Assembly (NCBI GenBank): GCA_000165345.1 | Contig: CM000434.1 | Location: forward strand, 800,001-864,000 | Reading direction: 5' to 3' | Length of the DNA stretch: 64,000 nucleotides | Shown here: one piece after another, positions 1 to 64,000 of the stretch | How the letters are laid out: each line of letters begins with the position of its first letter | How positions within the stretch are numbered: the first letter of the stretch is position 1 | Position numbers and translations under genes: made by a program | Notes under the pieces: model-generated | The model's database searches: none | What the model saw: only the letters and a program-made list of their open reading frames with translations | Told to the model about the DNA's origin: nothing

Positions 1-2110
1 GTTTATGAATTGTAAGTTTGAGCTTCCAAATAGTTTTGAAGATCCTTTCATATCTTTTAAGGTGATTTGTGGTTAATATTAGGGAAAGATTAGTTCTTTC
101 TGGAATATTAAAATCTAGAGTAAAAATATCCCATCCACAACTTCCTGGTTTATTATATTGTTGAGAATCTAATAAGGATACCTGAAAATGATCTTCAAAC
201 TCAAATCTAGGAAATGATCTTTTGGTATTTTCAAAGATTTCTTCCAATTTCTGAAGGGAAACAGATTCTGAAGGCTTATCTAGTTCATTTTCCATGTTCT
301 TTATTAATAAATCCGAAAAATCACCATTAAAACATATAAAGTAATCTCTAATGATCTTGAGACGAGAAATTAATGAACCATTATCAGTTATAAGATCCTT
401 AAGCTTAGTATCTAATTGGGCCTGAAGTCGATTTAAAGTCAAGTGTAATGGAGTTCTATTCAAATCAGTAATCATTTCTGAGGTTATCTCAGGAATCCCA
501 AACTCATCAACAAGTTTTACATCTTCATCAGGAGGTAAAAGAGTCTTAATAATTATCCTAGTTTCACAAATATGTATTATTTGATGAGCTGTCTCTATTA
601 ATAAGAAACTTGGTACTCGACTCTCATCTATTTTTATTCCTTCCGCAATATTACCCTTTATAAAAAACTCACCCAATTTATTCTCAAAATCTATCACAGT
701 TTTTGATCTTGAATTGGTTGATCCAGGATCATATAAGTATCGTCTTGAGGTACCGTGTCTCAAGATCAAATTTAGATCTTGAAGCCAAACTGAAACGCAT
801 TTATGGAATAAATTTTCAAAGACTTTTTCTTGGTATTGGTTTCCATTATTTCTATGAATATTTAGACAAGAGAGTATGGAAGAGCAAGTTTGTCCAAATA
901 GACCTTCTAATATAGCAAAGATCTTTTCTTTTTTATGATATTGATCATTCATTCTATGTAGTAATTTTCTCAAAGTTAGCATTGGTTTGTTAGATTTAAG
1001 AAGTTCTAGGTTTGGATTTACTCCAGGATCTAATTTAGAAAGTGCTATCATTGAATCTTGTACTTCGTTTTGTTGGCTAACTATGAATTGTAAGTATTCT
1101 GAAAGTAGATCTTGAGTAAATTCAGTTAATGTTTTTGTAAGCATTGATCTTTCTTGAATATAAGAATTCTCTAGTTCTTGTTTGTAATAGTTTACAATTT
1201 GGGTCATTCTTTTATATATTGTCCCAAAATGGCAGATTTCTGTTACAATTTCTCTTGTAGTTTCCAATGAATATACTGAGGGATCTAAGATGTAAGAATC
1301 TGTTGAGATATCGTATTTAATAAATTGAGCTTCAAATCCTTGTAGAGCATAAAGGATATCATGTACTAGAGCAAGTTCTTGTGTAGGAGAAAGTAAACAC
1401 TTTTCCAAGACAAATAAAGGAACAGAATAGCTATCATTACTTTCAATAATACTGGATTCTTCTTTATATACTTCTAAACTATTATTAATACCTTCATGAT
1501 CTCCATTATTATTATAGACAGAAGTAATAGAGTGATCTTTTGAGCTGTTTCTGGTTTGAATTGCAAATTCATTATTTCCCATTGATGGTGATGAAGCTGA
1601 ATATATATTATTAGAATCTTTGAATCTACTTAAAACAGGACTAATAGAATTATTCAAGTCTCCAGCTTCTTTTAGATTGGAAATTGAATTACCAATATTT
1701 TCTTGATCATACTTGTCTCGTGATCCGGTATCGAATAATGGAAGTAGGAGTCTAAGTATTTTATCTTGAAAGCTACTGGTTTGATTTCTGGGTGAAGAAT
1801 TATTCAGTTCAGGAATTGCAAGACATAGGTTTGAAAGTTTATCATATAGTCTATTGAGTTTGTGTACTTGAGTTGATCTTCCATTGCTTAAAAGTAACTC
1901 ATGTGCATCTTCAAGAGGATTTCCAAAATTTAATTCTTTTACTCCAGAAACTATATGAGATTTAATGAGCTTTAAAGAGGCCAGATAGCATTTTTGAGCA
2001 AGTTTACTTCGTTCTGAAGTTCTATCTTTGAGTATGTTACTATTTTCAATTTCCTTGTAAACAAGTTCCTTCAGTAGTTCTGGGATAATTATGGGCTTTT
2101 CTGATATCAT
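1..2110 (-). CDS. Gamma-tubulin complex component (Spc97/Spc98, GCP family). The ATG is at 2110-2108; the C-terminus runs off the window start, so the gene is partial.
   Basis: The minus-strand frame from ATG 2110 reads open to position 1 by mental translation; no stop was seen. An in-frame TAA lies immediately upstream of the ATG. The translation begins MISEKPIIIPELLKELVYKEIENSN and carries GRIP-like stretches (DILYALQGFE, LxxLL-rich helices) typical of GCP2/3. It is not in the ORF track because it has no stop inside the window. Confidence 0.55.
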   Translation of the reverse strand, partial: MISEKPIIIPELLKELVYKEIENSNILKDRTSERSKLAQKCYLASLKLIKSHIVSGVKELNFGNPLEDAHELLLSNGRSTQVHKLNRLYDKLSNLCLAIPELNNSSPRNQTSSFQDKILRLLLPLFDTGSRDKYDQENIGNSISNLKEAGDLNNSISPVLSRFKDSNNIYSASSPSMGNNEFAIQTRNSSKDHSITSVYNNNGDHEGINNSLEVYKEESSIIESNDSYSVPLFVLEKCLLSPTQELALVHDILYALQGFEAQFIKYDISTDSYILDPSVYSLETTREIVTEICHFGTIYKRMTQIVNYYKQELENSYIQERSMLTKTLTEFTQDLLSEYLQFIVSQQNEVQDSMIALSKLDPGVNPNLELLKSNKPMLTLRKLLHRMNDQYHKKEKIFAILEGLFGQTCSSILSCLNIHRNNGNQYQEKVFENLFHKCVSVWLQDLNLILRHGTSRRYLYDPGSTNSRSKTVIDFENKLGEFFIKGNIAEGIKIDESRVPSFLLIETAHQIIHICETRIIIKTLLPPDEDVKLVDEFGIPEITSEMITDLNRTPLHLTLNRLQAQLDTKLKDLITDNGSLISRLKIIRDYFICFNGDFSDLLIKNMENELDKPSESVSLQKLEEIFENTKRSFPRFEFEDHFQVSLLDSQQYNKPGSCGWDIFTLDFNIPERTNLSLILTTNHLKRYERIFKTIWKLKLTIHK

Positions 2111-2172
2111 TGTTTAAATATATATATTGGGATTTCTTTGGATGTTAAAGTAGTCCAATATATTGCCGCTTT

Positions 2173-2201
2173 TACTACTACTACTACTACTACTACTACT
2201 A
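2173..2201. repeat. (TAC)n trinucleotide microsatellite, about 9 units
   Basis: TACTACTACTACTACTACTACTACTACT lies in the divergent GCP / eIF2B-epsilon spacer. A CA-rich ACACACATACACACACAAAG run is at about 2330-2350. Confidence 0.8.
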
Positions 2202-2816
2202 TTAATACCACAACTAATGAGCACTAATTTATTAGTAATAGTTCCTGAAAAGGAAATGTAGGAGTAGCAAGAAAGAGAAAAATTGGAAATAGACTTTAAG
2301 AACTATTTACATTCAAGTATTCCCACACACATACACACACAAAGTTACTTATTTTTGTTGTTTTCCTTTCTTTTAAGCCACTTTTAATTTACATGCGAAA
2401 GATCTTGAGACGTTAACTTGTTATAAGCTTGACAAGAAACCACACCAATCAAAATTAATTAATTCAAAGATTATAAATTAAATTATTCTTACAGATTTCT
2501 ATTTAATTATCCAAATTTTAATGATTTTTATTTTTTCTATAAATTTTTTTTAATATTAAGTTACCCGTGATTTTTTTCTAGTTGATATGCCCTAAAAACA
2601 CACTTTCCCGCCAAAACATTCGGTACTTAAAAAAAACAAGCCGGTATACAAAAAAAAAAATAACTTTGGAGGAAGAGAGAAGAAATAATAATAATTCAGA
2701 CATAAGTTTTATGAGCTTTGTGTTTTTGGTAAATTTTAAGAAAAGATTTTACTTAAGATACTGACCATAGTGTTATTATTAGCTTTGCTGTATTTATTGG
2801 TATCGGTAATTAGGTG

Positions 2817-5195
2817 ATGGATAAAAAAAATACCGGATCAGTAACACAAAGCGTGGGAGGAAATAAAATGAGCGAGTTAGAGTTTACATCATTACCAGCA
2901 GTGGTAGTAGTGGAAAGTTTAGGAGTAGATTCATTTTTACCAATATCATGTGAATTTCCTGAATCATTATTACCAATAAATGGGGTACCGATAATTAATT
3001 ATATAATTGAGATGCTGCTTAAGAATGGTGTAACTGAGATATATTTATTGGCGTATTCTCATAAGGATTTGTTAATGGATCACATTGAAGGATTAAAATC
3101 ATCCAATAAAAAGTTAAGATCATTAAATATTCAAATTATTCAGCTTGGAGTACATTGTAATTCAATTGGAGATGCATTAAGAGATTTAGATTGTCAAGTA
3201 GATATCAGAGACGACTTTGTTTTAATACAAGGGGGATTGCTTTGTGTGGCTGATATAAAGGAAGTAGTTCAAATTCACAAAAAGAAGAGAAGTAGTCAGG
3301 TACCAAATTTATCAATGACAATGATATTTATGGAAAGCCCACCATTAAGTACATTAAGAACAAAAAAGAATGAGAATTTGGTGATCTATGATCAGGTATC
3401 GAATGAATTGGTTCATTGGGGTAAATTTGATGATGATTACTGTTCCAGATTGTCAATGAAGACTTTAATGAGGAACTCGAGTTCATCTTATTATGGTACA
3501 AGTAAATGCATCATTAGATATGATTTATTGGATATAGGACTTGCAATATGTTCTCCTCAATTGCTTAAGACTTTTTGTGAGACCTTTGATTTTACTGATC
3601 TATTTAATGATTTTGTGCAAAATGCATTAAGCTCTGATATTAAACAAGATGTAATAGATGTTTCAATAATGTCTCAGTATGCTGTTAAGATCACAGACTT
3701 TAGGACATATCATGTAGCACAACAACATGTATGTGAAGGATGGGCATTCCCAATGGTACCGGATTATTGTAGTATATCAGGACAGAATGTACAAAGATAC
3801 CAAGGATTTAGTGTATTTTTGGGAGATAATGTAAATATAAGTCCAAGTTCTGAGATTGGATCAATAGTTACTATAGGGAAATCAACAAAGATTGGAAATA
3901 ATTGTAAGATCTCGGATTCTTTTATTGGTGAGAATTGTGTGATTGGAGACAATTGCATCATTAAAGGATGTTCAATATTAGATAATACCGTTATTGAGAA
4001 TAACGTTGAATTGGATTCAAGTTTTATTTCGAGTAATGCTAAGATTATGAGTAATGTAATAGTGAATCCATGTTGTTTAATAGGATCTGGGATTATTATT
4101 CAAGAGAATTCAAAAATTGAATCTTTTAGTAGGGTATCGAGATATATTTCAAGATCTATACTACTTGAGAATCTAAAAAATAAATCTCAAAAAGGTTTTG
4201 AACAAGATGAAAGTGAATTAAGAAGTAATAGTAACTCTCCAAGTATGAATTCTAGACGATTTAAACTTTTAGATGAGACGGATTTATCTTTATTAAGTAA
4301 TATGACAAAAGATGGAGCAATATTGAATGGCGTGATTTGGCCTGAAGATAAGTTAGCTAAGCTGGAAAATCACGAGATCACAAATGAGGATGTACTTTCT
4401 AATATTGTTTTATTTGATTCATCTAGAAACAGAGAGACTGTTTGTAGTAGTGATTCAGAAAGTTCTGATGATGAAGATTTTGATGGAGAGATAATTAGAA
4501 GAGGTAGAAAAGGCATTCAAGGAGGTACCGGAGGGTTGAATAAGGTTAATAATGGAGAAGAGGAGGATGAGGATGATGAAGAGGAAGATGAAGATTCACG
4601 GGAATTTTTTGAAGAGTCTGTGCTACTTATAAAATCTGGACTTGAAAATCCGGTACATATGTCTAATAAGATCTTAGAGTTGAAAGGATTAAGATTTGCA
4701 TTCTTTAAAGATGATCTTGATATTTTAGATACATGTATAATCATGGCATTGGATCTACTTGGTAAAAACTCAAAGGAGTTTCTGGTGGAAGAGAAAGGGT
4801 TTAATAATAATAATAGTACTAGTACAAGAATAGATTTGGATAGATTTAGATCATTTTGTGAGAAGAAAGGCATTTTAGAGCTGGTATCGGCTTTTAATAG
4901 GTCTGAGGATGAAGCCTTTACTGGCTTAATTTGTTCAAAGTTGTTAGAATTTGCTTTAAAAAAGGATTTCCCTCTTCCTTTTGGATCTCTCTTAGTTACT
5001 TTTGAGAGATTGGATCTTATTAATCAGTCTTTCATCCCAAATTGGTATGATAGCGTGATTGGAGGATCAGGAACTGAGACCAAAACAAAAGATGAGGTCT
5101 TATCAATTTTGAGATCAGACTTTGTGGTGAAGTACATTGAATGGCTTAAAGAAGATGAAGAAGATGACGAAGAGGATGAAGAGGATGATGATTAA
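2817..5195 (+). CDS. Translation initiation factor eIF2B epsilon subunit. The ORF track starts at GTG 2814; the first ATG is 2817 and an alternative ATG is 2868.
   Basis: N-terminal nucleotidyl-transferase-like fold (PAVVVVESLGVDSFLPIS...VPIINYIIEMLLKNGVTEIYLL). Left-handed beta-helix hexapeptide repeats (NVIVNPCCLIGSGIIIQENSKIE). C-terminal W2 domain with acidic/aromatic boxes ending WLKEDEEDDEEDEEDDD. Confidence 0.8.
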   Translation: MDKKNTGSVTQSVGGNKMSELEFTSLPAVVVVESLGVDSFLPISCEFPESLLPINGVPIINYIIEMLLKNGVTEIYLLAYSHKDLLMDHIEGLKSSNKKLRSLNIQIIQLGVHCNSIGDALRDLDCQVDIRDDFVLIQGGLLCVADIKEVVQIHKKKRSSQVPNLSMTMIFMESPPLSTLRTKKNENLVIYDQVSNELVHWGKFDDDYCSRLSMKTLMRNSSSSYYGTSKCIIRYDLLDIGLAICSPQLLKTFCETFDFTDLFNDFVQNALSSDIKQDVIDVSIMSQYAVKITDFRTYHVAQQHVCEGWAFPMVPDYCSISGQNVQRYQGFSVFLGDNVNISPSSEIGSIVTIGKSTKIGNNCKISDSFIGENCVIGDNCIIKGCSILDNTVIENNVELDSSFISSNAKIMSNVIVNPCCLIGSGIIIQENSKIESFSRVSRYISRSILLENLKNKSQKGFEQDESELRSNSNSPSMNSRRFKLLDETDLSLLSNMTKDGAILNGVIWPEDKLAKLENHEITNEDVLSNIVLFDSSRNRETVCSSDSESSDDEDFDGEIIRRGRKGIQGGTGGLNKVNNGEEEDEDDEEEDEDSREFFEESVLLIKSGLENPVHMSNKILELKGLRFAFFKDDLDILDTCIIMALDLLGKNSKEFLVEEKGFNNNNSTSTRIDLDRFRSFCEKKGILELVSAFNRSEDEAFTGLICSKLLEFALKKDFPLPFGSLLVTFERLDLINQSFIPNWYDSVIGGSGTETKTKDEVLSILRSDFVVKYIEWLKEDEEDDEEDEEDDD

Positions 5196-5342
5196 AATAA
5201 GGATAGCAGCAAATAATACAATAGAAAGACTCCAATAATGGAGAATGATAAGTAAAAACTAGGATTAGTAGTACTTCTAACTCATATAATTTATTTATAA
5301 TAACGGTTTGTTTGTTCAATATAAATATAGGAAGGTAATATA

Positions 5343-6224
5343 TTATTCATTTGAATGAAACGGAGAGACGGATCTAGAAAGTGATCTAGTTCTACCGCCC
5401 GTGATAACTTTTTTATCTAATGGTACCTTTGTATCAGATAGAGGAGGGGAAGGAGAAGGAGTGGGAGATCTGGGCTGATAAGAGTCCTGGTTAAAACCAG
5501 ACTGGAGTTTAAGGTCGTTATTTAAAGTATTCAAAAGTCTCTCTTCAATCTTCTTCTTAATGGAATAGATCTTTGATAATTTACTATCCCATTCAAGTTT
5601 TTTGATCTGTTGATATGCAAGAGGAACAGGAATACTTTCTAAATTTAATAAGGTATCGTTAATATCATGAAGATTAGAATTAGTCTCTAGATTTGATGGA
5701 ATATATTTCTGAATTTCAAAGTCGGAAGAAATCTCAATCTTTTCACCACTTTCTAAAGTAAGATATCGTTTTTCTATAAGATCTGCAGCAGAGCTTTCAT
5801 TTTGAAATTCTATTATAATAGAATTGGAGTTAATATTAGGATCTTGTCTCTTAATACTAACAATTTGTCCATATTTCTGAAAAATGGATGTAATTCTCAA
5901 GTCTGACAAAGAACTTGGTAAATTTTTTACCGATATTTCTCTATTTGAGACAATTCTTTTTTGCTCAGATTTTTGAATTTGTATTGGTGGCAGTACCGTT
6001 ATTGACATAGGTACCCCAAGTAACGTTGAACCATTAAATCCAATACTTTTTGTGACACCATTTGAAGATTTAAATGAGATTTGGCAGAATCTTTGGTCAC
6101 TTTCTGGGTAATTATGGAATTCAATATCAATAATTTCATCCTCAAGTTCATTGAATATATTAAGTACCGACTTTTTATTTGCAAGTGGGGATAAGTTTCT
6201 GATAAATACGCAATTTTCTGTCAT
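5343..6224 (-). CDS. RNA-binding protein with two RRM-like domains
   Basis: The ATG at 6224-6222 was verified. RNP-like segments include CVFIRNLSP...SIGF and ISVKNLPSSLSDLRITSIFQKYGQIVSIKRQ. The protein is 293 aa with a Ser/Pro-rich C-terminus. Confidence 0.6.
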   Translation of the reverse strand: MTENCVFIRNLSPLANKKSVLNIFNELEDEIIDIEFHNYPESDQRFCQISFKSSNGVTKSIGFNGSTLLGVPMSITVLPPIQIQKSEQKRIVSNREISVKNLPSSLSDLRITSIFQKYGQIVSIKRQDPNINSNSIIIEFQNESSAADLIEKRYLTLESGEKIEISSDFEIQKYIPSNLETNSNLHDINDTLLNLESIPVPLAYQQIKKLEWDSKLSKIYSIKKKIEERLLNTLNNDLKLQSGFNQDSYQPRSPTPSPSPPLSDTKVPLDKKVITGGRTRSLSRSVSPFHSNE

Positions 6225-6430
6225 ATTAATGTGAGATTTTGAAGCAAAGTTTTTCTAAGAATGTATAATTGGAAGAATTAGAAGGAGTTCCTGTCGTCCT
6301 TAAGTCAATTCAGATGGAGATCCTTGATTAATTATATATAAATAATTTTATGTGGTTTATAAGAGAAAGAGATGTTGGATTAAAAAAAAATGGGATTTTT
6401 TTTTTCCAAGTCAAATTGCTGTGCATCATT

Positions 6431-6490
6431 GCCTATACCGGCGTATTACGAATTACCGGTATAGGAAAATAAATAAATGCCGGTATAGGC
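6431..6490. promoter_or_regulatory. Inverted-repeat CCGGTATAGG element with an extra third copy, in a bidirectional promoter
   Basis: GCCTATACCGG-cgtattacgaatta-CCGGTATAGG-aaaataaataaatg-CCGGTATAGGC forms a palindromic pair plus a third direct copy, with an embedded TTACG core. It lies between the divergent genes 5343..6224(-) and 6549..7118(+). Confidence 0.5.
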
Positions 6491-6548
6491 AAAAATATTA
6501 AAAAAAAAAAATAATAAAAAATATATAAAAAAGAAAATAAGTGACTAA

Positions 6549-7118
6549 ATGAATGATTTTGATATTATTGAGTCGCAACTTGCGAAGATTAATGAACTCA
6601 GAAATCAGGTAGAAGGTATTGAAAAAACCAACTTTAATAATGTAAACAACAAAACTATTATAGATAAGAATTTAGAGATTTCAATAAGTTCAGAAAGTAC
6701 TCTTCAAGAAAGATATAAATCTATAAATCTTCTTTATCTTGTTGGCCAGAAAAAGCTGATTAGGGAGATAATCAATACTCAAAGTCCATCAAATCTTACA
6801 AATTTGATTAAAAGAATGATTAATACTCCTCCAATTGGTGATTCTATAGAAAAGATGGCTTGTAATAGAAATACTTGGATTGACGAATCAATTTGGCAGC
6901 TTTCTAAAGTTAGTAGCGAAGATAATTCTGATAATACTGCTTCTAGTGATATTAATGATAAAGATAAGAACTTATCAGAGATTCTAGAGTTATTGAATCA
7001 TTATAAATACCACTTTGACTCTTCACTACAACTTAGTGGAGCTATAAATCTATCAATTGGGATGCTTAATAATTCCAATAAAGAAGAATCCATTAACTCT
7101 TCCTCCTCCCCTAAGTAG
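6549..7118 (+). CDS. Hypothetical protein, Asn/Ser-rich, 189 aa
   Basis: The ATG at 6549 was verified and the ORF is clean. No recognisable domain. It is transcribed divergently from the RRM gene across a palindromic CCGGTATAGG spacer. Confidence 0.45.
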   Translation: MNDFDIIESQLAKINELRNQVEGIEKTNFNNVNNKTIIDKNLEISISSESTLQERYKSINLLYLVGQKKLIREIINTQSPSNLTNLIKRMINTPPIGDSIEKMACNRNTWIDESIWQLSKVSSEDNSDNTASSDINDKDKNLSEILELLNHYKYHFDSSLQLSGAINLSIGMLNNSNKEESINSSSSPK

Positions 7119-7252
7119 AAATAAATACTAACTTTAACAAAAATTCTAGTAAAGACAAAGAATCTTTCTAGGTAGTAATAAACTAATTATTATAAATAAA
7201 ACTCTAAAAAGTATATTGTACTACATTTCTAACCAGTAACATTTGGAAAGGT

Positions 7253-8102
7253 TCATTTCCTCTTTCCTCCTTTTCTTCCTTTTCCTCCTCCTTGCTTAGA
7301 TGGTTTATTAGTATTCTTAGTTATCTCAAAGTTATTTGTCTTACTAATATGCTTAGATACCTTCTTATTCTTATTAAGATCAGATTTCTTGGAATTTTCA
7401 GAAAAGTACTTATCAAAAGATTCTTCAATAGAAGCACTATTTTTATGATCACTCTTTTTCCAATTCTCAATTTCCCTCAAATTCTTCTTGGTTTCTTGCT
7501 TTCTAAGTTTCTTCTTCTCTACCTGGATCTTCTTAGTGAACTTTTTCTCAACATATTTTTGTTTTTTAAGTTCAACAGCCTTTATTTTCTGCTCCTGTTT
7601 AAGTAAATCCATCTTAATTTTCTTCATATGTTGGTCTGTTTTAAGCATTTCAGCTAACATATCATCTGGTCTATTCCAGTTTATATTCATCTTTTCCAAA
7701 ATTTCACATCCTTTATTCACATTTCTCAAAGTATTTGAATAAAAGTATGATTCTCTTTTTGTATTATCTTTGTAATCAATCTTTTCCTCATTTCCTACCT
7801 TATCCACTATAGCTAAAGTTTCTATAAAAGGTACATTTTTCATTCCTAATTGAATCCCATAGTCCAAAGCTGAGATCTTTCTCTTTATTCCTTCCTCATC
7901 CAAAACTAATTTATTCCCTATTTTAATTAATGGAATTCAATTAATAAAAATATAAAGTAAAAAACAAGTTATTAAGTAAATTTTCTGTATTAATTTTATT
8001 CCTTTCAGGTATTAAACTAAACTTACCTCTATCAATGCTTATTCTCTCTCCTTGATTATCTTCTAAAACGTGAGTTTCCAGCTCACTGTCAGAATCTGAC
8101 AT
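7253..8102 (-). CDS. EBP2: rRNA-processing protein Ebp2 (EBNA1BP2 family). Two exons: complement(join(7253..7917,8027..8102)), with a 109-nt intron at 7918..8026.
   Basis: The ORF-track start at 7903 is a TTG. The frame continues upstream as NKLVLDEEGIK to an AG acceptor (rc of 7918-7919). The donor is GTAAGT (rc of 8021-8026). Exon 1 reads ATG(8102)-MSDSDSELETHVLEDNQGERISIDR in phase 1. RPDDMLAEMLKTDQHMKKIKMDLLKQEQ matches the Ebp2 core (yeast RPDDYFAEMAKSDEHMEKIRQKL). The C-terminus is a basic GGGKGRKGGKRK tail. Confidence 0.8.
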
Positions 8103-8316
8103 CCTTGCCTTTAAGTTTTCTCTTATCTATTTAATACTTAAAGGAGACAAAAAATTTATCTAAATAAAAAATAACAAGTTTATCAGCAAGTTCTACTCTG
8201 CTTGTATACTTGTTTTTTATTTTCTTTTAAATTCACACCCTCTTTTACTAATTAGTAATATTTCCTATTCACTTTTTTACCCTTTTTTTGTAAAGCCAAC
8301 AATGTCACAAACGACA

Positions 8317-8353
8317 TTTGGCGCGAGCGCCATGATGCATAATGCCGGTATAG
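8317..8353. promoter_or_regulatory. E2F-like box TTTGGCGCGAGCGCCATG plus a CCGGTATAG motif, about 215 bp upstream of Ebp2
   Basis: A GC-rich palindromic GGCGC...GCGCC lies in an otherwise roughly 25% GC spacer. CCGGTATAG is at 8345-8353. Confidence 0.5.
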
Positions 8354-9473
8354 ATACCTTTTAAGTGTAAAATAGGCAAGAAAAAAAAACAAAAATTTGT
8401 ATTTAATAAATAAATATTTATATATATATATATATATGTATATATAAATATACACAAAATAAATAAGGGATTAAATATAATTCTTGAAATTTCCTCTATT
8501 TCCCCTTTATTATTTTATACTTTTAAATACCAATTTCTCAAACTGGAAAATATTGGTTTAAATTTAGGTGAATAAATCACTAATTCTCACTTTATTGAAT
8601 AGGAATTAGATGATATTTGATTTTTTTATAGATTTATTAAGGAAAAATATTATTAAACATCTTCCTTTGAAATAGAAATGAATAGCAGATATTTTCAGTG
8701 TATTGTCTAAAGTTTCTTAATATCGTTTGGATATTTACGAATTTGAAATATTATTATTCTGAAAATGTGGTTATAACAATATTTTGAATCCAAATTCTGA
8801 ATAGTTTTTCTATAAGAAACAAAATCTTTGTTAACCAAAGAGGTTTTTCTTTTTTAATGTAAATGCAAAGAAGAAAAATAGTAATAAAGAAACGATTAAA
8901 GCTGAAATGTTGAACAATAGTTAATATCTTTGATATAATTCATTTTGTAATTATATTCAACAAATTCAGTATCTTGCTTTTAAGTATTCAACGAATATCT
9001 TGTAATGTTACCGACGTAATAAGTATTGATTGCTTATTAATAATGATTAATAAAGTGCTTCCAAACAATTTTTTTTAATCGTTTAACAATATTATTGAAT
9101 GAGTAGTTGATTTAACTGTTTGTATTGAAAAATCTTTAGATGGTAATTCCTCTACTCTTATTATTTTGTTTATATTATTAAAAACTCAAATTACATCTTT
9201 TCCCATTGTTTGACAGAAATTTTTCAATGGAATTCAAGACCATATAATATTAAATAACGTAGGTGTTTCCATTTCTTAGGTTTGAATTTTCCTTTAAACA
9301 ATATTACTACTGAAGTATTATTTTCTTTTCCAATGAATTTAAGCGTTTCATGTTGGATCTTGATCCAATAATTTACATATTTATTATCATTACGATATCT
9401 GATAATTGTGCATTAGTGTTAATAACACTCAAGCTATTCTTGTAAGCAGTATTATGTTTCGAAATAGTCTCAC

Positions 9474-11816
9474 TTAGTTTCCTGACACATTTTGGTCTTG
9501 AAACTGAGTAGTAGTTTGAGCCTTTAGTTGATCTTGTACTTTAGACTTTGAATCCGATTGAGTCACTGTCCTTTGAGAATCTGTTGTTACACCTTGGGCA
9601 CTGTTATTAGTAGTGGTAGTAGTAGAGGTATTAGTAGCAGTTTTAGTGGTAGTTGTACCAGTATTAGCACCAGTAGTAGTGGTAGTAGCAGTGGTAGCAC
9701 CAGTATTAGCAGTAGTAGTAGAAGTATAGCTTGAATCAATTTGTGCCATATACTCTTCTTTGTATGTAACCTTTGAATCTTTGTCTGTGGTTACAATAGT
9801 GACTGTTGCTGTTCTTGTAGTTTCTCCAGTTTTTGTGCCAGTTGTAACATTCTTTAATGATAAATCACTAACATATCCTGAAATATCCATGCAGGCATTA
9901 ACATTAGTAGATGAATCGGTAGTGGTAGTTTTATTAGTTTGAGTAGTGGTAGCTTGACCAGCAGTAGCTTGACCAGCAGTAGCTTGGCCAGTAGCAACTT
10001 GGCCGGTAGTAGTTTGACCAGTAGTAGCTTGAAAAGTGGTAGCTTGGCTGGCGGTACTTTGAGAAGCAGTAGTTTGGGAAGCAGTAGATTGAGAAGTAAT
10101 AGTTTGAGAAGTAGTAGTTTGAGAAGTGGTAGCTTGACCGGCAGTAGTTTGAGTAGTGAAAGTAGAAGGAACAGTAGTAGTAGTAGTCATCCTACTACAA
10201 TCTTGGAAAACTTGATCAACAGTAGTAACTGTTGATCCATCAGCTTTAGTGACAAAAGTTTCTGTTCTTGTAGTTACACCATCTACATTACCTGATGCAA
10301 ATCTTGTGGTTGTTTTTGTAACAGTTTCACCTGATTGAGTATTTGTTGAAACTGTCTGGTCAAATGTTTCTTCAGTCTTTGATGTCTGCTTTCCATCAAC
10401 AGAATAAGTTTCTCTTGTAACAGTTCCTTTGTAACTTTTTTCTGTAGTTCCAGTTTGTACAGGAGTAGTACTAGTAGTAGTAACACACTTTGTTCTGTCA
10501 GTATTTGTTTGTTCCTTCTTTGAAGTATAAGTACCATCAGTTTGGTAAGTTTCAGTAATTTTGATTTGTGTCTTTCCACTCTGAGTTGTTTCATATTTTA
10601 CACCACATTTACCATAAGTTGTTTGACTAGGTGTTTGAACTGCTCCATAGTAAACCTGAGCACCGTTGAAATCTTGATCAGCCTGCTGATTGTTCTGTTC
10701 AGTTTGTTTTTGTTTTTGTAATTGTTTTCTTGCTTGGTCTTGGCCTTGAATGGATGTTTCATATCCTGCACCTCTCATTGTTTCCTGGCATTTTGTCTGT
10801 TTACTATTGACTCCAGAATAACCATTATTTGCCACAGATGTGTCAGTTGTTTCTTTTGATACTTCAATATCTATTTGTCTAGAGGTAATTGAACCATTGC
10901 TAAATGTTTCAGTCATTGTTGTAGTAGTTTCAGTTTTTGTTGGTGCTTGATAAACAAAAGTCATTGTATTATCTGTTGTATCAAAGTAACAAACCTGACT
11001 TGTAACTGCTTCAGACTGAGCAGTTCCTGCTTTACAAGTGGTAGCAGAAGCAGTCATATTTGATGTACTTTTTTTGGCACTTTCACTAGAAGGTTTCACT
11101 TCTTGGGTAGTAACAGTCTTTGTAGTTTTTACTTTCATTGTTGTACTTGTTACATCTTCAGTACTAGTCTTATTAACAGTCTTTTGAATTTTCATACCAG
11201 AATCGAAAACCGTTTCTGTATTTACTGTTGAAGTGTTAGTTACTGTATTATTCTCACCTTGTTTTTGAGTACCTGTTGTTGCAGTTTTCTTAAATGTAGT
11301 AGTAGTAGTAGTAGCACCAGTTGTGAAACCAGAAGTATCAGTAGTACCAGTAGTGCCAGTAGTACCAGTAGTAGTGGTAGTGGTGGTAGTATTAGTATCA
11401 GTAGTGGTACCAGTAGCACCAGTAGTGGTAGTGGTGGTAGTAGTAGTAGTACCAGTAGTGCCAGTAGCACCAGTAGCACCAGTAGCACCAGTAGTAGTTC
11501 TGGTAGTAGTTCCAGTAGTGTTAGTAGAGCCAGTAACACCAGCAGCACCAGTAGTAGTGGTCTCTGGAGCTGTAAAAGTAACCTTACTGTAAGATTTAAT
11601 GCTACCAGAAACTGAAACTGAAGATGCAGAATCACACACTCCTGTTGTAGTTGTAGTTGTAGTCGTAGTTGTAACGTCACCAGATGTTTCAGTACAGACC
11701 TTCTTTGATTGTTCTTCCTTTGCTACGTCAGAAGGACGCTTCTTAGTTTGTTCGCTTGTCATATTTGTTTCGCAGTTGGTTTTATATTGATTTGGTGATG
11801 AATTTTCTACTTCCAT
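9474..11816 (-). CDS. Thr/Gln-rich mucin-like protein, 780 aa, with internal tandem repeats
   Basis: The ATG at 11816-11814 was verified. The protein contains poly-Thr runs and about 14 degenerate hexapeptide repeats of the form T[AT]SQ[AST]T (ATAGQ, ATTSQ) encoded by 18-bp tandem units at about 9939-10200. TTGATGATG-type repeats lie at about 11290-11580. No obvious N-terminal signal peptide follows the called ATG. Confidence 0.65.
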   Translation of the reverse strand: MEVENSSPNQYKTNCETNMTSEQTKKRPSDVAKEEQSKKVCTETSGDVTTTTTTTTTTGVCDSASSVSVSGSIKSYSKVTFTAPETTTTGAAGVTGSTNTTGTTTRTTTGATGATGATGTTGTTTTTTTTTTGATGTTTDTNTTTTTTTTGTTGTTGTTDTSGFTTGATTTTTTFKKTATTGTQKQGENNTVTNTSTVNTETVFDSGMKIQKTVNKTSTEDVTSTTMKVKTTKTVTTQEVKPSSESAKKSTSNMTASATTCKAGTAQSEAVTSQVCYFDTTDNTMTFVYQAPTKTETTTTMTETFSNGSITSRQIDIEVSKETTDTSVANNGYSGVNSKQTKCQETMRGAGYETSIQGQDQARKQLQKQKQTEQNNQQADQDFNGAQVYYGAVQTPSQTTYGKCGVKYETTQSGKTQIKITETYQTDGTYTSKKEQTNTDRTKCVTTTSTTPVQTGTTEKSYKGTVTRETYSVDGKQTSKTEETFDQTVSTNTQSGETVTKTTTRFASGNVDGVTTRTETFVTKADGSTVTTVDQVFQDCSRMTTTTTVPSTFTTQTTAGQATTSQTTTSQTITSQSTASQTTASQSTASQATTFQATTGQTTTGQVATGQATAGQATAGQATTTQTNKTTTTDSSTNVNACMDISGYVSDLSLKNVTTGTKTGETTRTATVTIVTTDKDSKVTYKEEYMAQIDSSYTSTTTANTGATTATTTTTGANTGTTTTKTATNTSTTTTTNNSAQGVTTDSQRTVTQSDSKSKVQDQLKAQTTTQFQDQNVSGN
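9939..10200 (-). repeat. 18-bp tandem coding repeats, about 14 degenerate copies, inside the mucin-like gene
   Basis: Recurring GGTAGCTTGACCAGCAGTAGCTTGACC... units encode the T[AT]SQ[AST]T hexapeptide array on the minus strand. Confidence 0.75.
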
Positions 11817-12204
11817 TTCTTTTAATTCTTCAGCTCTTTAAACGTTATATTAAAACAAGAATTTTACTTCTTCTCTTAAAATGCTGTAATATTAAGGTTT
11901 AAAGCAATATTTATATTTATATAATAAATAATAACCTTGTTATTCCAAAGATTAAACAAAGGTTTTATATTACCTTGAATTGAAATATTTTTAATATTTC
12001 TTTAGCAATTCGTTTTATTGTAAACTTATTAACAATTTTTACTTGAAGTTATTACATAGAAAAAAAAAGAAATTAGTTATTTATTATGCTCTTTTTCGAG
12101 AATTAATTAATATTCAAGTTTAATTTATCTGAATTCATTTGAATTAATAAAAAAAAGAAAGTAAGAGGGGGTGAGCATAAGCAAAATAATTACTGACAAC
12201 TAAT

Positions 12205-12290
12205 TGCATGCGCATGTACTTGCATTATCCACATGCGCATGAATTGCATACTTTCATATATCGGAGTTTACTAACAAAACTGACGTAATA
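12205..12290. promoter_or_regulatory. Composite module (TGCATGCGCATG ... TTATCCACATGCGCATG ... TGACGTAA) upstream of the mucin gene
   Basis: A tandem GCATGCGCATG/CCACATG cluster lies at 12205-12251. A CRE-like TGACGTAA is at 12281-12288. The module sits about 400 bp 5' of ATG 11816. Confidence 0.45.
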
Positions 12291-12428
12291 TATAAACAAC
12301 ACTTTATCCACATGAAAGTCCCCCTTTTAAATTAATAAATAACAAAATCGTAAGTAGTAAAAAAAAAAAAAAATTAATGAGACCCAAGTTTTAGGCCACA
12401 AATTTCTTCAAAGTAATAACTTAACAAA

Positions 12429-13160
12429 CTAATATAATAATGGAGCATCCTCAAGATGCATACCTCTACATATTGGACAATTTAGTCGATCATGTTTAGG
12501 TCCTAAACATCCGCAAGTCTCTGCTGTTTTATCTATTGCATATTCAGAGTCGCAATTTCTAAGATCATTTCTCAATTTCCTTGCTTCCTCAACAGGATAA
12601 CTCTTACATTCAGAAAATACAACTCCACACCTATTAGTAATCATCTCAAATATTTCTCTCCTATTTTCTTCTGAATCAATATTTGATTTTGAAGGAATAT
12701 ACTCTAAGTTTCTTTCATTATCCAAAATTTCTTCTTCTAAATTCTCATCTAATGCAACTAAACTATTCTTTGTAGATTGTTTACTTAAAACAGTTCCAGA
12801 ACGTGTTGGTTGTTTTGAGATTGTTGAATCTTTTCTTGAAGGTAAAGAAATATAGGAACTTTGATAAACTATGCTTCCTTCATCATTTACTCTAATTGAT
12901 TGTTCAGTTGCAAGTCTTAAAGCTTCAGCCTCTGCTATTCTATCAGCTTCTGCTCTAGCCATCATAAATCTTGTATTATCACTCTCAATATCCATAAATG
13001 TTGAACTATTCATTTTTCTCATTGAATTCAAAGAGTCCAAAATTACTACACCTTCTTCTAATTCTTGTTTTGTTAAAATATCCTCTGATAATGATGGGAA
13101 CTTTCCCATCCTACCTGAAAATGCTTCATATGTTTGTGGGACTGATTGTTTACCACCCAT
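12429..13160 (-). CDS. Hypothetical protein with an N-myristoylation consensus (MGGKQS) and a C-terminal Cys cluster
   Basis: The ATG at 13160 was verified. The N-terminus MGGKQSVP fits the MGxxxS myristoylation motif. The C-terminus reads CETCGCLGPKHDRLNCPICRGMH, a zinc-binding-like cluster. Confidence 0.5.
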   Translation of the reverse strand: MGGKQSVPQTYEAFSGRMGKFPSLSEDILTKQELEEGVVILDSLNSMRKMNSSTFMDIESDNTRFMMARAEADRIAEAEALRLATEQSIRVNDEGSIVYQSSYISLPSRKDSTISKQPTRSGTVLSKQSTKNSLVALDENLEEEILDNERNLEYIPSKSNIDSEENRREIFEMITNRCGVVFSECKSYPVEEARKLRNDLRNCDSEYAIDKTAETCGCLGPKHDRLNCPICRGMHLEDAPLLY

Positions 13161-13593
13161 TTTTTTTTAATATTATTAATATTATCTATTTATTTATCTA
13201 TTATTCAAATACACTTAATCCAATCAATTCTTCTTATGTAAAGCAAAATCGTTAATTATTATAATGATGAATTAGTAATAATTTCGAGATCCTTTTTATC
13301 TTGGATAAAATCTTTATTCTTTTTTAATTAATTAATTTCGTATCTGGAATTCTAAATCCATATACTTAATTAAACTTAAATTGCCAATAAAAAAAAAAAA
13401 ATAAAGAGAACTCTCCCTATATTATCTTAATTGAACTCTTGTCATGCAATCTCTTGCCTCACTTTTTTTCTCATGATTTTAGACTATACGCATTTTATCT
13501 TGCAAACTTATTTTTTCTTTACATGTTTTTATATTTCATGATTTTGCACTAGACTTTATTTTAATGTCTTTCTCTATTATTTATTAGATTCCC

Positions 13594-13617
13594 TGGCGCC
13601 AAAAGCATCCCGCCAGT
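13594..13617. promoter_or_regulatory. E2F-like TGGCGCCAAAA plus TCCCGCC, upstream of gene 12429..13160
   Basis: CCCTGGCGCCAAAAGCATCCCGCCAG sits about 435 bp 5' of ATG 13160. Confidence 0.45.
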
Positions 13618-14186
13618 TGCACTTTATTGTCAAAAATATATAAACAAAAATTACGTAATTTATTAAGAATACTATCTATTTACCATGCCTTTGTTTTGAA
13701 TGTGAATAAAGAACGATAGATTTTTCGATATTTCTAATATTGAATCCCCAAAGCTCACTAAAAAGTTTGTTAGTTAATATTGATAAGGGAAAATTGTAGA
13801 GTTAATATATTGTAATTTAGGAATCTGTAGATAAATGATCTGTTAAGATTATAAGGGGTGATGGGGGTAAAAAAAGTATATTTCCAAGTATTTAGATAAT
13901 TTAGCTTTATTCTTGTTGTATGTGTGTGATAGTTTTAGTATTAGTTACTGTATGTGTGAGCAACTATTTGATAAGCAATTTAATAATAACAAATAGAAAT
14001 GGATATTGAATATATATATATATAGGGTAAAGAAAGCTTGATTTCATAGAATTGTGATATTTCTAATTATCTTCTTTTTTACTCAATGTCTAACTTTTCT
14101 TTAAAATTACCAGTCATTTTTTTTTATTAATTTTAACATTACCCTTATATTCTTAACAGATCTTTACTACTAGAGCAAAAAACTTA

Positions 14187-14801
14187 CTATATTTCAGCAT
14201 GCTGAGCCAATAGAGGTGGAATCTCACCCCAAGTACCAAGTGATGTAACTATAAATAATCGAGTACAAAATGAAGCAGTATATTCTCTAAGTCTATTTAA
14301 AATAACAAAGAGTGAATTAAAACCATTAATTGGAATATCAAAAGGCATATTCCTTAGGATTAAAATACAATCAGCTTTTGGCCAATTACCACCAGAATTT
14401 AATATACTATAAATCTCTCTATATGTAACTTCTTTTTCATTAGAATTATGCTTTTGTTCTACAATTCTTTGTATTTTATTTAAAAAATCTTTTGAAGAAT
14501 CACCACTTGAAAGAAAACGTAAATTAGCAGGAATTTCGTCTTCATTATTCAATAAAACTGTTAATTTACTTTCAACAATTCCATTTGGTTCAAAAATAGT
14601 AACATATTCCACTCCTAATTGTTTAAAAATACGACAAGCTTTATATAAAAGATATAATACACCATTTTCAATCACTTCTGATCCTCTAAATACAATTACC
14701 ATATGTTTTGGAACTTTCTTTACTTTCTCTAAATTAGCTTGATCTTCTATATTTTCAAACCCTAGAACTTTCTGTAATAATTTATTTAAGTAAATAATCA
14801 A
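14187..14801 (-). CDS. Possible NUS1/Nogo-B-receptor-like protein (cis-prenyltransferase accessory subunit). The 5' end is unresolved.
   Basis: The ORF-track start at 14801 is a TTG, so the true N-terminus is either the internal ATG (MVIVFRGSE) or an upstream exon. There is weak pattern similarity to the NUS1 C-terminal half (LLYKACRIFKQLGVEYVTIFEPNG; ADCILILRNMPFDIPINGF). Confidence 0.3.
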   Translation of the reverse strand: MIIYLNKLLQKVLGFENIEDQANLEKVKKVPKHMVIVFRGSEVIENGVLYLLYKACRIFKQLGVEYVTIFEPNGIVESKLTVLLNNEDEIPANLRFLSSGDSSKDFLNKIQRIVEQKHNSNEKEVTYREIYSILNSGGNWPKADCILILRNMPFDIPINGFNSLFVILNRLREYTASFCTRLFIVTSLGTWGEIPPLLAQHAEI

Positions 14802-15537
14802 TAATAAGTTTATTTTGTTTGTATTAATAATATGAGTTAGATGATGGTTATTATTTGTTCAAGTAAATCAAGAATCAAATCAATATGAAAGATGGGAATA
14901 ATATTATAAAACTGAAAGAATTCTTCAAATAAGGATTAATATAAGGAAATCACTTTTTGAAAATTGTATTAATTTATACTATTAATCTTTTTTTCTCTCA
15001 CCCCCTTCTTTTATACCTCCTATCCATCCTTATAACTTTCCTCTTCATTTAATTTACTTCATTATTTCCTGTTTTCAGTTTTATTTCTGTTTCCCCTCTC
15101 TTTCTATCAATAATATTATTTGATTTTAACCATCTCACAATTATTAATCAACATAAATATTGATAATATATTATATCCGGTCTAATTAACTTACCTTAAT
15201 AAATGAAAAGATGAATGTAATAGCAAAAACTATCTCAAACAATATGTATTGAATTGTATTTACTATTAAAAGTAACATTTCAAATATTATTTAAAGATTA
15301 GAAAAAAAAAAATGCTCCGATTTATTATTATTCTTGTAATAAATAAAAAATATAGAAAAATAAAATACTGAAATCTGTGTTTTATAATGATCAGTTTCAA
15401 ATTAATTTTTTTTAACAAATAAATATTGCAAATATTTACTTTCAATACAAATAAACACAAATATACTTCCACTCTACCTCTATCCTTTACTTCTTTCTTT
15501 TTTTCTAAATAAATCATTTCTTGACAATTCCTGCAAA

Positions 15538-15589
15538 TTCCCGCCAAAAAAGGTATCTACAATTGCCCCTCTCACATTTGGCGCGCGAA
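15538..15589. promoter_or_regulatory. Paired E2F-like boxes (TTCCCGCCAAAAAAGG and TTTGGCGCGCGAA) in the RBMX2 / NUS1-like intergenic region
   Basis: There are two GC-rich boxes within 50 bp, about 300 bp 5' of ATG 15892. Confidence 0.45.
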
Positions 15590-15891
15590 TCATGCGTTTT
15601 TAAAAATATATATATTCATTTTGATTAAATTAGAAAAAGCAAGAAGAAGAAGAAAAAATAACGATAAATTCAATAAAATTAAGAATGAATAAATAATAAA
15701 CTAATAACATAAAAGTATCAATTAGTAGTAATCTTTCAGATTTATTTATTTATTTTTTTGTTTAAGTTAGAGCTTAATTTCTTTTTTCTTTTTTTTTTTC
15801 TCCAGAAAATGAATGAATGGAATGGAGTAGAAAAATTATTTAATTTTTTTTGAGATTATGTGGTAATATTAATTTAAATAACAAACAAAAA

Positions 15892-16570
15892 ATGTACAAT
15901 ATAAATTCATATAAAGGAAAAAAAGATATTTCTTATAAAAGAAGAAATACAATTAATGAAATAAATAGTAGAGAAGAAATATATAGTAACAATTATTACA
16001 ATACTAGTAATAATAATTATACAAATACAAATTCGTGGCATAATAATGTAAGTTTTTTGAATAAATGAACTTAAATAGAATTGATTTTTAATTAATATAT
16101 TAATTTAGTATAAGAATTCATCATATATATATATTTCAGGATTAGATTTAAGACTTACAGAAGGTGATATTGCAATCATATTTTCTCAATGGGGTGAACC
16201 TATTGATATTAATTTAATTAGAGATAAAAAGTTGGGAATATCAAAAGGTTACTGTTTTTTATGTTATGAAGATCAAAAAAGTACAATATTGGCTGTAGAT
16301 AATGCAAATGATATGATATTACTAGGAAAACATATAAAAGTTGATCATGTTAGAGATTATAAACCAAATTGTGATGGAGAATATATATTTACAGGTGCTG
16401 AAGGAAGTGGAATAGGAGTTTTTGGAGTTACAAAAGACATTCAAACACGGTTTAAAACAGAGTTGGATATATTAAATCTTAATTTTAGTAATAAAATAAG
16501 GGGAAGATCAGATAATATAGAAAAGAAAAGGAGAGCAAAATCTTTAAGCAGATCTTTATCATTAGAATGA
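15892..16570 (+). CDS. RBMX2/Snu17(Ist3)-like U2 snRNP RRM protein. Two exons: join(15892..16047,16109..16570), with a 61-nt intron.
   Basis: ORF 15850 begins with TTG; the first ATG is 15892. The donor is GTAAGT at 16048-16053 and the acceptor is TTTAG at 16104-16108. The spliced product reads ...NSWHNN|[81 protein letters not shown]. This aligns nearly residue-for-residue with human RBMX2 ([73 protein letters not shown]...RVDHV). The C-terminal tail is RS-like. Confidence 0.8.
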
Positions 16571-16810
16571 TTACATAAAACAAAAAGAAGGAGTGAAATA
16601 TATTGTTAATACAAACATTAATATTAGTAATTTTTGTTTGTATTGCAAAATTAATTGAATTTAATTACTTCAGGTTGTTGTTCTTTTCTTTTGTATTCTT
16701 CTATTTGCAATAATATTACATAATTTACATACTTTTATTGGATTATTATGAACAACCCTAAAAAATATTTAATGTTTATAATATTTCATATTAAGTAATC
16801 ATTTTTGCAA

Positions 16811-16833
16811 GCATGCATGCATGCATGCATGCA
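16811..16833. repeat. (GCAT)6 / (CATG)n palindromic microsatellite in a convergent 3' spacer
   Basis: GCATGCATGCATGCATGCATGCA lies between the RBMX2 stop (16570) and the stop of gene 16865..17759 (16865). It iterates the GCATGCA core that is otherwise found in promoters. Confidence 0.7.
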
Positions 16834-16864
16834 AAAATTAGGCCAAATATTAATTAAATAATAC

Positions 16865-17759
16865 CTACATTCTTTTATAATTCCGGTTTCCATGTAAATC
16901 TCTAAGATGAAAGTCAAGAGGAAGTAATGATTTACCAAGCTTTAGTGTATTGAATTTATCTTCAAAAAGTTCTTTATATTTACTCCTTTTTAAAGAATTA
17001 ATAATAACAGTATTTCCAGATTCAAGATATTGTATAAATAAACCCATAGAAGGGGTAGTAAATATTAAACTATGTAAATCTGAAGCATCACTTCTTAGAA
17101 TACCAAATTTAATTAATAAATTCAATAGAAAATCCCCACTGAAGTTGGTTTGATGACTTTGACAAATTTTATATTGACTTTTCCATTGAATACATATCAA
17201 AGATAAATAATCCAAAAGATGCTTATTATTTATACTAATTGTCTTATAATTTTGAAAAATGTTTTCTTTAATTAAGTTTAAAATATTTTGTAATAAAATG
17301 TTATTATTTTCATTATTAAAAAGACATTCCAAAAAACATCCATTTAGTCGATTTTGACATTCTAAATTTGAATACTTTTCTTGAATTCTTTGTTTTAACA
17401 CTCTTAATATATCACTCTTTAAACTATAACCTATAGATGACGTAATATTTTTATATGATAAAGATCTTGGTACCTTTAATTTTCTTAATTCACCATCTTT
17501 AACAAGCATTTCCAAATCTTATTAATTCAAATATTAATCATTATATAAATATTATTTAAATTCTATTTATTTTTAACTTACCTTGAATTGGTAATCTATT
17601 TCCATCATTTCCTAATATTTGATGTTCTAATACTATTGGAGGGTCAATAATGCCAATACAATCTTTTCTTAATGAAAAGAATATATTTAATGTTTCTGAA
17701 TATTCATAATTTTCTAAGAATTCTATGATTTTCTCGTCTTTATCATTTTCTTCCATCAT
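16865..17759 (-). CDS. Hypothetical protein. Two exons: complement(join(16865..17517,17582..17759)), with a 64-nt intron.
   Basis: The upstream ORF (ATG 17759) ends ...GNRLPIQ|G immediately before a GTAAGT donor (rc of 17576-17581). The downstream ORF starts at TTG and is preceded by D and an AG acceptor (rc of 17518-17519). Phase 1 is preserved, giving ...PIQ-D-LEMLVKDGELRK. No recognised domain. Confidence 0.55.
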
Positions 17760-18172
17760 TTTGAATAATATTTCAAGAATAGATATTATGGATATTATTA
17801 TTCACTTAATTAATAATATTATTCGAGTGAATTTCAAATATTACATTTCAGTCTTCTTTTCAAAAATTCTACATCTTTTCTCTTCATACTTTCTTTAATA
17901 TGTAATTTTTATATTTTAAATTCAAATAACTTAATTTTTTTTTCCTTTAAAAAGACAAGCTTGTAGTCATAATATATCAACTAAATCCAAATAAAGAAAC
18001 AAATTTTCTAAAAAAAAATTAAAATGCTCTAATATACCCTATTTTCACTCAATTCCTATTCACACAATTAATATTTTTATAATAATACTCTAATTTTTTA
18101 TAACTTTACTTATTTATTTATTAAAAAAAAAAAAGTCCGTTACCTTTTCATGCACTATAAATATCTCAACAA

Positions 18173-18189
18173 TTTGGCGCGCGCGCCAA
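18173..18189. promoter_or_regulatory. Palindromic E2F-like TTTGGCGCGCGCGCCAA in a bidirectional promoter
   Basis: It lies between divergent genes starting at 17759(-) and 18446(+). Confidence 0.5.
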
Positions 18190-18445
18190 CGACGGTACCA
18201 AATGAATGTAAAATGCATGTAAATAGATTTATACATAATAATAATAATAAAAAAATCAAATAAATAAGGAACAAAATTTAAGTAAGGTCTTAGTAATTAA
18301 TATCATCAAACATATAAATTAGTTTTCAAGATTTTGAATTATTTTCCTTAAAATTATTTGTTACACAGATAAATCTGGAATTGTAAACAAGTATAAATAC
18401 AACAATTGAATTTAAATTATATTAATTAATCACATCTTAAAAAAA

Positions 18446-19045
18446 ATGGAAGGTTCTCGTAATTACCAGACAAGTGATTCTTTAAACTTCTTGAATAATA
18501 CAATTAACTCAGCATCAACTTCTCCAATGTTATCTTTAAGATATCACCCTTTTGAAAATATTTGTGGATTCACAAACCCATATTACGGAGAAAATAATGG
18601 ACTTACAGAACTAGAACTTCAAAAGCATTCAAACCATATGAGATCAGTTACAGATGCCATGCATTACTTCTTTAAATTACATCCTTCTATTATCACAAAT
18701 TCTCCCTCTTCACCAAGAAGTCCCGTAATTGAATCACAGTCTCCTCTTGTTAGTCCAGCAGTCTCTTCTAAGAAAAACAGGAAAGAAGTAGAAAAATTGG
18801 ATGTTGATCATCCAAATTTATGCACTACTCAATGTAGGGTTATCCATCCCAATCTTGTCCACAGTGTCAACCAAAGGTGGCAATTAAGAGTTCATCTATT
18901 AAACCAGAACTCTGGAGTCTTAAAAGCCGCTGATCTATCTCACCCTTATGTTAATGAGATCATTAATGCAAACGCTCCTATCACTCCAAGGATGACTAGT
19001 AGACATACCAGTAGGCATATTAGTAGAAAAACTACTGAAAATTGA
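18446..19045 (+). CDS. Hypothetical Ser/Pro-rich protein, 199 aa
   Basis: The ATG at 18446 was verified and the ORF is clean. It contains SP/TP-rich segments (SPSSPRSPVIESQSPLVSP). Confidence 0.45.
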   Translation: MEGSRNYQTSDSLNFLNNTINSASTSPMLSLRYHPFENICGFTNPYYGENNGLTELELQKHSNHMRSVTDAMHYFFKLHPSIITNSPSSPRSPVIESQSPLVSPAVSSKKNRKEVEKLDVDHPNLCTTQCRVIHPNLVHSVNQRWQLRVHLLNQNSGVLKAADLSHPYVNEIINANAPITPRMTSRHTSRHISRKTTEN

Positions 19046-19185
19046 ATACTATAACAAGTAACTCTAGGTAGCAATGTAGGTGTAATAAGAATAATAATAA
19101 TATATACTTTACCATTACATAATAATATTACGAGGAAAAGAACGACCAAGTAAAAGAAATTATTCTATCCTGACTGACTATGACT

Positions 19186-19300
19186 TCTCCTCGCTTTCTC
19201 CTTCTCCTTTCTATCGCTCTCCACTCTCCACTCTCCACTCTCCACTCTCCCCCATCAATATTCCTTTTACCTACAACTTTTAATTCCCATCTTTTCCCCA
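19186..19300. repeat. Polypyrimidine / (CTCTCCA)n tract (GAGA-like on the minus strand)
   Basis: CTCCTCGCTTTCTCCTTCTCCTTTCTATCGCTCTCCACTCTCCACTCTCCACTCTCCCCC is followed by (TA)n and then TGCATGCAAATTTGGCGCCAAAA at 19492-19514. Confidence 0.7.
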
Positions 19301-19696
19301 CACACACTCTATCTCCATATATATATATAAATATATATATATATATCCACCATAATGTCACACCTATCAAGATTCAATTTCTAATTTCAGTCCTATTTTC
19401 TCATTCCCTCTCACACTCTCCTTTACCTTCACTATTTCTATTTTTCCCTATCTATTTTCTCTTTCCCTCCCCCCTCTAATCAAAGTATTCTTGCATGCAA
19501 ATTTGGCGCCAAAATAGAAATGACAAAGGGGCTTAAAAGAAAAGCTTTAAATCTCTTCTTACTTATAAGAAAAGATTCAAGAGAGGCCAAAAAAAAAAGA
19601 AAAGAAAAAAAACATGTAAGTTACCCAAAAATAGAGACAAAAATTGGAACTGGGACTCTTTTCCAGTCCAATCATAATGTGCTATCCATCCCCATA

Positions 19697-23896
<4,200 letters not shown>

Positions 23897-24027
23897 TTGA
23901 AAGAACTTTGGAAATTTTATATAAACCCCCTTTTACCATTTATTTAATGTCAAAGTTGGTTATTTTATTTTTAATTATTTTTCTTCAAGTCTTGTTCACA
24001 TCTTTATTTTCAAAATTCACGCGCAAA

Positions 24028-24041
24028 CTTGGCGCCATTTT
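24028..24041. promoter_or_regulatory. E2F-like CTTGGCGCCATTTT about 135 bp upstream of the exportin-like gene
   Basis: GGCGCC core in an AT-rich spacer. Confidence 0.45.
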
Positions 24042-24119
24042 CATATTAGCAAATCCAGTCAATTCGGGATTTTCTTGCGATATTATTAATAAATAAGTTA
24101 ATTAATATAAAAAATTTAA

Positions 24120-24440
24120 TTAATTTCGAATTTGTTTCCCCTCACCAAGTTGACGATAAATTATTATAAATATTAATATTTGATTTTTTTATTAGTTTCG
24201 TTTAAATAATGTATTGTTTAATTTGAAAATGAATATATATTTAAATATATGTTTATTTATGTATATATTTATTATATGACATTAATTATATAATATATAT
24301 AATTTAAATATATATATATAATTAATGTATAAATATTACTATGTATATATTATTATATTAATATAAATTAATATTTATATAAAATATTATATATCTAATA
24401 TATACATATATATATTTAAATTATATTATTCCGTATATTG
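24120..24440. repeat. Extreme AT tract (about 95% A+T) with (TA)n and ATATTA repeats, about 320 bp
   Basis: Low-complexity TA-rich DNA lies upstream of the exportin-like gene and 3' of the TM-WD gene. Confidence 0.7.
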
Positions 24441-24879
24441 TACTTAATTAAATAAGGCTTCATATAACAAATTACCAGTGTTAAATCATATGTTATCAAA
24501 TAAACTTGTTTCTTTTTAATCTATTAGATGTTGGTTTCATATTAAATTTCCAATCTTTGTCTGCAATATTTAGCTCTTTTAGCTCTTGTCTTTTTATGAT
24601 TAATTAAGATGAAAAATAATTCAGAGTTCTCTACTTCTTTGCCTCCAAACTTGTAAATTCCTAGAAAAAAATCAAAAACTTCCAGGCAAATGCACTGAAA
24701 AGGATTTTTTTTCCTTAATAAAATTCTCAAATTATTGGAAGTTTCGCCGGTATAGGAAATTTTTGAAATTGCATGCATGTGGCATCATATGCAATGGTTG
24801 ATTTATCTGCTGAACTCATTAAAAAAAAAAAAAAAGAAAAATGAAAATGGGGTTGAAATTTCCAAATTTTTTAAATTAT

Positions 24880-26769
24880 TCACTGTAAATAGTGAAATAA
24901 AGGATATGTTTTAATTGTTGCTTGTAATGAATCAACACTTTGAATAATTTGGGAATTCTCTCCATGTAATCTATCAGAATTCTGCCACTTAACAGATAAC
25001 ATAGTTCCAGAAACAAGATGGTTAGATTCATTGATTGTTTGCATACTTATTTGTAAAGGAATTCCAAAATCTTGAATAACTCCAATCAACATAAGTTTAC
25101 TAGGAGTGTTAGCTGACATTAAATAACAATATAACCAGACCATATTTGATTCTTTATAGACTATTGCAACTCTTTGGAAAGTTGTACAAAAATTCAAAAT
25201 CGTTTTTTCACGATTTCTTGAATGAATTGGTAATTCTCTTAATCTGATTCCATTAGAAATCTGAGATTCAGAAACTGAAGAAACATTGATTGTTTTTGAT
25301 TTTTTAATTTCTTTTAATTCTTGATTAGTCAGCAAAGTCTCATAAATACTTTGATCATCTGCAAATAAAAAGCTTGATGAATCTTTATCAAGAAGATTAT
25401 CGACACACTCCACTTTTGGAATAAATGTTTTTGATCTTAATCCAAATTTATGACAAATTTGTATATTTTCCCAAGTAAATGTATCATATATTCTAAAATA
25501 TCCGCCCTCCCAAATTGTTCCAATTAATGAAAATATTCCTGAAACAGCAATGGAAACACAATCATGTGCTAAAGTAGGTCCTCTTGCAACAACATAGCCA
25601 TTATTAATAAACTTTTCAGAGTTTATATAATAACCCAATTTTTTTGAATCACTTGTAACAAAATAAGTGTAATTAAATTCTCTAATTGATGATCCATCTC
25701 CAATATATAACGATGATCCATCTTTTGACCATGAAATACTATTTAATTTAAAAAGATCAACAGAGTATATATAATTCCATTTTCCATTTAAATTTAAATT
25801 ATCACTTAATGATCTTAATCCTCCTCCATTAATTGGGTTTAATTGATTGATTCCTGTATTCCCATTACTTAATATAGAAGGTCTGTATTCCCATATTGAT
25901 ACATTATTTGAATAACCAATAGCTATAATATTTCCTATTGGCCTGATTGCAACAAACCGAATTCTTTTATTATTCTTTTCTGATTGAGATAAATTACATA
26001 TTATTCTATGTTCCCTTGTACTAGTACGTAATCCTTTGCATGTTCTAATAGTACTTTCTGATGGTCTTGAGTAAATACTTATCCCACATTTAGTATTATT
26101 AAAGCCATTAATAGGATGAACTATATTTAATGTACGAGGTATCCATGTAATTCCTTCTTCCTTTACCAACTTTTCTCTATAATCCTCATCTTTATTATCA
26201 AATTCCTTCTTTGGAGTAAGTTCAATACCCCAAATAAAGTAGAATATTATAGATATTATATATCTAATAGGCTCCAATATATATTTCCAATAATATGGAT
26301 ATATATATGCAATACTTGGAGTTTCTGATACTATATTTAACTCTGGGCCAGATAGCTCTGATTTATAAACAGAGTTAGGAATAACAATTCCTGTAATATC
26401 ATGTAGCATGGACAAAAATGATATATAAATAAAAAGAATAATTCTTCCAATTTTACCCCAATTATTGAAAAATACTGTATTGTCATCTTTTTCTTGTGTA
26501 CCTAAAAAACTTGTTCTAGTAACATTTTCTTGAATTTCTGCAATTTTTGAGTTTTGATTTGGATTTAGTTGAACATTCCATAGATGCTGCTCTGCAAATA
26601 CTTTTTCATTTCCAGATAATGGAACACCTCCTAAATCATTTGCAGACACAATTCTATATTCAGTTTCTAATATGGATTCTGTAACGATAGATTTACGTTC
26701 ACTCTCTAAATCTGAATTTTCAGGTCTAATATAACTGCTTGAGCACCAAATAACTTCTGAGCTCTCCAT
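24880..26769 (-). CDS. Membrane protein with N-terminal TM helices and a C-terminal WD40/beta-propeller-like region, 629 aa
   Basis: The ATG at 26769 was verified. Hydrophobic helices include IGRIILFIYISFLSMLHDITGIVIP and YIISIIFYFIWGIEL. A WD-like region follows (SWSKDGSSLYIGDGSSIREF..., AHDCVSIAVSGIFSLIGTIWEGGYFRIYD). Confidence 0.5.
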   Translation of the reverse strand: MESSEVIWCSSSYIRPENSDLESERKSIVTESILETEYRIVSANDLGGVPLSGNEKVFAEQHLWNVQLNPNQNSKIAEIQENVTRTSFLGTQEKDDNTVFFNNWGKIGRIILFIYISFLSMLHDITGIVIPNSVYKSELSGPELNIVSETPSIAYIYPYYWKYILEPIRYIISIIFYFIWGIELTPKKEFDNKDEDYREKLVKEEGITWIPRTLNIVHPINGFNNTKCGISIYSRPSESTIRTCKGLRTSTREHRIICNLSQSEKNNKRIRFVAIRPIGNIIAIGYSNNVSIWEYRPSILSNGNTGINQLNPINGGGLRSLSDNLNLNGKWNYIYSVDLFKLNSISWSKDGSSLYIGDGSSIREFNYTYFVTSDSKKLGYYINSEKFINNGYVVARGPTLAHDCVSIAVSGIFSLIGTIWEGGYFRIYDTFTWENIQICHKFGLRSKTFIPKVECVDNLLDKDSSSFLFADDQSIYETLLTNQELKEIKKSKTINVSSVSESQISNGIRLRELPIHSRNREKTILNFCTTFQRVAIVYKESNMVWLYCYLMSANTPSKLMLIGVIQDFGIPLQISMQTINESNHLVSGTMLSVKWQNSDRLHGENSQIIQSVDSLQATIKTYPLFHYLQ

Positions 26770-27259
26770 CTTGATTAATTAATATATCCAATTTTAACTT
26801 TTGAAACCCAAATATTACTTTATTAATTATAAATGAAAAATGTTTTGAAGTTAACTTGAAAACAACAACACGCTGCAATATGTGAACAGTGCGTATTTCC
26901 AATTCTTTAAAACAATAATTATAATTTTGGGGCTTCTTTAAATTGAATTTATCCGTATTTATTACAAATTTATTTATCAATTTTTGGGCAAATTCTGGTA
27001 ATTAGTAGCTTTTTACATTAGAGTTGCGGGAGACTGCTTTTTTTCAATTAAATATTTTTAATTAAAAATAATATAAACGGCATTGTAAATAGAGAACGAA
27101 GAAGAAGATATAATAAAAAGGTTTCAGTTGATATTATAATATTACCAACAATAGCAGTATTTTGATATTTCAGCATTTATATTGCCCATTATTAATAAAC
27201 AAATAATCCATAATCTTTAAGTATTTAATTTTCAATTATATTCAAGCTTTAGTATTATT

Positions 27260-28171
27260 ATGGTAGTTTTTGACTCTTTTCCTCCTTTAACTCCAATTTC
27301 AGAAAATAAGAGCTTAGTAAAAAATTGCGATTCTTCAACTTTAAAAAAAGAGAATCCAGGAAATTTTAACATAATATCTGAAAATAAGGTATTGATTCGT
27401 AATGATGATAGACAATTTGAAGAATTGAGGCCAATTACAATTCGTACTGGAGTTATTGAAAATGCAGATGGTTCAGCCTATTTTTCAATAGGAAATACAA
27501 AGGTTTTATGCGGGATTTATGGACCAAACTTGTGCAAGCAAAACCCAATCGAAGATGGTTTATCAGTTTCAGTAGAATATACCATTGGAAGCTTTTGTAG
27601 AGATTCAGCTTTAGCAAAAAGCAAAGTGAATACTGAAAATATTGAGATAAAATCTGATGAAAAAATTAAATCAATTCTTCTTGAAAAAGTTATAAGCTCA
27701 GTTATATGCCATGAAAAGTATAAAAGAAGCAGTATTGACTGCTACTTTTACATTATAGACGATGATGGATCAGCATTTTCTGCAGCAATTTCAGCTGCTT
27801 GCCTATCTCTCTGCAATGCAAAAATTGAGATTATTGGACTCTTTTCAGCAACAAATATTATTGCTGTAAACTCAAATTCTTTATTTAATCATGATGGAAA
27901 AAAACAAACTGAAGATGAATACTCTATGATTTTGGATCCAACTTATAATGAAATTTCATACCTTGGAGCAAGCAATTATTCTACTCTTGAGATAGGTCTT
28001 TGTACAATTAGAAACCAAGTTGTATATTTATCAGCAAATGGTGACTTTTTTAAAGACCCAAAAAGAATTGAAGAAGGGTTTTCCCTTGCAGAAGCTTCCT
28101 GTAGTGCAATTGTTGATGAAATTAAAGACCACTTAACTTCAGAATTCAATACCAATTTCAATGAATCCTAA
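27260..28171 (+). CDS. Exosome complex RNase PH-like subunit (Rrp46/Mtr3 family)
   Basis: The ATG at 27260 was verified. RPITIRTGVIENADGSAYFSIGNTKVLCGIYGP is the RNase PH domain-1 signature of exosome ring subunits. Confidence 0.7.
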   Translation: MVVFDSFPPLTPISENKSLVKNCDSSTLKKENPGNFNIISENKVLIRNDDRQFEELRPITIRTGVIENADGSAYFSIGNTKVLCGIYGPNLCKQNPIEDGLSVSVEYTIGSFCRDSALAKSKVNTENIEIKSDEKIKSILLEKVISSVICHEKYKRSSIDCYFYIIDDDGSAFSAAISAACLSLCNAKIEIIGLFSATNIIAVNSNSLFNHDGKKQTEDEYSMILDPTYNEISYLGASNYSTLEIGLCTIRNQVVYLSANGDFFKDPKRIEEGFSLAEASCSAIVDEIKDHLTSEFNTNFNES

Positions 28172-28280
28172 TTTTCCTTAGTTTTTATAGCTTAAATTAT
28201 CATGAATTATCTTTCGTATATTATTAACTTAATATTTTTATTATTGCTGTTATTATTTTAAATTTAACACGTAATTAATA

Positions 28281-28350
28281 ATTACATGTGGATGACCGGT
28301 ATATGCAAGTAAAAATAAAAATTGCATGCAAAAAACGGTATGTGGAAATA
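28281..28350. promoter_or_regulatory. Composite module CATGTGGAT-GACCGGTATATGCAAG ... TTGCATGCA ... CGGTATGTGGAA upstream of Kae1
   Basis: Contains CCACATG (rc), CCGGTATATGCAA, TGCATGCA and a second (C)GGTATGTGGAA. It lies about 420-480 bp 5' of ATG 28767. Confidence 0.5.
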
Positions 28351-28766
28351 TGAATGCATTGTAAATATGAGTAAAAATTAAAGTTACGTGTATTATTAAT
28401 TTAATTTTTTGAATATATTTAAAAAATCCTGATGATTGCGATTTTTTTTTGCTTTAAATTAATAGAACAAGTTAAAAGCAGGAATATCAAGTGAGTACAA
28501 AACAAAGTTTATATTTAGTTAAAATGAAAATCATAAATGGTAAAATCCAAAATTACAAAAACATTTTTTTCTCCGTAAAAATTAAAATAATAACATCAAT
28601 TTAATGATATGAAAAATCTTGTCAAATAAAAGTAAAAATGACATTAACCATATATAAAATATTACCGCTAAAAAAGCTTAATTAAAAGTTAATGCTATTT
28701 TTATGTTTTGAATTAAATAAAGATTAAAGATTTGAAAAGATTTCTCAAAATTGAAATATCAAATTC

Positions 28767-29887
28767 ATGGAGGGATCTAATAATGAAGTTCTAATTTCCC
28801 TTGGGATTGAGTCAAGCGCAAACAAGGTAGGAGTCGGAATAGTAACATCTAAAGGAGAAATCTTGGCAAATGAAAAAATGACATTTGTGGGACCACCTGT
28901 AAGTTTGAATGAAAATAATATTGAATAATCCTTATCTTTAACTTTAATTACTTTAATCAATTTTAGGGCTCTGGATTTTTACCCAGAGAAACTGCAGAAT
29001 TTCATAGAAATAATATATTGCATTTGGTTAAACAGGCTTTAGAAAAATCCGGAATAAATAAGAATTCAATAACAATTATTTCATTTACACAAGGACCAGG
29101 AATGGGTGCACCTTTAGCGGTTGGAGCTCTAGTTGCAAGAATGTTGAGCATGCTTTGGTCAAAACCTTTAATCGGAGTAAATCATTGCGTTGCTCACATA
29201 GAAATGGGAAGACTCGTAACTAAAGTTGAAAATCCTATAGTACTATATGCGTCAGGAGGAAACACTCAAATAATAGGTTATGCCAACAAAAGATACAAAA
29301 TTTTAGGTGAAACTTTGGATATTGCAATCGGGAACTGCATTGATAGATTTGCTAGAGTTATGAAACTTGACAATTATCCTGCAGCAGGATACCATATTGA
29401 ACAAATGGCAAAAAAAGGAAAGAATTTAATTTCACTTCCTTATGTTGTTAAAGGCATGGATTTATCATTTTCCGGAATTCTAACTTTTGGAGAAGAACTA
29501 ATAGCAGAGAAACAAAAAGAATTTAATAATGATGAACAAAAATTACAATCTTTTTATCAAGATTTCTGCTTTTCTTTGCAAGAGACCCTTTTTGCAATGT
29601 TAATTGAAGTTACAGAAAGAGCAATCAGTCTATTAAACTCAGATTCAATCTTACTAGTCGGAGGTGTTGGATGCAATTTAAGGTTGATTGAAATGATGGA
29701 ACAAATGGCAAAGGATAGAGGAGCTATTGTATGTAGCATGGATGATAGTTATTGCATTGATAACGGAGCAATGATTGCTCATACAGGATTATTAGCATAC
29801 CAAAAAAATTTCATCACAAAAGTGGAAGAGTCTGCAGTATCTCAAAGATTTAGAACTGATCAAGTTGAGATATTATGGAGAGAGTGA
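28767..29887 (+). CDS. KAE1: tRNA N6-adenosine threonylcarbamoyltransferase Kae1/OSGEP. Two exons: join(28767..28898,28967..29887), with a 68-nt intron.
   Basis: Exon 1 reads ATG(28767)-MEGSNNEVLISLGIESSANKVGVGIVTSKGEILANEKMTFVGPP in phase 0. The donor is GTAAGT at 28899-28904 and the acceptor is TTTTAG at 28961-28966. Exon 2 continues GSGFLPRETAEFHRNNILHLVKQALEK into the TTG-started ORF-track entry. Kae1 motifs are present (GPGMGAPLAVGALVARMLS, VNHCVAHIEMGR, YASGGNTQII). Confidence 0.85.
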
Positions 29888-29904
29888 TTTTACTATATTT
29901 ACAA

Positions 29905-29917
29905 GGTGGCGCCAATT
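29905..29917. promoter_or_regulatory. E2F-like GGTGGCGCCAATT in the 140-bp Kae1-Pus10 spacer
   Basis: 18 bp after the Kae1 stop and about 115 bp 5' of the Pus10 ATG. Confidence 0.45.
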
Positions 29918-30027
29918 GTCAATTTTGATACATTAATTATTAATAGCGGATTTAAAAACACAAAATTCAAATGGAATAACAATAATGCAACATTCATTTA
30001 GTTTTTATTTGATTAAGGTCTATAGAA

Positions 30028-31647
30028 ATGAACAATTTATGTTGGAGATGCGAAATTAGAAAGACTTCATTCAATGTTGAAAGCTTTAAATTTGGTTCTG
30101 AACAAGCAATTTTAGCAAACTTATCATCAACTAATAACAAAGAAAAATGTCACAGCTGTAGAGATTTATTACTAATTGATAATAGATCAAAGTATTGTAT
30201 TTTGAAGATTCCAAATGAAGTTAAAAAAGTAAGGCGTAAACAATCTAATAAGTTTATGGCAGTTCAAAACACACAATCAGGAATAATTAACACTTATATT
30301 ATATATAAACAAGATGATATAAATGATGAGTTAAAACATCAATCAATTAAAGGGTACTTGGGTACAGTTTTTAATAATGCTTTAACTGCAGCAGTATCTA
30401 ATGACACTGGATTGAAAGTTAAAGAAGCAGGAATTTCCATTGAATTTACTCCAGAATTAAGGCTTAATTCTGATCAAGAGATGTGCTTTAGTTTAAAAAA
30501 TTGTCTAAGAAACTTATTATTAAGTCAAATAACTTCTGATGAAGGTATGAATACAAATTTGGATATTTCTCAGAATCAAATTCATACTTTAAAACTTAAC
30601 CAAAATAGTGAATTATATATCAACTTTGTTTTTTCAACAAAAATTCCAACGCATTTAGAACATGCTAATGGCTTTATGTTTTCTATGGTTGTTTCTTATA
30701 CATGGAATAATGTATACTTATTGGGCCGTTACATCAAATTTTCCAGAAGAATATCCCAATCAAAATGGGGATTTTCAGATGGCGATAAAAACAAAATAAC
30801 TGTTGATACCTCTATCGAGGAGATTCTTATTAATTCTTTGAAAGAATTAATAAATTTTGAGAAATTCACATTTTCTTCATCAGGTAGAGAAGATGTTGAT
30901 GTGAGAATGCTTGGAAATTATGCTAATACACTTTTTGACCGTGATCTTAATTTAAATGAAGACCGAAATTATGATCAGAGCAGAAATAATTGTCTCTCAA
31001 CAGAAGTCAAGATTAAACAATCAATAACTCCAGCTGGAAGGCCTTTTGCTATAGAAATTGGTAATATTTTAACCCATCATTATTTATTTTATCCAAAAAA
31101 CATTCAGGTTATGGACTTGAAAGAAAATTCCAAGTATTTTTCTAGAGAAAATTTCATACAACTACTTAAAGATACTATAATACAGAAATCTAATTCAAGA
31201 ATTGAAATATCAGCTTTAAATTTCTCAGATTCTTATTCGGTTCAAAAAATGAATAAGGAAGTTAATGATAGGCAAAAATCATACCGTTGTATTTGCTATA
31301 TATCTACTCCTATTTATATCCATGAATATCATGAAATTTCAGAGAAACTCAAATTTCCTATTACCCTTAATCAAAGAACTCCTGTTCGCGTTTTACATCG
31401 AAGGCCAAATATAAATAGAGATCGTAAAATATATGATCTCATGATTTCTCCAATTAATGATAACTACTTTATTTTGGACTTATTAGCACAAGCTGGTACA
31501 TATATCAAAGAGTTTGTAAATGGAGATCTTGGTAGAACTTCACCAAGTTTGGGAGACTTGATTCAAGAATCCTTACCTGGGAAATGTAATAACGAAGAAA
31601 AGCTAAATGTAATAATTGTTCAATTGGATGTATTGAATATTTATTAA
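30028..31647 (+). CDS. PUS10: tRNA pseudouridine synthase Pus10
   Basis: The ATG at 30028 was verified. The N-terminus has a CxxC...CxxC zinc ribbon (CWRCEI...CHSCRD). TYIKEFVNGDLGRTSPSLGDL matches the Pus10 catalytic-domain motif (TYIKEFVHGDFGRT). RRISQSKWGF resembles the Pus10 RRxSQSPW segment. Confidence 0.7.
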   Translation: MNNLCWRCEIRKTSFNVESFKFGSEQAILANLSSTNNKEKCHSCRDLLLIDNRSKYCILKIPNEVKKVRRKQSNKFMAVQNTQSGIINTYIIYKQDDINDELKHQSIKGYLGTVFNNALTAAVSNDTGLKVKEAGISIEFTPELRLNSDQEMCFSLKNCLRNLLLSQITSDEGMNTNLDISQNQIHTLKLNQNSELYINFVFSTKIPTHLEHANGFMFSMVVSYTWNNVYLLGRYIKFSRRISQSKWGFSDGDKNKITVDTSIEEILINSLKELINFEKFTFSSSGREDVDVRMLGNYANTLFDRDLNLNEDRNYDQSRNNCLSTEVKIKQSITPAGRPFAIEIGNILTHHYLFYPKNIQVMDLKENSKYFSRENFIQLLKDTIIQKSNSRIEISALNFSDSYSVQKMNKEVNDRQKSYRCICYISTPIYIHEYHEISEKLKFPITLNQRTPVRVLHRRPNINRDRKIYDLMISPINDNYFILDLLAQAGTYIKEFVNGDLGRTSPSLGDLIQESLPGKCNNEEKLNVIIVQLDVLNIY

Positions 31648-32144
31648 TAATAGCATCCATTAATTATTCATCATCATATTAAAGTTATTTTAAATAAAAC
31701 GATTAACTTCAAATCTATCAATTATTGAACAAAGATTTCAATCTGAAATCTTCTAAATTAGTTCTTAATTGATTATTATTATCATTATTATTATTATTAT
31801 ATAAATAGTCTATTTTAATTATTTTACTACTTATTCTCAGTAATTGTATTTTACTGAGAGTCCACAGAATTTACTGCATTTTTTTTTTAATTACATTAAT
31901 ACAATATAACCAAGTCAATTAAGCTATGCACTATTCCTAATTGCAAGGAAGAAAATTATTAAGCTTACTTAATTGATGTTTTGTATGAATTGTCTATGAA
32001 TTCATAAATTTACGGAGAATTATATTGTCCAAAAAAGTGGAATATGAAGAACTACAGCAAAGGAAAATTTGATTTGGAAGTTTTATCAGGAAAAAAACAC
32101 TGAGGGGGATGGCTTTCCCGAAAATAAATAGGCGCCATAAAGAC

Positions 32145-32153
32145 AAAAAAAAA
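32145..32153 (-). terminator. Pol III oligo(T) terminator for tRNA-Gln
   Basis: A9 on the plus strand is T9 on the minus strand, 10 nt 3' of the tRNA acceptor end. Confidence 0.6.
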
Positions 32154-32163
32154 GTGGAAATAC

Positions 32164-32234
32164 AGGAGCTACTGGGAATCGAACCCAGGCTACCGGAATC
32201 AAAATCCGGGGTCCTACCGCTAGACTATAGCTCC
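32164..32234 (-). tRNA. tRNA-Gln (anticodon UUG)
   Basis: Reverse complement: GGAGCTATAGTCTAGCGGTAGGACCCCGGATTTTGATTCCGGTAGCCTGGGTTCGATTCCCAGTAGCTCC. It folds as a cloverleaf with a 7-bp acceptor stem GGAGCTA/TAGCTCC, D-stem GTCT/GGAC, anticodon stem CCGGA/TCCGG and loop TTTTGAT (anticodon TTG). The T-arm is CTGGG-TTCGATT-CCCAG (GGTTCGATTCC box B). A T9 run lies 10 nt downstream on the same strand. Confidence 0.85.
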
Positions 32235-32487
32235 TTACGCCGCTATGGTGATTTTATAAAGAGTTAATCTATACAAATCAAAATATTAAGCTTAATAAAA
32301 CTCAGATAAATTTTTGTTCAAGAAGGAAATTAACAAGGCATTCTATTTAAAGATTAATAAATAGATTATTCAATTAAATATTTTGGAAAATAAACGAAGT
32401 TTAAAAAAATTTTTGATGAACTATTATGGAAGAAAATGATCAATGTTAAGTTTTGAGAGATAAAAGTATTAAGAAATAAATAAATAT

Positions 32488-35220
32488 TTAGTAGTTACTA
32501 TATAAAAGTGGGTTAGATACAGTCTTTGCATTAATTGGAGTGAATCTGAACCAAAAAGGCATCCAAGGAGTAATTCCAAAAGAAGAAGAATCTAGTATTA
32601 ATACATCAGCATGCGTCCTGACTTGTGTATGTGTGGGATTATAAAGAGGATTTACAAGCTCTTTGTGGAATATTATAGAGGAATTTAGAGAAAGAAGGGA
32701 TTCAACTTGGCCATTATCCAGATTACCTTTAGAATTATTCTTAATAGAATACATTATTGTATCCCATAAAGAAACCGTCGAATTTCTAGAATCTATACAA
32801 AATCTCTCATACTCATTATCACAATGAAAATTCCCAAATAAACTATTATTTAAGTGATCAGCAATAATAATTAATAGGTTTGGATGAAATTGGAATTCTG
32901 TTGGAAACTGATTATAGCATTGGTAAACACAATCTAACCATTGGATAAATATTGGAGATCTTTCTGACTCGTTTTCTAAACAAGATTCTTTGCCAGGAGT
33001 ACCAGATCTGGAATGAAATTTGTGACCAGAAAGTATGAATTCTTTTTCTATAAGTGAAAGAAATCCCTGAATTGTTCTGTAATAAGGGTCCATACAAAGC
33101 ATTGCAAGTGCTGTTAGTTGTGAAGTTCTATCCCATCCATCACTACAATGTACCAAAACTCCTTTTTCCCTAATCAAATGATCAACAATCTTATTTGATG
33201 ATGCAAGGATCATACTAATTAAGTCATACCAGCCTGTTGAATCTATTTCTGAAATCAACTTTAATCCCGTTAAATTCTCTGAATTATTCATTCTATTCAA
33301 AGAAGCAAGTACTGATTGAGCTTGAACAGAACTGATATCTCCTTGGTTAAGTAAATTCATCACTTTCTCAAAATTAGCATTACCAACACTCAAATCTTGA
33401 TTTGATGAAGTTTTTTGAATTACTGAAACCAACTTATTCCAAGAATCACGAACCTTATGGATATTTTCAATATTCAAAAACTCTAATTTACAATTGGTAT
33501 AATGATCAATATTCTCAAATCCAGCTCCTGTTGCTTTATTAGCAAATGCATTCAATTTTGGTCTAGCATCCAGTATTGCAAAAGGTCTTTCTTCTTTTGG
33601 GTCTCCATTATTTTTGTAAAAGCTGGAAATGGTTGTTATCATCATCTCGTCCTCAATACATCTTTTAAACGCAGATTTTGGCTGACTAGACCTCCATAGA
33701 GTGCACTTTAAATCTGGGTTTGTCCAGCTTAAAATTGGTATTCTTCCCTTTGATCTAAATGCTGCTACTTTAATTAGTTGTGAATCGGATATGTTTTCAG
33801 GAACCACAATTATTCTTGGGTATGAAGAACAAAGCTCGAAGTTTTGATTCACATTTGTGAATCTTAAAGGAAATCTTGAAGTATTTTCATTAATTAAACC
33901 TGATGATATTGGAACTCCTTGTCTATTATATTCTTTCAAAATATCAAACTCAAAAATCCCATTAATTGAAGAAAATAATGGTAAACTCTCAAAATTCTCC
34001 CTAAAAGTATACGAAAACAAGTTTTTATGCAAAGTCTCGTTCAGAATATTTTGAATACTATTTTGAATTAGCTTTTTGTCTTGCTCAGAGCTTACTATTA
34101 GAATTTGGATCGATCTCAAATCTTTGGTTGAAATATCCAATGTGTAAGTACAACTTTTGGAATTCATATTTATTTGGCCATTCTGCCCAATTCCTGAACC
34201 TCCAATTGTTGTACCTAATGACCCTACTAGATTCAAGTTATTTCCAATATATTGTCCTGGAATTGTATGGTTATTACTGCCTTCTGTGTTTACTCCATTA
34301 TTATCATTACCAGAAATCAAAGAGCTAACCCCAATCTGAGTTATTGAATGAATTGGAATATGAAGAAAGCCTGATTTGTACATCCAAGATACTGAAAATC
34401 TTTTTACTATTGTCAATGCTTTATTGTTAATATTCTTTTGGAAAAGAGGAGCAAGAATTATTCTAAAGTTTGTCATAATGAAGGATCCAAAAATAGGACC
34501 TACCAGACCTTGAGCAGAAATTCCACACTCTTTACTAAATAACAACAACTTTTCACCAGGAAGAAGTATAATACTCATATTTTTAGTTATATTCTCCGCA
34601 TCAGCCTCACAAATTTCCAGACTTGTATTTGATATTGGACCTTTATTATTATGAATCTTGGAAAGGATCTCTGACCATCTGGATAGATCCTGAGCCTTTT
34701 GATTATTGCTATTACTCACTATCATATTCGAAGTGGTTTCTCTTAATGCATTCTGTATTTGAGAACTAATATTCTGCGTTACTGTGTTTGCTAAAGAAGA
34801 AAATAAACCTGAAACACTTGTGGATGTTCTTAAATTTGAACTGGATTTATTAATATTTGTTGTGGGGTTACTGATATTACTTCGGCTCTCTGGTACTATT
34901 GTTGGAGAAGCTAGCATAGGCTTAACTTCAACTGATCTTCCTTGTGTGCTTGGAAATGGATCAAATAATGAAAGATCTTCTAAAGTTTTATTCAACGGCT
35001 TTTTATCCATATCAAAGTTCTGATATTGTGAATTTAAGTTATTATTATCTCTACCTTCAAAACAATCATTCAAGGATGAAACCTGCTTGTATATTGAAAG
35101 AGGATCATTACCAGCTTCTAATGACTGAAGATTTATTTCTTCACTCCCCTTATACACTGAGTTATATAATCTATCAGTGGAGTCATTTTCAGTACTAATA
35201 CTTCCTAATTCCCCATTCAT
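32488..35220 (-). CDS. Myotubularin-family phosphoinositide 3-phosphatase. The ORF-track start at 35259 is TTG; the first ATG is 35220.
   Basis: The catalytic P-loop VHCSDGWDRTSQLTALAMLCMDPYYRT is the CX5R motif CSDGWDR, diagnostic for myotubularins. The SID motif region is present. The N-terminal GRAM/PH-like region carries poly-N insertions. Confidence 0.8.
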   Translation of the reverse strand: MNGELGSISTENDSTDRLYNSVYKGSEEINLQSLEAGNDPLSIYKQVSSLNDCFEGRDNNNLNSQYQNFDMDKKPLNKTLEDLSLFDPFPSTQGRSVEVKPMLASPTIVPESRSNISNPTTNINKSSSNLRTSTSVSGLFSSLANTVTQNISSQIQNALRETTSNMIVSNSNNQKAQDLSRWSEILSKIHNNKGPISNTSLEICEADAENITKNMSIILLPGEKLLLFSKECGISAQGLVGPIFGSFIMTNFRIILAPLFQKNINNKALTIVKRFSVSWMYKSGFLHIPIHSITQIGVSSLISGNDNNGVNTEGSNNHTIPGQYIGNNLNLVGSLGTTIGGSGIGQNGQINMNSKSCTYTLDISTKDLRSIQILIVSSEQDKKLIQNSIQNILNETLHKNLFSYTFRENFESLPLFSSINGIFEFDILKEYNRQGVPISSGLINENTSRFPLRFTNVNQNFELCSSYPRIIVVPENISDSQLIKVAAFRSKGRIPILSWTNPDLKCTLWRSSQPKSAFKRCIEDEMMITTISSFYKNNGDPKEERPFAILDARPKLNAFANKATGAGFENIDHYTNCKLEFLNIENIHKVRDSWNKLVSVIQKTSSNQDLSVGNANFEKVMNLLNQGDISSVQAQSVLASLNRMNNSENLTGLKLISEIDSTGWYDLISMILASSNKIVDHLIREKGVLVHCSDGWDRTSQLTALAMLCMDPYYRTIQGFLSLIEKEFILSGHKFHSRSGTPGKESCLENESERSPIFIQWLDCVYQCYNQFPTEFQFHPNLLIIIADHLNNSLFGNFHCDNEYERFCIDSRNSTVSLWDTIMYSIKNNSKGNLDNGQVESLLSLNSSIIFHKELVNPLYNPTHTQVRTHADVLILDSSSFGITPWMPFWFRFTPINAKTVSNPLLYSNY

Positions 35221-35498
35221 ATTGTATGAATTATTTAGAATTATAAATACCAATATCAATTACTTATTACAATAAGAAGCAACAAAAAGATTTCAAGATT
35301 TGGTGGATTCTTCTTTATCCTAAATTAGATTACTTTTCCACTCTTCTTATATCATTCAAGTCACCCTGAACCTCATCAAACAATATATTCAATTTCCCTA
35401 ACTCTTTAAATCATTCAGCAAATTCTTTAATCCGCACTTCATCTATTATTGAAAGTTATACTTTATATGTTAATACAAGAATATTATTAATTAACCAT

Positions 35499-35600
35499 AT
35501 TGGCGCCATAACTCCCCTTAGAAATTGAGAATATTTTTATTATAGGGGGAAAAATGGCAAAGTAAAAAAAAAAAAAAAAGTTATATACCGGTAATGACGT
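35499..35600. promoter_or_regulatory. Bidirectional promoter elements: E2F-like ATTGGCGCCATAAC plus ACCGGTAATGACGTG
   Basis: It lies between myotubularin (ATG 35220, -) and Derlin (ATG 35676, +). Confidence 0.45.
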
Positions 35601-45473: not shown

Positions 45474-47486
45474 TTAAACTTTAGTTGCAAACCAAATGAG
45501 TAAAAGAACCACAGTGAAGACAATACAGAAGATGATAATTGACCAGAAAAGAACTTTTTCAAGGAAGCTTTTTGGTTTTGTACTTTGCTCATCCTCGCCT
45601 TTATCAGACTCCTGAGCTTTTTTATCATCAACTTCACTTTGTTCTTCATGAGAAGCTTTCTTTTCAATGTTGTTTTCACTATTACTTTCATTAGCCTCAT
45701 CTAAAATTTCCCCTTGTATGTCTTGAAGCTCAATGGCATGATGGTGATGATTATGACGGTGGTGATCATCATCATGTTCAAATTTAATAACTTCGTCCTC
45801 GAGAATACTTTCAGAAAGTTCAACAGGATTATGAGGCTGGATTTTCTGGTGTTTATGTGCAGATAAGAGTAACTCCTTTCTATCATTATATTCCTTTCTT
45901 TTAGCACGAAGATTCTTTTGAACAGATTCTTTGTTTAATTCCTCTAAGGCATAATTATCCATAATTCGACTAACTTCCTTTCCTTTTTCAATAGCTGTAT
46001 TAACTACTTCTTCATAATTTGAACTCATTTTTAAAACAGGCTTACAGAACAGTGCAGCAGTTTCTGTCATAATTTTCTGTTTTCTCTTCTCCTCCATTAC
46101 AGCTTCAGGATCAAGCTTCTTAACAAAGTTAGACATAGTCCTGTATGTAGTTTTAAGTCTTCTAATAATACTAGGGCGTCTTTCATCAACAGCAACATCG
46201 AGTGGAGTCTGGTTGGAGTTATTTTTCTCCTCTAAAGCAATCTTAATCTCAACAGGATCTTTAATTAATCTTAAAACAAAGTCAACAACTTGTAAACTGT
46301 TAGACATTGCTGCAAGATGCAAAGGATTATTACCAGCAGAATCATAATAATGACCATATTTAACACATCCCCACATTTTATGAGCAATTGGATGAAGTAG
46401 AGATGAAAGATATCCATATTCTATCAATTTCTGGTAAACTGATCTCCCATGATCTTTATCAGCTTCGCAAACATACAAAGCTAAGGCCTCTTGAGGATTG
46501 ATCCCTTCTGCAGCAGGATCCTTAAGAACGTCAAAGGCTGCAGTAATAGTCTTTTCAGCTTGAATATTTGTCATAGACTTTAGAGCCGTAATTTCACCGA
46601 ATATTATTTTAAAAGCTGCCTGAGATGAGGTACCAATTAAATCTTTATTCCACTCAAACTTTTCTATAACATCAGAACATGTTGGAGTTGGCAAATACTT
46701 TGATGATTTGGGTTCTTCGCCATCATCTATGCTTCTTTTTCTTCCAAATTGTGTCTGCAATGGCCTGGTTTGTGGCTCACTGGTAAAAGATCTTGTTGGC
46801 TGTACTACGCCTAACAATACATCAAGAGTTGCTGGTGCAACATGGCCAATAGCATTTCCAGAAATTCCATCCTTAATAGAATCTGAAGCCTTTTGTACAT
46901 TTGGATCTTCAGTAGGTAATACATCTTTGACTATATCATCATCATCATCCTTTGAACTTTCAACTTGATTTTGGCCTGATAAGGCTGGAACTATTGACTC
47001 CTCTGGAGTGACCTCGGATCTTTTTGAGCTTTCTTTATCACTTAAAACAAAGTCTCCTGATAAAGATGCTCCTCCGCCCTCCTCTTCATTTTGAATCTGG
47101 ACATCTTGTTTTTGTTCTGTTTGGCTATTCAATTGCTGGCTTTCACTCTGATTTATTGGAATCTCCTCACTATTTTTTTCCGATAATTTTGAGCCTTCCT
47201 TCATCTCAGATTCTGAAGCTTCTCCCTCAGAACTTAATTCGCCAGAACCTTCATCATCATCATCAGCGTAGGTGCTTTGAACAGAACCTTCATTTTTTGT
47301 AAAACCTTTATCATCAGGCTTACTTAAATCTGAAGCTGATGCTGAATCCTCAGCTTTGCTACCTTCAGTTTCTTCATATGAAGACTCAGAACTTGATTGG
47401 TTTACAACATCAGTTGCCAACATACCATTCTGTGCCAGCTTTAAGAGCACGATACATAAAAATAATATGATGTATTGTATTCTCAT
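45474..47486 (-). CDS. Signal-peptide / ankyrin-repeat / C-terminal-TM protein, 670 aa (paralog of the 43717..44989 gene)
   Basis: The ATG at 47486 was verified. It has a signal peptide (MRIQYIILFLCIVLLKLAQNG), an acidic Ser/Glu-rich low-complexity region, an ANK-like core (YGHYYDSAGNNPLHLAAMSNSLQVVDFVLRLIKDP) that resembles the neighbour's NVVHLAVRAESVILIDLL core, and a C-terminal TM (FWSIIIFCIVFTVVLLLIWFATKV). Confidence 0.65.
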   Translation of the reverse strand: MRIQYIILFLCIVLLKLAQNGMLATDVVNQSSSESSYEETEGSKAEDSASASDLSKPDDKGFTKNEGSVQSTYADDDDEGSGELSSEGEASESEMKEGSKLSEKNSEEIPINQSESQQLNSQTEQKQDVQIQNEEEGGGASLSGDFVLSDKESSKRSEVTPEESIVPALSGQNQVESSKDDDDDIVKDVLPTEDPNVQKASDSIKDGISGNAIGHVAPATLDVLLGVVQPTRSFTSEPQTRPLQTQFGRKRSIDDGEEPKSSKYLPTPTCSDVIEKFEWNKDLIGTSSQAAFKIIFGEITALKSMTNIQAEKTITAAFDVLKDPAAEGINPQEALALYVCEADKDHGRSVYQKLIEYGYLSSLLHPIAHKMWGCVKYGHYYDSAGNNPLHLAAMSNSLQVVDFVLRLIKDPVEIKIALEEKNNSNQTPLDVAVDERRPSIIRRLKTTYRTMSNFVKKLDPEAVMEEKRKQKIMTETAALFCKPVLKMSSNYEEVVNTAIEKGKEVSRIMDNYALEELNKESVQKNLRAKRKEYNDRKELLLSAHKHQKIQPHNPVELSESILEDEVIKFEHDDDHHRHNHHHHAIELQDIQGEILDEANESNSENNIEKKASHEEQSEVDDKKAQESDKGEDEQSTKPKSFLEKVLFWSIIIFCIVFTVVLLLIWFATKV

Positions 47487-48025
47487 CTTTTTCTCATATA
47501 TATCTTTTTACATAAATTTTGTTTATTTGTAATCTTATTAAAATATTTATTAATTCTTTAATATTCTCAAATATCTCTTTTTAATTAAATATATTAAAAC
47601 CTTTAAAGAAATTCGTTTTAAAGTTCATTAAAAAAAGTTTGGTTTCCCCTTTGGTTTTTGTTACTGTGAATATTTTTGATTTATTCAATAAATGACTATA
47701 ATATTGTTTATAAATTTTATATATGTATATATTTATATATATAATATATATAAATATATATTATATACTTATTTGCAATAAAATGTTATTATATTCTTAT
47801 TCAAGTATAGACTCTCACTTATCTAATATTAAATGTACTTTATTATTAATTTCATCCAAATTTATCCATTTGTTTATTATAGGATTATTCACACTATTTT
47901 AATTCCATGCACCTTAAATACCTTTCTCTATCACACAATCCCATATTTCTCGTTGGTTTTTTTAAATATTATTTCTTTATGTTATTTATTTATTTCAGTG
48001 TGCATTAACACACCAATTGCACACA

Positions 48026-48385
48026 TTGGCGCCGCCACATGGTATCGATTAATGAATTAAATTGATTGCAAACGGAAAAAATTAAGATGGATGGAAGCCA
48101 AATAATAAACAAAAGCAAACTTGAAAATTTATTAATTTGATTTTGATCTTCTCTTTTCAATATTCCCTATCATACAAATCACTCATAATCACTAATAATT
48201 ATATTAGCTCTTGTATTTTTTTTTTTGTAATATATTCAAATTTATTCAAAATTCTGAAACTCCATCCTTAAACTTATCTATTCTGATTTGTAGTTTGTCC
48301 ACATGAACTTGCAAATGTTTGCAAGTTGCATGCAATTACCTGCATTACACGTAATTGGTGAAATTCAATACCGGTATATAGGCGG
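48026..48385. promoter_or_regulatory. Bidirectional promoter with E2F-like ATTGGCGCCGCCACA plus a composite module (TCCACATG, TTGCATGCAATTACCTGCATTACACGTAATTGG, ATACCGGTATATAGGCGGGG)
   Basis: It lies between the 670-aa ANK gene (ATG 47486, -) and the PDI-like gene (ATG 48645, +). Confidence 0.5.
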
Positions 48386-48644
48386 GGCCCCACAAAATAA
48401 TGGATTTACATGTATTAGCATACGTAAGAAATAATATTAACGAAAAAATGGGATATTTCGTCGGTGATTAGAGTGGAATACGTATATAAGATATGGACGT
48501 AAGGTAGGAGAAATATTATGTTGAAGATATTTTAAGTTTTAATGTTATAGAATTATTAATCAGTGATATTTGGTGTGATTTTGTTTTTGAGATTTCAATT
48601 AAGGAAAAAAGTAAATAATCAAAAGATTGATAAGAGATAAAGAT

Positions 48645-50372
48645 ATGAAGATTTTTACGGAAAAACTGGCTGTATTTATTGCCGTCTTGGTAATATTAAT
48701 TTCGAATATCTCATGCAATAAAGAAATTGAAATCCCTGAAGATGTTACAAAATTGAATGATGACAACTTTGAAGAATTCATTGATGGAAATAATCTTGTA
48801 CTAGTATTATTTTATGATTCTTCCACTACTTCAAAAAATATAATCCATGGTCTTGGATATGTTTACTCAAACGTAGTAATGTCAAAAGGAACAGGAAAAA
48901 TTGCTGTTTTAAATTGTGAGGAATCTTCAATTCAAAAGAAATTTGAAATTCACCATCCTCCAAAGCTGCTATTCTTTTTTGGAAGTATAAACAAATTTGA
49001 GGCATATCCAAGCCATCTAACTGGTTTGGAAAGAGAATCAATGATTTCGATTATCCTTGCAAAAGAAAATGCTCTCTTCATTGAACATGATGCCAGAGAT
49101 AGTGAATCATTGGAAAAGGCTATGATAGAGTTTGACTTGGAAACAAAAGTTCGCTCCTCCAATCTCCCTGTTATTGTTTATTATGGTAAACCAGGTACTA
49201 AGAGAACTGATGTCGTAAAAAACACACTCGAAAAGTTAAGACTAACTGGAGTTTCCGTTAAAGCATTCATTATTTATGTTAAATACAAGGCCGATATTGG
49301 ATTACATATTTATAGATTGCCTGATTCAGATAAGCATGACTCTATGAATATTCAGCCAAAAGAACTTTATATTGCAAAGAAAAAGATCTTGGGATTATTA
49401 GAGTGGAACAAAGATATTTTATCTGTCTTTATTGAAGCTTGCATAAGGCCATATGTCTCTTTTAAAGGTAATGAAATTATGTATGTACACGAAAGTTCTA
49501 ACTCTTTAATAGCTTTCCTTAAGGGAAGCAACACTCTAGATCGGTATGGATCTAGCAATATTCAGTACTTAGATCATGATTCAATGGAATCTTTGAGAGC
49601 TTTTGCAAAGGCTAACTTTTTCCCAGAAGATCCAGATAAGGATTTAATGATTGGGCTTGTATTACCAGGATTAGAACAGGAGGTAGAAAACTTTACTGGT
49701 TTTCGAAGGGATGCTCATGTGAATGATGGAACCTTCCTCTTGAAACTTCGACAATCCAAATTTGAGCTTGGGAACTCCGGGAAGTCTGATAAATTCCTGC
49801 TTACTGAAGGGGAAATTAAAAAACATGGATTTGAATATTTACTTTCTCAGGCTAAGAATAGAAAATTACCCATTTTTTATAAAAGTAAGAGAATAATGAA
49901 ACAGCAAAAGGTCTCTGCTAGTGTTGAACAATATTTCACAACCCCATATCATTTTCTTGAGCTAAATCCTTCTTCCATCAGAGAGCTAATCCAAGACCCA
50001 AATAATGCACTGATAGTCCTTTACTATTCTGAAATGTGCTCAGGGTGCATGGATCTCCTTCCAATTTGGAACTCGATCTCTTCAAAAATTGCTTCAAAAT
50101 TTGGAAAAGATTCCAAATTCCGTGTTTTTGTCTCCGCTTTCGATGTAGAGTTTAATGACAATCCAATTGATATGCAAATTGAGAAAATTCCTTTAGTATA
50201 CTATTTCCCATTTGGAGAAGATAAAGTTTCCAAGATGTTCTTATATGATGAGGAAATAACCTCTAAAACTGTTACTACATTTATAACTGATAGAGTTCTA
50301 GAGGTTTCTGAAGATAATGATCAAGCTGAGCAAAATATTAGTCCGGATTCTCAAATCAGGGATGAGCTTTAA
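48645..50372 (+). CDS. Secreted thioredoxin-fold protein (PDI-like), with one degenerate and one CSGC-containing domain. The ORF-track start at 48627 is TTG; the first ATG is 48645.
   Basis: The signal peptide MKIFTEKLAVFIAVLVILISNISC follows ATG 48645. The first thioredoxin-like domain (LNDDNFEEFIDGNNLVLVLFYDSS) lacks CxxC. A later domain has YYSEMCSGCMDLLPIW, a CxxC active-site-like motif. Confidence 0.6.
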   Translation: MKIFTEKLAVFIAVLVILISNISCNKEIEIPEDVTKLNDDNFEEFIDGNNLVLVLFYDSSTTSKNIIHGLGYVYSNVVMSKGTGKIAVLNCEESSIQKKFEIHHPPKLLFFFGSINKFEAYPSHLTGLERESMISIILAKENALFIEHDARDSESLEKAMIEFDLETKVRSSNLPVIVYYGKPGTKRTDVVKNTLEKLRLTGVSVKAFIIYVKYKADIGLHIYRLPDSDKHDSMNIQPKELYIAKKKILGLLEWNKDILSVFIEACIRPYVSFKGNEIMYVHESSNSLIAFLKGSNTLDRYGSSNIQYLDHDSMESLRAFAKANFFPEDPDKDLMIGLVLPGLEQEVENFTGFRRDAHVNDGTFLLKLRQSKFELGNSGKSDKFLLTEGEIKKHGFEYLLSQAKNRKLPIFYKSKRIMKQQKVSASVEQYFTTPYHFLELNPSSIRELIQDPNNALIVLYYSEMCSGCMDLLPIWNSISSKIASKFGKDSKFRVFVSAFDVEFNDNPIDMQIEKIPLVYYFPFGEDKVSKMFLYDEEITSKTVTTFITDRVLEVSEDNDQAEQNISPDSQIRDEL

Positions 50373-50543
50373 ACTTCTAATTCATTCTTTCTTTTTTTGA
50401 AGATTTCTTTTAATTTAATAACTTTCTATCTAATTACAAACAAAATCATAAATTTAATGTTAAAATTTATATGCCTAAAACTAGTGGCTCATGTATGTAT
50501 ATTATATTTATATATTTTTTATCCCACCCCGGTACCTGGTTAA

Positions 50544-50595
50544 GTGCAGCACGTGCATGCGCATGTTTGCGCGGGGATTGGGCGGGAAAATTTGC
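50544..50595. promoter_or_regulatory. GC-rich island GTGCAGCACGTGCATGCGCATGTTTGCGCGGGGATTGGGCGGGAAAATTTGC between two convergent 3' ends
   Basis: It contains CACGTG, GCATGCGCATG and an E2F-like GGGCGGGAAAA, yet it lies between the PDI-like stop (50372) and the giant gene's stop (50601), where no promoter is expected. Confidence 0.4.
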
Positions 50596-50600
50596 TCTTC

Positions 50601-53600
50601 TTAAGTTGTAAACTTGAAAAAGGTTAATATTGCAAGTGGTGTAAAAATATAAAGACAAAACCCTGACAATTTTTCTGTTATATCAAATCCACAAATCTTA
50701 AGCAAAGGTGGTGTTGAGTTAATTACAAGTAGAACCTTCTCTATCACAATATAAATCCCTGCTCCTGGTGGAGTTCTATGTAAAATATTTTGCAACCAAG
50801 AATGAGTTCTTACTGATGTTCTGTTTATTTGATAAAGTAGCCTTATTACATATGAAGAAAAAATAAACATAACTATTCCCATTGTTAGAAAAATTGTCTC
50901 ACAATTTGAATAAGTATTGATCATATTATTTTCTGAAGATGATGGAATTGTTCCTTGATAAGATAAATATGAAGTTGCATATTGAGGAATTGTTAACATA
51001 AATGAAAGAGCTGAAGTTTTAATGTTTGATATACTTGCTAGATTTGAATATGTTAATGTTGAATGTGAAATTACTGGATTATTATCATTGTTATTCATAC
51101 CAGAACGTATTGATCTCATCAAATTTATATTATTTATAAAATTGTTGGTACCTTCTCCTGGAATATTAGTATAATAATGATCATTTAAATCTATCATTGA
51201 TGATATATCATTATATTTATTCATATTATAATTATCCTCATTATTTGAGTTTAAAATATAATCAATATTTGAAATTGAATCCATAAATTGATTTTTATTT
51301 GTTGAAAAAGATCCTGTCTTAAAAAAGTTATTCATAAAATGATCCCCTATTGATCTTGAATTTAACTCATTTAACAAATTTGTACTAATTCCTCCACCTA
51401 TAATATTTGGAGATGTAGTTAATATTCTTGAAATATCTTTATCAAAAGAACCTCTTACAATATTTGTTGAACCAGAAGCTGATAATCCATTCAAATTTTG
51501 ATTTGAACTTGGATTCTTACTCAACATTGTAGAAGATGAAAGATCTGAAACTCGATTATTATATATTCTATTCTTTTTGTTATATATTGCAACAAGCATA
51601 ATTTTCCCAATACAAAAGAAAATTAAAGTATTTATAGATACAGAAGCATTTAAGAAAGATGTCCAAAGCTTTGTATTCTTATAAAGGATATGTTGTATTG
51701 CACTTCTCCAATAACTAACAATTTGAATAAATTCTTGAACATTTGAATATTTAAATTGGGTTGGAATATGTTGAACTAATACAATACAAAGTCTTTTTCT
51801 TTGTTTCACAAAGAATAATAAAATAATCAAACCTTTCAAAATCTCAAAAATTAAGTTGGAAATCCAATATGTAAATATACATTCAATAATATAAACTGTT
51901 ATTGGAGATTTATTATAAAGGAAATATAAAGTTGAATCCCTTATTAAATATGAATTACTTTTAAATAATGTTATTGATATATTTGATGACATTGCCACAA
52001 TACAACTTATTATCTTGCAAGTAATAACAACATTAAAGTATTCATATGGAGTATTATAACTCACTTCATCCACTAATCGATATAATGGTTTATGAATCTG
52101 ATTATTAGTTACAACATTTCCAATATTTGTTCTAATATTATCACAACTTAAATTATCTTCTGCACTTGAAATAATGTTCCTAATTTTTCTTAATCTAATA
52201 GATCTTTTAACTTGGTTATTACTTTTTATGAAATTATTAAAGTTATCATTAATACTTGGAATTTTTTTCTGCCGTTTAGAATTAATATAAATACTTGTTT
52301 TACTTGATATGTTAGTATCACTTTGATATATTTGTTGTGTATTTTTTATTCTATTACAATAATTAGATAAAACTGACTTAAAACGTTTGTTTGCTGTGTT
52401 ACTTCGGGTTATTCTAATAGCTGGACCACTCAAAGTTGAACAAAATTTATCATTTACTAACCCAAAAGATGAAGATTTTGAAGAATTAATGTCAAAAGCA
52501 ATATTAATATCATTTGATTCAATTTTTGAATTATAATTTTGAATCCAAGGTGTTCTCAAATATTTATCTCCTGAGCTAGTATCATTAGAAATGGTTGAAG
52601 TAATTGATAATAAATCAGGCAAACAAATATATTCTCCTCCTGTTGAAGATTTTTTTACTTTAACTGAACTTTTCTTCATTACTTTCACTTTATTTACTTT
52701 AGAATGATTTGGATTTAATTTTATCCTATTGATATATTTATCATCATCATTTTTTTTTGTTATAGATTCTAAATCTGAACCAAGTGAATTTGTATCTTCA
52801 TTTGATTCACTCGAACTCAAATTCTCATCATCCGCAAAGTTATTATTTTCAAAATATTTTGAAGATGATGATGAATATGAGGTAAAACGAGAATAAGATC
52901 TCGATCCAAAAGTTGTCACATTTGAAGAAGAAACTCCCAATAAATTAAACCTTGCAGTATTTGGTGAAGAAAAATTAGATGAAGAATCTGGTTGAGAAGT
53001 TACTGAACAACCATTTACTTCATTTGAATAAGAATGACTGGCCTTTGTGTTAATGTAGTAATTACTAGTTGAAAAACTTGATCCTGATTGACTATTATTT
53101 AATTCTGATATAAAACTCCCGCCAAATCTATGATGCACTTGTGCATGTAACTCCGGTATTAAATCCATATGAGACTTATTTCTAGAACTTAATTTTTGAC
53201 TTGATAATTTTTGTGGAATCAACATATTTGGTGAAATTTCAATTTGATTGTCTAAGATTGGAACTTCACTATTAATTTTATTATTAGAATTCTTGTCAAT
53301 ATCACTTTTGTCGCAATCAAAGTCATAGTCATACTCATTATTATTATTATGACTGAAATAGTTGTTTTTAATTAAAGTACTTGAATTCATTGCACAGTTT
53401 AAAAGGTTTGAATATATATTTCTGATATTTTTTCTGTTTTCTACAGATTTCTTATAATAGTAATAATTATATAAGTAATATTCTTTAGAAAATCCACAAA
53501 AGTATTTGTTACAATAGTTGGAAACAAATTCATGTGTGTAATATATTCTAACACTTGAACAGAGTGTGGCTGTGATAATGACTCCAATTAAGAACCATAT

Positions 53601-56600
53601 ATAGTCATATTCACTAATTAGGAAAAGTATCGTGAATAAGTAAATTAATGAAATAATTTGTATGAAGAAGAATAAGTATTTGATAATAGACTGAAGATTT
53701 GTATTTTTTTGAGAGTTTTTTTGCTTAAAATAATTCATTGGAGCATTCAACAAATTACTCTTTGTAGTTTTAATAGTATTCATAGACTTTTTATCCTTAA
53801 TATTTTCTTTTAAAGAGTTATCCTTATAAATATACCAAGGTGATGTGAAAATTAAAGACAATGCCAACAATACTGAATCAATGACTTTTCCTGATGCAGA
53901 TACTGGGAAAATTTCTGCAAAATCTCTTAATCTAAATACAGAATATGGCAATGTATTTAAAAAAGCTTTTCTCGTATATTTGAGAATATTTTTTGTTAAT
54001 AACTGAATTGATGATTTTGACTTAAAATTTGAATTTTGGCTTTCATTAGTTACACCCGATATTCCTCTTTTTTTTTCTTTTTTATTTTGTCTGATTAACC
54101 CACTTTTTGTTTTTTTATTTGAATTTATTTTCTTTTTAATCTTTTCCTTACTCCAATCGTTTATCATGTTTTTGATATAAAAGACTTTGAGATATGATAT
54201 AATTGCCCAAAGTAATATGTAAATTATAGATGTCAATAGAATTGCAGAAGAAACTCGAATAGCTGATGGAATTATATGATTATGAGGACTTGTATTTAAT
54301 AAAGTAATGAATTTTGCTTTTTTAGCCAATAGTTCTTCAAACGTAGTATATGAACTTGATTTATCACAGATTGGATGTTTATTCATCATTCCATAAAGTT
54401 TACTTCTACTTATTAAGGGACCTAAATCAGTAACATTAGCTTTAGCTGGTATTTCTGGTATGTAACCAAGATGAATTTTTTGATAATCACTATTTAGACT
54501 TGGAATATAACATTCAGTTTTTTCACCAATACATTGAGAATCTATCAGCAATGTACTGGATGGATCAAATTCATGTTCATGATCTTGACTAAAAATCATG
54601 GGTACCCATAAGACCTCTTTTATTTGCATAATATTACAAATGTTTGGTAGCTCTATTAAGCAGTTACCCAAATATGTATTTATTCCCATTTTTTTATCCA
54701 TCTTTTTATATAATGCATCAATTCCAGTTTCATGTGTAGGTGTTGTTTCCATATTATCTTGACCAAAATAGTCAAAGTCGTCCAATATTCCTTGTATCTT
54801 CTCATTTAAATTGTTGCTTTGAGTATTTTCAATAGCATCATTAATATTTAGATTCTCTAATCTGTTTTTAAGAGTATGAAGTCCTTGAATCTTTGAAAAA
54901 TCCACGTTCTTTCCTAAGAAGAGTTCAGCTTCATTATTTCTTGGATAATTACAGGTGGAGTTCTGTAAAATTTTGATAATATGTTCAAAACTACTGGAAC
55001 GTACAAATTTGGTCATTTCTGGAGACAATAATTGTTTTACTAGATTGATAGCTTCTCCTAAAGAATCAGTTTTTCGATATTCTGTTTTAGTCTTTGATAA
55101 ATTAACTAATTCATCATTTTTGTCAGTATAATTTTGGAAAAGTTTAGTCTTTTGAGAAAAAATGGTGTCAAAGTTACTAAAAATAGATTCATATTCTCCG
55201 CTAGTATCGTGTTGAGAAATATGATCATCTTCTTCAAAATAACCTCTTCTCATTTCACTTCTCACAAAATTCATTTGTTCTTCAAGTTCATTCTGCTCGT
55301 CCAGCTCATTCTGTTTTTCCACTTCCTTATTGTTTTCAGTAAAATCAAATTGATACTGCAAAAAGAAATCGCGACTAAATTCTGGATTAGAGTAAATACT
55401 ACCTTCAACGGAACTACTGCTCTTTACTTTCTCATTAAAAGTAGTATTTTCTAGCTTTACTGAAACATTTACATCTCTTCCATTTGAATCAGAAGCTGTC
55501 AAACTTTCATTAATATACTGGAAGATTTTATTGTGTTCAATACTATTAATTTTAGCCAAATTATCTAGCTCAGTCTCATCTGAATCAGTCTCTGAATTAG
55601 AATCAATTTCACGAATTTCTCCTTCAATACCATTCGAAAGAATAATAATTCTAACCAAAAGTGTAACGGGAATAGCCATCAAATCATCTAAATTTGGAAA
55701 TTCTGGAGGTAATGAACCCAATAATCTGGAAGCAACTTGGATACTCACTTCTGATGAGTAATCAAGACTTGAAAGTACTTCTGATAGTGTCTGGACTCTT
55801 CCTAAAAGAATATTTCGAATAATATCATCCTTTCCTAAAATTGTTGCAGTAATAAGAGCATGCTGTAATGCATGAATACACCAAAAGCTTTGTAACATTG
55901 CCTCCCTTAATATTGACTGTAATACCACTTTTGACGTATAATTTTTATTTAATAAAAGTAGTAATGATAAGATCGAAATTGAATTATCATACTCTGAAGT
56001 ACCTATAATAGGTATCGATCGTGGTGTAGGAATTGAGTACCTTTTTAAAGGCTTACAAAAACATCTCACGACAAATGAACTGACGTGGAAGTCTATGGCT
56101 GGTGATGAGAGATATTCAACAATTTTATGTTCACCTGTAATATCGTTTCCTGAGCTAACCGCAAGTTCGTACCAAAGAGTTGTATTGGTTTTTGGATTTT
56201 GAAACATAAGCATTTCCTCGAGAATTTGGAACTTAGGCAACTTATTGTTATTGTTTCCAGAAAATTTGAACTCATTAATTTGATCAAACTCTTCAAACAT
56301 TTTAAAAGATTTTTTACTGCTAATAGTTGGTTTATATAAAAGTGAATTTTCTTTATTAAGTTCTCTGCTCTCTTTTAACATCAATTCCTCCTGATAATTG
56401 ATTTTGTAAATAAGGTGGCCAATAGGAAGGTTCCCATATATATCAGGTTCATGAAGTTCGCAAAGTTCAAAATCCAATACCCCAGTATTAGTCTGAAACT
56501 TGTAGAAACTAACCAAAATCCTAATCAGATCTTCATCTCCAAGATGAGCCATCCACCAAAGCAAGTTCCGGCCTTCATTATCCCTAACAATGCATATATC

Positions 56601-64000: not shown

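What the first reader, a model, noticed from the sequence alone, without database searches (positions are those of the whole stretch)
6431..6490. Perfect inverted repeat CCTATACCGG ... CCGGTATAGG with a third direct copy in a bidirectional promoter
A 10-bp palindromic pair separated by 14 bp, plus a third CCGGTATAGGC 14 bp later, is unlikely by chance in an approximately 80% AT spacer. It looks like a dimeric transcription-factor site. The same CCGGTATAG core reappears upstream of Ebp2 (8345), at 24746, and in the composite modules. This is the cleanest instance from which to define the motif.
Basis: seen in the sequence. Interest (0 to 1): 0.5.

Follow-up and report, generated by a model that had tools for sequence, protein, structure and literature searches.

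The report
Conserved ACCGGTA promoter motif in Cryptosporidium
The three repeats are real and are copies of a short palindromic DNA word (core TACCGGTA) that marks gene-control regions across the parasite genus Cryptosporidium, is most likely a docking site for an unidentified regulatory protein, and is missing from the published Cryptosporidium motif lists I could read.

Summary
The window is Cryptosporidium parvum. CCGGTATAGG occurs exactly at 6432-6441(-), 6456-6465(+), 6480-6489(+) and 24747(+), which is 4 copies against 0.02 expected. They lie in the 324-bp spacer between two divergent genes.

The functional unit is not the 10-bp arm pair. It is a shorter element, T-R-CCGG-T-A-Y, often the full palindrome TACCGGTA. 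The window has 12 such sites, all non-coding, in 9 of 19 promoter-containing spacers.

- CCGGTATA is the most enriched non-repetitive 8-mer family in the window's non-coding DNA after TGCATGCA.
- Among all 102 6-mers of the same base composition, CCGGTA ranks first in non-coding DNA, both here and in about 225 kb from five other Cryptosporidium species.
- Ten of 12 sites are kept at the aligned position in C. ubiquitum, against a 12% background (p = 3e-8).
- Two CCGG cores are the only invariant multi-base blocks in the five-species alignment of this spacer, which includes the gastric species C. andersoni.

Best reading: a clustered binding site for a sequence-specific, probably dimeric, DNA-binding protein. 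The factor is unknown. None of the C. parvum motif catalogues I could read lists the element. The same palindrome is a predicted promoter motif in oomycetes. Genome-wide statistics and any functional test are still missing.

The parts
6432..6441 (-). Site 1: CCGGTATAGG on the minus strand. The extended arm TTGCCTATACCGGC covers 6429-6442. The site points towards the RRM gene.
   Evidence: The CCGG core is invariant in the 5-species alignment A1. It is kept in C. ubiquitum at the aligned position.
6456..6465 (+). Site 2: CCGGTATAGG, preceded by TA, so the full palindrome TACCGGTA lies at 6454-6461.
   Evidence: The CCGG core is invariant in A1. The 18-bp spacing between the CCGG centres of sites 1 and 2 is the same in parvum, ubiquitum and felis.
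6480..6489 (+). Site 3: CCGGTATAGG. The extended arm GCCGGTATAGGCAA covers 6479-6492 and forms a 14-nt perfect inverted repeat with site 1.
   Evidence: Kept as CCGGTATAAT in C. ubiquitum.
5343..6224 (-). Left flanking gene: an RRM-domain protein of 293 aa. Its C. hominis TU502 orthologue is named 'U4/U6 snRNA-associated splicing factor' by the source.
6549..7118 (+). Right flanking gene: a 189-aa protein with no Pfam match. The sites lie 60-117 bp upstream of its ATG.
   Evidence: A syntenic gene of 169-188 aa is called in ubiquitum, felis, andersoni and ryanae.
2641..2648 (+). CCGGTATA, 176 bp upstream of the eIF2B-epsilon ATG, in the divergent spacer shared with a gamma-tubulin-complex (GCP) gene. 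A decayed older site, tCGGTACTTA, lies at 2617-2626.
   Evidence: C. felis and C. andersoni have ATACCGGTAC in this spacer.
8345..8354 (+). CCGGTATAGA upstream of the Ebp2 gene, next to an E2F-like GGCGCGAGCGCC and an ATGATGCAT.
   Evidence: Kept in C. ubiquitum, and C. felis has a site 198 bp upstream of Ebp2.
24747..24756 (+). CCGGTATAGG in the tandem spacer between a 629-aa gene (133 bp after its stop codon) and the 1399-aa importin-like gene.
   Evidence: Kept in C. ubiquitum.
28296..28305 (+). CCGGTATATG inside a composite module (ACACGTAATT, CATGTGGA, CCGGTATATGCAA, TGCATGCA). The variant ACGGTAT lies at 28335-28341.
   Evidence: A site is present in this RNase PH/Kae1 spacer in all five other-species comparisons available.
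35584..35593 (-). TATACCGGTA (palindrome TACCGGTA at 35586-35593) in the divergent myotubularin/Der1 spacer, 83 bp upstream of the Der1 ATG.
   Evidence: C. ubiquitum differs by one base within a fully conserved block (TATACCGTTAATGACGTG). Sites are present in andersoni and ryanae.
39735..39742 (.). Palindrome TACCGGTA (CACATACCGGTACTA) in the spacer upstream of a WD40 gene.
39803..39814 (+). TACCGGTATATG (10-bp palindrome ATACCGGTAT), 8 bp downstream of a CATGTGGA motif.
48369..48378 (+). TACCGGTATA in the divergent ankyrin-670/thioredoxin-PDI spacer, within a composite module.
58253..58264 (+). TACCGGTATGTG in the tandem spacer, 84 bp after the stop codon of a 407-aa gene and 660 bp upstream of the 2330-aa ankyrin gene, within a composite module.

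Best explanation
Each copy is a binding site on double-stranded DNA for one sequence-specific DNA-binding protein of Cryptosporidium. The consensus is T-R-CCGG-T-A-Y and the ideal form is the palindrome TACCGGTA.

The two-fold symmetry suggests the protein binds as a dimer. Most C. parvum sites have one strong half (CGGTAT) and one weaker half.

The 60-mer at 6431-6490 is a cluster of three such sites in a 324-bp divergent promoter. Site 1 faces the RRM gene and sites 2 and 3 face the 189-aa gene. This arrangement should give high or cooperative occupancy and contribute to transcription of one or both genes.

Elsewhere the element sits alone, next to E2F-like or TGCAT motifs, or inside roughly 100-bp composite modules with CATGTGGA, ACACGTAA and TGCATGCA. 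That points to combinatorial promoter control.

Shown here: non-random occurrence, restriction to non-coding DNA, palindromic core, genus-wide conservation with site turnover.

Inferred: protein binding, dimer, effect on transcription.

Unknown: the factor. A Myb-like domain or an orphan ApiAP2 domain are candidates from general knowledge only.
For: 1. Over-representation.
- Exact 10-mer: 4 against 0.02 expected.
- 8-mer CCGGTATA: 10 against 0.23 expected by shuffles, and against 0.72 by a third-order Markov model of the non-coding DNA.
- It ranks directly after the TGCATGCA family and above the E2F words.

2. Location.
- All 12 strong sites are non-coding, although about 64% of the window is ORF.
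- They lie in 4 of 8 divergent and 5 of 11 tandem spacers.

3. Same-composition control.
- CCGGTA ranks first of 102 6-mers in non-coding DNA in C. parvum (21 against a mean of 1.4).
- It also ranks first, independently, in loci from five other species (48 against a mean of 6.2).
- In coding DNA it is average.

4. Conservation.
- 10 of 12 sites are kept at the aligned position in C. ubiquitum, against 12% of background 6-mers (p = 3e-8).
- The two CCGG cores are the only invariant multi-base blocks in the 5-species alignment of this spacer.
- C. andersoni has TTACCGGTAA and TATACCGGTAT there, and its only other CCGGTA in 20.9 kb lies in the eIF2B-epsilon spacer.
- The RNase PH/Kae1 spacer has a site in every species examined.

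5. Turnover typical of factor sites. Neighbouring sites swap which one is intact (parvum against felis). A decayed site is replaced 16 bp away.

6. Symmetry and orientation. Six of 12 strong C. parvum sites and all three C. andersoni sites are full TACCGGTA palindromes. Sites occur in both orientations relative to genes.
Against: - There is no direct evidence of protein binding or of any effect on transcription.
- Only 64 kb of C. parvum, plus 9.7 kb of flank, was available. The flank gave one non-coding and one coding site, so genome-wide prevalence is unknown.
- Deep conservation depends on the spacer. Three parvum/ubiquitum sites (IBN/u628, Ank670/PDI, Ank2330/u407) have no counterpart in C. 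ryanae, C. felis, C. andersoni or C. serpentis.
- In five of six tandem spacers the site lies in the first third after the upstream gene's stop codon. For four of these (window sites 24747, 28296, 58255 and C. ubiquitum L001:3753) that is 85-150 bp after the stop; the sites upstream of the WD40 gene lie 240-470 bp after it. All are 450-980 bp from the next ATG. That is unusual for a simple proximal promoter element.
- Published motif screens, including MEME on ATAC-seq peaks, did not report it.
- The adjacent genes show no common function.
Confidence: 0.75

Rival explanations
1. The same protein-bound element acts architecturally rather than as a classical activator or repressor site. It would behave like a general regulatory factor such as yeast Reb1: excluding nucleosomes, insulating neighbouring genes in a compact genome, or blocking read-through from the upstream gene. 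Alternatively it could act as a bidirectional start region for antisense or long non-coding RNAs.
For: - In tandem spacers the site usually lies just after the upstream gene's stop codon: 133 bp at 24747, 125 bp at 28296, 84 bp at 58255, and 100-148 bp in C. ubiquitum. It is then far from the next ATG.
- It is present in about half of the promoter-containing spacers, next to genes with no common function.
- C. parvum antisense RNAs are reported to start mostly at gene 3' ends from apparently bidirectional promoters (PMC7840661).
Against: - The positional bias is weak. My own estimate from the, 68 distances is 5 of 6 tandem spacers, with a chance probability of roughly 0.02.
- It fails for the Ebp2 site.
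- In divergent spacers the sites lie 44-220 bp from start codons, as ordinary promoter elements do.
- No transcript-end or chromatin data were available.
Confidence: 0.15
2. The inverted repeats act at the RNA level, as a stable hairpin in a 5' UTR or a non-coding transcript.
For: The 71-nt stretch folds into a 16-bp stem with z = -6.2 on the plus strand and -5.4 on the minus strand. The C. ubiquitum orthologue gives z = -7.3.
Against: - The pairing partner is not conserved. It is sites 1 and 3 in parvum, sites 1 and 2 in ubiquitum, and the outer sites in felis.
- C. andersoni is not significant (z = -1.7).
- Conservation is confined to the CCGG cores, with no compensatory changes.
- Most other occurrences are single sites with no partner.
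- No Rfam family matches.
Confidence: 0.04
3. The three copies are a neutral by-product of local duplication, and the other copies are chance or compositional.
For: Sites 2 and 3 lie 24 bp apart in direct orientation within AT-rich, low-complexity sequence.
Against: - repeat finder reports no direct-repeat family beyond the motif itself.
- The sites are retained in five species while the flanking sequence diverges.
- Enrichment survives the shuffle, Markov and same-composition controls.
- Conservation gives p = 3e-8.
Confidence: 0.02
4. The element is a core-promoter or start-site-selecting element recognised by the basal transcription machinery, rather than by a gene-specific factor.
For: It is present in about half of the promoter-containing spacers. 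Some sites lie 25-120 bp from start codons.
Against: - The distance to the ATG ranges from 25 to about 980 bp.
- Copy number per spacer ranges from 1 to 3.
- Both orientations occur.
- Half of the promoters lack the element.
Confidence: 0.04

Closest known systems
Oomycete promoter motif M94 TACCGGTA (Phytophthora infestans, PMC3597505), also reported as streme-5 ATACCGGTAT in Plasmopara halstedii and motif-9 GTACCGGTA of Seidl et al. (PMC10031896)
   Same: The 8-bp palindrome is identical. It was found by over-representation in promoters. The P. infestans authors list M94 among their 'high-confidence' motifs. No binding factor is named in the passages I read.
   Different: Oomycetes are a different lineage (stramenopiles, against alveolates). 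Their motif is associated with hyphal and germinated-cyst stage genes and with effector genes. Nothing here shows a shared factor, so the match may be coincidence. C. parvum sites are mostly half-palindromic (RCCGGTAT).
Cryptosporidium AP2_1 motif TGCATGCA and E2F motif TTGGCGCC (PMC3734150, PMC4117751, PMC12246861)
   Same: They are short palindromic words enriched in C. parvum upstream regions. They are often multi-copy and sit in the same spacers and modules as the ACCGGTA element.
   Different: The sequence is different. Those motifs have known binders (ApiAP2 domains and E2F/DP). The ACCGGTA element is absent from the 25-motif catalogue and from the rows of the 2025 review's motif table shown.
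Yeast Reb1 site TTACCCGG, DMP1 site CCCGTATGT and c-Myb site YAACGG (Myb-type DNA-binding domains; recalled from general knowledge, not tested)
   Same: The sequences resemble each other. TTACCGGTA differs from TTACCCGG by one base. CCGGTATGT (58255) differs from CCCGTATGT by one base. The C. ubiquitum Der1 variant reads TAACGG. Reb1 is also a promoter and terminator-proximal general factor.
   Different: No exact match to any of these consensus sequences. No Myb protein is linked to the element. C. parvum has 16 annotated Myb-domain proteins and only Myb-M has been validated (PMC12246861).
Grainyhead/CP2 site AACCGGTT (general knowledge)
   Same: A palindromic ACCGGT core bound by a dimer.
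   Different: The flanks here are TA...TA, not AA...TT. I did not test whether Cryptosporidium has a CP2-family protein.

Membership tests
Published C. parvum upstream motif families (AP2_1, AP2_2, G-box, E2F, GAGA, CAAT-box, Unknown sets 1-2, motifs 14, 21, 22, 25) | Match to one of the 25 published consensus patterns | tested here: not met
   Table 1 of PMC3734150, and the rows of Table 3 of PMC12246861 shown, contain no CCGG or GGTAT pattern. Text and supplement searches for CCGGTA, ACCGGT and TACCGG found nothing.
Transcription-factor binding site (generic cis-regulatory element) | Statistical over-representation in non-coding, upstream DNA | tested here: met
   for this window and for about 225 kb from other species. 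Not tested genome-wide.
Transcription-factor binding site (generic cis-regulatory element) | Conservation in orthologous non-coding regions above the background rate | tested here: met
   Ten of 12 sites against a 12% background (p = 3e-8). CCGG cores invariant in the 5-species alignment.
Transcription-factor binding site (generic cis-regulatory element) | Specific binding by a nuclear protein, and an effect of mutation on expression | not testable with these tools
   Needs a gel shift, pull-down, DAP-seq or a reporter assay.
Oomycete M94/streme-5 TACCGGTA motif | The palindrome TACCGGTA enriched in promoters | tested here: met
   TACCGGTA occurs 6 times in non-coding and 0 times in coding DNA in the window. 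Across all loci the counts are 14 and 2.
Oomycete M94/streme-5 TACCGGTA motif | The same (orthologous) binding factor | not testable with these tools
   No factor is named for either lineage in the texts read.
Reb1/Myb-type general regulatory factor site | Consensus TTACCCGG | tested here: not met
   The sites read T[TA]ACCGGTA, with one C fewer. The Reb1 consensus is recalled from general knowledge.
Reb1/Myb-type general regulatory factor site | Nucleosome-free region or transcript ends centred on the site | not testable with these tools
   No chromatin or transcript-end data were available.
Structured RNA element (hairpin) | A conserved pairing scheme supported by compensatory changes | tested here: not met
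   The pairing partners differ between species and there is no covariation. No Rfam match.

The most novel reading that the evidence does not exclude
TACCGGTA is the recognition word of an ancient transcription factor shared by alveolates and stramenopiles. On this reading the same palindrome is a promoter motif in Phytophthora and Plasmopara because both lineages inherited the factor. In Cryptosporidium it would be a third major promoter code, next to E2F and ApiAP2, marking a large share of promoters.
Probability: 0.12. Interest if true: 0.7.

Novelty: new member of a known kind. Interest (0 to 1): 0.5.

Why it matters
Cryptosporidium is a leading cause of childhood diarrhoea, and its gene control is poorly understood. 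The known promoter vocabulary is essentially E2F, a few ApiAP2 motifs and several orphan words.

In this region the ACCGGTA element is as enriched as the best-known motif, and it is conserved from intestinal to gastric species. It would therefore point to an unrecognised regulator.

It also gives a concrete bait for finding that regulator: the natural three-site 60-mer. A defined element could also help in designing promoters for transgenic parasites. The identical palindrome in oomycete promoters raises a testable question about a shared, ancient factor.

Tried and rejected
- **Literature.** I searched the full text and held supplements of the C. parvum motif papers: PMC1779779, PMC3734150, PMC4117751, bioRxiv 2025.01.17.633476, PMC12246861, PMC7840661 and PMC11078545. 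None mentions the motif. Bankier et al. 2003 (chromosome 6 analysis) is not held, so earlier mention there cannot be excluded. Free-text searches for the bare sequence mostly returned primers.
- **Non-coding RNA.** Rfam finds only the tRNA-Gln, so the long spacers show no known RNA gene whose promoter the element could be.
- **Ribosome-biogenesis regulon.** The Ebp2 site suggested this idea. The adjacent genes are functionally mixed: eIF2B-epsilon, an RRM protein, Ebp2, an importin-like protein, Kae1, Der1, myotubularin, a WD40 protein, a thioredoxin/PDI and ankyrin proteins.
- **Absence from convergent (3'-3') spacers.** Only the tRNA-internal CCGGTA and a weak ccCCGGTAcc occur there. Convergent spacers total only 2.4 kb, so this is not significant.
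- **Deep conservation of every site.** This failed. Outside three spacers (RRM/u189, eIF2B-epsilon/GCP, RNase PH/Kae1), presence in distant species is patchy.
- **Orientation rule relative to the nearest gene.** None found.
- **Expression clusters.** I did not map the genes to cgd identifiers, so co-expression was not checked.

Full report
**Identity of the window.**
- The ORF at 5343-6224 (minus strand) is 100% identical to a Cryptosporidium parvum RRM-domain protein. It has orthologues in C. hominis, C. tyzzeri, C. ubiquitum, C. canis, C. felis, C. ryanae, C. xiaoi and C. andersoni.
- The last gene of the window maps to record CP029785.1, a 1.31-Mb C. parvum chromosome. My calculation places the window at about 797-861 kb of that record.
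- G+C is about 29%.
- The genes are compact and mostly intron-poor. The neighbours of the finding are eIF2B-epsilon, the RRM protein, a 189-aa protein without Pfam match, and Ebp2.

**The observation.**
- CCTATACCGG lies at 6432-6441 and CCGGTATAGG at 6456-6465, with 14 bp between. CCGGTATAGGC follows at 6480-6490 after another 14 bp.
- The exact 10-mer occurs four times in the window (the fourth at 24747), against 0.02 expected.
- With one mismatch there are seven matches against 0.58 expected.
- The 8-mer CCGGTATA occurs ten times against 0.23 expected.
- The longest inverted repeat actually joins sites 1 and 3. It is 14 nt and perfect, 6429-6442 with 6479-6492.
- The spacer is 73% AT, not 80%.
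- It is a true divergent spacer of 324 bp between the RRM gene and the 189-aa gene. That arrangement is syntenic in C. ubiquitum, C. felis, C. andersoni and C. ryanae.

**What the unit is.**
- I aligned all occurrences.
- Six of the twelve strong window sites are the full palindrome TACCGGTA: 6454, 35586, 39735, 39803, 48369 and 58253.
- Two more sites that the 8-mer search missed read CCGGTATGTG (39734 minus strand, 58255).
- A weaker variant, ACGGTAT, lies at 28335.
- There are two flavours across species: CCGGTAT(A/G) and CCGGTACT(T)A.

**Is it more than chance?**
- *Location.* All twelve strong sites are non-coding, although about 64% of the window is ORF.
- *Markov control.* Against a third-order Markov model trained on the non-coding DNA itself, CCGGTATA (10 against 0.72) ranks directly after the TGCATGCA family once homopolymer and microsatellite words are set aside. 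It ranks above the E2F words.
- *Same-composition control.* Of the 102 strand-collapsed 6-mers made of two C, two G, one A and one T, CCGGTA ranks first in non-coding DNA in C. parvum (21 against a mean of 1.4, sd 2.8). It also ranks first, independently, in about 225 kb from C. ubiquitum, C. felis, C. andersoni, C. serpentis and C. ryanae (48 against a mean of 6.2, sd 6.0). GCATGC, the core of the known AP2_1 motif, is second in both sets. In coding DNA, CCGGTA is average.
- *Distribution.* Sites occur in 4 of 8 divergent and 5 of 11 tandem spacers.
- *Out of sample.* An extra 9.7 kb of C. parvum flank gave one non-coding site and one coding TACCGGTA. That is too little to judge.

**Conservation.**
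- I aligned nine site-bearing spacers and three control spacers pairwise between C. parvum and C. ubiquitum. Overall identity was 45-67%.
- Ten of twelve sites keep CCGGTA at the aligned position, against 12% of all 6-mers in those spacers (binomial p = 3e-8).
- The two exceptions are instructive.
  - At the Der1 promoter, a fully conserved block differs by one base inside the core (TATACCGGTAATGACGTG against TATACCGTTAATGACGTG). This leaves ACGGTATA on the other strand.
  - At the eIF2B-epsilon promoter, the element present in C. felis and C. andersoni (ATACCGGTAC...) has decayed to tCGGTACTTA in C. parvum, and a new CCGGTATA lies 16 bp away.
- In the five-species alignment of the RRM/189-aa spacer, the only invariant multi-base blocks are the two CCGG cores.
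  - C. andersoni, a distant gastric species, has TTACCGGTAA and TATACCGGTAT there. The only other CCGGTA in its 20.9-kb locus is the eIF2B-epsilon spacer site.
  - C. felis has three sites, and C. ryanae has GCCGGC and ACCGGC variants.
- The 18-bp spacing between the CCGG centres of sites 1 and 2 is the same in parvum, ubiquitum and felis.
- The RNase PH/Kae1 spacer carries a site in every species examined. C. parvum and C. felis differ in which of two neighbouring sites is intact.
- Other sites (24747, 48371, 58255) are shared only with C. ubiquitum. Deep conservation is therefore specific to some spacers, and turnover is common.

**Context.**
- Four spacers carry roughly 100-bp composite modules that combine CATGTGGA, ACACGTAA(T), TGCATGCA and TACCGGTAT: 28256-28400, 39696-39830, 48286-48400 and 58171-58280.
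- The module upstream of Kae1 is conserved in C. ubiquitum and C. felis.
- The 'GCCGGTATAGG' type sites lie next to E2F-like or ATGATGCA words (8318/8345, 2605/2641, 6420s).
- The adjacent genes have no common function.
- Orientation relative to the nearest gene is mixed.
- In five of six tandem spacers the site lies in the first third after the upstream gene's stop codon, and 450-980 bp before the next ATG. The exception is the Ebp2 site.

**Mechanism.**
- The element shows a palindromic core, occurrence in both orientations, one to three copies per spacer, restriction to non-coding DNA, genus-wide retention and site turnover. This is the signature of a binding site for a sequence-specific, probably dimeric, DNA-binding protein.
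- The 60-mer is a cluster of three such sites in a divergent promoter. I put this at about 0.75.
- Within that class I cannot separate a classical activator or repressor site from an architectural, insulator or roadblock role, or from a bidirectional start region for antisense RNA. The position just after stop codons in tandem spacers gives that rival about 0.15. C. parvum antisense RNAs are reported to start mostly at gene 3' ends (PMC7840661).
- An RNA hairpin is unlikely. The stems are strong (z = -5 to -7), but the pairing partner changes between species, C. andersoni is not significant, and there is no covariation. Rfam finds nothing but the tRNA.
- Neutral duplication is excluded by the conservation data.

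**Comparison with what is known.**
- The element matches none of the 25 published C. parvum upstream motifs (PMC3734150 Table 1).
- It matches none of the rows of the 2025 review's motif table shown (PMC12246861 Table 3).
- It is not among the ApiAP2 array motifs named in the text of PMC4117751 (TGCAT, CACACA, G-box).
- It is not among the top ATAC-seq peak motifs (E2F1, poly-T, E2F6).
- Bankier et al. 2003 could not be read.
- The exact palindrome is a predicted promoter motif in oomycetes: M94 TACCGGTA in Phytophthora infestans (PMC3597505), and streme-5 ATACCGGTAT in Plasmopara halstedii, which those authors equate with motif-9 GTACCGGTA of Seidl et al. (PMC10031896). No factor is named in what I read.
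- Resemblances to Myb-type sites (Reb1 TTACCCGG, DMP1 CCCGTATGT, c-Myb YAACGG) and to the Grainyhead site AACCGGTT come from general knowledge. They are one-base-off leads, not matches.

**Verdict.**
- The element is best filed as a new member of a known kind: a previously unlisted, genus-conserved promoter motif with an unknown binder.
- The main limits are the small amount of C. parvum sequence available here and the absence of any binding or expression data.

Noticed in passing
window 12228, 12307, 28285, 39706, 39787, 48298, 58221, 60335, 60636: CATGTGGA is strongly enriched in non-coding DNA (9 against 0.76 expected). Five of the nine copies lie within 11-72 bp of an ACCGGTA site, as part of the composite modules. 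It is conserved in the Kae1 module in C. ubiquitum, C. felis and C. ryanae. It resembles none of the 25 published motifs exactly.
   Followed up: partly
window 28267, 28384(-), 48347, 58197, 60646; also ACGTCATTA at 35594-35602(-): ACACGTAA(T) recurs in the same modules (5 against 0.39 expected) and is conserved in C. ubiquitum and C. felis. It has an ACGT core, so it may be a separate factor site.
   Followed up: partly
window 12205-12245 and 50553-50566: The palindrome-like word TGCATGCGCATG / CATGCGCA occurs 6 times by strand count against 0.18 expected. There are two copies 25 bp apart in the spacer upstream of the mucin-like gene (9474-11816). One copy lies in the convergent PDI/ankyrin spacer, next to GGCGGGAA.
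   Followed up: no
window 50525-50537; L008 11880-11895: CCCCGGTACCTGG lies in a convergent (3'-3') spacer and is conserved between C. parvum and C. ubiquitum. It lacks the T-R prefix of the promoter element, so its role is unclear.
   Followed up: no
window 16808-16832: A short (GCAT)n run (AGCATGCATGCATGCATGCATGCAA) creates five overlapping copies of the AP2_1 core just downstream of the stop codon of a 214-aa ORF.
   Followed up: no
window 24747, 28296, 58255; L004 4778, 8270; L008 19651; L001 3753: In tandem gene pairs the ACCGGTA site or module usually lies 85-150 bp after the upstream gene's stop codon, and 450-980 bp before the next start codon. Possible explanations are long 5' UTRs, unannotated transcripts, antisense promoters or a boundary function.
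   Followed up: partly
window 9474-11816 (-): A 780-aa Thr-rich, mucin-like ORF with a locally raised G+C of 36%. Its orthologues differ greatly in length between species (633-856 aa).
   Followed up: no
window 13161-18445: A stretch of about 5 kb with very low G+C (23%) and only short ORFs, with spacers of 1-2 kb. This is unusually gene-poor for this genome. Orthologous regions carry small called genes without Pfam matches.
   Followed up: no
window 32163-32235 (-): A tRNA-Gln (TTG) gene lies in the convergent Pus10/myotubularin spacer. Its position is conserved in C. ubiquitum, C. felis, C. andersoni and C. ryanae. It contains an internal CCGGTA that must be excluded from motif counts.
   Followed up: yes
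L006 19100-20823 (C. andersoni): C. andersoni has an aminotransferase gene inserted between the u270 and WD40 orthologues. It is absent from the C. parvum and C. ubiquitum loci. ACCGGTA-type sites flank it on both sides.
   Followed up: no

What the first reader, a model, noticed from the sequence alone, without database searches (positions are those of the whole stretch)
9474..11816. Mucin-like Thr/Gln-rich gene with two internal tandem-repeat arrays and no signal peptide at the called ATG
The 780-aa product is dominated by Thr runs and two arrays. One is T[AT]SQ[AST]T hexapeptides (18-bp units near 9939-10200) and the other is TTGATG-type repeats (11290-11580). These regions are probably heavily O-glycosylated and prone to length polymorphism. 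Apicomplexan mucins normally start with a signal peptide. Here the first ATG gives an acidic, polar N-terminus (MEVENSSPNQYKTNCETNMTSEQTKKR) and the in-frame upstream sequence hits a stop. Either this is an intracellular Thr-rich protein or a small 5' exon encoding the signal peptide is missing.
Basis: partly seen in the sequence, partly recalled or inferred. Interest (0 to 1): 0.5.

Follow-up and report, generated by a model that had tools for sequence, protein, structure and literature searches.

The report
Non-secreted Thr-rich female-gamete protein
This is the Cryptosporidium parvum gene cgd6_3460: a threonine-rich repeat protein that looks like a mucin but has no route into the secretory pathway, is switched on about 4000-fold only in female gametes, is present in oocysts, and has repeats that differ in length between isolates; its function has not been studied.

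Summary
The 780-aa ORF (9474-11816, minus strand) is real. qPCR primers published for cgd6_3460, an annotated 'uncharacterized protein' on C. parvum chromosome 6, map inside it. Its tandem arrays exceed a codon-shuffle control. The Q-containing array has 15-bp pentapeptide units, not the 18-bp hexapeptides reported, and a third Thr array was missed. The called ATG is the true start. MEVENSSPNQ...KKRPSD...EEQSKKVC is conserved in nine Cryptosporidium species (dN/dS 0.07-0.14), and in-frame stops lie upstream in the three species checked. The one signal-peptide-like upstream ORF is frame-broken in C. meleagridis. No orthologue has a hydrophobic segment, so this is not a classical secretory mucin and the missing-exon idea is rejected. 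Array 1 varies among assemblies (780/799/804 aa in C. parvum; 767/770/773 in C. hominis). C. meleagridis lacks array 2, and C. ubiquitum has an array at another position. In C. andersoni only the N-terminal module is homologous. Published data show essentially no mRNA before 36 h and in sporozoites, log2 CPM about 14.5 in sorted females (logFC 12), and protein detected in oocyst lysate. Best reading: a genus-restricted nucleocytosolic protein made in macrogametes and carried into oocysts. Its biochemical role is inferred, not shown.

The parts
9474..11816 (-). Complete single-exon CDS of cgd6_3460 (780 aa plus stop)
   Evidence: ORF. The same start is called in 4 C. parvum assemblies. Mauzy 2012 qPCR primers for cgd6_3460 map to 9886-10000.
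11688..11816 (-). Conserved N-terminal module, residues 1-43: ME[VLI]EN[SA]SPNQ ... KKRPSD-x(6-8)-[ED][ED]Q[SAP]KK[VA]C. It has two basic clusters 10-12 aa apart, and no signal peptide.
   Evidence: Conserved in 9 species including C. andersoni. dN/dS is 0.07-0.14. AF2 pLDDT is below 35, i.e. predicted disordered.
11643..11672 (-). T10 homopolymer run (residues 49-58)
   Evidence: TRF (GTTGTA)x5; translation.
11289..11558 (-). Array 1: T-G-[AT]/T-T-G tripeptide (9-bp) units in 27/54/60-bp higher-order repeats. This is the length-polymorphic minisatellite.
   Evidence: TRF. Indels of 19-24 aa among C. parvum assemblies and 3-6 aa among C. hominis assemblies all fall here. Short-read contigs break inside it.
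10842..11249 (-). Polar beta-hairpin module A (residues about 190-325), including the conserved CYFD..NTxTF..PTKTETTTTxTETF(S)NG
   Evidence: AF2 strands with pLDDT 64-88; invariant columns; hairpin motif TETFSNG.
10617..10799 (-). Gln/Lys-rich segment with a predicted helix (QDQARKQLQKQKQ...). Its length varies between species.
   Evidence: AF2 helix at 357-377 with low pLDDT; alignment.
10170..10577 (-). Polar beta-hairpin module B (residues 414-549): three T-E-T-[YF]-x(1-4)-D-G hairpins (TETYQTDG, RETYSVDG, TETFVTKADG)
   Evidence: AF2 pLDDT 72-87 in two independent runs. The motif is conserved in C. parvum, C. hominis, C. meleagridis, C. tyzzeri, C. ubiquitum and C. canis. dN/dS is 0.4-0.5.
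9939..10148 (-). Array 2: 14 pentapeptide (15-bp) units x-T-x-[SGTF]-Q. It is specific to the C. parvum/hominis/tyzzeri lineage.
   Evidence: TRF period 15, 12.9 copies; register shown. It is absent as a 57-aa gap in C. meleagridis and differs by one unit in C. hominis.
9735..9818 (-). Conserved C-proximal hairpin (TTRTATVTIVTTDKDSKVTYKEEY)
   Evidence: AF2 strands 667-694; conserved as far as C. ryanae and C. bovis.
9582..9728 (-). Thr tract 3 (33-bp period). Its length varies between species.
   Evidence: TRF 9608-9727; indels between C. parvum, C. hominis, C. meleagridis and C. tyzzeri.
9477..9581 (-). Conserved Gln-rich C-terminal tail ending Q[DN]QNV[SP]xN
   Evidence: Conserved in all intestinal-clade orthologues and absent from C. 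andersoni.
11838..11840 (-). In-frame TAA 8 codons upstream of the ATG
11884..11973 (-). Candidate 90-nt 5'-UTR intron (AAG|GTAAT ... ATTACAG|CAT). Inferred only; it cannot add coding sequence.
   Evidence: GT/AG is conserved in 4 species within a very conserved upstream region. No transcript data were available.
12203..12241 (-). Upstream 25-bp unit CATGCGCATGTGGATAATGCAAGTA, 1.5 copies, carrying the palindrome CATGCGCATG twice. Putative promoter element.
   Evidence: It has 1.5, 2.5 or 3.5 copies in three C. hominis assemblies.

Best explanation
The ORF is cgd6_3460, a Cryptosporidium-restricted orphan protein that stays in the nucleus/cytosol rather than entering the secretory pathway. It is transcribed almost only in macrogametes (female gametes), at very high level. 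The protein is made there or in the zygote and carried into the oocyst.

The architecture is as follows. (i) A 43-aa N-terminal module is conserved across the genus. It has two basic clusters (KKRP ... KK) 10-12 residues apart, and I infer it is a targeting or regulatory handle (bipartite-NLS-like and/or a basophilic-kinase site). (ii) The body is extremely hydrophilic and Thr-rich. It consists of polar beta-hairpin modules (T-E-T-[YF]-x-D-G turns) joined by low-complexity linkers. (iii) A short Gln-rich C-terminal tail follows.

The tandem arrays are in-frame minisatellites sitting in the linkers. They expand, contract, appear and disappear by replication slippage or unequal exchange with little constraint, which gives the length polymorphism.

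Because the protein cannot reach the Golgi GalNAc-transferases, any glycosylation of its Thr tracts would have to be nucleocytosolic (C. parvum has an OGT).

Shown: gene identity, the true start, absence of any signal peptide or transmembrane segment, conservation pattern, repeat instability, female-specific mRNA, and protein in oocysts. Inferred: nucleocytosolic location, the role of the N-terminal module, beta-rich structure, and any glycosylation or protective/structural role.
For: Identity: Mauzy 2012 primers for cgd6_3460, cgd6_3470 and cgd6_3450 map to the ORF and its neighbours. The C6-3520 primers anchor the window on chromosome 6.

Start and no signal peptide: the same Met and the same motif occur in C. 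parvum, C. hominis, C. meleagridis, C. tyzzeri, C. ubiquitum, C. canis, C. felis, C. ryanae, C. bovis, C. xiaoi and C. andersoni, in conserved synteny. Upstream in-frame stops were found in the three species checked. dN/dS for residues 1-43 is 0.07-0.14, against 0.4-0.9 elsewhere in the protein. The best 19-residue hydropathy is 0.73 or less in every orthologue, and GRAVY is -0.76 to -1.44.

Lineage restriction: a profile of the core searched against 1.84 billion representatives finds only Cryptosporidium sequences plus one spurious PKD-hairpin match. Pfam gives no hit.

Modular evolution: in C. andersoni only the first ~45 aa are homologous. C. ubiquitum carries a large TGATG array inside the core. 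C. meleagridis lacks array 2.

Expression: qPCR reads about 0 up to 24 h, 3e-7 at 36 h and about 1e-4 at 48-72 h. RNA-seq FPKM is 0-2.5 in oocysts and sporozoites, about 0 at 2 h and 24 h, and 310-804 at 48 h. In sorted cells, log2 CPM is 2.5 in asexual stages against 14.6 and 13.9 in females in vitro and in vivo, a logFC of 12.06, comparable with COWP1 and COWP8.

Protein: it is quantified by TMT-MS in excysted-oocyst lysate.

Structure: AF2 predicts long antiparallel strands with pLDDT 70-88 in two runs.

OGT in C. parvum: Banerjee et al. 2009, as cited in PMC6939170.
Confidence: 0.6

Rival explanations
1. It is a classical secretory mucin whose signal peptide lies in a small, unannotated 5' exon.
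For: The Thr-rich tandem arrays resemble gp900, gp40/15 and the CpMuc proteins. A GT...AG pair 90 nt apart lies upstream (11884-11973). A hydrophobic upstream ORF, MWIKCCLYITSVLLV, exists at -497.
Against: The exon-2 side of the candidate intron still contains the in-frame TAA at -24. The hydrophobic upstream ORF is frame-broken by a 2-bp indel in C. meleagridis. The N-terminal Met and the following 43 residues are conserved at protein level in 9 or more species, with the lowest dN/dS in the gene. C. ryanae has no AG within the last 24 nt and has a TAA at -18 (inspection of the upstream sequence printed). All independent annotations call the same single-exon gene.
Confidence: 0.04
2. It leaves the cell by an unconventional, signal-peptide-independent route, or is released when the residual body breaks down. 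It then becomes an extracellular component of the oocyst interior or wall, for example tether or matrix material.
For: Its expression profile and amplitude match those of COWP1 and COWP8. The protein is present in excysted-oocyst lysate and changes about 1.8-fold when COWP8 is deleted. Its composition is mucin-like.
Against: It has no hydrophobic segment and no C-terminal GPI-type signal. Tandel 2019 notes that most female genes assigned to wall synthesis have a predicted signal peptide. The N-terminus begins with Met-Glu or Met-Gln, typical of cytosolic NatB substrates (established knowledge). Whole-oocyst lysate does not distinguish wall from cytoplasm.
Confidence: 0.12
3. It is specifically a nuclear protein of the macrogamete or zygote. 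It is imported through the bipartite-like KKRP...KK motif, and its SQ/TQ-rich array acts as a cluster of phosphorylation sites for ATM/ATR-type (PIKK) kinases during meiosis.
For: Two conserved basic clusters lie 10-12 aa apart in all species. There are 8 [ST]Q sites within 100 aa in C. parvum and C. hominis. The gene is co-expressed with the female meiotic and DNA-repair programme (Tandel 2019).
Against: The SQ/TQ array is absent from C. meleagridis and is not conserved in C. ubiquitum, C. canis or C. andersoni. The classical bipartite rule is not met. No DNA- or chromatin-binding domain is present. A log2 CPM of about 14.5 is unusually high for a regulatory nuclear factor.
Confidence: 0.15
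4. It is a fortuitous low-complexity ORF, or a fast-decaying gene with no selected protein function.
For: dN/dS is 0.4-0.9 over most of the length, against 0.03-0.2 for neighbouring genes. There are large indels, and the body is completely replaced in C. andersoni.
Against: The reading frame of 633-856 codons is kept open in every intestinal-clade species. The N-terminus, C-terminus and hairpin motifs are conserved. The mRNA is very abundant and tightly regulated. The protein is detected by mass spectrometry.
Confidence: 0.04

Closest known systems
Cryptosporidium secretory mucin-like glycoproteins (gp900, gp40/15 = gp60/cgd6_1080, CpMuc4/5)
   Same: Both have Ser/Thr-rich in-frame tandem arrays, length polymorphism between isolates, and restriction to the genus.
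   Different: Those proteins have an N-terminal signal peptide (plus a GPI or transmembrane anchor in some), are O-GalNAc-modified in the secretory pathway, and are made for the invasive stages. For example, cgd6_1080 reads tens of thousands of FPKM at 24 h. cgd6_3460 has no hydrophobic segment in any species and is female-specific.
Nucleocytosolic Ser/Thr-tract glycoproteins: substrates of OGT (C. parvum has one, Banerjee 2009) or of SPINDLY O-fucosyltransferase in Toxoplasma
   Same: Both lack a signal peptide and carry long homopolymeric or low-complexity Ser/Thr tracts in predicted disordered regions. The transferase is reported to be present in the organism.
   Different: No modification of cgd6_3460 has been shown. 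Known SPY and OGT substrates are mostly nucleoporins, transcription factors or mRNA-processing factors with recognisable domains. This protein has none.
Female-gamete oocyst-wall proteins (COWP1/cgd6_2090, COWP8/cgd6_200)
   Same: They share the same on/off expression pattern and similar amplitude in sorted females, and the protein persists in oocysts.
   Different: COWPs have signal peptides and are Cys-rich (a Cys every 10-12 residues, PMC12548878). cgd6_3460 has 10 Cys in 780 aa, no signal peptide, and is Thr-rich.
Hydrophilins / LEA proteins of dormant stages (including LEA-domain proteins of Toxoplasma oocysts; recalled, not tested)
   Same: Both are cytosolic, very hydrophilic and low-complexity, and are induced while a resistant stage is being built. 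Composition is conserved more than sequence.
   Different: There is no LEA Pfam match. The strict hydrophilin criteria (Gly above 6% and mean hydrophilicity above 1) are not jointly met by either C. parvum or C. andersoni. The core is predicted beta-structured rather than helical or disordered.
Chromosome-6 micro/minisatellite typing loci (gp60, CP47, MSC6-7, C6-3520 and others; Li et al. 2013)
   Same: It is an in-frame coding tandem repeat on the same chromosome, with copy-number differences between assemblies.
   Different: It is not among the 32 loci used in that study, and no population data exist for it. The neighbouring gene cgd6_3520 (window 19697-23896) is the published marker.

Membership tests
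Apicomplexan secretory mucins | N-terminal signal peptide or other means of ER entry | tested here: not met
   The N-terminus is polar and acidic in 9 species. The best 19-residue hydropathy is 0.73 or less anywhere in any orthologue. No dedicated predictor such as SignalP was available.
Apicomplexan secretory mucins | Ser/Thr-rich tandem-repeat domains | tested here: met
   TRF arrays score 129-208 in the window scan. On the ORF alone the best score is 218, against a maximum of 86 in 100 codon shuffles. Thr is 32% overall and 38-55% within the arrays.
Apicomplexan secretory mucins | Mucin-type O-GalNAc glycosylation | not testable with these tools
   This needs lectin blots or glycopeptide MS. 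It is disfavoured because ER/Golgi entry is lacking.
Apicomplexan secretory mucins | Membrane or GPI anchor, or secretion from zoite organelles; expression in invasive stages | tested here: not met
   The C-terminus ...QFQDQNVSGN is polar. mRNA is about 0 in sporozoites and at 2-24 h.
Nucleocytosolic O-glycosylated Ser/Thr-tract proteins (OGT/SPY substrates) | No signal peptide, plus long Ser/Thr tracts in disordered regions | tested here: met
Nucleocytosolic O-glycosylated Ser/Thr-tract proteins (OGT/SPY substrates) | The organism encodes the transferase | not tested
   Literature only: Banerjee et al. 2009, cited in PMC6939170.
Nucleocytosolic O-glycosylated Ser/Thr-tract proteins (OGT/SPY substrates) | Demonstrated O-GlcNAc or O-Fuc on the protein | not testable with these tools
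   This needs immunoprecipitation followed by anti-O-GlcNAc, sWGA or AAL blotting, or MS.
Classical bipartite NLS | KR-x(10-12)-K[KR][KR] or K[KR]x[KR] | tested here: not met
   KR-PSDVAKEEQS-KKVC: the first cluster and the spacing fit in all species (10-12 aa), but the second cluster has only two basic residues.
Hydrophilins / LEA | Gly above 6% and mean hydrophilicity above 1; LEA Pfam domains | tested here: not met
   C. parvum has Gly 7.2% but GRAVY -0.84. C. andersoni has GRAVY -1.44 but Gly 4.6%. There is no Pfam hit.
SQ/TQ cluster domain proteins | At least 3 SQ/TQ within 100 aa, conserved among orthologues | tested here: inconclusive
   There are 8 in 100 aa in C. parvum and C. hominis, but only 3 in C. 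meleagridis and 1 in C. andersoni. The array is lineage-specific.
Outer-membrane beta-barrels (top fold-search hits) | Amphipathic strands with a hydrophobic membrane-facing surface; closed barrel | tested here: not met
Coding VNTR / typing locus | In-frame repeat with copy-number differences among isolates of one species | tested here: met
   C. parvum assemblies give 780 (3 assemblies), 799 and 804 aa. C. hominis assemblies give 767, 770 and 773 aa. All differences are multiples of 3 bp within the array 1 region. Population-level variation was not tested.

The most novel reading that the evidence does not exclude
cgd6_3460 is a 'cytoplasmic mucin'. In this reading it is an abundant Thr-rich polymer, densely O-GlcNAc-modified by the parasite's nucleocytosolic OGT. 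It would be laid down in the macrogamete and retained in the oocyst (sporozoite or residual-body cytoplasm, or the nucleus) as a water-structuring protectant or matrix. It could then contribute to the oocyst's resistance to desiccation, freezing or osmotic stress. The genus-conserved 43-aa N-terminal module would be the handle that localises or regulates it. The body would be selected for composition only, which would explain its wholesale replacement by a Ser/Asn-rich sequence in C. andersoni.
Probability: 0.1. Interest if true: 0.7.

Novelty: new member of a known kind. Interest (0 to 1): 0.35.

Why it matters
Oocyst formation is the transmission step of Cryptosporidium, and female gametes make the materials for it. 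cgd6_3460 is among the most strongly induced and most abundant female transcripts, on a par with COWP1 and COWP8. Even so, no main text in the searched library discusses it. It is restricted to the genus and breaks the usual pattern for highly expressed female genes of this parasite, most of which encode secreted wall proteins. Recognising that it is not a mucin prevents mis-annotation as a surface antigen or vaccine candidate. It also redirects the question to what a non-secreted Thr-rich protein does in the zygote and oocyst. On the practical side, array 1 (11289-11558) is a candidate length marker. The tightly regulated upstream region, with its conserved repeated CATGCGCATG element, is a candidate female-specific promoter for reporter constructs.

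Tried and rejected
1. Exact look-ups of the 780-, 799- and 804-aa proteins in the 15-billion-protein collection found nothing. The gene was identified by other means.
2. A homology search with the non-repeat core alone returned no hit at E <= 1e-3, a wasted search. The full-length query had found only four distant Cryptosporidium orthologues, because Thr-rich words saturated the candidate list.
3. Pfam on the protein gave no family. A PDB sequence search with the N-terminal module gave only chance hits with E > 0.6.
4. The profile search gave one non-Cryptosporidium hit, P0010. It is a prokaryotic PKD-repeat protein matching a single DG hairpin nine times. I rejected it as analogy, not homology.
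6. I guessed gene IDs from position and searched the main texts, with no hits. I tested whether the locus was the published 'Mucin1' or C6-3520 marker. It is not: the C6-3520 primers map 8-11 kb away, in the 1399-aa ORF.
7. The hyperLOPIT paper, the single-cell atlas and Chatterjee 2010 are not held, so no localisation data were obtained.
8. The strict hydrophilin definition and the classical bipartite-NLS rule were both checked and not met.
9. CATGCGCATG occurs only once more in the window, at 50556, and not in a promoter position. No conclusion was drawn from this.
Full report
What is in the sequence

The window is Cryptosporidium parvum chromosome 6. The neighbouring 243-aa ORF is identical to CAD98387, EAK89968 and QOY41232. 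The locus sits at about 806.6-809.0 kb of CP029785.1.

The ORF 9474..11816 (-) encodes 780 aa beginning MEVENSSPNQYKTNCETNMTSEQTKKR. Its composition is 32.1% Thr, 9.4% Ser, 7.9% Gln and 7.2% Gly, with only 11.8% L/I/V/F/M/W.

Tandem Repeats Finder reports arrays at 11296-11558 (periods 9/18/27/54/60, scores up to 206) and 9935-10157 (periods 15/30/45, scores 129-208). It also reports a third array at 9608-9727 (period 33) and a (GTTGTA)5 run at 11644-11673. In 100 codon shuffles of the ORF the best TRF score averaged 45.5 (maximum 86), against 218 for the real sequence. The arrays are therefore not just a composition effect.

The Q-containing array reads in a five-residue register (ATTSQ TTTSQ TITSQ STASQ TTASQ STASQ ATTFQ ATTGQ TTTGQ VATGQ ATAGQ ATAGQ ATTTQ). 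The in-frame stop upstream is a TAA 8 codons before the ATG.

Which gene it is

Li et al. 2013 (PMC3810731) named chromosome-6 markers after gene numbers and published their primers. The C6-3520 and C6-3520' primers match the window exactly at 20280-23281, inside the 1399-aa ORF 19697..23896.

Mauzy et al. 2012 (PMC3305300) list qPCR primers per gene. The cgd6_3460 pair maps to 9886-10000 inside the target ORF. The cgd6_3470 pair maps to the 243-aa neighbour, and primers for cgd6_3440, cgd6_3450 and cgd6_3480 map to the flanking genes. The finding is therefore cgd6_3460, annotated 'Uncharacterized protein', OrthoMCL group OG5_153841. No paper in the searchable library mentions this ID in its main text.

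Is the ATG the real start, and is there a hidden signal peptide?

I recovered the orthologous locus from eight further species. It lies in conserved synteny: Stk19-like, RRM, a small ORF, the 243-aa gene, the target, Ebp2, then a 189-aa ORF. The species and protein lengths are:
- C. hominis, five assemblies: 767-773 aa
- C. meleagridis: 726/727 aa
- C. tyzzeri: 764 aa
- C. ubiquitum: 856 aa
- C. canis: 714 aa
- C. felis: 672 aa
- C. ryanae: 633 aa
- C. andersoni: 263 aa
. C. bovis and C. xiaoi proteins also came from the database.

Every one starts M-[EQ]-[VLIF]-E-N-[STA]-S-[PQ]-N-Q and carries KKRPSD (NKRPSD in the bovis clade). Six to eight residues later come [ED][ED]Q[SAP]KK[VA]C.

Residues 1-43 have the lowest dN/dS in the gene: 0.07 against C. 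hominis and 0.14 against C. meleagridis. The beta core gives 0.4-0.5 and the arrays 0.5-0.9.

In-frame stops lie upstream in C. parvum (-24), C. ryanae (-72) and C. felis (-171). The one upstream ORF that looks like a signal peptide (MWIKCCLYITSVLLV, -497) is shifted out of frame by a 2-bp indel in C. meleagridis.

A conserved GT...AG pair 90 nt apart (11884-11973) could be a 5'-UTR intron. The sequence 3' of it still contains the TAA at -24, so it cannot contribute coding sequence.

No orthologue has a 19-residue window with mean Kyte-Doolittle hydropathy above 0.73, and GRAVY ranges from -0.76 to -1.44. There is no signal peptide, no transmembrane segment and no GPI-type C-terminus.

The 'missing exon' reading is therefore rejected and the 'intracellular Thr-rich protein' reading is supported. 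No dedicated signal-peptide predictor could be run.

Anatomy and evolution

A profile of the non-repeat core searched against 1.84 billion cluster representatives returns only Cryptosporidium sequences. The single exception is a prokaryotic PKD-repeat protein that matches one DG hairpin nine times, which is analogy rather than homology. Pfam gives nothing.

AlphaFold2, run on a shallow 5-sequence alignment, predicts residues 1-98 and 551-780 as disordered. It predicts long antiparallel strands with pLDDT 70-88 over about 100-240, 290-323 and 414-549. A second run on the core alone reproduces this.

The low-complexity arrays sit between these modules and are evolutionarily fluid:
- Within C. 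parvum, all length differences fall in array 1 (780 aa in three assemblies, 799 in BX526834, 804 in CM109966). One of them is an exact duplication of a 20-aa stretch.
- C. hominis assemblies differ there by one or two TTG units.
- C. meleagridis lacks array 2 entirely, as a 57-aa gap.
- C. ubiquitum has a roughly 170-aa TGATG-type array inside the core, at a position where C. parvum has a short linker.
- In C. andersoni the whole body is replaced by a Ser/Asn/Lys/Asp-rich sequence with 9% Thr. Only the first ~45 residues remain detectably homologous (BLASTP E 6e-6 to 6e-10, nothing elsewhere).

The one element conserved across the genus is therefore the N-terminal module, attached to a very hydrophilic body whose sequence is free to change.

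Expression and protein evidence (published supplementary data)

- Mauzy 2012 qPCR, normalised: zero to about 1e-7 at 2-24 h in all but one replicate, 3e-7 at 36 h, 5-9e-5 at 48 h and up to 3e-4 at 72 h.
- Matos 2019 RNA-seq: 0-2.5 FPKM in oocysts and sporozoites, about 0 at 2 h and 24 h, and 310-804 FPKM in the five 48-h samples.
- Tandel 2019 sorted populations: log2 CPM averages 2.5 in asexual stages, 14.56 in females in vitro and 13.85 in females in vivo. The logFC is 12.06. It is listed among the top 500 genes of females both in vitro and in vivo. For comparison, COWP1 has logFC 10.9 and COWP8 13.5. That paper also states that cultures sexualise after 36 h.
- PMC12548878 S7 Table: the cgd6_3460 protein is quantified by TMT mass spectrometry in lysates of excysted oocysts. 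Its mean log2 intensity is 20.67, similar to the proteasome and ribosomal proteins in the rows seen. It is about 1.8-fold higher in delta-cowp8 oocysts.

The gene is therefore translated. Its mRNA is macrogamete-specific, and the protein persists into the oocyst after the mRNA has gone.

How it most likely works

Shown: the protein has no route into the ER, is made in female gametes at high level, and is present in oocysts. Only the N-terminal module is conserved across the whole genus, and the C-terminal tail and hairpin motifs only within the intestinal clade. The arrays are unconstrained, slippage-prone linkers.

Inferred: it is nucleocytosolic. The N-terminal module is a localisation or regulatory handle. 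Its two basic clusters 10-12 aa apart resemble a bipartite NLS but fail the classical rule for the second cluster, and KKRPS also fits a basophilic-kinase site. The body acts through bulk hydrophilic, beta-prone properties.

Mucin-type O-GalNAc glycosylation is not expected. If the Thr tracts are glycosylated, the nucleocytosolic OGT reported for C. parvum would have to do it (Banerjee 2009, cited). This is untested.

I put about 0.85 on 'not a classical secretory protein, start correctly called'. I put about 0.6 on the whole nucleocytosolic-handle-plus-filler picture.

Rivals are:
- a missed signal-peptide exon (0.04);
- unconventional export to the oocyst interior or wall (0.12);
- a specifically nuclear meiotic protein using the SQ/TQ array (0.15, weakened because the array is lineage-specific);
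- a functionless ORF (0.04, contradicted by the expression, the MS detection and the conserved ends).

Comparison with known systems and novelty

The protein resembles Cryptosporidium mucins only in composition and repeat instability. It fails the defining features that could be tested: signal peptide, anchor and zoite expression. It shares its expression programme with COWPs but not their signal peptide or Cys-rich repeats. It resembles OGT/SPY substrates and hydrophilins in being cytosolic, low-complexity and Ser/Thr-rich. Modification is untested, however, and the strict hydrophilin and LEA criteria are not met.

The gene is annotated and its expression sits in public tables, so the locus itself is not new. 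What I did not find described in the searched library is the following combination: mucin-like composition without secretion, a genus-conserved N-terminal module, and a replaceable body.

I rate it a new member of a known kind (lineage-restricted low-complexity repeat proteins), with moderate interest of 0.35. It is a good candidate for tagging in female gametes, but nothing here overturns current understanding.

Noticed in passing
window 12203-12241 (minus strand), about 390-425 nt upstream of the ATG; L010, L011 and L013 for C. hominis: A 25-bp unit, CATGCGCATGTGGATAATGCAAGTA, carries the palindrome CATGCGCATG and is tandemly repeated in the otherwise highly conserved upstream region. It has 1.5 copies in C. 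parvum, C. tyzzeri and C. meleagridis, and 1.5, 2.5 or 3.5 copies in three C. hominis assemblies. It may be a copy-number-variable cis-element of a female-specific promoter.
   Followed up: partly
window 11884-11973 (minus strand): Candidate 90-nt intron in the 5' UTR (AAG|GTAAT...ATTACAG|CAT), with GT/AG conserved in four species. It cannot extend the CDS because a TAA lies at -24. No transcript data were available to test it.
   Followed up: partly
window 19697-23896 (minus strand): This 1399-aa ORF is cgd6_3520. The published C. hominis typing primers C6-3520 (TTA microsatellite) and C6-3520' (TAT) match exactly at 20280-21298 and 22299-23281. Li et al. 2013 reported C6-3520 as strongly differentiated between IbA10G2 and other subtypes (FST 0.42).
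   Followed up: yes
L024 8205-8996 (C. andersoni): The syntenic gene in the gastric species is only 263 aa, is Ser/Asn/Lys/Asp-rich (9% Thr), and shares only the first ~45 residues with the intestinal-clade proteins. The whole body of the protein has been replaced or lost.
   Followed up: yes
L025 7445-10015 (C. ubiquitum): A roughly 170-aa TTGATG/TGMTGAVG-type array sits inside the beta core, between two hairpin modules, rather than near the N-terminus. The same repeat type has therefore arisen or moved to a different linker.
   Followed up: partly
L005-L009 (Logan short-read contigs, DRR7292xx): All these contigs end 106-117 codons into the gene, inside array 1. Short-read assemblies cannot span this minisatellite, so allele lengths from such assemblies should not be trusted.
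   Followed up: no
PMC12548878 S7 Table (cgd6_3460-RA-p1): The protein is about 1.8-fold more abundant in delta-cowp8 than in wild-type oocyst lysate (logFC 0.83; the column labelled FDR reads 3.87, apparently -log10). The authors do not comment on it.
   Followed up: no
window 12429-13160 (minus strand), cgd6_3470: The 243-aa neighbour starts MGGKQS, which fits the N-myristoylation consensus, and ends with a Cys-rich CGCLGPKHDRLNCPICRG motif. It is Cryptosporidium-specific and highly constrained (dN/dS 0.03-0.13), with no Pfam hit.
   Followed up: no
window 9939-10235 (+), 11259-11615 (+), 11323-11592 (+), 11240-11680 (-): Long alternative-frame and antisense ORFs (Ser-, Leu- or Val-rich) overlap the arrays. 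They are by-products of the repeats, not genes.
   Followed up: partly
window 50556-50565: This is the only other exact CATGCGCATG in the 64-kb window. It lies between the 3' ends of two convergent ORFs (48627-50372 on the plus strand and 50601-57593 on the minus strand), so it is not in a promoter position.
   Followed up: no

What the first reader, a model, noticed from the sequence alone, without database searches (positions are those of the whole stretch)
19046..19696. Promoter-like island between two convergent 3' ends: candidate antisense or non-coding RNA locus
The 650 bp between the stop of gene 18446..19045(+) and the stop of the exportin-like gene (19697, -) should be pure 3' UTR. 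Instead it holds a 115-bp polypyrimidine (CTCTCCA)n tract (GAGA-like on the minus strand), a (TA)n block, and TGCATGCAAATTTGGCGCCAAAA (19492-19514). Those are the GCATGCA and E2F-like elements that elsewhere in the window mark 5' regions. The only ORFs here are low-complexity frame artefacts (19180..19479, Pro/Leu/Ser-rich; 19520..19759, overlapping the exportin 3' end). A transcript starting here and reading into the exportin 3' end would be antisense to it.
Basis: partly seen in the sequence, partly recalled or inferred. Interest (0 to 1): 0.55.

Follow-up and report, generated by a model that had tools for sequence, protein, structure and literature searches.

The report
Conserved promoter-like site between convergent genes
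In Cryptosporidium parvum chromosome 6, the gap between two genes that end facing each other holds a short, evolutionarily conserved pair of transcription-factor sites that most likely starts a non-coding antisense RNA, which is a common and already described arrangement in this parasite.

Summary
The window is Cryptosporidium parvum chromosome 6. The flanking genes are the orthologues of cgd6_3510 (18446..19045 +) and cgd6_3520 (19697..23896 -, weakly importin-beta-like).

The motif pair TGCATGCA-N2-TTTGGCGCCAAA (19492-19513) is real. It consists of two perfect palindromes, ApiAP2_1 and E2F/DP. It is the only such composite in the 64 kb (0 of 100 shuffles).

The pair is also the best-conserved 20-mer of the intergenic region in the two most distant alignable species (95% against a 45% mean). 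Everything around it is unstable microsatellite sequence. It is absent from more distant species, whose intergenic regions are shorter.

The "(CTCTCCA)n tract" is only 34 bp long. It lies inside a 300-bp C-rich, G-depleted zone and contains no GAGA motif.

No conserved ORF, Rfam family or stable RNA fold is present.

The most likely reading is a clade-specific promoter at the 3' ends of the two genes, driving non-coding transcription. This matches the class described by Li et al. 2021: antisense lncRNAs that start at 3' ends, with E2F/AP2 motifs upstream.

No transcript evidence could be obtained. The direction of transcription is undetermined. No lncRNA in that catalogue starts within 100 bp of the site.

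E2F cores are as dense in this window's convergent gaps as in its tandem (same-strand) gaps, so the finding is ordinary.

The parts
18446..19045 (+). Left flanking gene, CDS of a conserved hypothetical protein (orthologue numbering 6g3510, i.e. cgd6_3510)
   Evidence: Exact match to EAK89971.1/CAD98391.1/QOY41236.1. Orthologues reach C. andersoni at 60% identity. No Pfam domain.
19046..19195 (+). Conserved 3'-UTR-like block of the left gene. Its invariant core is 19059-19083 (TAACTCTAGGTAGCAATGTAGGTGT).
   Evidence: 80-92% identity to C. parvum across five species in 20-nt windows.
19180..19480 (.). C-rich, G-depleted polypyrimidine zone on the + strand, built from unstable microsatellites
   Evidence: 76% pyrimidine, 36% C, 2% G. 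It is the only non-coding tract of this kind in the window. It is the least conserved part of the gap.
19217..19250 (.). (CTCTCCA) x 4.9 tandem repeat
   Evidence: TRF score 68, 100% matches. One C. parvum isolate has two more copies, and copy number differs among C. hominis isolates.
19317..19346 (.). (AT)15 microsatellite
   Evidence: TRF. Length is polymorphic within and between species.
19492..19499 (.). TGCATGCA, a perfect palindrome matching the ApiAP2_1 motif
   Evidence: Sequence. Motif definition in PMC12246861 and PMC7840661. CATGCAA is invariant in 6 species.
19502..19513 (.). TTTGGCGCCAAA, a perfect 12-nt palindrome matching the E2F/DP motif
   Evidence: Only copy in the window, even allowing 1 mismatch. 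TTT and GCGCCAA are invariant in 6 species. The variants GGGCGCC and GCGCGCC keep the [C/G]GCGC[C/G] core.
19515..19696 (.). Stretch between the motif pair and the stop of the right gene, purine/A-rich on the + strand. It is either the 3' UTR of the right gene (- strand), the start of a + strand non-coding RNA, or both.
   Evidence: 62% purine, 46% A. Large indels between species. No Rfam hit. Folding z-scores -1.3 and -1.8.
19609..19619 (.). Small conserved island AAAACATGTAA, function unknown
   Evidence: AAAACA..TAA is invariant in 6 species. The 20-nt window at 19606 scores 0.83.
19697..23896 (-). Right flanking gene, a 1399-aa protein (orthologue numbering 6g3520, i.e. cgd6_3520), only weakly importin-beta-like
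   Evidence: Exact match to EAK89970.1/QOY41237.1. Pfam IBN_N E=0.0045, 17.4 bits, below the 21-bit cut-off.

Best explanation
The 22-bp composite TGCATGCA-AA-TTTGGCGCCAAA (19492-19513) is a functional binding site for an ApiAP2 factor and for E2F/DP. It arose in the C. parvum-to-C. ubiquitum clade inside an expanded gap between two convergent genes. It most likely acts as a promoter at the genes' 3' ends for non-coding transcription.

The favoured direction is the + strand. That would start an RNA some tens of bases downstream of the E2F site, which enters the 3' end of the importin-beta-like gene (cgd6_3520) as an antisense lncRNA. Because both sites are palindromes, it may fire in both directions.

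Shown: the motifs, their non-random occurrence, their selective conservation, and the lack of coding potential.

Inferred: factor binding, transcription initiation, direction, and any regulatory effect on the sense gene. Both flanking genes also carry E2F sites in their own promoters (18174-18190 and 24029-24036), so co-expression of sense and antisense is expected.
For: 1. The composite is unique in the window and absent from 100 shuffles. The 12-nt E2F palindrome is unique even with 1 mismatch.
2. GGCGCC is confined to intergenic DNA: 10 of 10 sites, although about 68% of the window is CDS. E2F-core density is 0.05/kb in CDS against 1.1-2.1/kb in intergenic classes.
3. Phylogenetic footprint: in a 6-species alignment the window 19494-19513 is the most conserved 20-mer of the gap for chipmunk genotype I plus C. 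ubiquitum (95% against a mean of 45%). Substitutions keep the E2F core, and the spacing stays at 6-8 nt.
4. The pair is invariant among 4 C. parvum and 3 C. hominis assemblies, while the flanking repeats vary.
5. Positive control: the true promoter of cgd6_3510 shows the same kind of footprint.
6. The composite stays 120-184 nt from the stop of cgd6_3520 in all six species. Its distance to the other stop ranges from 365 to 525 nt.
7. Li et al. 2021 report that antisense lncRNA starts track the end of the sense CDS. They also report E2F/DP1 and ApiAP2_1 as the top two upstream motifs, co-occurring at 17 lncRNAs (PMC7840661). Their table S3 shows adjacent E2F+AP2 pairs with 12-13 nt offsets upstream of several lncRNAs, e.g. 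Cp_lnc_303, 304, 130, 153 and 375.
8. No coding alternative: the ORFs are broken by non-triplet indels, have no Pfam hit, and there is no Rfam hit.
Against: - No transcript, TSS or chromatin evidence was accessible.
- In Li 2021 table S3 (read in full) no lncRNA has TTGGCGCCAAA next to ATTTGCATGCA within 100 bp upstream.
- K-mers from 18910-19945 are absent from the stored part of their lncRNA FASTA. By my estimate roughly four fifths of the file is stored. Their pipeline also removes or merges transcripts lying downstream of a same-strand gene, which applies to any transcript born in a convergent gap.
- Direction cannot be read from palindromes.
- The element is absent from C. canis, C. felis, C. 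xiaoi, C. ryanae and C. andersoni, so it is not essential to the genus.
- ATAC-seq in sporozoites found E2F but not AP2 motifs in open chromatin (bioRxiv 10.1101/2025.01.17.633476).
Confidence: 0.5

Rival explanations
1. The same promoter fires mainly or also on the - strand. That would give a GA-rich non-coding RNA that crosses the CT tract and runs antisense into the 3' UTR and CDS of cgd6_3510.
For: - Both motifs are perfect palindromes.
- The best match to the Li 2021 AP2 matrix (ATTTGCATGCA) is on the - strand. The order E2F, then AP2, then TSS seen for Cp_lnc_303 corresponds to the - strand here.
- The - strand of 19180-19480 is purine-rich, like the sense strands of coding regions in this window.
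- Li et al. and the ATAC-seq study both describe many bidirectional promoters.
Against: - The composite keeps a near-constant distance to the cgd6_3520 stop but not to the cgd6_3510 stop.
- The opposite motif order also occurs upstream of lncRNAs, e.g. Cp_lnc_153.
- The CT zone is the least conserved part of the gap, and felis and canis have a CT-rich tract without the motif pair.
Confidence: 0.2
2. The composite binds E2F/DP and an ApiAP2 factor but starts no transcript of its own. It would act as a 3' regulatory or boundary element, for example a nucleosome-free region that helps termination between the converging genes, or a distal site that modulates one of them.
For: - Conservation shows selection on the site but not what the site does.
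- No lncRNA in the 2021 catalogue starts within 100 bp.
- The sequence on either side of the site is poorly conserved.
Against: - No such role is described for these motifs in Cryptosporidium in the papers read. There they mark promoters.
- 3'-end antisense starts carrying these motifs are common.
Confidence: 0.15
3. Nothing functional is present. The gap is just two 3' UTRs plus microsatellite expansion, and the motif pair is a neutral relic or a chance match.
For: - The gap is dominated by unstable repeats.
- The element is missing in five more distant species with shorter gaps.
- The six species that carry it are fairly closely related.
Against: - 0 of 100 shuffles give the composite.
- It is the conservation peak of the gap: 95% against a 45% mean in the two most distant alignable species. 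The substitutions preserve the consensus.
Confidence: 0.08
4. An unannotated small protein-coding gene lies in the gap, for example the ORF 19180..19479. That ORF was annotated in 2003 as CAD98392.1, and UniProt labels it 'Secreted protein'.
For: - The ORF exists and was once annotated.
- A promoter-like element lies nearby.
Against: - The ORF lies upstream of the motif pair on the same strand.
- It is made of CT microsatellites whose 7-nt unit varies in copy number among isolates. It was dropped from all later annotations, is a singleton cluster, and has no Pfam hit.
- The ORF 19520..19759 is broken by 2-, 5- and 12-nt indels in C. hominis and by a 61-column gap in C. meleagridis.
Confidence: 0.02

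Closest known systems
C. parvum antisense lncRNAs with upstream E2F/DP1 and ApiAP2_1 motifs (Li, Baptista, Sateriale, Striepen, Kissinger 2021, PMC7840661)
   Same: - Same organism.
- Same two palindromic motifs, placed just beyond the 3' end of a sense CDS.
- Adjacent E2F+AP2 pairs occur upstream of several catalogued lncRNAs.
- Non-coding downstream sequence.
- Those authors also invoke bidirectional promoters.
   Different: - No transcript has been shown here.
- The locus is not among lncRNAs with these motifs within 100 bp upstream.
- 309 of 363 catalogued antisense genes lie head-to-head with their upstream mRNA gene, which the authors explain by bidirectional promoters. This site lies between two 3' ends and has no mRNA partner.
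Canonical E2F/DP promoter sites of Cryptosporidium protein-coding genes (Oberstaller et al. 2013, as summarised in PMC12246861; ATAC-seq peaks in bioRxiv 10.1101/2025.01.17.633476)
   Same: - Meets the consensus [A/T][C/G]GCGC[G/C][A/T].
- Confined to intergenic DNA.
- Conserved across species, like the E2F site in the cgd6_3510 promoter.
   Different: - There is no protein-coding gene downstream in either direction.
- The site is younger than the neighbouring genuine promoter site, which is conserved out to C. canis and C. felis.
Antisense transcription from 3' nucleosome-free regions and bidirectional promoters in other compact genomes (Plasmodium falciparum antisense RNAs and Giardia bidirectional promoters as cited in PMC7840661; yeast 3'-end cryptic and stable unannotated transcripts, from my own knowledge)
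   Same: - Initiation at gene 3' ends.
- Little sequence constraint on the RNA body.
- Possible transcriptional interference or co-regulation with the sense gene.
   Different: Here a specific, conserved pair of factor sites defines the putative start region, rather than generic promoter bidirectionality or an AT-rich nucleosome-free region.

Membership tests
E2F/DP binding motif (Cryptosporidium) | Sequence 5'-[A/T][C/G]GCGC[G/C][A/T]-3' (PMC12246861), or matrix TTSSCGCCWAA (PMC7840661 table S3) | tested here: met
   TTTGGCGCCAAA at 19502-19513 contains TGGCGCCA, and reads TTGGCGCCAAA on both strands.
E2F/DP binding motif (Cryptosporidium) | Bound by E2F/DP protein in vivo or in vitro | not testable with these tools
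   Needs ChIP, CUT&RUN or a gel-shift assay.
ApiAP2_1 motif | Sequence 5'-TGCATGCA-3' (BGCATGCAH) | tested here: met
   TGCATGCA at 19492-19499. CATGCAA is invariant in 6 species.
GAGA motif (Oberstaller 2013) | Sequence 5'-GAGAGAGA-3' on either strand | tested here: not met
   No GAGAGA or TCTCTC hexamer in 19000-19750. The tract is (CTCTCCA)n and related CT-rich repeats.
C. parvum antisense lncRNA (Li et al. 2021 class) | A transcript over 200 nt on the strand opposite an mRNA, detected in stranded RNA-seq in more than one sample | not testable with these tools
   No read-level expression data are reachable. The Logan contigs L016-L020 end at repeats and give no strand information, and L016 is colinear with the genome across the Stk19-like gene.
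C. parvum antisense lncRNA (Li et al. 2021 class) | Listed in the published catalogue of 396 lncRNAs | tested here: not met
   No entry in table S3 has this composite within 100 bp upstream. K-mers from 18910-19945 are not in the stored part of the FASTA, which is truncated.
C. parvum antisense lncRNA (Li et al. 2021 class) | Low coding potential | tested here: met
   ORFs are not conserved and are broken by non-triplet indels. No Pfam hit.
C. parvum antisense lncRNA (Li et al. 2021 class) | Start site close to the 3' end of the sense CDS, with an E2F/AP2 motif within 100 bp upstream | tested here: inconclusive
   The motif pair lies 184 nt beyond the cgd6_3520 stop (120-184 nt in six species), which is compatible. 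The TSS itself is unknown.
Structured non-coding RNA (any Rfam family) | Match to a covariance model, or unusually stable or conserved structure | tested here: not met
   No Rfam match up to E=1 in 18900-19900. Folding z-scores are -1.3 and -1.8. The hairpins are not conserved beyond the closest species.

The most novel reading that the evidence does not exclude
The composite is a recently evolved, E2F-controlled element placed between two convergent genes that themselves both have E2F promoters. It either makes a cell-cycle-coupled antisense RNA that tunes a nuclear-transport receptor, or acts without a stable transcript as a boundary or termination element between colliding polymerases. The second role has not been described for E2F/AP2 sites in apicomplexans.
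Probability: 0.1. Interest if true: 0.55.

Novelty: new member of a known kind. Interest (0 to 1): 0.3.

Why it matters
If a transcript is confirmed, this would be one more antisense or intergenic lncRNA locus in C. parvum. It has some useful properties:
- a compact 22-bp composite of two defined factor sites;
- a datable evolutionary origin (present from C. parvum to C. ubiquitum, absent in C. canis and beyond);
- no shared protein-coding partner.

That would make it a clean test case for whether E2F/AP2 sites alone are enough to start transcription in Cryptosporidium.

It also points to a blind spot. Short-read lncRNA pipelines merge or discard transcripts that arise in convergent gaps, because such transcripts lie downstream of a same-strand gene.

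Otherwise the finding fits what is already known about pervasive 3'-end antisense transcription in this genome.

Tried and rejected
- GenBank tag CPATCC_002909 looked as if it mapped to CryptoDB CPATCC_0029090, which has an antisense lncRNA, Cp_lnc_109. The Cp_lnc_109 sequence is not in the window, so the two numbering schemes differ and this lead is void.
- I searched the lncRNA FASTA of Li 2021 for twelve 20-26-mers from 18910-19945 on both strands. There were no hits, but the stored file is truncated.
- I read table S3 of that paper in full. No entry carries this composite.
- No supplementary files are held for the T2T annotation paper or the small-RNA paper. No paper mentions cgd6_3510, cgd6_3520 or the cpbgf_60035xx identifiers.
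- Logan contigs carrying cgd6_3510 (L016-L020) were examined as possible transcript evidence. All end at the CTCTCCA or AT repeats, so their 3' ends look like assembly breaks. L016 is colinear with the genome across the Stk19-like gene, with no large gaps. They are uninformative. Their run accessions appear in no paper.
- Rfam scans at gathering threshold and at E up to 1, and a tRNA scan, found nothing in the region.
- RNA folding of 19515-19700 on both strands gave unremarkable z-scores.
- A small protein gene was rejected. CAD98392.1 is a legacy call inside a microsatellite.
- Purine skew was tried as an indicator of direction and rejected. Gene 5' flanks average 56% purine and 3' flanks 48% on the sense strand, so the skew expected from a promoter and the skew expected from two 3' UTRs point the same way.
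- The bacterial promoter/terminator scanner was not used because the organism is a eukaryote.

Full report
**Identity of the window.**
The two ORFs that flank the finding match Cryptosporidium parvum proteins exactly. 18446..19045(+) is EAK89971.1/CAD98391.1/QOY41236.1. 19697..23896(-) is EAK89970.1/CAD98393.1/QOY41237.1. Orthologue locus tags (CHM_6g3510, CPHLJ_6g3520) place them at cgd6_3510 and cgd6_3520 on chromosome 6. The window is 21-36% G+C per kb, mostly under 33%. The right-hand protein is only weakly importin-beta-like: Pfam IBN_N has E=0.0045 and 17.4 bits, below the 21-bit cut-off. "Exportin-like" is therefore tentative. The left gene is a genuine conserved gene, with orthologues down to C. 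andersoni at 60% identity.

**Check of the observation.**
- The sequence TGCATGCAAATTTGGCGCCAAAA lies at 19492-19514.
- (AT)15 lies at 19317-19346.
- The (CTCTCCA) array has only 4.9 copies, 34 bp, at 19217-19250.
It sits within a 300-bp zone (19180-19480) that is 76% pyrimidine, 36% C and only 2% G.
- This is the only non-coding tract of that kind in the window.
- It contains no GAGAGA or TCTCTC hexamer, so it does not meet the published GAGA motif, GAGAGAGA (PMC12246861).
- TGCATGCA and TTTGGCGCCAAA are both perfect palindromes.
- The composite GCATGC-N(0-30)-GGCGCC occurs once in the window and in none of 100 dinucleotide-preserving shuffles.

**Context within the window.**
I used an approximate gene map built from long ORFs and orthologue gene calls.
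- All 10 GGCGCC sites are intergenic, although about 68% of the window is coding. Eight of them lie in gaps that contain a gene start.
- The 651-bp gap is the longest tRNA-free convergent gap. The others are 65-348 bp.
- Promoter motifs in convergent gaps are not rare here. E2F-core density is 1.19/kb in convergent gaps, 1.08/kb in tandem gaps, 2.11/kb in divergent gaps and 0.05/kb in CDS.
- Three of the eight convergent gaps carry an E2F core.
- A fourth 3' end carries a (GCAT)n array of TGCATGCA motifs.

The finding is therefore typical of the genome rather than exceptional.

**Comparative evidence.**
Orthologous loci were fetched for C. hominis (3 assemblies), C. tyzzeri, C. meleagridis, chipmunk genotype I, C. 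ubiquitum, C. canis, C. felis, C. xiaoi, C. ryanae and C. andersoni. The convergent arrangement is conserved in all of them.

| Group | Gap length |
|---|---|
| C. parvum to C. ubiquitum | 511-713 bp |
| The five more distant species | 124-411 bp |

The composite is present in every member of the first group:
- TGCATGCAAGTTTGGCGCCAAAA in C. hominis and C. tyzzeri;
- TGCATGCAAGTTTGGGCGCCAA in C. meleagridis;
- TGCATGCAAATTTGCGCGCCAAA in chipmunk genotype I;
- ACATGCAATTTTTGGGCGCCAAAA in C. ubiquitum.

It is absent from the second group.

In a 6-species alignment the invariant columns cluster in three islands: 19059-19083, 19492-19512 and 19609-19619. For the two most distant alignable species, the 20-nt window starting at 19494 is the best conserved of the whole gap, at 95% against a mean of 45%. 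The substitutions that do occur keep the [C/G]GCGC[C/G] core, and the spacing between the two cores stays at 6-8 nt.

Among four C. parvum assemblies the only differences in the gap are two extra CTCTCCA copies and one extra AT unit in one isolate. C. hominis isolates differ in CCCCTT, CTCTCCA and AT copy numbers. The composite is invariant in all of them.

As a positive control, the true promoter of cgd6_3510 (TTTGGCGCGCGCGCCAA at 18174-18190, followed by TGCATGTAAATAGAT) shows the same type of footprint. It is conserved more deeply, out to C. canis and C. felis.

A short contig from an unidentified Cryptosporidium species (L021) has TGCATGCAAGCATGCA about 285 nt beyond the orthologous stop. 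It has no GGCGCC before the contig ends.

**Coding and structured-RNA alternatives.**
- ORF 19180..19479 was annotated in the 2003 chromosome 6 record as CAD98392.1. UniProt labels it "Secreted protein". It is absent from the gene calls of the other assemblies examined, forms a singleton cluster, and lies in microsatellites whose 7-nt unit varies between isolates.
- ORF 19520..19759 is broken by 2-, 5- and 12-nt indels in C. hominis and by a 61-column gap in C. meleagridis.
- Neither ORF has a Pfam match.
- No Rfam family matches up to E=1, and there is no tRNA here.
- Folding of 19515-19700 gives z-scores of -1.3 and -1.8.

**Comparison with what is known.**
Li et al. 2021 (PMC7840661) described 396 C. 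parvum lncRNAs, of which 363 are antisense.
- Their start sites track the end of the sense CDS.
- Their top two upstream motifs are E2F/DP1 and ApiAP2_1. Both are palindromic and co-occur upstream of 17 lncRNAs.
- Their table S3 shows adjacent E2F and AP2 hits offset by 12-13 nt upstream of several lncRNAs, including Cp_lnc_303, 304, 130, 153 and 375. At this locus the offset is 10 nt.

A later study found 984 ATAC-seq peaks in sporozoites. [quoted passage not shown] The present site fits this class.

It is not in the 2021 catalogue as far as can be checked:
- No S3 entry has TTGGCGCCAAA adjacent to ATTTGCATGCA.
- Twelve k-mers from 18910-19945 are absent from the stored, truncated FASTA.

That pipeline discarded transcripts overlapping a same-strand mRNA, and also read-through candidates. 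Any transcript born in a convergent gap lies downstream of a same-strand gene, so the catalogue is partly blind to this situation. An apparent link to Cp_lnc_109 through locus-tag numbering proved false.

**Mechanism and direction.**
The best-supported reading is a clade-specific promoter at the 3' ends of the genes, formed by an ApiAP2 site and an E2F/DP site.

Direction is not given by the palindromes. Two indirect points favour the + strand, which would be antisense to cgd6_3520:
- The composite keeps a distance of 120-184 nt from that gene's stop in all six species. Its distance to the other stop ranges from 365 to 525 nt.
- Catalogued antisense starts lie close to the sense CDS end.

A - strand, GA-rich transcript, or firing in both directions, remains plausible. 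The CT tract and the (AT)n block are not demonstrably promoter parts. They are the least conserved segments, and C. felis and C. canis have a CT-rich tract but lack the motif pair. Both flanking genes have E2F sites in their own promoters (18174-18190; 24029-24036, about 135 nt upstream of the cgd6_3520 ATG). Any transcript from the gap would therefore probably be co-expressed with them.

**Limits.**
No read-level RNA, TSS or chromatin data were reachable. The Logan contigs that carry cgd6_3510 end at the repeats and give no strand information. Transcription itself is therefore inferred, not shown.

**Verdict.**
The core observation is real and non-random, and the site is under selection. Interest is low to moderate.

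Noticed in passing
window 16811-16834: A (GCAT)n array gives five overlapping TGCATGCA motifs just 3' of the long ORF of the Stk19-like gene (16865..17515 -). It lies either in that gene's last intron or in its 3' UTR, depending on the gene model. A TGCATGCA-containing element at this spot is kept in C. hominis, C. tyzzeri, C. meleagridis, chipmunk genotype I, C. ubiquitum and C. canis. This may be a second promoter at a gene's 3' end.
   Followed up: partly
window 50553-50592: The convergent gap 50373-50600 holds GTGCATGCGCATGTTTGCGCGGGGATTGGGCGGGAAAA. This is an AP2-like plus E2F-like cluster only 10-45 nt beyond the stop of the 2330-aa gene 50601..57593(-). It is a stronger candidate for an antisense promoter than the finding itself.
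   Followed up: no
window 32125-32140: AGGCGCCA lies 32 nt 3' of tRNA-Gln (32163-32235, -), inside the convergent gap 31648-32487. Its role is unknown.
   Followed up: no
window 19046-19195 (core 19059-19083): The first 150 nt after the cgd6_3510 stop are 80-92% conserved across six species. The core TAACTCTAGGTAGCAATGTAGGTGT is nearly invariant and far more conserved than the rest of the gap. It is likely a 3' UTR regulatory or processing element.
   Followed up: partly
window 18174-18227: The cgd6_3510 promoter carries TTTGGCGCGCGCGCCAA followed by TGCATGTAAATAGAT. Both are conserved out to C. canis and C. felis, and partly in C. xiaoi and C. ryanae. This served as a positive control for footprinting.
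   Followed up: yes
window 19180-19479: The legacy protein record CAD98392.1 (UniProt A0A7G2HK41, 'Secreted protein') is a spurious ORF made of CT microsatellites.
   Followed up: yes
window 19609-19619: AAAACATGTAA is invariant (AAAACA..TAA) in six species. It lies about 80 nt beyond the cgd6_3520 stop and about 100 nt from the E2F site in C. parvum, and closer to the E2F site in C. meleagridis. It could be a poly(A)-site element, a degenerate AP2 site or a start-site element.
   Followed up: no
L021 1062-1082: An unidentified Cryptosporidium species (Logan SRR31861040; its protein is 78% identical to cgd6_3510) has TGCATGCAAGCATGCA about 285 nt beyond the orthologous stop, followed by an A-rich stretch and (AT)n. 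There is no GGCGCC before the contig ends.
   Followed up: partly
window 20618-20957 and 22700-22900 (inside cgd6_3520): The importin-beta-like protein contains long poly-Asn tracts. Its length differs between assemblies: 1398 or 1399 aa in C. parvum, 1412 or 1416 in C. hominis, and 1215-1396 in other species.
   Followed up: no

What the first reader, a model, noticed from the sequence alone, without database searches (positions are those of the whole stretch)
50373..50600. GC-rich CACGTG / GCATGCGCATG / GGGCGGGAAAA island wedged between two gene 3' ends
ATCCCACCCCGGTACCTGGTTAAGTGCAGCACGTGCATGCGCATGTTTGCGCGGGGATTGGGCGGGAAAATTTGC (50521-50595) is about 60% GC in a roughly 25% GC spacer. It lies 150 bp after the PDI-like stop and directly abuts the giant gene's stop codon. 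It combines an E-box, a tandem GCATGCGCATG like the one upstream of the mucin gene, and an E2F-like box. Possibilities are a promoter for an unannotated short transcript, a structured RNA, or a 3' regulatory element. It may also indicate that the real C-terminus of the giant gene differs, for example by a spliced terminal exon.
Basis: seen in the sequence. Interest (0 to 1): 0.5.

Follow-up and report, generated by a model that had tools for sequence, protein, structure and literature searches.

The report
Conserved promoter-like motif cluster between convergent genes
A 75-base GC-rich patch between the tail ends of two Cryptosporidium parvum genes is a cluster of this parasite's usual promoter motifs, kept in related species; it most likely starts a non-coding antisense transcript, a kind of element already described in this organism.

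Summary
Window 50521-50595 is the GC-richest 75 nt of the 64 kb (0.59-0.60 against a mean of 0.29). It holds CACGTG, TGCATGCGCATG and TTGGGCGGGAAA, and ends 5 nt before the stop of a 2330-aa gene on the minus strand. The window is C. parvum chromosome 6.

The words match published C. parvum upstream motifs: AP2_1 (GCATGC), G-box (GCGGGG) and E2F (TTTGGCGGGAAV). There is also a CGRTACC(N)GG element, which is the best conserved piece.

The order CGRTACC, GCATGC(n), then in some species G-box and E2F, then the giant-gene stop, is kept in six intestinal-clade species. Two more distant members (C. canis, SRR31860986) keep motif content only. C. bovis, C. ryanae and C. serpentis lack it.

I found no Rfam or tRNA hit, no significant folding and no covariation. 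The giant protein's C-terminus is conserved to the stop in 7 species, so an alternative terminal exon is not supported.

Best reading: a transcription-factor-binding DNA module acting as a promoter at a 3'-3' junction. It would most likely drive an antisense lncRNA, as described for hundreds of C. parvum genes (Li et al. 2021). No transcript data could be reached, so the promoter step is inferred. It is a new member of a known kind, of modest interest.

The parts
50521..50595 (.). GC-rich island as a whole: a composite cis-regulatory module in the 228-nt spacer between two convergent genes
   Evidence: GC 0.587, the maximum of the window. The motif cluster is not expected by chance. It is conserved in related species.
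50530..50539 (+). CGGTACCTGG, consensus CGRTACC(N)RG: the most conserved element, a TACC/GGTA-type half-palindrome resembling motif 4 (CCCATACCAGGTGGA) of the lncRNA-upstream motifs in PMC7840661
   Evidence: The CCG.TACC core is invariant in parvum, hominis, meleagridis, chipmunk and ubiquitum. It is also present in SRR18693150 as CGGTACCTG, and as CGGTGCC in SRR31860986. CGRTACC gives 16 hits against 1.18 expected in the window. Five of these hits lie between ORFs, next to E2F-like or other GC-rich words.
50550..50555 (.). CACGTG palindrome, overlapping the AP2_1 word
   Evidence: Only copy in 64 kb. Kept in hominis and canis. It reads CATGTG in meleagridis and CACATGTG in SRR31860986.
50554..50565 (.). 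TGCATGCGCATG: AP2_1-type site (BGCATGCAH / TGCATGCA family) plus a second GCATG
   Evidence: GCATGC is present at this place in 7 of the 8 intestinal-clade species and is expanded to (GCAT)n in C. ubiquitum. Motif family as in PMC3734150 and PMC4117751. GCATGC density is 0.23-0.83 per kb in intergenic classes against 0.10 per kb in ORFs.
50571..50576 (+). GCGGGG: G-box-type word (G[T/C]GGGG)
   Evidence: Present in parvum, hominis, meleagridis and chipmunk at the same place. Motif definition from PMC4117751.
50578..50589 (+). TTGGGCGGGAAA: E2F/DP-type site, 11 of 12 match to TTTGGCGGGAAV
   Evidence: GCGGGAAA lies 17-21 nt before the giant-gene stop in parvum, meleagridis and SRR31860986. It reads GGGGCGGAAAAA in chipmunk, is mutated to GCGAGAAA in hominis, and is absent in ubiquitum and SRR18693150.
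50425..50495 (.). Conserved AT-rich block left of the island. It is probably the overlapping 3'-UTR and poly(A) region of the two genes. It contains AAACTA (50478-50483, 'unknown motif 14' of PMC3734150) and a small inverted repeat ATAAATTT/AAATTTAT.
   Evidence: 0.77-0.78 mean identity to three species. Alignment. Inverted repeat I7. No fold signal, z -0.75 and -0.93.
48645..50372 (+). Left flanking gene: ER-type protein disulfide isomerase-like protein (575 aa, ends RDEL)
   Evidence: CAD98406.1, QOY41250.1, CPATCC_002924.
50601..57593 (-). Right flanking gene: 2330-aa ankyrin-repeat, multi-pass membrane protein. Its stop codon abuts the island.
   Evidence: QOY41251.1, CPATCC_002925. C-terminus conserved to the stop in 7 species.

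Best explanation
The island is a DNA-level cis-regulatory module: a tight cluster of binding sites for the parasite's own transcription factors. It holds an AP2_1 site (TGCATGC...), a G-box (GCGGGG), an E2F/DP site (TTGGGCGGGAAA), CACGTG, and a TACC/GGTA-type element (CGGTACCTGG).

The module sits in the 228-nt spacer where two genes end tail to tail, so it is not upstream of any protein-coding gene. It therefore most likely works as a promoter, possibly bidirectional, for non-coding antisense transcription. The more likely direction is rightward on the + strand, starting at about 50600-50700 and running antisense into the 3' end of the 2330-aa gene. The alternative is leftward, antisense to the PDI-like gene.

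Shown here: the motifs, their non-random clustering, their conservation in order and position, and the absence of RNA-gene and coding signals. Inferred: that the sites are bound, that transcription starts here, and its direction.
For: (a) The window is C. parvum chromosome 6.

(b) Each word matches a published C. parvum upstream motif family. AP2_1 is BGCATGCAH, E2F is TTTGGCGGGAAV / GGCGGG, and G-box is G[T/C]GGGG (PMC3734150 and PMC4117751).

(c) In this window these words mark regulatory DNA. TTSSCGCC occurs at 0.45-1.24 per kb in intergenic classes against 0.02 per kb in ORFs. GCATGC occurs at 0.23-0.83 against 0.10 per kb.

(d) Li et al. 2021 (PMC7840661) report that C. parvum antisense lncRNAs start preferentially at the end of the sense CDS. 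They also report that E2F/DP1 and ApiAP2_1 are the top motifs within 100 bp upstream of them. Their table holds near-identical words such as TTCCCGCCCAA, as well as motif 4, CCCATACCAGGTGGA.

(e) Phylogenetic footprint. The order CGRTACC, GCATGC(n), [G-box], [E2F], giant stop is kept in parvum, hominis, meleagridis, chipmunk genotype, ubiquitum and SRR18693150. C. canis keeps CACGTG, GCATGC and a CGCGCGCGCC run. SRR31860986 keeps two E2F sites plus TTGTCCACATG, which is lncRNA-upstream motif 5. The surrounding spacer is hardly alignable.

(f) Turnover is of the transcription-factor-site type: (GCAT)n expansion in ubiquitum, and E2F loss or gain. This preserves motif content, not an RNA fold.

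(g) The same vocabulary occurs in the real 5' region of the PDI gene. TGCACACAT-TGGCGCC-N6-ATGGTATCG at 48020-48047 is invariant in 5 aligned species and present in 7, counting C. parvum. TTGCATGCAA, TTACACGTAA and ATACCGGTAT follow at 48320-48385. It also occurs at 58150-58265, upstream of the giant gene.

(h) A second convergent spacer in the window (19046-19696) also carries TTGCATGCAAATTTGGCGCCAAAA. Such modules at 3'-3' junctions therefore recur.

Against: No transcript, TSS or open-chromatin data could be consulted for this locus.

The stored part of the 396-lncRNA FASTA and motif table of PMC7840661 contains no sequence from either flank of the island. That file is truncated, and a control search for another locus also found nothing, so this negative is weak.

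The island is only moderately conserved overall (0.5-0.67 mean identity), less than the 5' blocks of the PDI gene.

The E2F core is broken in C. hominis and absent in two species.

Third-codon-position identity in the giant gene's 3' end is not raised (0.78-0.80 against about 0.8 elsewhere), so there is no sign of extra constraint from an overlapping antisense RNA.

The module always hugs the giant gene's stop. This also fits a 3'-UTR or termination role.
Confidence: 0.5

Rival explanations
1. The module binds the same transcription factors but makes no transcript of its own. It would act as a 3'-end control element for the flanking genes. Examples are a downstream enhancer or gene-loop anchor sharing factors with their 5' promoters, or a protein roadblock or boundary that stops the two convergent polymerases from reading into each other across a 228-nt gap.
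For: The motif vocabulary is shared with the 5' regions of both flanking genes. The module keeps a constant position right after the giant gene's stop in all species that have it. No lncRNA from this place is found in the accessible part of the PMC7840661 catalogue.
Against: Nothing read in the Cryptosporidium papers consulted describes enhancers, gene loops or roadblock termination in Cryptosporidium; this is an analogy to yeast from my own knowledge. Species with equally short or shorter spacers (bovis 140 nt, ryanae 120 nt) manage without the module.
Confidence: 0.2
2. The island works as RNA. It would be an element in the 3' UTR of the giant-gene mRNA (minus strand), lying immediately after the stop codon, such as a GC-rich hairpin or (U)GCAUG protein-binding sites controlling stability or translation.
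For: The island starts 5 nt after the stop and must be transcribed as part of that 3' UTR if the poly(A) site lies in the AT-rich block. In a 141-nt context the minus-strand fold has z = -2.35 (3 of 200 shuffles fold as well). One pair in the closing stem changes on both sides in the chipmunk genotype.
Against: Fold z for the island itself is only -1.35. The covariation term is +0.5 kcal/mol and several pairs are broken. Species differ by gain and loss of whole motifs and by (GCAT)n expansion. The conserved words are palindromic DNA-type sites also found in 5' regions.
Confidence: 0.12
3. The island is, or belongs to, a small structured non-coding RNA gene (snRNA, snoRNA, tRNA-like or a new family).
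For: In AT-rich genomes GC-rich islands are often RNA genes. The next GC-richest spot in the window is a tRNA-Gln gene.
Against: There is no Rfam match at E<=10 over 50200-50900 and none at gathering score in the window other than the tRNA. ARAGORN finds nothing here. Folding is not significant and there is no covariation. No C/D or H/ACA boxes were seen on reading the sequence.
Confidence: 0.04
4. The giant gene is mis-annotated at its 3' end: its true C-terminus would be encoded by a spliced terminal exon in or beyond the island.
For: None beyond the island's closeness to the stop codon.
Against: The C-terminal 60 residues and the stop position are conserved in 7 species, down to C. bovis. 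Nucleotide identity falls from about 0.9 to about 0.6 exactly at the stop. GenBank annotations place the stop here in several independent assemblies.
Confidence: 0.01

Closest known systems
Upstream regions of C. parvum antisense lncRNAs (Li et al. 2021, PMC7840661)
   Same: The location is the same: the end of the sense CDS. The motifs are the same: E2F/DP1 (TTSSCGCCWAA; island TTCCCGCCCAA on the minus strand) and ApiAP2_1 (ANTTGCATGYA). An element resembles their motif 4 (CCCATACCAGGTGGA against CCGGTACCTGGTTAA). The SRR31860986 orthologue carries their motif 5 (TTGTCCACATG).
   Different: No lncRNA from this locus was found in the accessible part of their catalogue. Only 17 of their lncRNAs combine E2F and AP2_1, whereas this island packs four or five motif types into 75 nt. 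Their motif 4 rests largely on one tandem repeat (Cp_lnc_184), so that resemblance is weak.
Ordinary C. parvum 5' promoters with AP2_1 / G-box / E2F motifs (Oberstaller et al. 2013, 2014; PMC3734150, PMC4117751)
   Same: The word content is the same and is enriched in non-coding DNA. The same words appear in the 5' regions of the two neighbouring genes.
   Different: There is no protein-coding gene downstream in either direction, because the module lies between two stop codons. CGRTACC is not among the 25 motifs listed in PMC3734150.
Antisense promoters in 3' nucleosome-depleted regions of yeast genes (e.g. the Reb1-site-driven GAL10 ncRNA) and 3'-end antisense transcription in Plasmodium falciparum (my own knowledge; P. 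falciparum 3' bias is also cited in PMC7840661)
   Same: Sequence-specific factor sites at a gene's 3' end would launch an antisense non-coding transcript in a compact genome.
   Different: The factors differ (ApiAP2 and E2F/DP). No functional data exist here. The comparison is an analogy of mechanism, not homology.
E2F motifs in internal spacers of C. parvum polycistronic transcripts and in sporozoite ATAC-seq peaks (bioRxiv 10.1101/2025.01.17.633476)
   Same: An E2F-type site lies in a short spacer between genes.
   Different: Those spacers lie between same-strand genes, whereas here the genes converge. AP2 motifs were not seen in sporozoite open chromatin, whereas this island's most conserved parts are the AP2_1 and TACC/GGTA elements.

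Membership tests
C. parvum E2F/ApiAP2-type promoter module | Contains an E2F-type site (TTTGGCGGGAAV or [C/G]GCGC[G/C]) | tested here: met
   TTGGGCGGGAAA at 50578-50589 matches 11 of 12 positions. There are 3 hits in the window against 0.35 expected.
C. parvum E2F/ApiAP2-type promoter module | Contains an AP2_1 site (BGCATGCAH / TGCATGCA) | tested here: met
   TGCATGCGC at 50554-50562 has one mismatch to BGCATGCAH. The match is exact in meleagridis (TGCATGCAC) and chipmunk.
C. parvum E2F/ApiAP2-type promoter module | Lies upstream (about 50-600 nt) of the start of a protein-coding gene | tested here: not met
   It is flanked by two stop codons (50370-50372 and 50601-50603). Accession numbers of the two proteins are consecutive in three GenBank annotations (CAD98406/7, QOY41250/1, KAL5368243/4), which suggests no protein-coding gene is annotated between them.
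C. parvum E2F/ApiAP2-type promoter module | Open chromatin or factor occupancy | not testable with these tools
   ATAC-seq exists, but no peak table is held.
Antisense-lncRNA promoter (PMC7840661) | Position at or near the 3' end of the sense CDS | tested here: met
   The island ends 5 nt from the giant gene's stop, and the position is kept in orthologues.
Antisense-lncRNA promoter (PMC7840661) | A stranded transcript of at least 200 nt starting within about 100 nt of the motifs | tested here: inconclusive
   No 14-20-mer from either flank occurs in the stored lncRNA FASTA or tables. The files are truncated and a control locus also gave nothing. The CpBGF set of 766 lncRNAs could not be consulted.
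Structured ncRNA gene (any Rfam family) | Covariance-model match | tested here: not met
   There are no hits on the island at E<=10. The only gathering-score hit in the window is tRNA-Gln.
Structured ncRNA gene (any Rfam family) | Stability beyond shuffles, and compensatory changes | tested here: not met
   z is -1.70 (+ strand) and -1.35 (- strand). Covariation terms are -0.44 and +0.5 kcal/mol, with broken pairs. Power is low with 4 sequences.
tRNA / tRNA-like Pol III gene | Cloverleaf detectable by ARAGORN | tested here: not met
   The only tRNA is at 32163-32235.

The most novel reading that the evidence does not exclude
The conserved core of the island is not the E2F site. It is the pair CGRTACC(N)GG + GCATGC(n), kept in six species while the rest turns over. 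The TACC/GGTA-type element also sits next to E2F sites in bona fide promoters, as ATGGTATCG at 48039-47 and ATACCGGTAT at about 48372 and about 58252.

It could therefore be the binding site of a not yet described Cryptosporidium transcription-factor dimer. The island could be a conserved 3'-end hub through which that factor, together with a TGCAT-binding ApiAP2, couples sense and antisense transcription of the 2330-aa membrane-protein gene.
Probability: 0.2. Interest if true: 0.5.

Novelty: new member of a known kind. Interest (0 to 1): 0.3.

Why it matters
Gene regulation in Cryptosporidium is poorly understood, and very few cis elements have been tested. A compact, conserved, multi-motif module that is not upstream of any coding gene is a clean candidate for testing three questions by reporter or CRISPR experiments. 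Do E2F and ApiAP2 sites at 3' ends really launch antisense RNAs? Do such RNAs regulate the sense gene? Is the CGRTACC / TACC-GGTA element a functional site? As one locus it adds an instance, not a new principle.

Tried and rejected
Known RNA families. An Rfam E-value scan of 50200-50900 and a gathering-score scan of the whole window gave only tRNA-Gln at 32164-32234. ARAGORN found nothing at the island.

RNA structure. Single-sequence folds of the island and of the AT-rich block gave z between -0.75 and -1.7. The one exception is a 141-nt minus-strand context at -2.35. RNAalifold on 4 species, both strands, showed no covariation.

Alternative C-terminus. Rejected by conservation of the C-terminal peptide and of the stop position.

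Overlapping constraint from an antisense RNA. Third-codon identity in the giant gene's last 450 nt (0.78-0.80) is no higher than further in, so there is no signal.

Small ORFs across the island (46-63 aa). These are not credible. A look-up of the 46-aa ORF returned only genomic contigs and no transcript-like contigs.

Transcript evidence from the literature. The lncRNA FASTA and tables of PMC7840661 were searched with nine sequence words on each strand, plus gene tags, all with 0 hits. A control locus also gave 0 hits. The sRNA paper and the ATAC-seq preprint have no supplements held.

The cgd6 gene identifier could not be recovered from papers.

Local alignment of the island against the rest of the window found only the 13-mer at 12204, so the island is not a repeat or a mobile element.

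Full report
WHAT IS THERE

The window is Cryptosporidium parvum chromosome 6. The 575-aa ORF at 48645-50372 (+) is identical to the protein disulfide isomerase-like protein of BX526834.1 and CP029785.1. It ends in RDEL.

On the minus strand, a 2330-aa ankyrin-repeat membrane protein is encoded at 50601-57593. The two genes converge and leave a 228-nt spacer.

The left 148 nt of the spacer are 17.6% GC. The right 75 nt (50521-50595) are 58.7% GC. The best 75-nt window reaches 0.60, the highest value in the whole 64 kb and above the tRNA-Gln gene.

- CACGTG at 50550-50555. It is the only copy in the window.
- GCATGCGCATG at 50555-50565.
- GGGCGGGAAAA at 50580-50590.

The 13-mer TGCATGCGCATGT recurs at 12204-12216, upstream of a Thr-rich mucin-like ORF.

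IS IT MORE THAN CHANCE?

Yes. I generated 3 Mb of sequence with the first-order composition of this window's intergenic DNA. No 75-nt window reached 0.587 GC. An AP2_1 word with an E2F word within 75 nt is expected 7.6e-5 times per 228-nt spacer.

The 12-mer TTTGGCGGGAAV with at most one mismatch has 3 hits against 0.35 expected.

WHAT THE WORDS ARE

They are the published over-represented upstream motifs of C. parvum (PMC3734150 and PMC4117751):
- AP2_1: BGCATGCAH / TGCATGCA. PMC3734150 reports protein-binding-microarray binding by the ApiAP2 domain cgd2_3490, among others.
- E2F-like: DTTGSCGCCH and TTTGGCGGGAAV.
- G-box: G[T/C]GGGG.

The island carries TGCATGCGCATG, GCGGGG (50571-50576) and TTGGGCGGGAAA (50578-50589).

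In this window these words mark regulatory DNA. TTSSCGCC occurs at 0.45-1.24 per kb between ORFs and 0.02 per kb inside them. GCATGC occurs at 0.23-0.83 against 0.10 per kb. The gene map used here is crude, being ATG ORFs of at least 120 aa.

CONSERVATION

Orthologous loci were fetched for C. hominis, C. meleagridis, the chipmunk genotype, C. ubiquitum, C. canis, C. bovis, C. ryanae and C. serpentis. Two unnamed Cryptosporidium assemblies were also fetched, SRR18693150 and SRR31860986. The gene pair converges in all of them.

Six species keep one architecture: parvum, hominis, meleagridis, chipmunk, ubiquitum and SRR18693150. On the + strand it reads CGRTACC(TG), then 19-25 nt, then GCATGC (one to six overlapping copies), then in some species G-box and E2F, then the giant-gene stop.

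Two more distant members keep motif content only:
- C. canis keeps CACGTG, GCATGC and a CGCGCGCGCC run.
- SRR31860986 keeps CGGTGCC, two E2F sites and TTGTCCACATGTG.

C. bovis, C. ryanae and C. serpentis have AT-rich spacers with none of these words.

The changes between species are of the binding-site-turnover kind. C. ubiquitum has a (GCAT)n expansion. C. hominis has a broken E2F core (GGGCGAGAAAA). Two species have no E2F site.

Overall identity of the island to three species is only 0.5-0.67, against 0.45-0.55 for unconstrained spacer and about 0.8 for the CDS. The footprint lies in the motifs, not in the whole stretch.

THE CGRTACC ELEMENT

This is the most conserved piece, and it is not in the 25-motif list of PMC3734150.

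CGRTACC occurs 16 times in the window against 1.18 expected. About six of these form a periodic coding repeat inside ORF 2817-5195.

Five lie between ORFs, each beside E2F-like or other GC-rich words:
- 18193: TTTGGCGCGCGCGCCAACGACGGTACC.
- 45249: GGCGGGAAG...CAGGTACCG.
- 48041.
- 50530, in the island.
- 57976.

The copy at 48041 lies in the real 5' region shared by the PDI gene and its divergent neighbour. There, TGCACACAT-TGGCGCC-N6-ATGGTATCG is invariant in five aligned species and present in seven, counting C. parvum.

Related half-palindromes (ATACCGGTAT) occur at about 48372 and about 58252. The element resembles motif 4 (CCCATACCAGGTGGA) of the lncRNA-upstream motifs in PMC7840661. That motif rests largely on one tandem repeat, so I treat the resemblance as a lead only.

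WHAT IT IS NOT

It is not a known RNA family. There is no Rfam match at E<=10 and no tRNA.

It is not a convincingly structured RNA. The island folds with z of -1.7 (+ strand) and -1.35 (- strand). RNAalifold gives covariation terms of -0.44 and +0.5 kcal/mol, with broken pairs. The AT-rich conserved block to its left folds no better than shuffles. With four alignable sequences the covariation test has little power. The hairpins that do form come from the palindromic DNA motifs themselves.

It is not a hidden terminal exon. The last 60 residues of the giant protein (...FTPLAILTFFKFTT*) and the stop position are conserved in seven species. DNA identity drops from about 0.9 to about 0.6 exactly at the stop.

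It is not a repeat or a mobile element.

HOW IT MOST LIKELY WORKS

A cluster of ApiAP2, G-box and E2F sites that lies downstream of both neighbouring genes has one well-documented use in this organism.

Li et al. 2021 (PMC7840661) found 396 lncRNAs, 92% of them antisense. Their starts concentrate at the end of the sense CDS. E2F/DP1 and ApiAP2_1 are the top two motifs in the 100 bp upstream. The newer CpBGF annotation lists 766 lncRNAs. [quoted passage not shown]

I therefore read the island as a promoter at a 3'-3' junction.

The module hugs the giant gene's stop in every species, and the E2F site is its gene-proximal element. The more likely product is therefore a + strand transcript starting at about 50600-50700, antisense to the giant gene's conserved 3' end. 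A minus-strand start into the PDI 3' UTR, or both directions, remains possible.

The same vocabulary appears at the 5' regions of both neighbours. TTGTCCACAT, TTGCATGCA, TTACACGTAA and ATACCGGTAT occur in the same order at 48290-48400 and at 58150-58265. This suggests that sense and antisense units answer to the same factors.

The steps from 'motif cluster' to 'bound' to 'initiates transcription' are inferred. I could reach no RNA-seq, TSS or ATAC data. The accessible, truncated part of the lncRNA catalogue has nothing from either flank, with no positive control. Third-codon identity in the giant gene's 3' end is not elevated, so there is no extra evidence for a constrained overlapping RNA.

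RIVALS

- A factor-bound 3' control element with no transcript of its own (enhancer, loop anchor, roadblock or boundary): 0.2.
- An RNA-level 3'-UTR element of the giant mRNA: 0.12.
- A small structured RNA gene: 0.04.
- A mis-annotated C-terminus: 0.01.

VERDICT

The island is a new instance of a known kind, a Cryptosporidium E2F/ApiAP2 promoter-like module at a gene's 3' end. Its one possibly new ingredient is the conserved CGRTACC / TACC-GGTA element. Interest is modest (0.3).

The decisive check is simple: look at the CpBGF lncRNA annotation, stranded long reads and ATAC-seq at CP029785.1 847682-847756.

Noticed in passing
window 19046-19696 (motifs at 19490-19515; CT-rich repeats 19200-19250): A second convergent spacer (651 nt) carries an adjacent AP2_1 + E2F pair, TTGCATGCAAATTTGGCGCCAAAA. 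This is about 190 nt from the stop of the 1399-aa minus-strand ORF 19697-23896. A CTCCACT-type CT-rich run forms another GC peak. It may be another 3'-end promoter or an unannotated gene.
   Followed up: partly
window 48290-48400 and 58150-58265: The 5' region of the PDI gene and the region between the giant gene's ATG and the stop of ORF 58339-59562 share four 9-10-mers in the same order on the + strand: TTGTCCACAT, TTGCATGCA, TTACACGTAA and ATACCGGTAT. This looks like a shared promoter cassette. Relative to the giant gene it is inverted and points into the 3' end of ORF 58339-59562.
   Followed up: partly
window 47785-48060 and 48285-48520: Two non-coding blocks upstream of the PDI gene are 0.8-0.92 identical to meleagridis, chipmunk and ubiquitum. 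That is more conserved than the PDI coding sequence. Their indels are not multiples of three. Block A contains the invariant TGCACACAT-TGGCGCC-N6-ATGGTATCG. No Rfam family matches them at gathering score.
   Followed up: partly
window 2984-4889 (inside ORF 2817-5195): GGTAYCG (reverse complement of CGRTACC) recurs six times at intervals of about 360-410 nt inside one 792-aa ORF. This suggests a protein built of repeated domains. It accounts for much of the window-wide excess of CGRTACC (16 against 1.18 expected).
   Followed up: no
window 16809-16834: A (GCAT)5-6 array (AAGCATGCATGCATGCATGCATGCAAAAA) lies 31 nt past the stop codon of minus-strand ORF 16865-17509. This is another AP2_1 array right at a gene's 3' end, reminiscent of the (GCAT)n form of the island in C. 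ubiquitum.
   Followed up: no
L010 4925-4935 (C. hominis orthologue of window 50580-50590): C. hominis has GGGCGAGAAAA where C. parvum has GGGCGGGAAAA, so the E2F core is broken. It also has TTTCCGCGGGG in place of TTTGCGCGGGG. This is a possible regulatory difference between the two human-infecting species.
   Followed up: no
window 50373-50395 and orthologues: CTAATTC(A/G)T lies directly after the PDI stop codon in parvum, hominis, chipmunk, ubiquitum, canis and SRR31860986, although the rest of the 3' UTR diverges. It may be a 3'-UTR element of the PDI mRNA.
   Followed up: no
window 32163-32235: tRNA-Gln (UUG) on the minus strand sits in another convergent spacer (31648-32487). It is the only Rfam or ARAGORN hit in the window.
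   Followed up: yes
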